Shown: positions 1-64,000 of the stretch, piece after piece | How positions within the stretch are numbered: position 1 is the first letter of the stretch | How the letters are laid out: each line of letters begins with the position of its first letter | From: Ramazzottius varieornatus | Lineage: Eukaryota > Animalia > Tardigrada | Direction: 5' to 3' | DNA length: 64,000 nt | NCBI GenBank assembly: GCA_001949185.1 | Contig: BDGG01000008.1 | Span: forward strand, 868,001-932,000 | Notes under the pieces: model-generated | Seen by the model: the letters and a program-made list of their open reading frames with translations, nothing else | Told to the model about the DNA's origin: nothing | Databases searched by the model: none | Program-made: the position numbers and the translations under genes

Positions 1-110
1 AAAGGAACCGAAGGTGGACACGCCCACAAACTTGGTTTCTTCAGGTAACGTTCATTTGTCGTCGCCCACCGGTAACGTACGTAGCAACTTCGTCCCATTT
101 CGTCTCGCCG

Positions 111-498
111 AATTTTATAACGCGACTTTTCCCCAGACGAGTTCCTCTTTCAGATTCATTTGCGAAATTTCTAGCTTTTGTGGCAGCTTGTTCCGGATTT
201 TCGCGTGTGTCAAGAAAGACTGAAGGTGTTTGCAAATCTTCCCGGATCTCCGTAGTGAACGAGAGTCTCAACAAACCTCTGTTTTAGTACAAAGGTAGCC
301 ATCGATTCGATCTCGGACATCGCAGAAAATGTTTCCTCCCGGAACCGAATTCAAAAGTTTCTGACAAAATTTTAGTTATGATTCCTGATTTTATGGTGAT
401 TAGTTTTATGGAACGAAAGTCAGAGATTGTGGAAGGTGCGCAGGAGTGAAGCGTGTTGGTTGGATATCAATTAATTCACCCAAATTTTTTCTTCGCAG
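111..498 (+). promoter_or_regulatory. Putative HSP70 core promoter (TATA-like TTTATAA at about 114-120), non-coding first exon and 5'UTR intron (about 295-498)
   Basis: TATA-like motif, an AAG|GTAGCC donor near 294, and a polypyrimidine-CAG acceptor at 498 just upstream of the ATG. An nGAAnnTTC-like element lies at about 164-173. Confidence 0.4.
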
Positions 499-511
499 AT
501 TTGTAGCGAAG

Positions 512-3046
512 ATGGCCAAAGCACCCGCTGTCGGAATCGATCTGGGAACTACCTACAGTTGTGTGGGAGTCTTCCAGCACGGCAAGGTTGAGATCATCGC
601 CAACGACCAGGGTAACCGAACAACGCCCAGCTATGTTGCGTTCACCGATACTGAACGATTGATTGGAGATGCCGCCAAGGTAAGGAAACTTCTGGAAAGA
701 TCTGTAACGCTTGGATGGAAGTATTGAGAGATGAAGGCAATTCATTCCCTGTTGTCCTTTTTAGAATCAGGTAGCCATGAACCCAGTCAACACGGTCTTT
801 GACGCCAAGCGACTGATTGGTCGTCGCTTCGACGATCCCAGTGTTCAGAGTGACATGAAGCACTGGCCCTTCAAAGTCATCAACGAAGCCACCAAGCCCA
901 AGATCCAAGTCGAGTACAAGGGCGAAACCAAGAGCTTCTTCCCGGAAGAAATCTCCTCCATGGTGCTGATCAAGATGAAGGAGACTGCCGAAGCTTACCT
1001 GGGCAAGACCGTCACCAACGCCGTCGTCACCGTCCCAGCCTACTTCAACGACTCCCAGCGTCAAGCCACCAAGGATGCCGGAGTCATTGCTGGCCTCAAC
1101 GTTCTCCGCATCATCAACGAGCCCACGGCCGCTGCCATCGCTTACGGTCTCGATCAGAAGGTAAGAAATATCTCTAAGAGAAACTCGTTTGTTTTATCAA
1201 GTCGCGCTCTCTGATGGCTTAACTGCCGTTGAAGTGCTCCGGTTTAGTCGGGCAGTGGGAGAATGGATTGGGTTTGTGTTTTCTAGGTTGGTGGAGAACG
1301 CAACGTTTTGATCTTCGACTTGGGGGGCGGTACTTTCGATGTGTCTATCCTGACCATTGAAGAAGGTATCTTCGAAGTCAAGTCGACCGCTGGAGACACC
1401 CATTTGGGTGGTGAAGACTTCGACAACCGAATGGTCACCCACTTCGTGCAGGAGTTCAAGCGAAAACACAAGAAGGACATCTCCGACAGCCCTCGGGCTC
1501 TCCGTCGTCTCCGAACAGCCTGCGAACGTGCCAAGCGAACCCTGTCGTCCAGCACCCAAGCCAGCATTGAGATTGACTCGCTCTTTGACGGCATCGACTT
1601 CTACACTTCCATCACCCGAGCTCGCTTTGAAGAACTGTGCGCTGACATGTTCCGAAGTACCTTGGACCCCGTCGAGAAGGCCCTGAAGGACGCCAAGATG
1701 GACAAGAACCAGATCAACGAGATCGTCCTCGTCGGAGGATCCACCCGTATTCCCAAAGTCCAAAAACTCCTTCAGGTACGAGTAGTTATTTCAAATTCCC
1801 TTTTGCCTAATCAAGTGGCGCCTTTCTCCTTCCAGCTCGCGCACCTTTGTGCTGCAAACACAGTCATGGTGCGCGGGTGCAGTTAGGTGGTGCGCCGGTG
1901 TTGAAGTTTGGATTGACGGGACAAATTCAACTTCGGTTTGATGTTGTGTAGGATTGTTTCAACGGAAAGGAGCTGAACAAGTCGATCAACCCCGACGAAG
2001 CCGTGGCTTATGGAGCGGCAGTGCAAGCAGCTATCCTGTCTGGTGACAAGTCGGAAGCGGTGCAAGATCTGCTGCTGTTGGACGTCGCTCCTCTGTCCAT
2101 GGGTATCGAGACTGCCGGTGGTGTTATGACTGCCCTCATCAAACGGAACACAACCATTCCCACCAAACAGACACAGACCTTCACTACATATTCAGACAAC
2201 CAGCCTGGTGTCTTGATTCAAGTGTACGAAGGTGAACGTGCAATGACCAAGGATAACGTAAGTGAAGTTTCGAAATTTCGAATTGCGAGTGAATGTGAGG
2301 GAGAACTGAAAAGTGACCTGTGGTCTTCTGTTGTAGAATCTACTGGGTAAGTTTGAGCTTGTGGGTCTTCCACCTGCACCTCGTGGAGTTCCTCAGATAG
2401 AAGTTACCTTTGACGTGGACGCCAACGGTATTCTTAACGTGTCGGCCGTCGACAAGAGCACAGGCAAGGAGAACAAGATCACCATTACCAACGACAAGGG
2501 TCGCCTGACCAAAGAACAGATCGAGAATATGGTCCGCGATGCCGAGAAGTACCGAGACGAAGACGAGAAGCAGCGCGACAAGATCTCTGCCCGCAACGCC
2601 CTGGAAAGCTACTGCTTCTCCATCAAACAGACTTTGGATGATGACAAGCTGAAAGACAAGGTCGATGCTGCTGATCGTCAGACCATAACGAGCAAGATTG
2701 AGGAGACCCAGAAGTGGATGGACGCAAATTCGGTAAGTCCTCTTTGACGTTCCCTGGTCAAGTGGCGCGCTGTTGTAACCAAACTTCTGTTTCACGTGCG
2801 GGGATTAGTTGGGGAGATGTGTGACTGACTGTCTGGTTGCTTTTGTAGCTTGCAGAGAAGGAGGAATTTGAGCACAAGCAGAAGGAACTGGAGAAAATTT
2901 TCAACCCCATCATCACCAAGATCTACGGTGCTGGTGGAGCTCCTCCCGGAGCGGAAGGTGGTATGCCTGGCGGTTTCCCTGGTGGCATGCCTGGCGGTGC
3001 CGGCCATGGTGGCGCTGGTGGACCCACTATCGAAGAGGTCGATTAA
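512..3046 (+). CDS. Hsc70: Cytosolic heat shock 70 kDa protein (HSC70/HSPA8-type), 650 aa, 6 coding exons: 512-679, 765-1160, 1287-1775, 1952-2257, 2337-2732, 2849-3046
   Basis: HSP70 signatures [22 protein letters not shown] and [14 protein letters not shown]; GGMP repeats; C-terminal GPTIEEVD. All introns are GT-AG and the spliced length is 1953 nt. AATAAA at about 3262. Confidence 0.98.
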
Positions 3047-3449
3047 TACCTTTTGATCTTTTTGGTGGCTAACTGTACTATGGTTGATCACTCTTTCTTT
3101 TTTCGTGAAGCTAGTGTTGGGCACTTTTCCGGAAGTGACCAGTCTAATTTTTCTTTTTGAAGTCGTCATTTTCTTATCCTTTCGTTGTCAGCGCCAAATG
3201 CTTACGCTTTTAGCTGTATTTCTCCCAATTTGAAATGCTGCAAATTATACTTTGAGGAAGTAATAAAGCGAAGGTGAGGAAAGAGTATATTGGTGTGCGA
3301 AGAATACATCTACGGTGAACTGAAAGCGAAGAGGGTAAATTCAACGGCGAGCCGAAGCGAACAAAAAAGTGCAGTGAGTGCGCAGATAATCAAGTAATCA
3401 GCCCAAGCTGGTTGATCCATAATTCGAGGAAGAGTGGCGCTTCTCCGCT

Positions 3450-5765
3450 TTATAGTGCGGTATTCTCCGGTGAATCTGAGCGGTGGTAGTTGATTGACAC
3501 CCGACTAATGTGGCTTCCTGAGTCTTCCGGAAGACTCGGCGCCGAGGAAGAACTGGACGATATGGGCAGTGGTACTTTATTTAGGCTGTCGTTGTCAGCC
3601 GCTAGATCAAGCGTGCTCTCCTGCCACTCATAGTTTGCCGCACACGAGCTAGACGGTGGTTTCTTCCTGGTCAACGTTACAGGTAGCGGTGGAGAGAAAA
3701 CAGGGTCGGTCATGCCATATGTGAAAGTGGGGATGGACCCGAACGACGACCAGCCTGAGGTAATGTGGTACGGTCGAGTGAGGAACTGCGGGGTCTTCGG
3801 AACGTCGAACTCGCTGGGAGCGGACAGTGAGGGCGGTGGTTGCGCTGCTTTGACGACTGCACGTAATCGTCTTATGCGGATCCAACAGCAGACAAATATG
3901 ATGCCGGCGATCAGGGAAATGGCCAAGAGGATGGCGAGAACTAGGAGTCCGATGGAGAGTCCGTCAAGATGGAAGAAGCCGGTTCTCTCGCATGTTGTAA
4001 TACGCCGGATTTGCAGCCTGTAGTGGAGAAACTCCATAAGCTTGCTAGCATCCCGCTGGAGTTGGGGAAGTATTTCAGCGGCTGGAATGGCGAAACCCGG
4101 ACTTTGCAAAACATAGAAGCCAAATTCCTCCCTACAAGAAAGGCAACATCCATAAACATGCTTCTCTGTGGTTGCATATCGCAGATGTTACAAGTAGTAA
4201 TAACAATTATCGGTCTTCAGCAAGCAAAACGTCCCAGAGCTGATGGTCAAGTTAAGAAGATGAACCGTCAGTATTTAACACGATAGACGAGAATCAGTAA
4301 CTCGGTCTCGGCGGGGTGCCTCGGTGTCTAGATTGTTACTGCCGGCTTTGATCAACTCATCCGAAGAATTATGGTCGGTGGCAGTAACTGTAAAAAGAGA
4401 AAATTGACCCCAATAGCCACTCTGTGTAGAGCCGTAGGTGAGGTCGCGACATAGTGGACGGTATGGGCGACTACAGATCGTTAAAATACGCAAACATCAA
4501 GACTGCGAAACTCTCCGACGACCACGCATGGCTTCCTCGTAGACTTCTCCTCAACGTTGGCCATATTTACTCGCTATTGAAGTGTAAAATGCAGTTCGAG
4601 AAAGAAGTGAGTGAGAAGTTTTCCGGACATCATAGCTAATCGGCTAATTATTGATCGAATAAATTAACGTGTAGCTTATCAAAAGAAGGCTAGAAGCTAG
4701 ACATGCTCCACTGAAATACTAATACGATTGTGACGGGACGAAAGGTGTTGTGACTGTTGTCTGATCATTTATCATCGTTACAGTACTTGAATGAGTTTCT
4801 GTAGACCGGTACATACAGCAGATACGAGCGCGGTAACTTTCCTCGACCCACAAAATAATAAGATCCTATAGCAGTGCGGCGAACGAATTCAGCCAAATCA
4901 TTTTTCCAAGTGGCGCACGTTTCCGGCCAGTAGCGCTAAGAACGTGCGCCACTTGGACAGCGATCTGGTTGAGTTTGCTTGCCGAGATCCTATAACTATG
5001 ACGGACTTACCGGGAAGTTGCCTGTTTCGCCGTTGGGTACAGTCCGTGAGATTTGTACTCGGGAACCAGCAATAAGTTTCTTCCGTGCATGTCGACCGCG
5101 TTCCGAAGTTGGTGAAGCATGTCCAGTTCTTGTCTTTCCACACCTTCCGCCGCCAACCCGCCATCCTTAAGTACCATTCTCAAGCAATGCGTCTTATCCA
5201 CCACTGGCAACTGCAAGACAATAACAGATCAAAACCAGGTAAGCTTCCCCTGTTCACCATGAAGGTTTGCTGAAGTTAAGGGTACCCGAATTTCTTCTCC
5301 GACTTCAATTCCGGTGTCGTTGAACACAACTGTAACTCTCATCCGGAAGACGCCGCCGAGGAACCTAGTTAAGGGTTCCTGCGATCTCAACGTATTCTCC
5401 GTGCTGTTGAAGGAAAAGACTGCCACATCTTCCGAATCTCCAGTTGACCGCGAAATGAAATTAAGTGATGTAATCGTAAAGTCTGTTCCGGTTGGGAAGA
5501 CACGCGATAAAGAGACAACAGTGCTGTTGATGGGAGTGTCAACGTCCACGGGGATATCTGTATCTCCCAACCCAGTGGAGTACTCTGCAATCAGAATAAC
5601 TGCGTAAGAGACTCTACAGATGAAATGTCCATAAGCACAACAATAACAATAAAAATATGTGTCACAGCGCTCAGAAAATCATTAAGCGCAGCAAACATTA
5701 CCTTGCGCCATCGATCGAAGGTAGTTATGACAGAACCCCATAATTAGGTATATGAGGGTCTTCAT
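3450..5765 (-). CDS. Single-pass type I membrane protein, cadherin-related (signal peptide, one EC-like domain, membrane-adjacent domain, TM, cytoplasmic tail), about 414 aa; exons 5702-5765, 5286-5584, 5011-5210, 3450-4131
   Basis: Phase-consistent GT-AG splicing gives 1245 nt. It begins MKTLIYLIMGFC. The EC-like segment reads IPVDVDTPINSTVV...FSFNSTENTLRSQEPLTRFLGGVFRMRVTV. The TM segment GLSIGLLVLAILLAISLIAGIIFVCCW is followed by RIRRLR. Confidence 0.7.
4868..4993. repeat. Palindromic MITE-like dispersed repeat, copy 1 (intronic)
   Basis: Core CCAAGTGGCGCACGTT...AACGTGCGCCACTTGG with imperfect arms of about 50 bp; related copies occur elsewhere in the window. Confidence 0.75.
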
Positions 5766-7096
5766 GATAGTTCCCTGCAGATGAGCGTATTACTCGCCAA
5801 CCGAAGCCTTCAAAACTCCCAGTAAACTTTCTGGCGGGCTTTACAGTTCCACTTCCGGGTATAGGACTAATTGCAACAGCGCCATCAAATTCAAGCGAAG
5901 GTAGTTCGGCCAGAATATTTTGAAGACAAGTTAGATGACAGAATGCTCGATGGATGTTTTTCGAGATAATCAGTCGGAAATGGGCAGCGATAACTGGTCG
6001 AAATGGTAATTGATAAAGATTTGAACAATGTAGCGGTAAGCCGGAACTGAACGTCTTGATGCTCTGCGCGTACCTGCCTACTGCTCCGATGTCGTGATAG
6101 GCACACCGTGGTCAGCAGCGATGAGCACGTCAAATGATTATCAGGTCAACTGTTTTTTTCGCCTCAGCAGACAAAGTGCAACTATCTCTATGCTTGGTAC
6201 AACGTTATGGCCATCGGTCTGAAACCAGAAGGAGCAGCATTCTTGTGACTATTTTTCTCGAATAATGATCGAGAAAAGACTCACGTCAAACAGAGGCGTA
6301 GCACGTACGTGCGGACCGGTCCTTCTTCTGTCCATTGCCGGCAGCATTCCATTCAACCGGACCATATCGAAATGTTGTAGAATCCGCCAAAGTCGCTACA
6401 TCTCGTCGCGCTGTAAAGAACAGTTTATGAACCATGCAATCAATACATTTGGGTTTACGCACAGTATATGAATGTCCGTTGGTCAATCTCTCGTAGAACT
6501 CGAAGGTTATTGTTAGTGTATGGTCCGCGCTTACCGCCCAAACCTGATGTATGTGTTCGTACAAGAGCGCCCTAACTGCATGGAAATTTCGCGGAGTTTG
6601 CGCAGCCATCTTCAGTTTTGGGTCCGCGAACCACGAAGCAAGAGAGAACGACAATGTATGCCGAATCCAAAACGCTGATCTCGAAAATGGAAATAAAGCT
6701 TTCACGGGTACCTGCTCCATGCCTTATGACGGAAGCTTGGTCTAGTCTTTGATGAAGTGCCCTTGCGACACTCCTCATTTGCTCCACTTTCAACGATCGT
6801 ACCCAGCAGCCAGCAGATTGCTACTGTCTTAGTACTGTGAGCGAATTATCGAATCACGAAAAACCGTTTATCTCTCCCTGTAACCCACAAACACCTGCCA
6901 GTTAAATCTGTACAACATACTTGTAAATAAAATCTTGAGTACCGGTTAACTTGAAAGCTCGGTGGGACAGTATATAAAGGGGAAAAATTTGTGTTGAATC
7001 TTCCAGAAAAGGGTGAAAGAGAGGAACCTAAGACGCAGTAACTTTTCGCATTCCAGGCAACCGGAAAAGGTGTCAAACCTGGGCTTGCCGTAAATC

Positions 7097-7622
7097 TCAG
7101 TCGTCATCGTCAGGTATGAAGTATTCGTTCACCTCCATCAGTTCCGCAAACTTCTGACTCAGCCAGGCTCCGAAGAAGATGCCTCCACCACCGATCACGA
7201 TAGCTGCACAGATGCTCCCGTATGGTGTTCGATGCTGATAGGAAGATATCTTTCGGAACTTTTCCCAGTCGTCCAGAGAGGATGGATTGCTGTGGACGAC
7301 GCGACGGGGAACTGATACCACTGAAACAAAACACTCATAGCTCATAAGGCACTTCCGGTCGAGCAGAGCATTCAGCACGAAAGATACCTGCTGCGCGGCG
7401 CTCTACATTGCACAGGATTTGGTGGAAGGGATGAACAGCAGAGGTGTGGCTCGTTACACCGAGGTCCATGGCCTGCGTTGTCTCAAGAAAACAAGGTTCC
7501 GAACAAGCAACAGGCACGCATGGGTAGGTGTTCCACCGCTGATCGTAGGCTTGAAAGTTTCGCCGGATGCGTGTTCTTCGTCGAAGGAGATGGATCAGCT
7601 GTGCTATAATCGTGGAAGTCAT
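7097..7622 (-). CDS. SMDT1: Essential MCU regulator (EMRE/SMDT1)-like mitochondrial protein; exons 7388-7622 (start uncertain) and 7097-7320
   Basis: C-terminus IFFGAWLSQKFAELMEVNEYFIPDDDD matches the EMRE TM GxxxS and acidic tail (compare YVGTLISKNFAALLEEHDIFVPEDDDD). The N-terminus is Arg-rich and presequence-like. A phase-1 GT-AG intron joins the exons. Confidence 0.8.
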
Positions 7623-8045
7623 GCTTCGGCTGCACAAGCATAGCAGATTCGCATGTTGTCCAGTCGGACTCTTGACTCAAGATGGAAGTCCAGTGGAACA
7701 AAATCCATGGACCATGCCACCATGGGATCGAAACGTAAACAATCGGCCTGTCTAATCAACTCGAATGTATGTTGTCTCAATCAAGCGACGCAATTCGCCT
7801 TCGTTACTCGCTATGTGTCACTTCCGGTTCGAAGAGCCGAAAGTTTCACGGGAGAACTTCGGCATCCTATGGTGGTACTTTTTTGTCAGAGTCTATGGTG
7901 GTACTTCTTGGTCACAGTCTGATTCAATCGCATGTGAAACGGCCAGAAGCACATGGGGCAGCTCGAAACTCTTCGCACTGTTCGACGGATGGACAGCTAG
8001 GATTTCTAGATATTTACAAGCATGAAAGAACCCAGAGTTTTCATC

Positions 8046-10060
8046 TCAGCGCTTACCAAGCAATCTGTCATTTAGGGTCAACATCAAGGCAGGTGCCCTT
8101 TCCTCACCATAGACCAGAGCGTAAGACCCGCATTGGGTTGCGCGGACTAAAGTATTCGTTTTATCGCCAGCGTTCTTGTGAAGGGACTTCGGGGAGCTCG
8201 AAGAACCTCGTGGTGTTTCTGTACCGTTCAGTGTCCAAATTATAATGTTCCCTTCGCAGTCGACGGTAGTGATAGTCGCGGGATCCACATCCGACCACTT
8301 TACACTAACAACAGCCTTCTTCGAGGATAAAGACCATGTGGAGACTGGATGTTTCTTTTTGCGATCGTACAGGTTGACGGTTCCATCGTTCAGCCCGATG
8401 AGGTACAAATCAGGCTGCGGAAGTGAGAAGGCAAAACATTCCGAGGACATCACGCAACCTAAACATTGTATGTTCTTTAAATCTTATTCGAAAGCCCTCG
8501 CAGTAGAATCATCCAACGGAAATCGAGTGTGTACCTGGAGAACTAATATCTGGACTGTTCTGGGATACTTGCAAACCTTCTCGGTGGAAGCGTACCAGCT
8601 GTCCAGAGTCGTAAGCAAGAACAAAGCAAGAGTCGTTCGTGTGGTCAGCAAAGAGTCCGCAAGCCATGCCTGGGATGGACTTGGATGCAAGACGTCTTAT
8701 CCTGACGAGGATGAGCCGGCAGTTAGGCGTTGCACCTATGTGGAAATCGCTCGTGCCGGTGGCTGACTTCCGTATGACATTCCATACAATAACTGCACCG
8801 GACTTATCCACTGATACTACTTCCGGTGGGCTCGAACCTACGATGAAAGAAAGACTGATCGATACCATCGCATACCTCTAGTATGAAGAATTACTTACTG
8901 ATTCCACTATCCCGTTTAGGCAGAACTTTAATGTCTGCGACGCTCTCTTTATGATTTTCGTCCATTGCGGCGCAGGAATAAAAAGACGGTACTTCCTGGT
9001 CTTTCGCTCCGACATGAGATACTTCTGCAATCGGTTCTTGCGTTCCGTTCGCATGTACGTCCCCTTTCGTTGCTGGTCTCCTCAAACGTTGGAGGTTTTG
9101 ACAGCTCAAGCTCCCGTCGCGATGTCCAACCACGATTACAGTCTCTTTCATGATGCACAGAGCAAACGCGCATGTTGGTACCTCGAAAGCAGGAACGAGG
9201 AACTGCGGCAAGCTAACGTTGTTGGGTCGCCAACCGGAAACAAATCCCCGAGACGTACTATTTGTAAAAGGCCCAGCGCAATCCAAAAGAATACTATGAC
9301 AAAGCAAAAACAGGCTGGCATCAAGACCTTCCGATACAGCAACAGCGTTCTCTATCCGACAATCCGAGAACAGGAAGTCATGTTGAAACTGCTCTTCAAC
9401 AACAATAACTCTATCGCTGCCCATCTCCACGGAATGCGAGACTTTTTCTTCATGGACCTCTTCGGACATCAGATCGTCCAACAGTGCGGAAGCTTTTTTC
9501 AAGAAGTCCATTAGCCCTGGAACATCCAGCGGCTTTCTGTTCAAAGTCTTCGACACGTCCTTTATGCCAGCGAAAGGTGCCGCCTGGACATGCTCGGAAT
9601 CCATGGCCGAAGGCAAAGCAGGGTTCTGGGTCCATGCGGACCTCTCTTCAATGTCGTCGGTCTGGTTCTCCGCGTTCGACCGGAAGTCCGACGAATCACT
9701 GGCAACCTACCGTGGACACAATACAGCATCAGCATTGAGTCAAGAATAAGATGACGACTACACAGACTACACAGAAATGTACATGGAATGAGCTTTACTG
9801 GACCTTATAGTTATGCCTTATTTGACGGAATGTGAAGCTGCAGTACTTACGGGAATTCCAGTGGATCTCTTCTGAGTGAACGAAAAGATAACTGCCCCAC
9901 TAACAGTAGCGGCAACGTTATTGTCAGAGCTCGCGACAGATCGGTCGTCAACCACTGGATCAGATCTAACACAGTCCAAGATTACAGGCTTTTCTGGATA
10001 GACAGAAGCACGCGGAGTATTAGACGACAGAAAATCTTCAAAATCCTCGTCATAATTCAT
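8046..10060 (-). CDS. DYNC2I1: Dynein-2 intermediate chain WDR60-like WD40 protein, about 577 aa; exons 9851-10060, 8899-9706, 8535-8837, 8046-8458
   Basis: Motifs YDEDFEDF, ENQTDDIEERSAWTQNP and LMDFLKKASALLDDLMSEE resemble WDR60 (YEDDFEDY, QTEEIETREVWTQHP, LxxFLxxAxxV). WD repeats lie downstream, and the splicing is phase-consistent. Confidence 0.75.
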
Positions 10061-11689
10061 CTTTAGAACGGAGACTCCTCAAAAGACTCCTGTCGCGATT
10101 TTGTAAACCAAACAGCTGTTAAAATATTCAGAATACGAATCAAAACGCAAAGAGTTAATGCCGTGAAAACATCAAAGGGAATAATTTAGACGAAACTGAA
10201 CGTACAGGTAAACGCATTTTTCTGCAGGATGCGAAAATCGATTATGCTCTTCCCCAAGCTGAGTCAAGCTCGATCTCAGTCGTGGAGTTCAGATGCTATT
10301 CTTTAAAGCGTCTTTACACAGACCGGCTTATCCAGAGCAGTTATGTGATAATCCGTGGGCATACCTTCACTCCTAGAAAATCCATAATCATGGCGCCTAT
10401 ATGAACAAACGAAAACTGTTATGAACGAGCTGAACACGGATAGCTGGAAGAACTAGCCGCGAAAGATCAACTCCATCGTTTTCGCTTTCACACATGCGTC
10501 CCGTATAGACAGATGAAACCGTCTAACCTCTTTCACGTGTATTACCGAACTCGGTCGAGAAAATAACAGTCCGCGTTCAACCCCTTCCTCCAATTGCATA
10601 CCTGGATGTTTCGACTTTCGAGTCTTCTACACCAGGTGGCACATGGACACTGCAGTATCTCTGCATATCCTTCACAGCAGTGACAGCCTTCCAAATGCGG
10701 TGCAAACATTTGACTGCAAAGAGAAAACAGCAAAATGTAGACCGCCAAGCACGCGGAACATTCAAAACGGAATCTCTCTCCATCTGACGCAGCGGCGAAT
10801 TCATTTAGCATGAGTGTCCATATCAAAAGGTCATTTCGGTACCTCTTGAGTCTACTTCTCGTGCTCGAACAATCCACAAATCTGACAACGTCTCAAAAGC
10901 CGAACTCACCCTGCTTTATTTCACCCATGAATCTAGCTGCATGATGGTACGTCTGTCATTGGTTCCCGCATCCATCGAGGACAATCAGGCACTAGCGACA
11001 GCAGCGAGCGAAAAGGATAGGCATCGGCCCGGAACACCGGTTGTCGGTCCATCCACAGCTTGAATCACCATCGTGTATCCACTTCCTCGGCGTTCCCGGC
11101 GGCGATAACGTGACGCCAAAATAGACTAAATCCGTTGTGATGACTGATGAGCATGCGCGGATCGGATCCAGACGCAGCGGTTGAATGGCAGCAGAACTTG
11201 GAAATCGGAAGACCGTCTGAGTCTGACAACCAAAACGAGATGCGAAATAGCGAATGTTGGAAATTTTCGGTTGCGCAAGACTGGAGAAGGCGGAGTCGTT
11301 CCGAATTTCCAGCCAATGAAAAAACAGGCGATCAAATATCATCGCAAATTCGACGTTGTTACTAGAAACGGCGAACCGTAATTAACACAGTGTGTTCTGC
11401 CGCCTGCCGGAAAGGAATTCTGAACGGAGTCTCTTTGCCATAAATTTGTTCAGAACTTCCGAAAATCGTCTAGTCTACTGTTGAGCGCATTTGTAGTCAA
11501 GTGTCTGTTTGCCACACTCAGGAACCATCATCAAAACTATCAGCCTTTTATCTGGTTGTTGATAACTTTTGAACAAGGAAGTTCGCTGAGATCAAGTAGA
11601 CTTTCCAAGAACTTACACGAGTAAGTTCGACATATTTACCCAAACAAAGTTCTGTAAACATAAAGTACAGTACTTGCTAGCTGCTTGGT

Positions 11690-12712
11690 TTAGGTGGCCG
11701 GTGGTTTCTGTTCCGATTTTTGGTCCCGGAGAGTCCGAGGTCCGAATGGATGTTCGACAACTGGCAGCGGCTTGTAGGGGAAGGCTTGGGACAGAGAACC
11801 GAGAAGGTTGTCAACGTTTTTGCGCTGATACTGTGTTCCCGTATCTTCAGTTTCTTTCTTGCTGTAGTCGAGCGGTGCGAAAGACACTCGGCCATTAGCA
11901 TTGTTGGGACTCTTTATATCCCATGAATATCCGTTTGAGGGATGGTACCGCACGTATGTGCTCATTTCCGTTTCAGCTGAACACAAGAAGTGCGAAGCAT
12001 TGGTCAGTCTGGAATTGATGATCGACCAGAGATCAGGACTCTTGTAGATGGACCCAGCGAGAATGTAATAGTACGACAACGGGATCGCTGCGAAAACAAA
12101 AGTTGTCAGTCACGAAGCTAACTCAATGACAACCTGTCCTTCCGCAGAATGGAGCACGAACAGTCAGAAATATTTCGCTTACACTGACTTACTTTCTGTT
12201 GGGGACAATCTCTGCTGCTTTCTGATCACATATAAAACAGGCTCTTGGAAATGGACGAGGTCGTATTCGGTGCCAATCATATTCCTGCAATGAAACATGA
12301 AAAAGCGGATCGGATCATTTTGCCTGAGACGCGATTGCTGGCAGCGATATCCCGGGTTCTACACGAACGAATCCTGTGTTGATGGCTATCGCTATATTCT
12401 CGAGGGTCGGGAGTATCACTTACTTAAGATGTTCCAAACTCAAGCGCTGCATCCTAATCTGCTCGTTGTTGCAGTGTGGATCATAGAACAGAGTGCACTG
12501 CGCAAAGTAATCCAAGACATTTGATGCATTGAGAAAGGGGAGCCAGGGCTGGTCCACCCATGATGTTCCTAAAGAGTTATCTACGCAAATGAGAAGAGCA
12601 TAGTTATTAGATATACGAGAGCATCGAACGACGTCCAGCGAAGCAACTTTACAGTACCTTTTGGATTAAGAGACACCCATACTGGAGGATTATCCGGTCG
12701 CGGAATACTCAT
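11690..12712 (-). CDS. MED6: Mediator complex subunit 6 (multi-exon)
   Basis: [26 protein letters not shown]...[40 protein letters not shown] and [12 protein letters not shown] are all MED6 hallmarks. Confidence 0.95.
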
Positions 12713-13292
12713 TCTTCTTATCCCAAGAGAATCGCTTCTTCTAAATGGCTCGTAGCATCGGTAAAGTCTGCCATCCGGTAGCGAATGGTGAACTGCAGAG
12801 GAGCGAGGGAGTAAAGGAGAAAAAATCCAAGAATGACGAATTCAGTCTTCTCAAAATGATGATCTAGATCGTACTGTACGATTAATGTTATCGTTGATTA
12901 ATTTTATTGTTTAAGTAAATTAAGTCTGAATTCTGGGTGGAAATGAAGTCGAATGATTGTCTGATTACGAGTTTTGTGTCTAAAGTACGTTACAGCTGTT
13001 GGGTTAGTGTCGTGTAGCTCTTGTCGCAAACTCGCAGAAGAAAATTGATTCCTTATGGTTTTCTCGTCCCGAGTCGAGTATTCCGCAATTTCGGACGAGT
13101 TTCGAATGTTGGATTTCCGTTTTCCTCGGAAAGTTCCACCGGAAGTTAAGGCAACATTGCCGTTTCAGTTCTACGTTCCGGACTTCTGTTGCTGTTTCTT
13201 TGTGTGGGTTTTGAGTGGCGTTTGAGTGAAGTTTATTGCTGAAGGTCGGGAGTCAGTCATCGGAGTTGCGCTCGGCTTATTGCTACCTAGCG

Positions 13293-15784
13293 ATGTTTTC
13301 TTCGGTGGGGACCCTTTCTCGCACTAACTGGGCTACTTCCCGTGCCGTTTCCTCGTTGGTAATCAGAATCTTCAGACATGGCAATCCGAACGTTCTTTCG
13401 GCGCTTACAAGAGCAGGTGAATTACGGGCGTGCGTAGGCAGCTTAACGCAACGGAGTAACTAAAGGGATCAGTCCTTCGTACCTGCGGAAGATATACTCC
13501 ATGAGTACTTTTGTCTCAGCTTATCCGAATGTTTCCGCGCTAGGTTCGACAGCTTCACGACGAAACGCGGCAGCTCGAGCTTCGAGCTACCAACGGGATG
13601 ATGATGACGATCAGCCGACCGGCAACGACTTTCCGCCTCAGCGTCCCCATCGCAAGAAACATGATCATCCCAATGGTTCAGTGTTCACTTCAACAGCGGT
13701 AGCAAACCAGATGGGTCAGGGCAGAACTGGCGCATCCTTCGACGGCCCTGGTGATTTCAGAGGAAGACAGTCCGATCGTCGATCCCGGCTTCATGAGGAC
13801 GAAGTCACTTCCGGTGAAGGAAACAGGCCGAAAGTTAGAACGGCAATAGAAGTAGTACGAGCTATTCGCCGTGAAAAAGATGACGGCGATTCGAAACCTC
13901 AACCCCAAGATGCGGAAGAAATTTTCGAACCACGGGAAGAGAACTTGAAAACAACAGCACAACCTGTGAGAACAAGGAAAAATGCAGAAGGACGACACGA
14001 CCTGGATTCAAAAGGTTTCAGGACATACTCCCATGTCGTACCGGACTGGAATAAGATGATAGCAGATGATGTGGTCAACATGCTGAAACGATCCATAATC
14101 TATAACGAACGTAAGTATCGATAGTTTTCTACCGAGATATCTGTATAAATCACATACAGAGTAGAGAATCACACTATGTTTTCTTTTCAGATGACATCGT
14201 TGCAATCAACAAGCCATACGGTCTTCCGGTGCATGGTGGTCCTTCTGTCCATCACCACGTGGCGAGGTACCTGCCTAAGCTGGCTGAAATTCTGGATCCG
14301 ACAAAGAAGCTGGAAACCCTGCATATGGTACACCGCATCGACAAGGAAACCACGGGAGTCTTGCTGTTAGCAAGGACGGCTGAAAGAGCTGCGCAGATTC
14401 ATGACTTGTTCCTGAAGAGGAACGTCCGGAAAATATACTGGGTTCTCACCAAAGGAGTTCCCGATCCCCTGAAAGGTGCGTAGCGATAGCGACCCGTCTG
14501 CTGTTTCACTGGTTGACTTTCTGTATGGATAAGCTTCTTCATTTCTAGGCATCATAAATATTCCCATCGGAGAATCGGACTTTTCTGGAACCCATCGGGT
14601 AAGGTTTTTCTTAGTGAAAATTCGTAAGGTTGCGTGCCAGAGCCCGTTACACTGACCCAACTGGCCTTTCAGAAAGTACTGCGACCAGGGCCTTCGCCGG
14701 TGACTTCTTTAGTGAGAAAAGGACGACGAACACGAGATGACGGTAGAGAGGCGATCACCAACTATACCGTGTTGGGAGCCACGAAGGAATGCGCTCTAGT
14801 GGAACTGAACACGGAAACAGGTGAGCTTCAGACTGTTAACTTGTTTCGGTTTCCGCCCTCTGTGGTGTTCTAACACGACGGATAGTTACTACGACTAGTT
14901 AGGCTAACGAAAGATTGGTTCATTGCAGGAGTCAAACATCAAGTGCGTGTCCACTTGGCCCACGGAATTAGTACGCCCGTACTTGGCGAGTAAGTTTTGC
15001 TCCATGTGAGCACGGTTCTGCGTTCTGAATCTTCGCATTGGGGATATACAGTACCAAAAAACTAACCGTCGATAATGGGCGTGACAATTAAACGGGAGCA
15101 TGATTATCCTGTGACCAATGACGGTTTTGACTCGCCGCATGCGCAAAGTTCATTGGCCATTTCCATCTGGCTCCTTCTAACACCCATTTTCGACGGTTAA
15201 TTTTTTGGTACACTGTAATTTTTATACTCCCCGTGTTTTTACTTCAGTCATAAATATTCCCACTTCACCAAACTTGCACCTCAGGTGAGAATGTCATTGG
15301 CTGTGTTGCTCGTTGGCCGTTCTTGTATCGTTTTGAAACGGCATTGTTTTTTACCTCACTGGATGAATGGGGATAACGGCTGTGCCTTCTTTAGAAACTT
15401 CCGCCCAGCTTCTTGAAGGCATTTGATATCAGACAGCAAAAGGTACAAGTTATAGACTCGGAAACTTATGGAGGTCGAAGTCAAATCTACATATGAATTC
15501 GAGCTTAACTGATCATTTTTTTATGGATGTCATTCTTCTTTAACCGGAAAATGGTTTTGAGTGTCCAAAAAAAGCATTGTGTAGCAGATAAACGATATAA
15601 ATTATAAGATGACTAATCGGGTGTCTTTATACAGGTTCGAACGATCCCGATGCATCTCCACGCAATGTCGGTGGTGTTACCAGAATTCATCGATGGACAA
15701 AATGTACACATTTCAGCTCCGCTGCCTGAATACTTCACTCAAAGCATGAAAAAACTACGCGTGCGTAAAAATAAATTCGAGTGA
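13293..15784 (+). CDS. RPUSD4: Mitochondrial RluA-family RNA pseudouridine synthase (RPUSD4-like); 5' start uncertain (13293 or 13501)
   Basis: IVAINKPYGLPVHGG, catalytic motif VHRIDKETTGVLLLA, TGVKHQVRVHLA, PVLGDHKYSHFTKLAPQKLP and MHLHA. Stop TGA at 15782-15784. Confidence 0.9.
15049..15215. mobile_element. Tc1/mariner-type MITE (167 bp) in an RPUSD4 intron
   Basis: Terminal inverted repeats of about 35 bp, CAGT(GT)ACCAAAAAA(C/T)TAACCGTCGA(T/A)AATGGG, flanked by TA on both sides. Confidence 0.8.
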
Positions 15785-15883
15785 TTTTGAAACTGAGAAA
15801 AAGAGTGATGGTGTCATTTTTGACGTACATAAAACTGGAAAATAAGCGATCTTAATGGTTGCATATAGCGACCCACTTCCTCT

Positions 15884-18800
15884 TCACGCAAAAAATCCCC
15901 ACAAAAAGATGCAGATGGCCTGTTGAGAATAAAGAACCTGATTATTCTTGCTTTCCTTATCAGAAATCTGGTATGATTAGAAAAGACAGGTCGAGGATAA
16001 ACTCACCAGAAGGGCCACCGCACTGATGTTTGAGCTCCACCTCATCTTAGGGCTCTCAACCAACGACAACATGTGACTTTCGGCGAACTCAATCTCAGCA
16101 GGGCTTAGCTGTATGTCACTGCGTTCCGCCATACAGCACATCTTTCGAAACGAACGAATGAGGAAAGGCTCATTCTCCAGTGCATCTGTTCAAAGTGTTC
16201 CGGTCAGGTGTTGTTAGTTTACAAATTTTTTTGAACTAAATGGGATGGCAGAAAACGAAACACACAACATCGTTCTCCCAATGGCGCATGCTCGCGGCCA
16301 CCCACAACGATTACGTGCGCCACTTGAGATACAATCTTGGACTTTCCGTCTGCCGGCCTTGCAAATGTCGTGAAAGTCTCTTACTTTCTTGCGCTACCAT
16401 CTCTAATCCAGATCTACTGGACGATGCCGAGTAGTTGCGTTGCTTTGTGATATTCCGCAGAGCATACGTCAAACGATAGAGCTGAAAGGAAGACGGAAGT
16501 AAACTTTGAGCGGAGAATAGTGAGCGTTCAGTGTTCAGCGGAGAAAAGTGGGCGTACTCACCCGCTGCTGTGGGATCTCTTCGGACAAGAAGCTCACAAC
16601 CATGGTAATGATTACACACAAGATGAAAAGGATGAGTCCGAAGTGTAGATAATGAACGTGTTTGATGATTGCAGGACGGTCATCTGAGAGGGAGCCACAG
16701 GGCGGAGAAGGATACACAAAAAAGTCCATCGCGAACCTGAGTACACCGATCACGAGGCCGATCAGCAGACTCCAAAAAGCCCCCTGTAATTACCAGATAT
16801 TCTCATCAGCGCCTACTATGTGTATTGTTGTTGTTTTACATGAAACTGAAACCTTTTCGTTGGCACGGTGGGTGAGAATGCCCAGGAAGTAAACACATGC
16901 CACCGGAGGAGCCAGATAGCTCGTGACAGCTTGGATGTACACCATCAGCTGAGAGCCTTTGGATACCCGAATCAATGGCACCTGAAAGCGAGCATCAAGG
17001 AGGTCATTATTACGTCGACTACTATCTCAGTTTCTAAACTTCCTGTTTTACCCATAGTAGGGAGATGATGATCATTGCGCATGTGAAGATCCTGAAAGTT
17101 GACAACAGGATCAGGTGGAAGGCACGCCCCTGATGAACCTGCTGGGAGACTAGCACTCACCGCCCAACAATGACCAGTTCCGTTTCCGTTGCAGCTGGAC
17201 GAAAGGAGTTCTTCCACAAGTCGATGGTAAAAATTGTGGAGCTGCGAATATAGAAATCGAAGCGTACTTCCTGGTTATTTGTTGATTATTCTCTCACACA
17301 CACCTCGAATTGAAGATGGAAGTCAGCGATGACATCAAAGCGGCAAGCATCACCGCCAGCAGAAGCCCGCGCAGTCCTGCAAAACACAGACTGTTAACAC
17401 ACCACTTCGATTACGAACTCGGTGCATCCGAGTTTGACTTACCGGCCGGAAGTAATTCTATCACAATCTATAGAGAAGAAAGTCGTCAAATCATTGGGAT
17501 TATGTTCTGTTTCTCATCGTAGAGAACCTTCGGATAAGCAATGTTCGTGCATCCTTCCCGCGACCCACAGACTTTCTCGCAGATTTCCGGTACCACGCAT
17601 GCGACATCGTCCGGAAACAGTACTCGAGCTGCCATGCCAGGCAAAACCTACAAGCACCGAATTTTAGCCAACCCTGGTCGGCCCTTAAGTGTGACTATAT
17701 AATGTGCTGTCCTATGTGCAGCATCCGGTTTGTGGAGTGGAAGGTTTACCATAAGGAACATCGGTAACAGTTTCAGGTAGCCGGCTACTACACAGGATGC
17801 TTTTGCATGGGCGTAGTTTTTGCTGGCCAGCACACGCTGTACAATCACTTGGTCAGCGCACCAGTACCTGCCGAAAACACAATGTGTTTGGCCGGGTCAG
17901 GTCGCACAGAAGACATCCTTACCACATCGAGGAAACCGAAAGTCCGAAGATGACACCAGGCCATGGAAGCTACGCAAAACCAACTCAGTATTATGTACGT
18001 CAAAGTTTACCATGCGAGAGCACGCAGTTATGTCATGTCATGTCATATGAGTCTTTGCGGTACGTACTTCCGGATCGTCAGCGCTTCTCAGGAGATGCAG
18101 GAAGTCCTTCGGTACTTCCGCGCATGATGACGTGTTTTCCCACCTTTCTTTAGGTCGAACTTGGGGAAACCGTTCCATCAGGCTGTGGTATCCGTCCACC
18201 TTGATCATGGCGACCACCAACAACGTCAGCGAGCCAGCCAGCATGATGACGCACTGGACGAAGTCGGTCCAAATAACAGCATTCAAACCGCCTAACCACA
18301 TTTCCCGTAATTTAAGGGTGAGATTAGCTTCAGATTTTATCAGAGCGGGAGAAACATTCTTACCCGAGACTGTGAAAATAGCCGAAATTATCAACAGGAT
18401 GACTACACTGACGTACAGGTCCCAACGTAGGGTCTGCTCGATGAAGATTGCCCCAGCATAAATATCCGCCTGAATTCGAAATTTACCGAAGGACACTGTA
18501 TCGAATACTGAAATGTGGAAGAATCCGTTTTTTGTGTGATGGACTTACCGATATTTTGGTAGTGACGTACAGCAAGATTGTTAGGACCGAAAGATAGACT
18601 CGTATTCTTTGCCCGCCATATCTTTTCTGTAGATACTCAGGCATCGTGTAAACCTGCAAACAGAACCCGGTATGCGGAATCGACATTTCCACGTGAACCA
18701 TAATGGAGGGCGTACCCCACAAGCCATATAAACCGGGACGAAGACCCATCCCAGAAGCAGTATTATGAAGACGGACTAGAAGAACCAACAGTCAATAGAA

Positions 18801-19661
18801 AGAACTATTGGTACGGTGTTCACTATCTTTTTTTATGGTACTCGTACGGTAGTTGCGAACATACCCCAAGTTCGGTCGCCGCTATCGCAATGCCGGTACT
18901 GGCTCCGGATCCAGCTGAAAATTCATGCCGGTTTAAAAATTGGGTAGCTGACACATATGCAGTGATGATATGCTGCTTCTTCTATTGTCTTACTCTTACA
19001 GTATGGCAGACTCAATTTTCGGTGATTTACATGTGTACGGTTTGTAACATATGCTTACTGACCTAGACCGACAAAGTGGCCCGAGCCAATGTTTGACGCA
19101 AACAGGGACGCTCCAACCTGCGCACCAGAAAATGGAATAATTAACCAAGCACCGATGAATGCAAACGGCACACCCATCTGTCTGCTTCTCGTTAAATTTC
19201 TTCGCGTTTGCAATAAAGCTGTTGGTTTAGCCATCCACACAGGCGTGGAAATGTTTCTTTAATGGCTCAAGTGAGAAGCACAGGGCGCTTACCAAAACAA
19301 AATTAATACTGCGACCAGCCAGGAAATAGCTGGAAATCGATCCATTACGCGCTGTTTCACGCGAAGCCTGTGGAGCAAAGACAATTTCATGGCTTCATAT
19401 AATTATGGTAGCTGCCGCAATGTGATATCTGCCATATTTCAGAAAACTGGAACCAACGGTATTTACTCAGAAAATCACCCATTTTTTAGGCATTGCCTAA
19501 CGATATGCTCGCTGGATAGCGGGTACTCAAAAACTTACCCATATACCGACGGCGAGAACAAGAACAAAGTATCCGGTGATAACGACCACATCTGCCCAGT
19601 GGAGTAAAGAGCCGCTTCTGTCATGTACATCCGGTACGCTTGGTATTTCAGGGTTCGCCAT
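15884..19661 (-). CDS. SLC5 sodium/glucose (or myo-inositol) cotransporter, many exons
   Basis: [103 protein letters not shown], and C-terminal IFLWGFFA. Confidence 0.95.
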
Positions 19662-20614
19662 TGTGAGACCGACCCGGGAACGCGCTGACACAGTTTAGTG
19701 GTTCCAGTATCCAAGCTGAAGGTTAATGTTGCAAAAAGTACTTTCAGGATGACTCATAAATTTGCGAAATTTTCGGAGTTTGATGGACGAGTGATCTTCT
19801 TTCAGATGAATATGGACGGAATACGGCGCAGGCTGGAGTCATGGATCAAAGGGACTATGCTAGTCTAAAGGTTCGACAAGGTTCGTGCGTCTTGCTCGAA
19901 AAAGAAAGTTGGGACTTGGATAAACAATAGCCAGATTGCAAAGACAACGGAGGGATTTAGGCAGACTATCCCGCAGGCGGCTACAAAATCAGCAGCTTAT
20001 TCTTGGGAGCGCTCGCGCGCTCCTTCTTGCCGTACAAGTACCACGTAAACTGTGATCAGCACTTTGCAATGTTCCTACAACGACGTCGAAGGATCGCATC
20101 TTAAGAATCCTTATATTAAGAAGTACTTGTTGAAACTGGAGGGTTCGGTGTCAAGTTAAAACACTAGTAACTCGCTACTAATAAGTTACTAACTTGAAAC
20201 AGCGATCCCTGTTTTCCAATCCAGTGAGCGCTCCTTCCGAATTTGATGGCTCTTCAAGGTACTGGGAACAGTAATCCTGTACAGCATACTTTCCCATTTC
20301 AGCTCTCTTCCTACACAGTGAGAAGAAAGGGTTTCTGAATGTCAAGTTAAGACGTGCTGTAACTGGATCTTAGAACAAACACGTTGTGGGTGAAACAGGA
20401 AATTAGAATTCCCACGTCCCTGCGTGGGATCGTACCTCGTTGGCTGTTGCGAAATCCAGTAGAATAACAGGGATGAGAGATGGTGAAACAACGGCAATCC
20501 GCCCAACGGCCACCATACCTTTTCACCGGCCAGTACAGTACTTCCGGGTCGCGAAGCGAAAGAAATGCTAGTGGTCAAGTCATCATGCTGATGATCAAAC
20601 ATCAGAGATGTTCT

Positions 20615-20851
20615 NNNNNNNNNNNNNNNNNNNNNNNNNNNNNNNNNNNNNNNNNNNNNNNNNNNNNNNNNNNNNNNNNNNNNNNNNNNNNNNNNNNNNN
20701 NNNNNNNNNNNNNNNNNNNNNNNNNNNNNNNNNNNNNNNNNNNNNNNNNNNNNNNNNNNNNNNNNNNNNNNNNNNNNNNNNNNNNNNNNNNNNNNNNNNN
20801 NNNNNNNNNNNNNNNNNNNNNNNNNNNNNNNNNNNNNNNNNNNNNNNNNNN
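20615..20851. other. Assembly gap (N run)
   Basis: Run of 237 N characters. Confidence 1.
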
Positions 20852-20858
20852 CAAAAAT

Positions 20859-20929
20859 TGCGACACCCGGGAGTCGAACCCGGATCACCTGCTTGGAAGG
20901 CAGGCATACTACCGCTGTACTAGCGTCGC
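20859..20929 (-). tRNA. tRNA-Gly (anticodon TCC)
   Basis: GCGACGC/GTGTCGC-A acceptor stem, anticodon arm CCTGC-CTTCCAA-GCAGG, T-loop GGTTCGACTCC, followed by a T-run Pol III terminator. Confidence 0.95.
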
Positions 20930-21414
20930 TGTCGAGGAATCTTGTCCCTGTGTACGCTGCTATGTGTCGTGGTTTACCGTGCTGCAGATGTCGCCACCCA
21001 TCGTTCCTACACAAGGACGTATTGACCATTGATGTCCCTAAATTGTACGCAATTTGGCCCTCTTCCTACGAAGTTTTTGTGGAATGTCAGTCCGGGTTGT
21101 GCCGGGCACGGTCTTGACAGCAACATCGTAGGAAAAGGGCCAAATTGCGGACCTTTTAGGGACCTCAGTACGTCCTTGTTCCTACACCGTCGAAAAGAAT
21201 GCAGTCGCTCTTTAACTTCCAATTGTTGATTGTTATTTTGCAACACATATTTTACAACACTCTGGCAAACAGCATGTATCAACATCTAAATGAAACGCGA
21301 AAGAATAAACGGAGTCTCTATCAAAAACTCTATTGTAAAAAACTAAAACTCGGAAGGAATACGTAAATCTTATCGGGGAGCGACTGCAAGCACCTCAAGG
21401 AACTCTTCGATCAG

Positions 21415-24400
21415 CTATGCAGAACATATAACGGGCAAAGTATTAAAAGCCCCGTAACTTCCGTCAACGACGCAAGCTATCCACAACTGAGCTTCTTTGT
21501 CTGAACCAGGAAGTGGTACTTCCATCTCCGTGCCGTTTGAAAAGTACCTCTGCATAACGCCACCACTACCCTGAACTCTCAACTCGTAGTAAACAGTGTT
21601 AGCATTAATATACTGCAAGTTCCACGGAGCTTCCCAGTCAATATGAAGGACCTTCCTGGACGGCACCACGGCGCACTGGACGTTCCTGACGGTAGATGTC
21701 GACATGGGTTCGTCCTGGATCACGGCCCCGTGTGTTTGGTGACTGAACTTACTGGCGATGTCAGTCTTGCTGGTTGTGGGGGAATCTGTTGTGTTGACGG
21801 CTTTCTTCTTGGTAATGGGTGCGGATTCCAGCTGAGCTGCCCTCTGGGCCATTGCGTCCTTCGCGACCTCCATAAACTTCTTTAGATCCACTTCAGTGTC
21901 CTGGTACATCCGGTGCAGGAACGCCGGATTATCACAGCAGAAATGCTGCTCAACTGGCAAGGTCTTGTTGATGACGTCCTGTTGCTCGCGTGGTAGATGA
22001 GCGATACCACCTACAAAAACCAAACTATTCTTCGTAATCCCATACGCATATTTCCTACTTAGATTTTCACTACTGAAGTTTCGCAAAACTGCAGTTATAG
22101 GATTAGAAATTAAATTTGACATCCCTGTTAATTTTGCTCTTTTTTATCCAGTGCTAAGTACCGTAATTATCTGATCCCCAGAAAAAACTTCGTCTGGTCT
22201 CTGAAGTTAGATCGAGACTTATCATAGAGACATAATTAATTCCATTCAATTGTGGGGCAAAATTTTGGGAGAAGTGGACAATTTAAAATTTCTTGAAACG
22301 ATGAATCATCTGACACCCCATCCCGATATCTGCTTGTCTACTTCTCTACTTCTCCAGCTCGGACTCGGAGGCTGAAAAAGTAGATAATTTTGAGTTTTAT
22401 CTTCATCGACCGGCCCGTCGATTTCGGTTGCACGTTCCTAAATTCGCGTTTCTCTCCTTCTTTCCACCTTCAATCAGGTCTGTGCTGGGAGCAGCAAAAA
22501 ACACTTTGTGACGGCTGATCAGCCGCAAAAGCGTGTCGGAAGCATCTCTTGACCTCCGTACTCCTAGCCGCCATCTGTCTTCATCCAGCCTTGGTAGAAT
22601 ATTAAAGAGGAAGTCCCTACTTTTCGGAACTTCCGTCCGAGGCTGTAGATACCGCATGGACGACAGTGAATTGAGTGGATTGCGAGGCGACGTAAGATCC
22701 AGCACATCCTACGCATTCGCTAATTCTTCGTAGCTATCGTATAAGAAAGACTTGGTCTCGTCAGCTACGATCAGGGTTTCCCAGTCCTTCATAACACGTT
22801 GTTTCTCTTTTGAAAAAGACATGATCTCACTTGCGAGGAATAATAAGAGCGGAAACAACTGAGACGAGCGATCGCTCGAAAACAAATACTGATGGCTATG
22901 GATTAAGTCATTCAGAAATATCTCCTGCATTCAATTATCAGAGAAGAGAAGTGATTGATTAGTCGATCGCATATAAGGGAGGTGCAATCAACTTTTCAAC
23001 TTCTCTTCTTCTCCCAAAATTTTGCCCCATATTTGAATGGAATTAATATAGATAATGAGATTTACCCAAGAGAGGATCGCGGTCCGGGAAAGCAACAGAC
23101 TTTGCCGGGTCCCTGTTTTCCCAAGCTCTGTATATCAGGTCCATCCCGTCGATACTGGCAAGCGTCTTATAGGGCGTGTAGTCATGGGAAGGGATGCCGA
23201 GGGGGAACAGTTCGATAACTACAGCATTGACCGGCAAGAACATGCTGAGGACTAATTGCGCTCCATGCATGGCTATCAACATGGTGGCATTCTGTAACAC
23301 ATGGACGATCTCGCCCATGGAATGCGTCTCCAGATTGACAGTCACCGTCCGTAAATCAAATTCACGAGCCACAGCTAACGACAAGTCAATCTCGTTTAGT
23401 ATCCGTCGAGTCAACTTGCGATTGATGATGACGGCGTATGGGTACTTCTGTCGGGTTCGTGCCGAGTAATGCGGCTTGTCAATGTCGTAGCGGGGAACCT
23501 CCAGGCCGTGGCGCACGAAGCTGGCAAACGAGCGAATCTCATGTCCTGTTATTTGAAGCTTTTCCACGGGACCCTGCGATAACCATACCAAAGAACGATT
23601 AACTTCCGCCATGATAGACTGTCAGGCTAAAAGAGTCCCGTACAACACCGTTCTATCATCTTTTCAAGCTTAAAAAGCTTTAGTACTGTTTTACGTTTGA
23701 TTTTTATTTTCTTATTTTCCACTTTGAATTTCTTTCCGATTTTCGGCTTTTCTGTCAGCAGTATTGGTATTTCTTGAAATTAGTTTTTCGCCAAATGTTT
23801 TATTGCGCTTAGTTTCTATATCGGCATTGCGCCCGTCCTTTCGAGTTTCGACCATTCTTCTGTTGGCTAACTGACTTTAATTTTGCGTTCGTCGTGTTCT
23901 CATTTTTTTTCCATTAGCCTGCTTGTTTAGTAATATTGATTTTCCCATTCGGAAAGATTCGTTCGCTCCCTAGTGCGTCGAAAAAAGATCGACAACGGCT
24001 TTACGCACGTCCAGCTGACATCTCGATACATTCATTTAGTCACACTTGCTTTCCTTACGCATTTGTCCTTCATCTTACCTGAAATCGATTGAAGCCATAT
24101 TGATACCAACGAGTGCTGGGCATGCCACCCACCACAGCTGTAGAAAAGCACACAAGATCCGTGTCGACTTCCGCCCGCAACGTCTGCTTCGTCCACGGAT
24201 GGTTCGCGTTGAGAAAGATCTTTGACTTGAACAGCCGATACAAATTCCAGAAATCCCCCTTCTCGTAATCATCCACCAGAAAGACTCGATACTCTTTGGC
24301 ACCCGTGAATTCTAGCTCTAACAAGGCGTAATACAAGGGCAAGAGATCGTCATGAATCACATGCATTAAATTATCAGGCTTGAAACGTTTCAAGATCAAC

Positions 24401-24966
24401 ACTTTGTCCGGCAGGATACTGGCAGTGAGCTTCTTGCTGCGTATGGCACTATCAAGGACTTCCACGTAGGAAAATTGATAGTCACGATTATTCAAATTTT
24501 CCACTCCACCGGAAAGATCGGTCAATGGGCCGCCCATGACCGATCGCAGTCGATAGGACGTATGGGCGGTATGGTCAACTGGCCGCGATGACGTCATGGG
24601 CGATGTCCAGTTAATGGACGCAACAGGCTGTTCCACCGTTGGCAAGCCGTGCTGTGCTGACGTCGCTCCACGCACGAAAACAAAATCGTCGTTTTCAAAC
24701 GAGTAACACAAATTGTTGATGAAGCATCTGCGATTCTGGATGGAATCTCCTGTGCACCATATGGAAGATTGCGGGATGATGACGGTGTTGGCCACTTCAT
24801 GATCGGCGCTGAAAGTGAGGATGAGGGTGATTACCGCCAATAAATGGACCTACAAGAAATATTCCGGTGAGAACACAATATTATTTTCAAATATTCTTCT
24901 TACCGTCAAGAATCCGATCAGCAATTTGCCAAGCATGGTGTAGGAGTACTCTTCTTGCTTAGACAT
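21415..24966 (-). CDS. POMGNT2: Protein O-mannose beta-1,4-GlcNAc transferase 2 (POMGNT2/GTDC2, GT61), about 645 aa; exons 24904-24966, 24079-24849, 23066-23573, 21415-22010
   Basis: N-terminal TM; RFKPDNLMHVIHDDLLPLY, WYQYGF..QGP, MHGAQLV, ELFPLGI...YTPYKTLA, GGIAHL...CCDNPAFLHRMYQDT, and an FN3-like C-terminus WEAPWNLQY. Confidence 0.92.
22235..23047 (-). mobile_element. Internally deleted DNA transposon (PIF/Harbinger-like) in a POMGNT2 intron, with TIRs of about 40 bp and a broken transposase N-terminus
   Basis: Inverted repeats ATTAATTCCATTCAAWTRTGGGGCAAAATTTTGGGAGAAG at 22235-22274 and 23008-23047. The internal frame RYLQPRTEVPKSRDFL...DEDRWRLGVRRSRDASDTLLRLISRHKVF is preceded by an in-frame TAG. 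Confidence 0.75.
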
Positions 24967-27396
24967 GGCGCTCGCAGAGTTCTCTTTTGTAGTAATGGGT
25001 TGCGGGTGATGGAAAGCGGAAAGTTTAACTTAGTACCGGAAGTCGTCGACTATCCATCAGGATTTCCCGCAGGGAAGTCGTGCAGTGCAGCGGATCACGA
25101 CCAACCATCTTGTTTGTCCCGCTTCTTCCCCCACACTGGCCCACAGTGAAAGATTTTGGTTGCCGCAGTACTCAACGACAGGAACATCTGACATACTTGG
25201 GCGATTGAGATGAAAGCAGCGACTGGCTTGGGTGGATGGCCTGCAAAGGAAAATCGATGGCGACTAATTGTCAGATGGGACAATTTTTGAAAGAGTCAGC
25301 CGTGCGAGCGTGAGGATTTGGTACAGCCGCTGTACTGTACGGCTCGCCTTATAGTCCTGTCAGTAGCTTATCGCTGTCCCACCCTCTGCAAGCACACGAT
25401 CACAACATCATTTTATTTTGCAGGAAACATATCATCTGCATCCTTCCACAATCCTGAATAACAATGCAGGTAACCCACCTAAATTTGAACGAATATCACT
25501 GCTCTAATCCAGACCAGATTATCCATCACATTTCATCCATTTCGATTGACCCAAAAGATGCTTTTTGGATATCCTGTTATCGATATCCCTCTAACCTTGT
25601 AGGTGATCTAATGGTCACAGAATTATCAGGGTCGAGGAAAGTGACGTGGGAAAGGAAGAAAGAGATACAAAGCTGCGAAGGATGAGACGGATCTGTCCGC
25701 GTTAAACCTTTTCTCCTCATGGTAATGGCATCACAAACATGATCTTATTTGTACCACGCATTTTAAACGAGCTTTTTTATACTGATCATCCTATGACCCT
25801 GCGAAGGAGGACAAAGTGATTCCTGTCGACGCAAGCCTAGATATGACGAATCAATGATCCGTTCAAATGTTCGATACGGAGACCCTTCAGGCAGTTGATA
25901 TACTGCAACGGATCATATCCGCACTGGATTTCACCGGAACAAACTGTAGGGATGTCTGTATCAAGGTTTTAGCTCTGTCATGTGATAGGTTGGACAGTAA
26001 TAAAGAGTCAATAGGTCCTCAAAGATCCATTTCGGTATGTACAGCATATCCTTTTTCGAGTTATGAATCATTGAGGAGTCCCTTTAGTGATCCTTTCGGC
26101 GTTCGCTCTTCTCCGATTACATGTGACAAGTGCAGATGACTCTATATCCACCGTCGACTTGATCTACTGTATTCCGTTTGTCACATCGTACGTTCGCGCC
26201 TCATCCTTTTTCACGCAGTGCCCAGTTTGTTACGGAATATCGATCCTGGAGTACTTGACTTCCGTGAAACCTGAAGTCAAGCTCTGAACGGAAACGCAAA
26301 ATATCTCCGTCATAAGGCTTAGGGTGCTCGTAGTCCTAATGATGGATTGTTCGTTCCGAAACAGCATAGTATACTCGAGCCACGCGCTCTATCAGTTCCC
26401 CATGAAACGCTTGTCAGATTTACAAGCGACATTGGAGGATCAGAAAGCGAGTTCTGCAGTGTACTTTGATAAACGGACTTGCGGTACTGTACACTTCTCA
26501 GTGCGCCAGCTCATGTGAAATATTTTCGCGCCGTTTTGCGCTGCTGCGCAAATGTACTCTTGCAGTGCGTACACGCACGATGGATAATTATGGGACAAGC
26601 GGAAATGACGGGAAAAGGAAAGGTCAAGTTAGTCAACCGTAGAAAAGTGTTGCATAGTACATTAGCAAAGTGATGACATTAGTGTGAATCGGTCGTGTAC
26701 GTACGTGCTTCCGTATCGGCGTAGTGAAAAGGCGTGTCCCATAAGTTTTACTGTCTCATAATTATTTATTGTGCGTGCTACTCTGCCTGCCGATTTTTCA
26801 AAAGTTCACCAGGAATTTTTTCTCGTTTCTTCTTGAATTCGCAAGGTTCCAAGCGCTCACTTCGCACACGAAGTACTCCACTGTAAAATTTTCCCGGTAT
26901 TATCCGTGCCGCCGCCGTGCTGGGGACGGGAATTTTGGTTTCCTGTGGCTTGTGTCCGTCCGGGACAATATTTCTAAGTGTGGAAAGTTGGAACAACACA
27001 AGGACTGCGTAGCCGTAGTCTGTAGAGATCAGTTCCAAACTGCGCCAGTTGATCTGACAAAACTGAGTGCACTTGTGCGCAGCGGCAGCTGGCTTTCCGG
27101 CCAAGTAAAATACATAGGAACGTGCGCAAGCTAATTTCGGGAGTGGTTTAGCCCTAGAACGGTACGAAATTGCGAATTATCTTCCTTGATGATCCTTTGA
27201 TAAAATCTGATAAAATTAATTGTAAACCAGCTTCTGTGATCTCCAGTGCCGAACAATCACTGGAGTTGGAACCTGGAAGAATTTGGCCGTGGGAGCAGCT
27301 GAGTCCACGCCAAGCGCGTGTCTCTTATTCGCCCTCGACGGAATCATCATCCAACGTTGTTTGCACCGCGTTTTCTTATATTGGAGGATCTACAAA

Positions 27397-28804
27397 ATGA
27401 ACCATTCCAGAGGCTCGCATTCCCGTGCAAGTGTTAGCAGCGGGGGAGAACTGCCTGAGGATGGTGATGAGAACGAGCGAGAAGTAACGGAAGCTATTGC
27501 GCGCACCACCGAAGAAGTGGACAAAGAAGAGTCGAGCAGTGAAGACGAGACCCTGACGAACAACGACCGCGTATCTAAGAATCTCAAGAGAAGCGTCCAA
27601 AAGCAGAAAGGCTTGCTCAGAACTGGAAGGATCGTCGGAGAGAAAGGAAAACCGAGCCAGATTGTCCAAGATGCTCATCTCAGTCATCGCGCGAATGCTC
27701 AAGGTAGTCATCAAACATCAAAAATATCATCGGGTGTAGCGTTTGGCGTCATCCGTATGATCATTCGCGATGCGCTACTCACAGTTCCGCAAGTCCTGTC
27801 CGTAACTTGAGCGCACCTATTGCATGAACAGTATTTAGTCCGAAGAGTAGTAGGGGCGGCGCTTGATGTCATCGTTTGGCTGTTCACTGGTGCGCGCTAT
27901 ACGAATAATTCATTCAGCCTCATTACGTCACACGCGTAATGGAGTATCATCCGCACTACAATTTCGTTTTTGAAATTTCGTTCTTACAGCTATACCCACA
28001 CTGCGGAGTATAAGAATTACGCCCAACGAATGGAACGACAAGAATTTTGTCAAACGTCTTACAGATCAGCTAAAGAAAACGTGCGCGGATGTGGGCGAGG
28101 ACGATGAAACACCGGAAAACATTCCGGGTTTTGAGGACCCCGATTCAGCCCGAGACTACTACTTGGCATTCGCCGAAGAATTTCTGGGCGAAGTGATGCC
28201 TGGTCGTGTGCCGAACCTGTCTACGGTCTACGGAGCCACATCAACCGCTCTACCGAAGCCAAAACCTCTGAAGACGCAAACTGCTGTCGTTGAAAAGGCC
28301 GCTAAGAAGAAAACGGTCGACAAGAGTAAACCTGTCCCTCAAGCGAAGAAAGTGCAGTCCGGCGATGTGGACATGAATGTGGATCCCACTGTGAAAAAGA
28401 CTAAAGATCTCTTGGATGTCGTCACTAAGTTTCACATTGCAACAAAGAAACCAGTCGATTTGCTCGGTATCCTCATAGACAAAGTAAGTTTTCAGACATC
28501 AGTGCAGAATTTCTTCTGCTTTTCGTTCCTGCTGAAGGATAACTGCGTTCGAATGTATCTGGACGACAACAACTTGCCAGTGTGCACACCGTTAAGAATC
28601 CCTAAGGAGCGAGAAGGAAGTAACTCTCAGAATATGGAGGAAGCAGAGGAGGAGGACGAGGAGATGCCGATGGAAGACGTCCCAGATCCTGTCCTGTTGG
28701 ATGAAGATAAGTTCCAGACGATCATGGTAAATCTGACCCACGATCATTGGAAATCGCTCGTGCAAGCAATGCATTCTGGAACTCAAACTATAGAAGATTC
28801 TTAG
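27397..28804 (+). CDS. NSMCE4A: SMC5/6 kleisin NSE4 (NSMCE4A/EID3-like), about 373 aa; exons 27397-27703, 27990-28804
   Basis: C-terminal PVDLLGILIDKVSFQTSVQNFFCFSFLLKDNCVRMYLDDNNLP...QTIMVNLTHDHWKSLV matches the Nse4_C pattern (DPxSFxxTVENxFxxSFxxxDG...LP...W). Confidence 0.8.
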
Positions 28805-28844
28805 TGCAAAGTAAGTTGATCAGTTCTTAACGTGTGGTATTTTG

Positions 28845-28965
28845 AAAAGTGGGCCAATGAATTGAACCAAATTGTTTTCTAAAGTGGCGCATGTTGTAAG
28901 CTAGTAGCAATGAGGACGTGCGCCACTTGAGATGACGATGTGGTTCGATTCGTCTGACCACGTCC
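28845..28965. repeat. Palindromic MITE-like repeat, copy 2
   Basis: AAAGTGGCGCATGTT...ACGTGCGCCACTTG with matching outer arms. Confidence 0.7.
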
Positions 28966-29522
28966 TTTTTACTGTGGAAGTACACTGTTTCCTTTTCCAG
29001 ATTCCTTCGACAATAAGGGCAATATTTCGGCACTCCGTACGCAGGCCGATTGGACAGTTTCCATGGATGGAAACCCACCATGAATACGAGGCCCTGAGAA
29101 CCTTAACTGTAACTGTAAGCGTGGTCTTTTTGTTTTGTTTTTTATCATCTATTTATTTCTACTCTGATAGTTTAGAAGACCATGAGCCACAATTCGAAGT
29201 GAATTTTTCAATTGACCAAGCCAAAAGCATTATGCGGACATTTTTTAATTCCAGTTTTCTGACAGGTTCGACGCTTTTTCCACTCTACTTTCAGTACGAG
29301 GGAAAAGTTGTAAAGTTAGCCGGCACATACCGGATTTGTAAAGTTAGCCGTCTAAGTTCGCCTGTTCTCTTCTACTCAATCCCAAACTTTTAAGGATAGA
29401 TCGACAGATAAAATAATGAGCTGTCGAATGGTAATAGGCACAGTCAACACGAGAAGTCAGAGAATCCAAGAGATCCGCAATTAAAAGAACGTTGAAATCT
29501 CATGTTAAAGTTTTCACAGTTT

Positions 29523-31256
29523 TTAGAAAGTAAGACGCTTGTTCACTAGGAATCCTTCCGGTGCTACGTTGTTTTCCTTCGCTTCTTCAATGGGCGTGGC
29601 GATTTTCTCTGCTGGCTGCCCGAGCGGGTCGTTGCGGCTTTCTGGTGTCAAGATAGTTTTCCCTCGTATCCCGATGTTATGGTCTTCCAGCGCGTTGCTT
29701 GCTGCGTTGAGAACCGTCTGCTTCAAGGTTCTTTTCGCCACTCTGCGAACTTTTTCGTACAAGGGAAAAGGGAGAGTCGGAACAGGGTTCTTCGACGGCG
29801 GCTGTTTCTTTCGATTAGGAAACTGTCGAGCCTCCTGGTTCCTAGTTTTCACTTTCGTCTTCCTCACGCATTTCGGATGTCCACACAGATCTCCAGTCCT
29901 CGTGAGGTATGTTATCCAGAAGGGAGGGATTACATGCTCATCCACCGAACTACCTTTCTGTTTCTTACAGATATCGCACATGATCGACGGCTCAGGAACG
30001 AGCATGGTGCCGTCGACCCTTATCGTTTCAAACTGACAAACTTTTGTGGCCTCACTTATGGTCCTCCGAGAAGGATCACCGCCCCTTTGCTGAAGTTGTA
30101 AGATGGCTTCCCTTCTATTCAAGATGCTTGATCGGCTCAGCTGTTTTCTTTTCAAGATTATTTTTAGGTTCTGGCGGAACATCGGATCGCAGCCTCTCAA
30201 TGCGAAGTCCACGGCATCCCATACTTCGCGACTCCGCTTCAGTAGACCCATCAGCCCCGTCCGGGAGAACCCTCTATCATCGCGAGGCTTCCAACGGCGG
30301 CGCTTGATGAACCAATGGCCACCTTGGGTGAGTTCGTTTCGTCTCCGTATCTGCTCCAAACGTTTCTTTTCGTTCTTATGGACCTCTCTAACCACTGACA
30401 CGAATGTGTTGAGCTCTTCGTCTGAACGCAAGTGGCCAGAATGGAGACGGGCTTTAAAGACTTCTAAAGTGTTGAATGTGTTCGTGGTCGGAAACTTTAG
30501 CTCCTTTAGGCTTACACGCAATGGTTTCCCGATATACTTCGCGAACTCAAACCGGTCAGTACTAATTTTATTCCTGTGATCCCACCTGAAAAATATGCAG
30601 GAACTCGATTTTGTCCCTACTTGCATGTAAACTGTTTTTCGTTCTATGCGTGATTCTTCCACACGTTCCTTCACCAACCTGAAGTTTGCGAAAGTGCGGT
30701 TCAAAGCTTTGATCCTTTCAGGTCGCTCTTGCTTAAGGATTGTCTCTTGGCGAAGAGCATTCGTGCAGCTCAACTGGGTCTCGTCAGCTTGGACAAAGAA
30801 ATCGAGTCTACTTCCCGCTTGGTTCATCCCCAGCTGTTCTACATGCTGATTGATTGCCGCCAGCTCCATTTCACAAAGAGCCGCGTCTAGTTTCTCGAAA
30901 CTAGCCGGCAAGCGTCCATCAACTAGTCTAGCTTCTTCACGAAGAAGACCAAGTCCTCCGCTATAAAACCGACGACGAAGGTAAGCATTAAATTTACTGT
31001 CACTGTGTTACAATCGGCGTATAGGATACTTTGTAGGTGAGACTTCAGTGCGAGTTTTTGGATATTCGCGGTTTTGTTGGTTCTCCAGAAAGTTCTTCAC
31101 GACATTTGCGTTGCTTTTCTCGTCGGCCCCTCTTAGAGCACCCCAAGGAAGACCTCTTAGATAGTACGAAAGATTTGAGTCGCAAACTGGCGAGTCAGTT
31201 CTCGAAGGGTTCCTGCGTGGCAGCGGTGAGATACTCCGCACCAAATCGGTTAGCAC
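29523..31256 (-). CDS. Uncharacterised basic protein (>=480 aa); main exon about 29523-30960 plus a probable upstream exon about 31030-31256; start not determined
   Basis: 462-codon open frame with an upstream TTTTATAG acceptor in compatible phase. Lys/Arg-rich, with a CDIC...CGHPKC motif. No family recognised. Confidence 0.55.
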
Positions 31257-32627
31257 TCGGACAGGTGAACAGTGCTTCCTACTCTTTGGACCACTGCAAA
31301 ATTGAACTGGTATATTGCGTCGTCCACTTTTGCGTTTACAGTACTGTACTTACGATATTCTTTGCAGGAGATCGTTGCGACTATAGATGCTCCTGGAAAA
31401 CTCGCAAGGTTAACCAATTTGCCAGTATTCTTCTCCAAGGATTCTTCTCACATATTATTCTTTTATCAGGAATGGAAGTGGAAGAAGTAATCCCGCCTAT
31501 GCGTTGTGAAAGTCCAGACGTCGACCGTCAAACCACTAAACTGTCTTCCACACGACGCGCGGTCTCAAGTACTACAGCGGCTAAGAAGTAGGTGCAGGCA
31601 AGGTTCCGGGAATAGTTCAGTAAGGATAATACAGTGCCATCGCCCATCAGATCCAACTACCAGGCTGGTCAGCTCAAGTTTGTTTCTTGTGGGCAGTTAC
31701 CATAGCTCTACGCGTCGGAAGGAACACGATCGGTCTTGAGGCCCCGAAAGGTACACGGCAGTGGTACGCCTATCTCGTGGTCAACCACGTCTGTCAACTA
31801 GGGTGTCCATGCACTGCACGATTATATTCTCCTTCTAAATATGGAAAAAGCAGTGCCCAGTTTCCAGATATCGTTACCGAATACTAGCTAGAAGTGAAAA
31901 GGCAGGGCTTTGTTCAAAGTTCAAATCTTGTTTTTTGGAGCCGTAGTGGGACGGGTGCACTGTGGGATAGAGCGGGGTACCGCTGGAAAAAACGCACACT
32001 CGAAGATTTCAGCCGCGAAATGTGGACTACCGGAGTTCTTCTGAATCAAGCCAGTCTGGAAAGTAAGCTAGCTGACATACTCTGTGATCTGTGTCCATAA
32101 TGGCTAAGATGTCCGGCTGGAGAAACGAAGGACGCTAGAAGATTCTAGCCTGACTTTCGTACCATTGCCAGGGATAGATTTCAATCATCTCATGCAAATC
32201 AGGCTGACATAGAAACATTCTTCACTGTCTGTTCCCACTGTTCGTCAAAGCCCGGGCAGATTCTAGCCTTATGAGTTATTATTATGGTGTCAGTGCCACG
32301 ATTGCCAAGTGGGTATTTATAAACACTTGCTGTTTTTCAGCACGAATACCAGCACTAAATTTATCCACAGTCGTTACCGGACAAGCAGACAGTTGTTTTT
32401 TGTTGCCTTCTCTCAACCAGCACGCTGAGCCGCTTCGGCATCATCTTACCGTGATTGGGCGAGGTCTTCCTCCATCTAATGGCATTTTGCTAATTTAAGT
32501 GCTAACTGTGCCACTTTCCAGTCGTGTTTCTTGTGAACGATCTGCAAACGCGGAAGATTTACTCTGTTAAATTTCCAGGACCTCTTCGCCGTGAGAGGAA
32601 CGGGCAACGCGATACATCCTAATCGCA

Positions 32628-34355
32628 ATGACGCGCCGCAGGTCCAGCTTCCTCCTTCCCAACACCCACGTTCCATCTGTTGCCGAAGCGGCCGACATCT
32701 CGTCCTATGCGAAACATGCCGGACATGTGCTGCTACTTTTATTCTTCGTCTACGTATTTGAAGACCGGTAAATTCTCCATCTGATCCTTGCGGATCGGTA
32801 ACGAACATGCCCAGTCGTCGCGCACCTACATACTGGGACACGATGAAGCATAATTCACTCCTGTATGCAGGTGCTCGGAAGATTGTTTGTTTTCTGTTCA
32901 CCGACCTTTCATTTTAATTTGTTGACTCTCGCACGGTTCTCAATGCAGATCGTGTGTTGAGTTTCATTACTCTATGCTTGTTGGTCGTTGACAATGACAC
33001 TCTTAGGTTTTCTTTGAATGTCTTGCGTGAAGATTACGTACCACTGTCGCCGCCAGAGGATGACGAGATCCCGTCTGAAGGCCTGGGTCCAATTTTCAAG
33101 ATTGTCCTGTACTTTTCCCGGCTGGCCACTCTGCTCTTGCTGCCGCAAGCAGCTTTTGATTTTGCTGGTTTGGTTATGTTCAATGCGTTCAAGCGAAGGG
33201 TTCCGCTGAGGCACAGTACTCTGGAATCAGACACTTTGGCTATCACCTTCCGAATTGTCACACGCGGCAGCGACCCCGAAAAGATTCGCGAAGTGGTACG
33301 AAGGAACTTGGAGGTCCTCAGCAACTCACCTGCTCAGGTTCAAGCATATCGACTGGAAGTCATCACAGAACAACCCATTGGAATCGAGAAGTATGGAAAC
33401 TTTCTGGAAAGAGTTGTGCCGCAGGAATACCGGACCGGAGGTGCGACGGGAAAGGCAAGGGCATTACAGTACTGCCTCGAGGAACCTTCTGAATCTCTGG
33501 GCAGAAATGAATGGTAAGTAAAGCCCTTTCCCGATTGCAGTTCATCGTCGGGCGATTATAGCTAATTCTCCATTTTCGTACACGTTCTGTAGGGTTGTTC
33601 ATCTGGATGAAAGTGCAGTCCTTTCCGAAGACGCCATCATGGGTGTCTTGAATTTTGCCTGCAAAGGTGGCGCTCAGTTCGGATCTGGCTTGACGACCTA
33701 CACACAGGACGGTATCACGAACTGGCTGACTGCTATTATCGATAGCGCGCAGATCGCTGAAGACCTGGGACAAACCCGCTTCCAGCTCAAGATGTTCCAC
33801 AAGCCACTCTTGGCTTGGCAGGGAGCCTTCTACGTCACTAGTGTGCCGACAGAACGACAAGTTGGCTACCGGCGCCGCTCATCCATTATAATTGACGATC
33901 GGGTGGATGCCGAACAGCACTTTGCTGCCATCTCTTCACGTCTCGGTTATGGCTTCGACTGGATCGATGGGGAAGTACACGCACGCAGCGAGAGTAGCTT
34001 GGCAGAACACATCTTCAACCGGAAACGTCGGCTGCAAGCTGCTTCGGCCATTTCAGCAGCTCACAACACGCCCTACAGCATTGTGCAACATTGGGCGGCC
34101 CGCTTACTCCCACTAACGTTGCCTTCCCTCATGTTCGGACTGCTCTGGTCTGTTCCTACTCTGTTTATCCTTGACCTGGTGTGTGGGTTTATTTTTGCAG
34201 TGCGAGCTTATGCGTATACTTTTGGAGTCCTTCGTAGCTTCCCGGGCGAACCAGCTGTCATGGTCCCTATGGCTTTCGCATCACCGTTCGTCTTCCTGTT
34301 GGATTCTATCCTGGAATCAGCAGTCACTCTTCTTGCTATGGTCCATAAAGATTAA
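32628..34355 (+). CDS. egghead/BRE-3-like GT2 glycosyltransferase (beta-1,4-mannosyltransferase family), divergent, about 469 aa; exons 32628-32767, 33007-33513, 33593-34355
   Basis: KHAGHVLLL...FE, LLLPQ...GLVMFNAF, FRIVTRG, KARALQYCLE, WVVHLDE and QLKMFHKPLLAWQG all parallel egghead/BRE-3. Confidence 0.85.
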
Positions 34356-34679
34356 TTGTGATCCCTGATTTCCTGTTTCAATCAACTAGCTTCATTGTTT
34401 GCTGTGCGCTTTTTTGAATCTCTTGCCAATCAACCCAATCAACGACGTATCGTGATTTCCTGCATTTTGCACATTGAGTTGACGCATTCAAAGTGCGTTG
34501 TGTAGCGTAAAGAACTCTCACCACGGCAAAAAGCCTGCAACAAAATTGCTGGCTCAGGCGGTAGGCTAATTTACACTGCACCTCGATTAATAATTTTTAT
34601 CGTCCGACTAACGAGGAACTTTAAACGGACGTGAAGCAAGCTAAACGTCGAGTTGACAGAGAACCTGATGGTGCCGGCG

Positions 34680-35030
34680 CTCTGCCTGTTGTTCAATACA
34701 AAACCCCACTCCACAAGTCTTCCAGACAAACTACCACTGATACTTTCATATCCGTCACACGAGTCACCCTCTCTTCCTTTAGGACCTGTAGGCTACTCGT
34801 TCGTCTCAGAGACTGACCTCGCCAGTGTCCGCCAGTTGATCCCGGTATTCCAAAGGGCCTTAGTCAAGCGTCCTGGACTTTGATCCTGCAGGAACCTCAG
34901 GCTTCGCTGACCATCGACAGGTTTATCCACCAAGGAAGATTGAAGGACCTCGTAGACCTCTAAGTCAGCCAGTTAGGCTTTACAGAAGACCGGCAAGAGC
35001 TGGAGTTCGTACTGCACTTTACTGATCAAA
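34680..35030 (+). pseudogene. Possible decayed non-LTR retrotransposon reverse-transcriptase fragment
   Basis: Frame reads VQYKTPLHK...LSSFRTCRLLVRLRD*...PVDPGIPKG, resembling the RT segment V.H..LL.KL...SFL..R...V.....V..GVPQG, with stops. Confidence 0.3.
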
Positions 35031-35317
35031 ATTCAACTGAAGGAAAAAAAGAGTCTCGGACAACTGACAGCTTTCAGCTTATATACTTCTCGAGATACGC
35101 CGCCTGCAGGGCTGGCTTGATACCTCGAGGAAATCCCCTGTCAGTCATACACTCATCATACTCGTACACTCATGGAGAATTTCCAATTTTAAATCCTGTA
35201 CGAAATTCTCGCTACAGTTGTAGCTTGAAGTAAACGGTTGTAAAACGAATAAAAACATCCACTGAGAGGACTGATGTGAGCCTTTATGAGAAAAATCGGA
35301 AACCTCGAAAGGCTCAA

Positions 35318-35440
35318 GTGGGACGTGGGCAAAAGACTGAGAACCAGACCGTTCTCAGGTGGTGCACGTCATCATTGTGACTGGCCGAAAGTGTGCGCCA
35401 CTTAGAAAAACAATCTGGTTCATCTCATTTGCCTGAGCCC
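35318..35440. repeat. Palindromic MITE-like repeat, copy 3 (just downstream of the CAHS poly(A) signal)
   Basis: CAGGTGGTGCACGT...GTGTGCGCCACTTAG with outer arms GAACCAGACCGTT / AACAATCTGGTTC. Confidence 0.7.
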
Positions 35441-35492
35441 TGAATCTCAAATACTGTTCTAGAATATTCAACGCAAAGACGACAAACGTCAT

Positions 35493-35498
35493 TTTATT
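35493..35498 (-). terminator. Putative polyadenylation signal of the CAHS gene
   Basis: AATAAA on the minus strand, about 250 nt after the stop codon. Confidence 0.55.
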
Positions 35499-35744
35499 GA
35501 ACCACAAACATGTTCCCATCAAGATAGCAGAAGCAAGCCATGTACAGACAAGACAAGTCAGATCGACAGATGGAGATAAAATTCAAACTTGACCAAAACA
35601 AGCACTAAAATCAGACCGATATTTCAAACCAAAATTTAATATTAGACTACTTCGTACATGACAGCATTACAAAAACTTTGGCGCAAGATGGGAATAAAAG
35701 AGCTCGGTTGACTACACCAAAAGTTGCGCTAGGAAAAAATCAGC

Positions 35745-37377
35745 CTACAGTCCGCCAGTGCGAGATGAGCTGTGCGAAGAACTGTGCTGCTCCGATGACG
35801 ACATCGTGGTTCCACCGCTGACGGTATGTCTGCAAAAGACAAACAAACATGGGCAAAAGTCTAGCTAGGAGAAACACAAAGAGGGAAACTAATGTTCTTA
35901 CCCGGCTGCAGTGTCCATCGTGACTTGGACATCGGTATGCATCTTAGAACGCTCCAACGCATCGTTGGCCAGCTGACGTTCGTGCTCCAAAGCGGCCTTT
36001 GCTCGCTTGGCTTCCAGCTCGATTTCCGCCTTCTGCTTCTCGATGGTACTTCCCACAACTTCCTTGCGGAACCTAAGAGGAGAAAATTCCCAATTAGTAC
36101 GGGAAACTCTGAAATTCTAGAACGATCAGCTCTTCGTCTCAATCAGTACAGAATGACTTACTCGATGTCTCGCTCGTGTTGCTTCTCCAACGCCTTGCGG
36201 ATCTTCTCAGCCTCGTGCTCGGCCTCCTACAAAAGAACAGCTTACAGTTTCGAAAGGAGCACAGGGCAGAATGAGTTTGTAAATACGAAGAGGAACTGAC
36301 CTTGCGGTAGGCTTCCGTCTTCTTTTCCAGGTCCTTGTCAGCATGACGGTTGATGGCCTCCTGTTCACGAGCATATTTCTCCTCATCCCTCATTCGCTTC
36401 TCGCGAGCCTCAGCAGTCTCAACGATGTTGACATCAGCCGACGAGCCAGTGATACGAGCTGCAGAGGCCGTGAAACCCTGTCAAACAGAAAAGACGGAAG
36501 TTAGTTGATAAACGAAACAAACAATCAAGGATCTTCAATTACTCGACGGTACAGTGAGTCAAGGTTGAGATTCAAAATATAAGAAAGTCACTTACTTGAC
36601 CGACGATCTGTTCGGCCATGCCAGATGCTCCGGTGGAGATGATCGGAGGCGCGGTATCGATGACTGGAGCTCGGACCTGAAATTAGAATTCAATACCATC
36701 TTTGAAAGTACCTTGACCCAGGACAATGAGTTCAATGCCGAAGTCAATTTGAATACAATACCTCGGTGTGAGTGTACGAAGTGTTCTTCGAGGCCTCCGT
36801 CGTCATGTGTCCTCCTTCCTGGTGCATGGTTGAAGAGTACTGCGAAGCTCCGGTGACAGCTCCGCCGGTTGAAGAGGACATGTGGGAGGAATGGCTGCTT
36901 GCAGTGGTACCACCGACGCCACCGGTGCGCACCAAGGTGGCATCCGTGGGAGTGAAGTTCTTCAAGTAAAGAAATAATTGCTAGTCACAGCATAGAGCAC
37001 AGTACAGCGTGTAAGGTCAGTGATCACCGAAACCCGACTGTCCAATTGCAAAATCGATAACTGGAAAAAAGCCAGAACCGTATGTGGAAGGAGGAAGGCA
37101 ACTCACCAAAGCGGGATCTCCGTGACCAGTATCGACTCCAACGCGAACTTCCTGCAGACCTTTCTTGTCGTCCACCTTGCGCTAGAAATAACCACAGTTA
37201 GTACCGTAACACCTGAGGCAGCAACGACGAGAAAATGCGAGGAGAAGAAAACGTACTTCCTCGACGCGCTCGAATTTTTGCTGCAAAACAAGAAATGTTC
37301 ATTGTTGATTGATTATGGGAAAGGGAGAACGGCAACATGCTGAAGGACATGGCACTTACTTCGTGGGTATGAGACAT
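35745..37377 (-). CDS. CAHS: Cytosolic-abundant heat-soluble (CAHS) protein, tardigrade-specific disordered protein, 297 aa; 9 coding exons: 37360-37377, 37257-37280, 37107-37181, 36762-36959, 36596-36676, 36301-36477, 36162-36226, 35902-36072, 35745-35829
   Basis: All 8 introns are GT-AG and the spliced ORF is 894 nt. It carries CAHS family blocks [68 protein letters not shown] and [14 protein letters not shown]. No Cys or Trp. Confidence 0.96.
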
Positions 37378-37525
37378 GGTGTAAGAGCTGGGAGACTGTG
37401 CTTGAGGGATTTCCGAACAGGAGGACAGGGAGTGGAGTCCAGAATCTGGGAAGAAACTCAGTAAGGGCGATATGCAAATGGCAGACTAACAACGGAACAA
37501 GGAGAGGAAAACGAAAACATCGGCC

Positions 37526-37533
37526 TTTTTATA
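37526..37533 (-). promoter_or_regulatory. TATA box of the CAHS gene
   Basis: TATAAAAA with GC-rich flanks, about 150 nt upstream of the ATG. Confidence 0.65.
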
Positions 37534-38203
37534 CCGGCACGGCTGATGGGCGTGGTTCAGCCATTTGGTTATTTCCATTCAGAGTTCTTGTACAAAAGGA
37601 GCCACGCTACCAATAGCGACCTCTTATTTCAAACAGCCGTTAACCATTGGCGAAAGTTTCTCCTGGTCAATCCACGCAACACGGTCGACTTCGTACGACT
37701 GAATGCGTTGTTCATCGAATCGATACGGAAAGTCCTGTCTTTTTTAGCTGTTCTCCGTAGGTGGAGTTATCTATGTACAGCAGGCCATCGCGTGCAAGGT
37801 CGAGTGCGCAGTGTTCTACCTCTTGCACATGCCTCCATTGTCAAAGCCGTATCTTCTGGTGTAATGTATGCAGGTCTAGGACGCAAGGTATACTGGTTGA
37901 CGCTTGACACTGGTGAAAATTTTCTTCCAAACAGCTGGGTTTGTCTAATTGTTCTCATACGAAGTCGAAAGTCTTTCAACTCCATTCATGAACTCTGGAT
38001 CTTGATGCTTCCACCTTGTCCGGGGTTCTTGTTGAAGCAAACGAAGGAGCCGTAGTTCGATCCAGCGGAGTCGAGAAGATGCACGCAACAGCATCGACAG
38101 AAGCAAGTACTGTACGGGAGTGAGGTCCAGTTTCCGACAGAAGTGATGCAGCGATATTGTTTCCTTTGAGCACAGACTGGACATTTGTCTCCACCTTGCA
38201 AAG

Positions 38204-47674
<9,471 letters not shown>

Positions 47675-48103
47675 CACAGTGGCCACTCCATCAATCAACG
47701 CATCAGAGACTCTGAGTCTTGATTTGGCAACAAAGGCGGAGCTTACCACAAACTATGACTCACCTGTAACAGTCATTTTCAGGCAAAGGATCCTAAGGAA
47801 CAGTCGCATTATCCATAATCTTACGGAATCATGGAATGTGCTGCATCTCTCTTGACATCCAACACAATCACAGGTTGTCGCTTGTGAGGAGCTATCCCGG
47901 ATCTGGGAGAAGAGGTTTCGGATCGGGAACGCCTGCAGGAACAAGAGGTGCGTGCTGGACAGTTGGACTGGATAAAACCGCGACATTGTGTCTCAGCTGG
48001 GATATCAGTCAATCAAGCGTAGGTGCTCATTCGGATTATGGATATCTTCAATTTATGTTTTCACTTTTCTAGGGTTGTTCTGTCGGGAATCCAAGCTGAA
48101 GAA

Positions 48104-49672
48104 ATGCAGTATAGTGACGCCATCGTTTGTGGTGTTCCGGACAATATCCAGCGTTATGCTACCGGTGGACAGATTGTCGATGTACAGAGGGCCCGGGAAC
48201 AACATCGAGTACGGGGAATCTAACGGAAGTTGTGGATCTGTCTTATGTGGAGATGTCTCTCTGTATTACAGATATACGTGGAGACACTTCGAAAGTTGGG
48301 CATGGATGTCTGGGAACTGGAAGCAGACGAGCAGTCTCCCTCATGTCCGTTTGTAGAAGACACGGCAGTGCTGTGTGGGGATGCAGCCCTTCTTTGTCGA
48401 CCGAGTAGCCAGCGCGAGCAAGAAGTCAAAGTGGTCAAATCTATCCTCTTCCGAGAATTCTCCCACATTGAGCTCATCGAATTCAAAGATTCCCAAGCCA
48501 AACTTGACGGGGCAGACGTCCTGTTCACCGGTACGAAGAATCCATGTGTTGCTCCGCGGTTTGTCACTAACGAAAGGGCTGTTTGCAGGTCGGGAAATTT
48601 TTGTGGGAATTTCTCAGCAGACGAATGAACTGGGCGCGCAACAGGTGGCCAAAGCCTTCCCCGACTACCCTTGTCTAGGTAGGTCACTTGTTCGCCTGAG
48701 TCTCTCTCTCAGGGTGTCCGCATAAACGTGCTGTTTGGGTTACTGTAGCTGTAAGGATGGATTCGGAGAAGAACGTGAACCTGCGTAGTGTCGTATCGAT
48801 GGGAGGATTGAGAGCCATTATCGCGGGCGAAAGCCCACTAGCGAGAAAAATATTACAGGTATGTTCGCCAGCTGAACCTGATTATGCAACAAACTGAGCT
48901 CCAGAAATGGAGGATTTGCGGTTCTGGTTGCAGAAAATCGAGCAGGAAGCCACGTATCGTTATGACATTGTCCACGTCCCGGACGAGATCGGTATGTACG
49001 CGACTGCTAAATGCTAATCAGCCTACGATGCTCTGTACTGACACACTAAAAGACCATCTCAGTTAAATTTTTGATGCCTTGTATGGAGAAATATTGTGCA
49101 CAGTGGAGAAATCGGAGCGCAATTGGAAAGTTAAGGTTTTAAACCTAACATATTCTGCTTGGATTGAGGCTGTAGATAAGCCTATACTGCAGATCAGGCA
49201 GTATCAACAAGAGACTGTCATAAAAGCTTTGATGATTGCAGCCAACTGCCTATTTGTTAATGGTACTCTCCTCCACAAAGCCGGTTATCCCAGCGCAGCC
49301 AAGGTATGTCCGTCCACGTTAATTATTGACTTTGGCGTTTGTGGCCACTCTGTGCAGGCACCACACAGACTTTAATGTCGGTTCGTCATGAGCAAACATG
49401 ACTGCATAGTCTTTCTTTGTTTACAGGTCCTCGCTGATAAACTGCGCTGTCCCAAAGTTAGCTTGGACCTGAGGTGAGTCTAACAACGTGCTGCGCATTC
49501 TTTCACATCGGCATGGCATTGCGGAAGAAGGTTGCTCGGTTTGTCACTGTTTGTGGTTGTTTTTTGTTTTGACAGCGAGTTCGCCAAGCTGGATGGAAAC
49601 ATGACATCGTTCAGCCTGTTGATACCAAAGAGTCACTTTCGTCGGCCTGTTGTAAATCATGCCGATAGTTAG
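48104..49672 (+). CDS. DDAH: Dimethylarginine dimethylaminohydrolase (DDAH)-like protein, 8 coding exons; may have an upstream extension
   Basis: DVQRAREQH..YVETLRKLG, PSCPFVEDTAVLC, LDGADVLFTGREIFVGIS..TN..GA, ANCLFVNG, SEFAKLDG.MTSFSLLI. Confidence 0.9.
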
Positions 49673-50295
49673 CCCTTCTCCCATGAGCGACGAAATTCGA
49701 CCGTAAAAGCGACCAATTGTTTTTTCGATTCGAGTAGACGATAGTGTCATCAGTGCAGCTTTTCTTCTTACCGAACCAGTTACGCCTGTTTTGTAATCTG
49801 GTTGCCTGTTCCATGTTTCCGTTTCCAGTCATTCCTGCCTTTTTCGGTTCTAGACAACGCTTTTCTGGTTTTTATGCATTTTATATCTGGTTTCACTTGG
49901 TACCCTTGCGTGACCGACACTGAATTCATTGATGGAAGGTTTTTTATTGATTCACAATAATTATCACAGAAAGAGAGCGCATATCAAAGTATCCGACAAT
50001 CAGCAGAATGCGAAGGCAGTGCACAGAAAATCTGTGAATATTTTGCCTGTGAATGTGCCTCGACACTGAATCACTAATCAATCACATTTTCTCGCGCTTC
50101 CTCCAAAGGTAAGTTAGATATCACGTAGTGCATAGAGAAGCGAGAACGATTCAGTCGAAGAACTCAAGAGACAACACAAAAGTGAAGTGGCCTCGTATCA
50201 GTAACTGACCGACCACAGGGATGGCTAGATAATGAATATCTTTAATGCCATTCCATTCACCGGGCTAGCTTCTGTACAACGTACTTCCGCTTGCT

Positions 50296-53200
50296 TCACT
50301 GCTGCAAAACCTTTTCGCTCTCGCTGAATGACAAGCTGGTATGCAGCTCTTCCAAGGCTGTACTGATCTGTAATCACGAAAGAAATCGTTTATTCAGAAA
50401 CACGAACGTTCTAACGAACAGCAGTTCCGTATCGAAAGAAAACATCGAGCCAACCTGATGCATGCCGTTGAGGACGTGGATTAATCCTTCGTTGATGTTC
50501 TTTAAGAGGGGAGCGTTCTTGGGCTGGCTGAACTTGTCGATTAGCCAGTACCATTGCTCTGCTTTGACCGTCCGCGGTGGACAGAAGGCACCCTCGGTGC
50601 AAGAAGCGGTACTAGCTGTTGTTTCCCCTGTGCCGAAGGTAAACCAGTCCCATAGCCGCCAGTACAACACCACGTTGACCAACAACAGTATCAAAATCCT
50701 GTAAAATCAAAATTTGATGGTTTGGGATAGAAAGACGGTATACAAGAGCATACTTACACATAGATTAAGCGTTTCATGCGATAATGCTCCGCTCTGGTGA
50801 CGAAGACAGGGTTGTCCGTGGGGTCCTCGAGGTTCACTTGGCTGGCGTCGATTGTCGATGCTGCAAAATGAATGATACCCACGAAGCTAAACCTTTGTTC
50901 GGTGTAGCCCACATGAGTGAACAGTACTTACCTCGTTGCGTGCGTCTTGTATTGAAAGGTGTTATGGAAGCAACACTGGTCAGGCGACTGAGAACAGGCA
51001 TTTCTGCCGTCGAGCGCTTCTTGCTCAGCTTAGTTTTGTCGTCCTCGACCAGGCCGTCCACTGCATCGCCACCTGTTGCCAGCTCGGCTTCGTAAAGGCT
51101 CAGACGGCCCTCTAAACAGGTGAAGCATCATTTTGACAAGCAAACAGGTTATCATCGAAGAGAGTTACAGTGCTGTGGGACGTCAGAAGGAGGGAGTGTG
51201 AAGAGACTTACTGAGGTCGGCCATGTAGTCGCGAAGCTGATCCATGACACTCTTCTCCAGGACGGCCTTGACAGCCCAGTTAACTTTGCGAAAGACGACT
51301 TCGGTGGACACCTTCAGAGAGGAGCTGGCTGGTGCACCAGCTGAGACCACTTTGTACAGCAAATAGTGCGTGACGACCGAAAAGCTATCACCGTAAGGGG
51401 CACCGTGATTCTGCGCCACAGAGTCCACCAGATGCAACCTACCCGTCAGCGACTCTTTCAGTAACGTCTACGACGAACACTCACGCGTTACAGGCAGCTA
51501 GTTCAGTAATCACAAACAACACGAGGATACATAAGAAAGGCCCATGCAAAAATCGATACCAAACTGTAAAAGAGGCCGAAATCATTTTACCTGCCGCTCT
51601 ACGGTTCGAATGGTTTTCGGACCAAGAGAGATGCGGTACTTGACATCGCGGACTTGGCAGTCGGTTGTCGGATCCAAGTTCCACTGTCCAAACTCCGTGT
51701 CCATTATTTTGCGTCTAGCAAACATCTCCTGCAAACCAATACACTCGCTTAACGAACCCCTCTAGCGTACCTACGAAATACGGGCGAAAATGAAGCCTAC
51801 CTTGAGGAGGGTGGATTCAGAAAAGAGGACTAGAAAGAGTCTATCAAAAGGAATGCGAAATTCATGGTCAATGAGCATTTGTCCCTCCAAGCTCGGAATG
51901 AAGAGCGGCGCGTCGGAGGCGTCATCGTCTTCTGCCACAAAGTCTGACCCACTTTCCGACCGATCATCCCCCACCGAGCTGGTACCCGCTTTGACTCCGT
52001 TCTCCATGTCCTCCACAGGAGTGGTGGCCGTCGGAGTGGTGGCCGTCGGAGTAGTCGCCCCGGTGGACTCTGAAGCTGTGCTATGGTGCTTGTCCTTCTT
52101 CCTGGAGGTGGAAGGAGCCACGTCGCCAGCCTGGCCTTCGTCCGAGTCACCCTGTGCGGACCCAGCAATCTCTTCCGGGTAGGAACGCAGATAGGCTGGC
52201 TGGACGTAGTCTTCGTCGTCGCTGGTCAAACCCAGCTCGTCACCATATTGCGAATGGACGAACGACCACATTTCCGCCGTCGTCATCGGCTAGAAAAAAG
52301 ACAGTAAAATGGAAGACCAAAAGGTGATTGCATAAGGTCAAACGAGACGTTCACGATCGTCATCTTGAGCGGCGCAAGCTGCCAGTTGGTAGTAACTGAA
52401 ACATGCGCCACTTGAGCTAAAGCTCTTCGTACGTTCCGTTTGCCGATCTGATAATATATCAAAGGGAAGTTCTTTCTACGTTCAGCTTACACATACCTGT
52501 TCTTTGAGAGCTCCTTGCCAGATACGATACAGGTTAGTGAAGATCTTGTCCCGTTGTCCAAACGAGGTGAAATAATTCTGCTCGCCAGTCTCCGTCGTGT
52601 AACTGAGAGCGTTGGGGATGATCTTGGCTGTCCGCTCTTTGGACAAGGCCGTCACTGTCTTCCATGGCGTGCAGATCTGCGAGAAGAACCAGACATCAGA
52701 CTTAGTTCATAGCGGCTCATTTGGGCTTCATTGGCCCTACCGTAGTCTCCCAAGCCAGAATCTTGGCGTAGAAGCAGATGTGATACTGTGAGACGTAAAG
52801 CCTTCCCTGCACCAAGATATCCTTTTGTAGCGCACATGAATGATCTAACAGGAAGGAGACAGTTCGACGTGAAAGCAACCGTGCTAACTTTAACTCATAG
52901 AATCACCCAGAGGAAACCTCACCGACGAGCAGTCGTTCACTTGCATCCAGTAAAGGAAAAAGTTTTTTGAGTTCCTCACTGCGTTGTTTATAGGTTGGAT
53001 ACAATGACTGCAACAGACACAACACCAGGTCCTGAAGACAACCTTCGAATGATAGTATATAAACGGCTTTACCTGATACCAGCGTCCATGCTTCTTTTTA
53101 TCCGAACCCTTTCCGCTTTTGCCCGTTGAGGAGGAGATCGAGCTAGCATCTGATCCATGCCGATGAAGAGGTGCGGAGAGTGTAATCAACGGTGCTCCGA

Positions 53201-54112
53201 CTGGGGCACTACTGGGAGCGGAAGGTGCATGCTTCTTCTTGGGTAGCTTGGTCGAGACAGACGACGTCCGGAGGCGTTCTGCCGTCTCATGCGCTCCACC
53301 CGTTATGACCGTCTCCTCAATTCTTCCCGACTCTACATGCACATCATTCAGTGATGAAGAGAGGATCTTACCATCGTCCAGCTTTGTATCCGAGCCTGTA
53401 CCACTCATGGACGAGGAGGTTGCATCGACAGTCGTCGTACTGGTGTTACCACTTCTCGATTCCGTATTATTGTCCTTGTGCTGGCTACTCGAACTCGAAC
53501 TTCCGGTTGACGCGGCCTGTTTCATTTTGGTCAGCTCTTCTTCCATCTGGCTTACGCGTTTCTCTGACTCCGAAGGCGGTGAGGTGGATCGACGAAGAAG
53601 CGGATCTGTCACATCTTCTGTTAAGCTGCTGCTGCTACTGCTGATGGACTTTCTCGACACGGAATCAGATACTTCTTTACCTGCACCATCCCTCCCGTTC
53701 TCGGTGACTTCGGAGGTAGTGCTGGAATGCTGTTCAGTGGTTGAGCGTGTAATATCACCTGATGTAACAACAGGCGGAGCTGGCGATAACTCCTCTGCGT
53801 CATGGTTAGAAGTTATGGACGAGGACAACGACGACTCGTTGAGCGACTATCGAACAAACATTTACGATAAGATAATACTACATACAGGTGAGTACTTGGC
53901 TCTCTTACGGGTTAAGCGACAGAATCGTAAGTAATGCTTGGCTAGTTATCACTTATTACCTCCGGCTGCTCGGGGAACTGCCGTTTGCTGTTGTCGACGA
54001 CATTTCCATCCTGCGGGTTCTCGCTAAAGTTAATAGGAAGACTGGTCGAGTTTTCCAGGCTGGTTGGCGTTGTAGTATTCTGCTGAATCTCTGGAGCTTC
54101 CTTGTTATCCAT
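50296..54112 (-). CDS. GRAMD1: GRAMD1/Aster-like ER sterol transporter (GRAM, VASt/StART-like, TM)
   Basis: PTYKQRSEELKKLF, DHSCALQKDILVQGRLYVS, ERTAKIIPNA, WSFVHSQYGDELGLTSDDEDYV, GAPYGDSFSV, and C-terminal TM LLLVNVVLYWRLW. Confidence 0.93.
52333..52450. repeat. Palindromic MITE-like repeat, copy 6 (GRAMD1 intron)
   Basis: TTGAGCGGCGCA...ATGCGCCACTTGAG with degenerate outer arms. Confidence 0.6.
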
Positions 54113-55173
54113 TGTGGGAATGTACGCGAGAACTAGTCTCAGTATCCTGCAAAAGCAGCAAAGAAGCTGATTATGGTTTACACTTTACAGGGCTCAAATC
54201 CAAACCTATCGAATTGCGCATGATGTCACCAAGTTACCGAGAGCTGCAATAAAGACCGCGCTGCGCGCAACAGCCAAAAAGTGACGTAACGCACAAGAGA
54301 ACCAGTACATGACAAATTTCGTGATGAGGATCTACTTACGGTAGGCTTCCTAGTGACCGATCATTTCTCTTTCTTTCTTCGTCTTACTGCCTCCACGCAT
54401 GCTCGGGAAGCATAGGACCAAATATCAACGGATGATGGACGCAAAACAATGCGCGATATCTCAGACAACGCAGCACACTAGAACGACAAAATAGAAAAAT
54501 TAAAAATCACGTGTTTTGTATATTGGTTTCCCAGGAAAAAAGGCGTGGCATCGACGGCCTGATCAAGATAAGCGAATGGCCGAGTGCGCGCGGTTACTGA
54601 GGGGTTGAAGGCACTTTTGTGACTTTAGAGCTGCAGTACTTTGCGTGCTGAAATCAACGGCGTGCCAAAATGCGGCTAGACTCAGCACCCGCCGTAGACT
54701 GATAAAGAACAGCCATGAGTACTTACGCCGAAGTTCGGGAAACCAAGTCGTGATCCGGCGTTTTGCGAAAGAATCGCCTGATCCTATTGGAACAACAGCT
54801 TTCTTTTGCTTTGGTTGAATGGTCGATGACGTAACGAATATTCGCTCCGCCTCGCTATTCACCTGACGCAATCACTCTTGAGCATGTGTCCCAGTCTCCG
54901 GCAACGCAAAGTACAGCAGCTCATCAGTGGTTGGAGCCTTGGAGGGTTTAAGTTAGGTGTGACATGTCACGGTCATGTCACATACCGCGCAATGTCACTA
55001 CACAATCTGAATGTCTTTGTTCCTTAGGCGTTGCTTTCCGCCGCTTGCTGTTCGTGTCGCCGCGGACGATCAGCGGACGCAGAAACCTTCACGGACCCTT
55101 GTCAGTTGTCACGCGCAGGATGGGTCGCCAACCTGGAACTCTATCCAAGGAAATCTGTGGATTCTGGCAACAG

Positions 55174-55202
55174 CAAGCTCGTAAGCTCGTAAGCTCGTAA
55201 GC
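55174..55202 (+). repeat. Short tandem repeat (AAGCTCGT) x3.5
   Basis: AAGCTCGTAAGCTCGTAAGCTCGTAAGC. Confidence 0.85.
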
Positions 55203-57015
55203 ATGTCGGCTACAACTGCTGTTGACGTCCTCTTTTTCTAGAATCGGATAGTGAGATTACGAGAGGTGTTCCGGTCTAGGAGGCTCAGCGCCGCAATTCG
55301 TCCGTCCGCGAGGACTTTCCATTGTTGTTTCCTATGATTAGCGGAAAATGCGCATGCGGGTTACGGGATACTAGAACGTTTTGATATGGCTGGTTAAACT
55401 CCGTTTACAGTGTCTGTGAGCGAGCGTCATCGGTTGCTCATTCTGTTGTCTTCAGATTCGCAACAGCAGGAATCGGTCAAATTTTCGCGTCCTAGCGAAG
55501 CGTAAAGTTTGTTCTTTTTTAATGGGTTTTACTGTTTGCACAGCGCTCTGTAATGACGTTTTATCGCCTCGTCGGGAAATACAGGTTAACCTGATAAGGT
55601 TCTTGGCGAGGAGTCGACATGTCTGGTGTTCAGCGCGCGATACATTACATGTTCTAAGTTGCACAGTTCCCACCGCATCGTTAGCGCGTCGCTTGAACAC
55701 GGGAAACTTTTCAAAGATCAGTCGTATACTTCATCTTAGTACAGTTGCAAGTCCTGTGACTCTTGATCTCGTCACGCTACTTAGCACATTTATTATCTGT
55801 ATTTTATTGTTTCGACCAGCTAGGTTTCCAACAGTCGCGGACAGCGAAACCAGCGCGGCCATTTGCGAGAGTGGGTGCGTGATCTGTTCGCTGGTTCTTT
55901 CTCGTTTCGTCGTCTCACAGAAACTCGCACAGATCTCGAACTGTGAACCGTTTAGTAGACTACGCGAGCATCGAGTCTGTCTGCACCGGTAAGCGCATGG
56001 AATGTTTTTAGAAGCGAACGGAGCCAAGTTAAAAATAGCTCCTGAATCCTGCGCATGCGACATGACGCTCAGGGAATTGATAGGATGATCTCGGTACAGT
56101 ACAAGCAAATTCAGTTGCTGCTTCGTGAATCGTGATCAATCATCCATAAGATATCTCAGACTATTTCTGTCGAGAAAGAAGGATGCGATATCACACCTCT
56201 TCCTGGAGTACTCGATTCTGAGCATCTGGACGGTTGGCTGTAACATGTCGCGATCGTGATACTTAATTAAGATTTCCGTGTGCGCATCTTCGTTCCTCTT
56301 CAAGGGCGGCTGCTGATGCATACAATTCTGTGATGAAGTGAGAATATTCGAACTTTACCTTGCTGAGTTCTGACGGAGCTTCCGCGAGATTTTTCCGACT
56401 TACGTGAATGGTAATGCCGGAAGCTGGTTTGCGAACGCCGAACCTCAAAAGTCAAAGCTGGGATCTGCGTTGTGCTTGTTGGTATGGTATTGTGGCCACT
56501 GGACAAATCAACTCGTCAGCTGGCTGCACCCAGACGCCCTTTTACCATTGGCCCATTCGGGAATCCCAAGCGTTTGGTTTGCCGGTGAAGCCGGCAGGCG
56601 GAGCCAACCAGCTGGTGCCGGTTCATCACTGAATCAGCCAGAAAATCTTTTGCTGTTTTCCTCTCAAAATCCTCCATTAAATTTCGTCCTCCGCGGAAAA
56701 CTGCAAAAAGTCTCTTCCTGAGTGTGTATAGCCTCCTTCCAGGACATAATCGAAACCAAGAGGATCGTCTCTGTTCTTACAGAAGAATCTAGCTTGATGG
56801 TAGACTGCTTTGCTGTCGGAAAAGCCGTTGAAGTTAGTTACCGGTTGACTGCTCATCTTCATCTCTTTATCCCGGTAAGTGTGTGTTCCCTTTTGATTTC
56901 TGGTAGAGCTAGAGACGAAGGGAAGGTGATTGTAATCGCAAAAGTAGAAGGGAACGGTATGGTGTTCTTGCAGGTGAAATAACGTCTTGTCGGGAGTCTA
57001 GCCGCAGCCTCCATC

Positions 57016-60000
57016 ATGGTGAAGAAGCACCGGAATCGTCCCCTCAGTGACGCTAAGTTGAATCCTAACGTGGCTGCCTTCATTCCCGTCGCACGCAGGG
57101 AGTCTAACACCAACCTGAACCCTGCTGCCAAACCGTTTGTACCCACAACGTCAGCGCCAAGCTCAGACACCGTTCAGGATCCTTCAGTCAGCTCTAACGG
57201 AACCAAGCCGACAATCAACAAAGACTCGCTCAGAAAGAACAAAGAATCGGACACGAATAGCTCATCCTCCACATCTGCGGTCACTCCAGTCAAGACGGCC
57301 GATGAAGTCAAAGTAAAGTCGGAAATCGTTGCAGTTCTCAAAGAAGAAGAGGAGGATCTCTCTCGAGCCGACACTCCAACGTCAGTAACCTCGCCTGCTC
57401 CAGACAATGATCCGACTAAGTCTTCTTCGGTAAGTACTCTGTCTGCTCAGTAAAAAAGCTGGGGTTAGTCCTGGATAAACAGGTTGCTGTTTCTTGAGTG
57501 CAGAAAAGAGCAGGGTTGACAAAGAATCAGCAGAGAAAGCTGAATCGTAGTGGCAAGAGCAAGTCATTCGACACAATCGATCTGACTAGAAGTCCGACTA
57601 GTCCAGGAAGTGAACCACAAAGTTCGGGATCTTCCTCTGGCTGCAGCGACAAGAAGACGGGAAAGAAGCCGAAAGCACCAGCTGTCTCTCCATCGATGGA
57701 AAGCAAACCGCCCTTGACAATCAAGAAGTCATCAGGTGAATTAACAATGTAAGTTTCAAATGAAATCTCTTTCAACGCCATTTAATCTTTGCAGAATCGG
57801 AACAGCACGTTTCCATTGTGATGCCACTTCCCACTCTGAAGCGGAAGATTCCTGATGCTCATATCGGTGAAGGTGATCAACCGATGGCGGTCGAGGGTAC
57901 AGAGCAAGCCAAAGACAAGACGGAAGCAAAGAAGTACGACAACCTCGTTACCGAGAATGCACAGCTCAAGTCCCAAATGGCGGACTTCGAGACCAAGTGG
58001 AAGATTCACGCAGCCACGCTGGAAGACCTGAAGCAAGCCCAGAAAAAGTACGACCTGATCAAGAACCAAGTGCAGACGTTGGAAGGGCAGCTGGAAAAGA
58101 AAAACAAAGCGGTCAGTCAATCAATCAAAACCCATTGAAAACCATTAGAATAATTATATTTTGAAATAATGGATTTTCTCATTCAGGAGGCTGAGTTTAA
58201 AAAAGAGAAACTGGATTTGAAGCGATTATTGAAGGAGAAAGAGACTCAATTGGAAGATCAGGTGAAACTAAGTGGAAGTCTGACTACTCGGAGTAAGGAG
58301 CTTGAAGGGAAGATGCAGTTAGCTGAGAAAGAGAAGAAGGATCTTCAGGCGAAGGTAGCGAAGACTCAGGCTGAGCTGGACAACAACTTGTCAGCCATGT
58401 ACGAGCTGCAAGCACTTCGTTCTCAGCTGGCTGAGGGTGACGTCAAGTCCAAAGACCAGCAGCCGTTGATGCAGGAAGTGGAGGCTCTGAAAGAAGAACT
58501 GAAAAAGAAAGAGAAGCAAGGGCAGTTGGCGGTGGAGCAGCTGGAGAACCTGCGGGGAAAGTATCAGAAGCTGGAAGAAGAGTTGGATGGAGCGAACGTC
58601 GTGGTGCGTCGAGTGGAGGCTTTGGAGCGTTACAACCAAGACATGGAAGAACAACTGAAAGTGGCGGCGAATAGCTTGAGCGAAGCTCAAAGTCTGGTGG
58701 CTGATTACAAGGCTAAGATTGAGGTACGTGGAAGAAATCGATAAACGGTTGAACGCAACAGTAAGCGCACTGAAGTTAATTTGGCTGATACGTTGGTCTC
58801 TTACAGTCTTCCACGCAAGAGTATCTGGATCTTCTGACTTCCAACCGAGAACAAGAGAACAATATCCAACAGCAGCTTCAAAAGAACCGCGAGCTTACGG
58901 ACCGACTGGATGAGCTGAACAAGGCTTTGCATGAGGAAAGACAGAAACAGGCTCAGCGGACGAATCTTCGCAGTCATACCGAGACGGTACATAAATGACG
59001 GTTCTGCCAATTCTTGAGTGACAATATCCACGAGGTTCTGTTTTAGGAGTTGCTACTTGACGCTGGCGGTCTGAAGGAAAGCTCGGTCGACCCATTTCCG
59101 GATCAATCTTCCAAGACAGTTCAGTCCGATAATCATCTAGCTCTGCCCATGCAGGAAAACGGTCAGCATGAGGTAAGCTCAAACTAATGAAGTCTCTATA
59201 GCTTTCCGCGGTTGGGTGAAATGGTGCGTAACCGGAGCGTTTGTTTGTGGCACAGAAAGGGGTAAGCAAGGAGGAGAAACGTTACGTTTCGGTGGCGCAT
59301 CACATTGTCACGGTGGAGCCTTCCCTCTCGGAACAGATCATCGAGAAAAACCTTTGCTCTGCTGACGAAGAACTCCAGAATGGTCCTCGAAGCCCGAAAG
59401 ATTCTTTTGGCATGTCCAACTTCGAACCACGTTTAGTGGTGAACGAGAAGCCGACTGTGGAAGACTTTATCGAAAACGGCGAAGTGGCAAGTCGGGAAAT
59501 TTTTCGAATAGTCTGTTTTAAAAGATATTTGAACGTTATCGAGAAATATTCTATTCGTTTGATAGAGTCGCGAGAATCTTCCGGTGGTGGATGCTAATGC
59601 AAGCTTCGCTGAGCCATCGGCCGACTCGCCTTTGCTGGAATCCAAACCTGAAGTGGCGCCTACTTTGAACGGGACGAAGAACGGTACCGCCGGTGGTGCT
59701 CTCACCGCTGTGGCTAATGGAACGGTCAGTCCGCCGGTTCGCCGGAAGGTAAGAAAGAGTGCTTGTTTCTGCTTGGTCACGAGAGTTAGCATGACCGCTT
59801 GTGACCAGGCACATTCTTTTCGTGTGTTGTTACAGTCTGAACGCAACACAAGTTTGTCATGTAGCGTCGTGGATGTTGCCACATTCAGTGAAGGAGAAGG
59901 CAAGGTGGACCAAGCCAGGCCAGTATCTCATGATAATAGCAAGAAGCAAAACTTTCCCCCAAAGATGATGAAAAAGTGTGTACAAACTGTGACGAAAGAT

Positions 60001-60099
60001 AGTAAGAGTTTAGATTTGACAATGTGTTCTCTGTGTGCGGTGTCCTTTGGTATGGGTGCTGCCACCTTGGCTGTCTTCAAGTACCTGTCTTCTCGGTAG
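57016..60099 (+). CDS. Uncharacterised protein of about 827 aa with two N-terminal PAM2 motifs, a long coiled coil and a C-terminal hydrophobic tail; exons 57016-57429, 57504-57735, 57795-58111, 58187-58723, 58807-58986, 59047-59172, 59256-59486, 59566-59748, 59836-60099
   Basis: Phase-consistent splicing (2484 nt). Motifs KLNPNVAAFIP and NLNPAAKPFVP; E/K/Q/L heptad region; terminal LTMCSLCAVSFGMGAATLAVFKYLSSR. Confidence 0.8.
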
Positions 60100-60517
60100 T
60101 AGTTCCTCTTAGTTCTAATTTCTCTCCTTCTCTAAAGTTTTCTCTCTCGGAGCTTTTTCGTTTTTGAATTTTATCTCTACCCTGTATTAGCTTAGATGAA
60201 ACCTGGAGTTAGAACAAAATTCCGTTTTGAAAATGAAGGGTCGTTTCTTGTAAAAGTAGCGGGTAAGCACGCAGGCCGAAGTTGAGAAGGGACCAGAAAG
60301 CGAGAACAAGTGGCGCCTCATTCTTTCTTCGAGTAGCCAATCCGGTTTCTCAGCAACTTTATGGCTGAGTGCTCAAACATCATTGTGGTTGATTCAAATG
60401 ACGGCAGCTTTCGTATTTCCGTAAGGCTAGATCGACGACTGGATGGAGTTTTGGGTGAGGATTTATTGAGGTTCTCATTTGGGGGAGTTTGAACGCCGAA
60501 GCTGCGGAAGTGGCAAC

Positions 60518-63500
60518 ATGTGGTATCTACCGAGTGATGAGTATGAAGGAACCGAAGCGAACCGCGACTCCCCTGTAAGAATCACTGTCTTTTCCGTTGT
60601 TTGAGCAGTTATCTGGTGTGACTCGTTGGTGGATGATCGTTCGGTTTCCGTTGCAGCATAACAAGACACCATTGACAGTGGTTCAAAGCGAAGATGAATT
60701 GGAGTTGCGTCGGTCCAAAATGCCAAAGTTCGACCAGGAATACAACAAGGAAGCCACGTTGAATAGTCCGAAACATGACGAAGAATGGCCTATGAAGTCA
60801 CCTATACTTAGTCTCGAGTAAGTCGCATATGCAAATTAAAAATCGTTTTCTAGCATACAATCGATTTTTGTACAGACATTCATATGGATGCGATCCGAAA
60901 CGGAAAGACAACCTCGTCGTCCTGGCCGATGGTTGCGTTGCTTACATAGCCGGAGAATTCGTTGTTATTCATAATGTCTTCACGAAGCATCAAGACACCG
61001 TTGCTGCAAGTTACGGATGCGTACCGGAACAGATCACGGTACGATGGAGCACTTTGATTCATGTTTTTTTAAAGTTGGACGGGAATAACACTGTTGTAGG
61101 TTCATCCGGCGAAAGCCTTCTTTGCCGTATCCGAGCGTGGAGCTATCGCTGGTGTGAATATTTTCGAGTATCCATCCCTTCGCCTGGTTTCTCGGTTTCA
61201 TTGTGAAGGCGACACCGATATCGCCTTCGTCCATTTCAAGTATGGCCTTTCGTTTCTTTCGACATCTACGTTAGCTGTTGAGCTTCACCTTTATGGCTGT
61301 TAATTTGTAGCCGCGAAGGTAGCCATCTTCTGACCGTTACTCCTGCTCCACATTATGTGTTATGCGTTTGGGACTGGGAGAACCAAGTGGCATTGTGTCG
61401 TGGAAAGGCGTCGACCAACTATCCAATTTATCGAGCCATGTAAGTCTACTTCCTTGTTGGTTTGTGTGTCTCTGTATTGATACTTCTCTCTTGACATGTC
61501 TTGTCAACTTCTTCTTTTTCAGGTTTGCTTATTCTCATCCTGGACAGATCACCACATCGGGAATTGATCATATCAAGCAAGTCAACCTTCCTGTCTGAAA
61601 ACGAACATGACACGGGTGATCAACTAATGGTTTCGTGTCCTTCAGTTTAGGTTCTGGACTTACCTGAGTACCGAGGCGGGATGGGAACTCCAGTGTACAA
61701 CCGGGAAGTTTGGTAGTCGGGCGACTGCGACTATCGACTGTTTTGTCGTGCTGGCTCTGGGCAGTGTCATCTCTGCAGCGGCAGACGGAACAGTGCACAA
61801 GTGGGTTGGTGCTGAAATCGAGTCGGAGGTCCTGCGCAAGTCAGACGAGGAGCATCTTCATGATGGGACCATTACCAACATGGCCCTTCACGGGCGAAAC
61901 CTTATCACAATGGGCACCGATGGCTTCATCAGGTAAGACGATGGGCTTTATGTAAGGCTTTATGTAAGGCATATCGGGCAATACTATATTTCATCTTCGC
62001 CGTGTCAGAGTAAATAGTGCCATCATATTACGATCTTCTATTCCTGAAAACTATTTAAGGTTCATTGAAGTTTTCTAGTCGGAATGTATTTCCTTCGTTA
62101 CAGGTTGTGGAGCTGGGATCAACTGGAAGGTCCTAGTGAGACCAGCGAAGGCATCTTCGTTGACGTTATGTTCGAGTTGAACCTGGGCGTGGATCACGTC
62201 CCAGTCCATATGGTAACGATGGACACCCATCCCGGAACGGAACCAATTTGGTAAGTTCCATCTCTCCGTCTCCACCACTTACTGCGATCCCATAATAAAT
62301 GTGTACAGGTTGATTTTAGATGAACGTGGGATTGTATGGACCACCACCTTCCCAAACACAACCCAAGAACCTCCGACGGAACTCTTCTTCATGCACAACG
62401 GCGCAGTGAACGCCATCGCTACTTCCCTCGACCATCCACTCATGGCGACCAGTGGCCATGATGGTAACATCCGGGTCTACGACCACCACGAGAAGCACTG
62501 TGTGGCTGTATGGAGAGCAGCTTCGATGGATGACAGTCTACCCATCTCGGCCCTTACCTGGCTCCCCCAGCACCTGACCAACCATTCTCCGTGCTTGGTG
62601 GTGGGGCACAACCAAGGTACACTTCGCTTGCTTGAGTTTCCTGCTGCTCCACCAACCCAATTTAAAGAAGAAGAAGACACGGTCGTACGAGCAATTAAAG
62701 TACCTAAGTTAATTGATGCCACGTCAGTCCGAATGCAAACCGGGGAAATCGTGCAGATAGCTGTCAACTCGAAAACCGGTTTCATGGTCAGTCTTTCCGA
62801 CCTGATGATCCTCATATCGGCAGTCCAGATGCCGGATATAGTGCCCTCGGCTTTATATGGAATGAAAGCGCCGTTACACTTGTCGTGGAAAAACGATAGC
62901 ATGACCGCACTGATCACTTCCGGGTTGGCTTCCGTCTACGAGGTCACTTTACCGACTGAGAAAGACGAAGGTTCTCTGGTGGACCAAACAAAGATTGATG
63001 AGCCGGAAGAACAGAAGAAAATGGTACCGTTAGATGGTCTGGATTCTTGTCGGGTGTATGAGCTGAAGAGCATCAAAGCAAAGCTTCAAGGGATGCCTGG
63101 TCCGGACATACCGACTTACGTTATGAGCAGGGTGGTATGGGCTATGTACGAACCGGGTAGTTCGGATACTTTCTGGATGAACACACTGGATGCAGATGCA
63201 GGGTACCTGTATTTATGTGCATTTGCGAAGGGAGAGGAGAAGGAAGAGGACGAGGAGGAAGAGGATGATGATGACGGACGAACCGAGCCGTTGAAAGGGG
63301 CTAGACTGGACCCGCTGCTTGACTTGACGGTGAAGTACCTCGAGTTCTTGGATAATGGACACTTGGCGGTTGTCGGTACAGCTGACGGACACTTGGTCGT
63401 CCTTCTGCTGAAAGAACACTACAAGTATGTTTCTCCTAACATACTTAACTTTGAAGAGACCTCTAACTGTGCTACGTATGTGGAAACTCGGCAAACAAAC

Positions 63501-64000
63501 TCGACAAAATTGTTTTGACAAGTGACGTATTGTTTCGCTGTTATTGGCTAAACGCGTGCGCCATTTGGAAAAACGATCTTGTTGAGTTTGTTCGCTTACA
63601 CTACCATATGTTACTTTACGGAGTTATCAGTATCTTGTGCGGCGGTTGTTTTGATGAACTACAGTAGCATTTTGGATATTACTCAGGTTGGACACGATTG
63701 TGTCGGAATGGAAGTTTAAAGTGCACGATGGTTCCATGACCGGGATGAGCATTGCGCCCGATTACTCGCACATCACGACAGTCGGAACGGACGGTAACAT
63801 CCTGGTCTTCCAGCTCAAGGTCCCCAACACGGAAGAAGCCATCAGTGAGCGGCGTTACTACAAGAGCATTCTTCATACACTCCAAACTACTCAGCTGACT
63901 GTAGAAGAAGACAAAGCATTTTCACTGTTCGTCCGAGAGGATCGTCTGATGAGGGACCAAGCGGAGCAGGCCCAGGAGAACATGAAAGAACACGTCAGAA
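60518..64000 (+). CDS. CFAP44: Cilia- and flagella-associated protein 44 (CFAP44/WDR52), 5' part; runs off the window
   Basis: HSYGCDPKRKDNL...YIAG, VHPAKAFFAVSERG...IFEYPSLR, YVLCVWDWE, ITTSGIDHIKFW...GKFG and ITMGTDGFIR parallel CFAP44 (HSFGYDCRKRANL, VHPHKTYFTVAEKG, TTSGSGHIKFW). Confidence 0.85.
63480..63600. repeat. Palindromic MITE-like repeat, copy 7 (CFAP44 intron)
   Basis: CTCGGCAAACAAACTCGACAAAATTGTTTTGACAAGTGACG...CGTGCGCCATTTGGAAAAACGATCTTGTTGAGTTTGTTCGC. Confidence 0.7.

What the first reader, a model, noticed from the sequence alone, without database searches (positions are those of the whole stretch)
35745..37377. Hidden 9-exon CAHS gene: tardigrade-specific desiccation-protection protein
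Seen: splicing nine small minus-strand exons at canonical GT-AG sites gives a 297-aa protein, [72 protein letters not shown]...[201 protein letters not shown]. It is very hydrophilic and has no Cys or Trp. A Ser/Thr/Gly/His-rich disordered N-terminus precedes a charged amphipathic helical region of about 90 aa. The gene has a TATA box and an AATAAA. Established: these blocks define the CAHS family, heat-soluble eutardigrade proteins unrelated to LEA that form helices, filaments or gels on water loss and contribute to anhydrobiosis. Inference: this is an abundantly expressed anhydrobiosis effector, and it identifies the genome as tardigrade. The ORF track shows only fragments of it.
Basis: partly seen in the sequence, partly recalled or inferred. 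Interest (0 to 1): 0.95.

Follow-up and report, generated by a model that had tools for sequence, protein, structure and literature searches.

The report
Known tardigrade CAHS12 gene, correctly spliced

Summary
Nine minus-strand exons between 37377 and 35745, all with GT..AG introns of 72-147 nt, join into an 894-nt reading frame for 297 aa with no Cys or Trp.

That product is 297/297 identical to GenBank GAV02446.1 / UniProt A0A1D1VNN8, "CAHS12 [Ramazzottius varieornatus]".

- **Family membership:** it shares 59% identity over 181 ungapped residues with the founding member RvCAHS1. It matches the solved CAHS D helix, PDB 9rkp, at E 7e-29.
- **Fold:** the model has one confident helix, aa 154-257, between low-confidence termini.
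- **Other families:** no Pfam family matches. Every named relative is a eutardigrade CAHS, apart from two automatic JGI labels.
- **Published work:** CAHS12 is a major heat-soluble protein. It reversibly forms filaments and granules under hyperosmotic stress and gels in trifluoroethanol. [quoted passage not shown]

The gene was "hidden" only from a prokaryote-style ORF list.

Junctions, transcription start and poly(A) site therefore rest on the database identity, published EST clones and ortholog collinearity.

Verdict: interpretation supported, already known, low interest.

The parts
37360..37377 (-). Exon 1: ATG and codons 1-6, donor GTAAGT
   Evidence: The N-terminal start is shared by orthologs in alignment A1.
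37257..37280 (-). Exon 2: aa 7-14, a 24-nt micro-exon
   Evidence: Collinear with orthologs.
37107..37181 (-). Exon 3: aa 15-39, part of the N-terminal extension specific to the CAHS12 clade
36762..36959 (-). Exon 4: aa 40-105, a Ser/Thr/Gly/His-rich low-confidence region that ends in the conserved YTHTE block
36596..36676 (-). Exon 5: aa 106-132, the conserved PPIISTG..IVG block
36301..36477 (-). Exon 6: aa 133-191, the GFTASAARI block and the start of the long helix
   Evidence: PDB 9rkp, E 1.4e-4; 16 hits among 1.84 billion representatives.
36162..36226 (-). Exon 7: aa 192-213, a conserved helical motif that includes L204; it ends in phase 2
   Evidence: This phase-2 intron position is shared by several paralogs.
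35902..36072 (-). Exon 8: aa 213-270, a conserved helical motif that includes L241, plus the end of the helix
   Evidence: 9rkp, E 2.2e-10; 15 such places in the genome.
35745..35829 (-). Exon 9: aa 270-297, the Ser/His-rich tail and the TAG stop
   Evidence: No further exon resembling the orthologs' Lys-rich tail was found downstream.
37528..37533 (-). TATAAA, 156 nt upstream of the ATG: a candidate core promoter element
   Evidence: sequence only. Use was not tested.
35493..35498 (-). AATAAA, 246 nt after the stop: a candidate poly(A) signal. An ATTAAA at 35640-35635 is an alternative.
   Evidence: sequence only. Use was not tested.

Best explanation
This is the CAHS12 gene of the eutardigrade Ramazzottius varieornatus, called 'putative CAHS5b' in the 2023 homology-based nomenclature. 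It is a single-copy, nine-exon gene. Its product is cytoplasmic-abundant and heat-soluble. In water the protein is largely disordered. Its central region of about 100 residues is highly charged and forms a long helix. When water is withdrawn (hyperosmosis, desolvation, drying), the helices associate in a coiled-coil-like way into filaments and a reversible gel. That gel is thought to support cells and membranes mechanically during anhydrobiosis, and it dissolves on rehydration. Shown here: the gene model, its identity to the database protein, family membership, and the helix prediction. Shown in the literature: abundance, heat solubility, filaments or granules, gelation, and the region required. 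Inferred: its contribution to survival in the animal.
For: The gene model has canonical splice sites. The product is 297/297 identical to P0032, 'CAHS12 [Ramazzottius varieornatus]', GAV02446.1, A0A1D1VNN8. Exons 6, 7 and 8 hit PDB 9rkp (CAHS 94063) collinearly at chain residues 6-40, 42-61 and 63-110. The whole protein hits it at E 7.2e-29. Identity to RvCAHS1 is 59% over 181 aa with no gaps, E 4e-74. Invariant and near-invariant columns fall in the helical motifs. The AF2 helix 154-257 has pLDDT above 94 between low-confidence termini. Leu stands at positions 204 and 241, as in the published L204P and L241P mutants (PMC9592077). From PMC9592077: CAHS12 is one of three major bands in the resolubilised fraction; its CDS was cloned from EST clones; it stays soluble after 99 C; it forms reversible filaments in human and insect cells; it gels in TFE; and H2-H3-CR1-CR2 are necessary and sufficient. 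A bioRxiv preprint (10.1101/2025.08.07.669088) reports that CAHS12 stabilises vesicles through drying.
Against: CAHS12-mEGFP gave no gain in osmotic tolerance in HeLa cells, possibly because expression was low (PMC11930778). No loss-of-function test of CAHS12 in the animal turned up in the four papers I read on it. My hydrophobic-moment test did not show the helix to be significantly amphipathic.
Confidence: 0.96

Rival explanations
1. The gene is CAHS12, but filament or gel scaffolding is not its main job in the animal. Instead it would act mainly as a molecular shield, a water-retaining or vitrifying agent, or a partner that recruits other CAHS proteins such as CAHS8 into mixed assemblies.
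For: CAHS8 co-localises with CAHS12 filaments (PMC9592077). CAHS12 shows both granules and filaments and some nuclear preference. It gave no osmotic-tolerance gain in HeLa cells. The vitrification versus water-retention debate is noted in PMC9592077.
Against: A single Leu-to-Pro change in the helical motifs abolishes filaments (PMC9592077). The protein gels on its own in vitro. The helix is the most conserved part of the protein.
Confidence: 0.15
2. The protein is a conventional coiled-coil or LEA-type protein that only resembles CAHS by composition.
For: It has a highly charged (53% KRDE) long helix with a low-complexity flavour. One weak sub-threshold Pfam hit was found: CEP152, E 0.14.
Against: No Pfam family, LEA families included, matches the whole protein. 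The only PDB sequence match is a CAHS protein. Exon 6 finds only 16 of 1.84 billion representatives, and the named ones are all CAHS. The match to RvCAHS1 is ungapped at 59%.
Confidence: 0.01
3. The locus is an unexpressed or decaying paralog, and the neat splicing is fortuitous.
For: No expression data could be laid here.
Against: The 894-nt frame runs intact across nine exons. The sharp exon/intron GC contrast supports real exons. The next-best place in the genome is only 53-68% identical, so the published EST-derived CDS and the mass-spectrometry band can only come from this locus (PMC9592077).
Confidence: 0.01

Closest known systems
CAHS12 of Ramazzottius varieornatus (GAV02446.1, UniProt A0A1D1VNN8; 'putative CAHS5b' in PMC10799326)
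   Same: Identical at all 297 residues. It has the same length, and Leu at 204 and 241 as in the published mutants.
   Different: Nothing differs. This is the same gene.
CAHS D / CAHS 94063 of Hypsibius exemplaris (PDB 9rkp, 110-residue chain)
   Same: The helical core aligns without gaps, aa 157-261 to chain 6-110, E 7.2e-29.
   Different: CAHS12 carries an N-terminal extension of about 60 aa, with its own conserved block and a Ser/His-rich insert, and a different C-terminal tail. The two fall in different CAHS clades in the quick tree.
RvCAHS1 (J7M799 as cited in PMC11930778), founding member of the family
   Same: 59% identity over 181 aa with no gaps, covering the YTHTE block through the C-terminal GGTT block.
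   Different: RvCAHS1 is 237 aa against 297 aa. Its reported assemblies also differ, with filamentous structures and some plasma-membrane accumulation for CAHS1 against granules plus filaments for CAHS12.
Orthologs: H. exemplaris BV898_05814 (OQV20263.1), Paramacrobiotus metropolitanus XP_055330565.1, and about 20 unnamed environmental transcripts
   Same: They share the N-terminal extension and core at 55-64% identity, and form one clade (SH-aLRT 86).
   Different: Most clade members end in a Lys-rich tail (consensus KSLGEKIKD). The Ramazzottius and Hypsibius proteins lack it, and no such exon lies downstream here.
Group 3 LEA proteins and intermediate filaments (functional analogies only)
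   Same: Like LEA proteins, it shifts from disorder to helix on drying. Like intermediate filaments, it polymerises through coiled-coil-type helices (the analogy drawn in PMC9592077).
   Different: There is no sequence or Pfam relationship. CAHS is confined to eutardigrades (PMC10799326).

Membership tests
CAHS (cytoplasmic-abundant heat-soluble proteins, Eutardigrada) | Sequence homology to founding CAHS proteins across the conserved core | tested here: met
   RvCAHS1: 59% over 181 aa, no gaps, E 4e-74. CAHS D in PDB 9rkp: E 7.2e-29. 83 relatives were found, and the named ones are CAHS.
CAHS (cytoplasmic-abundant heat-soluble proteins, Eutardigrada) | Conserved C-terminal helical motifs (CR1 and CR2 of PMC9592077) | tested here: met
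   13 invariant and 32 near-invariant columns, nearly all between aa 170 and 263, in a 36-sequence alignment. The motif borders as drawn in the paper's figures could not be read.
CAHS (cytoplasmic-abundant heat-soluble proteins, Eutardigrada) | One long central helix flanked by disordered or low-confidence termini | tested here: met
   The AF2 helix spans 154-257 with pLDDT 94-98, and the termini are mostly below 60. This agrees with the AlphaFold DB description in PMC11930778.
CAHS (cytoplasmic-abundant heat-soluble proteins, Eutardigrada) | Heat solubility | not testable with these tools
   Literature: recombinant CAHS12 was recovered from the supernatant after 99 C for 15 min (PMC9592077).
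CAHS (cytoplasmic-abundant heat-soluble proteins, Eutardigrada) | Cytoplasmic location and abundance | not testable with these tools
   Literature: it is a major band in the R. varieornatus resolubilised fraction, and the GFP fusion lies in cytosol and nucleus (PMC9592077). The hydrophilic N-terminus seen does not look like a signal peptide, but no predictor was run.
CAHS (cytoplasmic-abundant heat-soluble proteins, Eutardigrada) | Restriction to eutardigrades | tested here: inconclusive
   All relatives with an organism name are from Ramazzottius, Hypsibius, Paramacrobiotus, Macrobiotus or Acutuncus.
CAHS (cytoplasmic-abundant heat-soluble proteins, Eutardigrada) | Reversible stress-dependent filament, granule or gel formation | not testable with these tools
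   Literature: shown for CAHS12 in HEp-2, S2 and HeLa cells and in vitro with TFE (PMC9592077, PMC11930778).
LEA proteins | Match to a Pfam LEA family | tested here: not met
   No Pfam family matched at E up to 1, either for the whole protein or for the exons.

The most novel reading that the evidence does not exclude
RvCAHS12 has three lineage-specific peculiarities. It carries a Ser/His-rich insert at about aa 57-72, echoed by a similar Ser/His-rich C-terminal tail. That tail replaces the Lys-rich tail kept by most members of its clade. The gene also has two introns (5/6 and 6/7) that most paralogs lack. These features might tune its unusual mixed filament/granule behaviour, its nuclear preference or its co-assembly with CAHS8, so the termini rather than the helix would set the assembly mode.
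Probability: 0.12. Interest if true: 0.25.

Novelty: already known. Interest (0 to 1): 0.08.

Why it matters
CAHS proteins are central to current models of how tardigrades survive drying, and they are being tried as stabilisers for cells, vesicles and biologics. This particular gene is already annotated, cloned, mutated and modelled. The value here is confirmation: a reader working from raw sequence alone recovered an eight-intron gene exactly and identified the organism. It adds no new biology.

Tried and rejected
- **RNA evidence:** Neither was retried or worked around.
- **Joined model:** I sent it to no search tool. Exons were searched one by one by reference. After the database returned an identical protein (P0032), I used that id.
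- **Pfam:** nothing for the exons or the whole protein. The founding CAHS proteins also match no Pfam family above threshold (RvCAHS1 has only one sub-threshold hit), so Pfam has no CAHS model.
- **Missed tenth exon:** I looked for one encoding the orthologs' Lys-rich tail and found none.
- **Second CAHS copy in the window:** none.
- **Amphipathicity:** the hydrophobic-moment test was not significant.
- **Tree:** the careful search did not finish in time, so only the quick tree is reported.
- **Fold search:** not run, because a single long helix matches any coiled coil and would not discriminate.
- **Complex prediction:** not used, because self-assembly is already shown experimentally.
- **Earlier findings:** those near this place concern other genes in the window, and a word search for CAHS returned nothing.

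Full report
**1. Observation**

Reading the minus strand of 35400-37800 and cutting at the landmarks gives nine exons:
- 37377-37360
- 37280-37257
- 37181-37107
- 36959-36762
- 36676-36596
- 36477-36301
- 36226-36162
- 36072-35902
- 35829-35745

Every intron begins with GT and ends with AG after a pyrimidine-rich tract. Intron lengths are 72-147 nt.

The joined frame is 894 nt and encodes 297 aa plus TAG. Exons are 56.9% GC and introns 40.3%, against 47.4% for the window.

TATAAA is at 37533-37528. AATAAA is at 35498-35493, and an ATTAAA lies at 35640-35635.

**2. Identity**

- Exon 6 (59 aa) found only 16 proteins at E <= 0.001 among 1.84 billion representatives. Those with names are CAHS proteins of Acutuncus, Paramacrobiotus and Ramazzottius.
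- Exons 6, 7 and 8 hit one PDB sequence only: 9rkp, 'Cytosolic-abundant heat soluble protein 94063'. The hits are collinear, at chain residues 6-40, 42-61 and 63-110.
- A search from the best full-length hit (P0001) returned 83 relatives. Among them was P0032, 'CAHS12 [Ramazzottius varieornatus]', 297 aa.
- A script showed that the spliced window product equals P0032 at every residue.
- P0032 is GAV02446.1 / UniProt A0A1D1VNN8, on a contig of 2,054,787 bases. A0A1D1VNN8 is the accession that PMC11930778 gives for CAHS12.
- The window's assembly has 55.84 Mb in 200 contigs. From my own knowledge, that fits the published R. varieornatus genome.
- The published point mutants CAHS12-L204P and CAHS12-L241P require Leu at 204 and 241. 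The window protein has Leu at both (PMC9592077).

**3. Family and anatomy**

P0032 aligns to the founding member RvCAHS1 at 59% identity over 181 residues without a gap, E 4e-74. It aligns to the CAHS D helix in 9rkp at E 7.2e-29.

In a 36-sequence alignment the invariant and near-invariant columns lie almost wholly between aa 170 and 263. Further conserved blocks lie at aa 101-140. No Pfam family matches CAHS12, and the two reference CAHS proteins tested (RvCAHS1, CAHS 94205) match none above threshold.

AlphaFold2 with that alignment gives one helix, aa 154-257, with pLDDT 94-98. The termini are low-confidence with weak hairpins. This matches the description of the AlphaFold DB model in PMC11930778.

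The helix is 53% charged. A hydrophobic-moment test against shuffles was not significant (z 1.4), so I do not endorse 'amphipathic' on my own evidence.

A quick tree places the protein in one clade (SH-aLRT 86) with:
- H. exemplaris BV898_05814
- P. metropolitanus XP_055330565.1
- a set of environmental sequences

This clade shares an N-terminal extension encoded by exons 1-4.

**4. Support for the splice model without reads**

Indirect support comes from five sources:
- **Database identity:** the product is identical to the annotated protein.
- **Published cloning:** the CDS was amplified from EST clones, and the protein was identified as a major gel band (PMC9592077).
- **Ortholog collinearity:** orthologs on contigs of 1.0-1.3 kb are too short to hold 739 nt of introns. 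They run collinear across all eight junctions with no indel there.
- **Exon borders:** ortholog tblastn matches to exons 5, 6 and 7 stop within one codon of the predicted borders.
- **Single copy:** the next-best place in the genome is 53% identical for exon 6 and 68% for exon 8.

**5. Mechanism**

For CAHS12 itself, the following is shown in the literature:
- It is heat-soluble.
- It is dispersed in cytosol and nucleus, then reversibly forms filaments or granules under hyperosmotic stress in human and insect cells.
- The filaments resist hexanediol.
- It co-assembles with CAHS8.
- It gels reversibly in 20% TFE.
- The region H2-H3-CR1-CR2 is necessary and sufficient.
- Single Leu-to-Pro changes disrupt assembly (PMC9592077).

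A preprint reports that CAHS12 stabilises lipid vesicles through drying (10.1101/2025.08.07.669088).

Its contribution to survival in the animal is inferred. CAHS12 gave no IC50 gain in HeLa cells, possibly because expression was low.

**6. Context**

The genome holds at least 15 places like exon 8 and 10 like exon 6. These include tandem sets on contig C1 (about 2.616-2.620 Mb) and on C14. CAHS12 stands alone in this window.

In most paralogs the equivalents of exons 5, 6 and 7 are contiguous. The phase-2 intron after exon 7 is shared by several paralogs. CAHS12 is therefore comparatively intron-rich.

The downstream neighbour, convergent with CAHS12, has an open frame with a glycosyltransferase family 2 match.

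**7. Verdict**

The thing is already known: annotated in GenBank and UniProt, renamed in a family phylogeny (PMC10799326), and the subject of functional papers. Interest is low.

Noticed in passing
window 33639-34355 (+): A 238-aa open frame matches Pfam Glyco_trans_2_3 (PF13632, E 2.8e-7). It is probably an exon of a family-2 glycosyltransferase gene lying convergent to CAHS12, about 1.1-1.4 kb beyond its 3' end.
   Followed up: partly
window 29523-30911 (-): A 462-aa open frame, unusually long for this intron-rich genome, has no Pfam match at E <= 0.001. It is probably a large exon of an uncharacterised gene.
   Followed up: partly
G000:C1:2615950-2619732 (loci L005, L009, L003) and G000:C14:693330-696266: Tandem arrays of CAHS paralogs lie on one strand: three genes within about 4 kb on C1 and two within 3 kb on C14. 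CAHS12 is a singleton.
   Followed up: partly
L002-L009 compared with window 36162-36676: In most paralogs the equivalents of CAHS12 exons 5, 6 and 7 are contiguous, with no intron. The phase-2 intron after exon 7 (GA|GT) recurs in L002, L003, L004, L007 and L008. L007 shares the 5/6 intron.
   Followed up: partly
G000:C7:638615-638773 (+): The exon-8-like match in this paralog contains one TAA stop. It could be a decaying copy or an extra intron.
   Followed up: no
P0087 (H. exemplaris BV898_04552) in alignment A1, columns about 284-366: It is identical to CAHS 94205 up to the last helical turns, then diverges completely. That looks like a frameshift or mis-splice in that genome's annotation.
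   Followed up: no
P0073 and P0082 (JGI contigs of about 1 kb): Environmental CAHS homologs carry automatic names ('HflC', 'hydroxylamine reductase') that do not fit their 49-50% identity to the CAHS query P0001. These are probably mis-annotations of tardigrade transcripts in metatranscriptomes.
   Followed up: no
window aa 57-72 (exon 4, about 36790-36745) and aa 281-297 (exon 9): Two similar Ser/His-rich stretches ending in T-G-G occur in the N-terminal region and at the C-terminus. Their codons differ, so this is not a recent duplication. Only the Hypsibius ortholog has residues at the insert position.
   Followed up: partly
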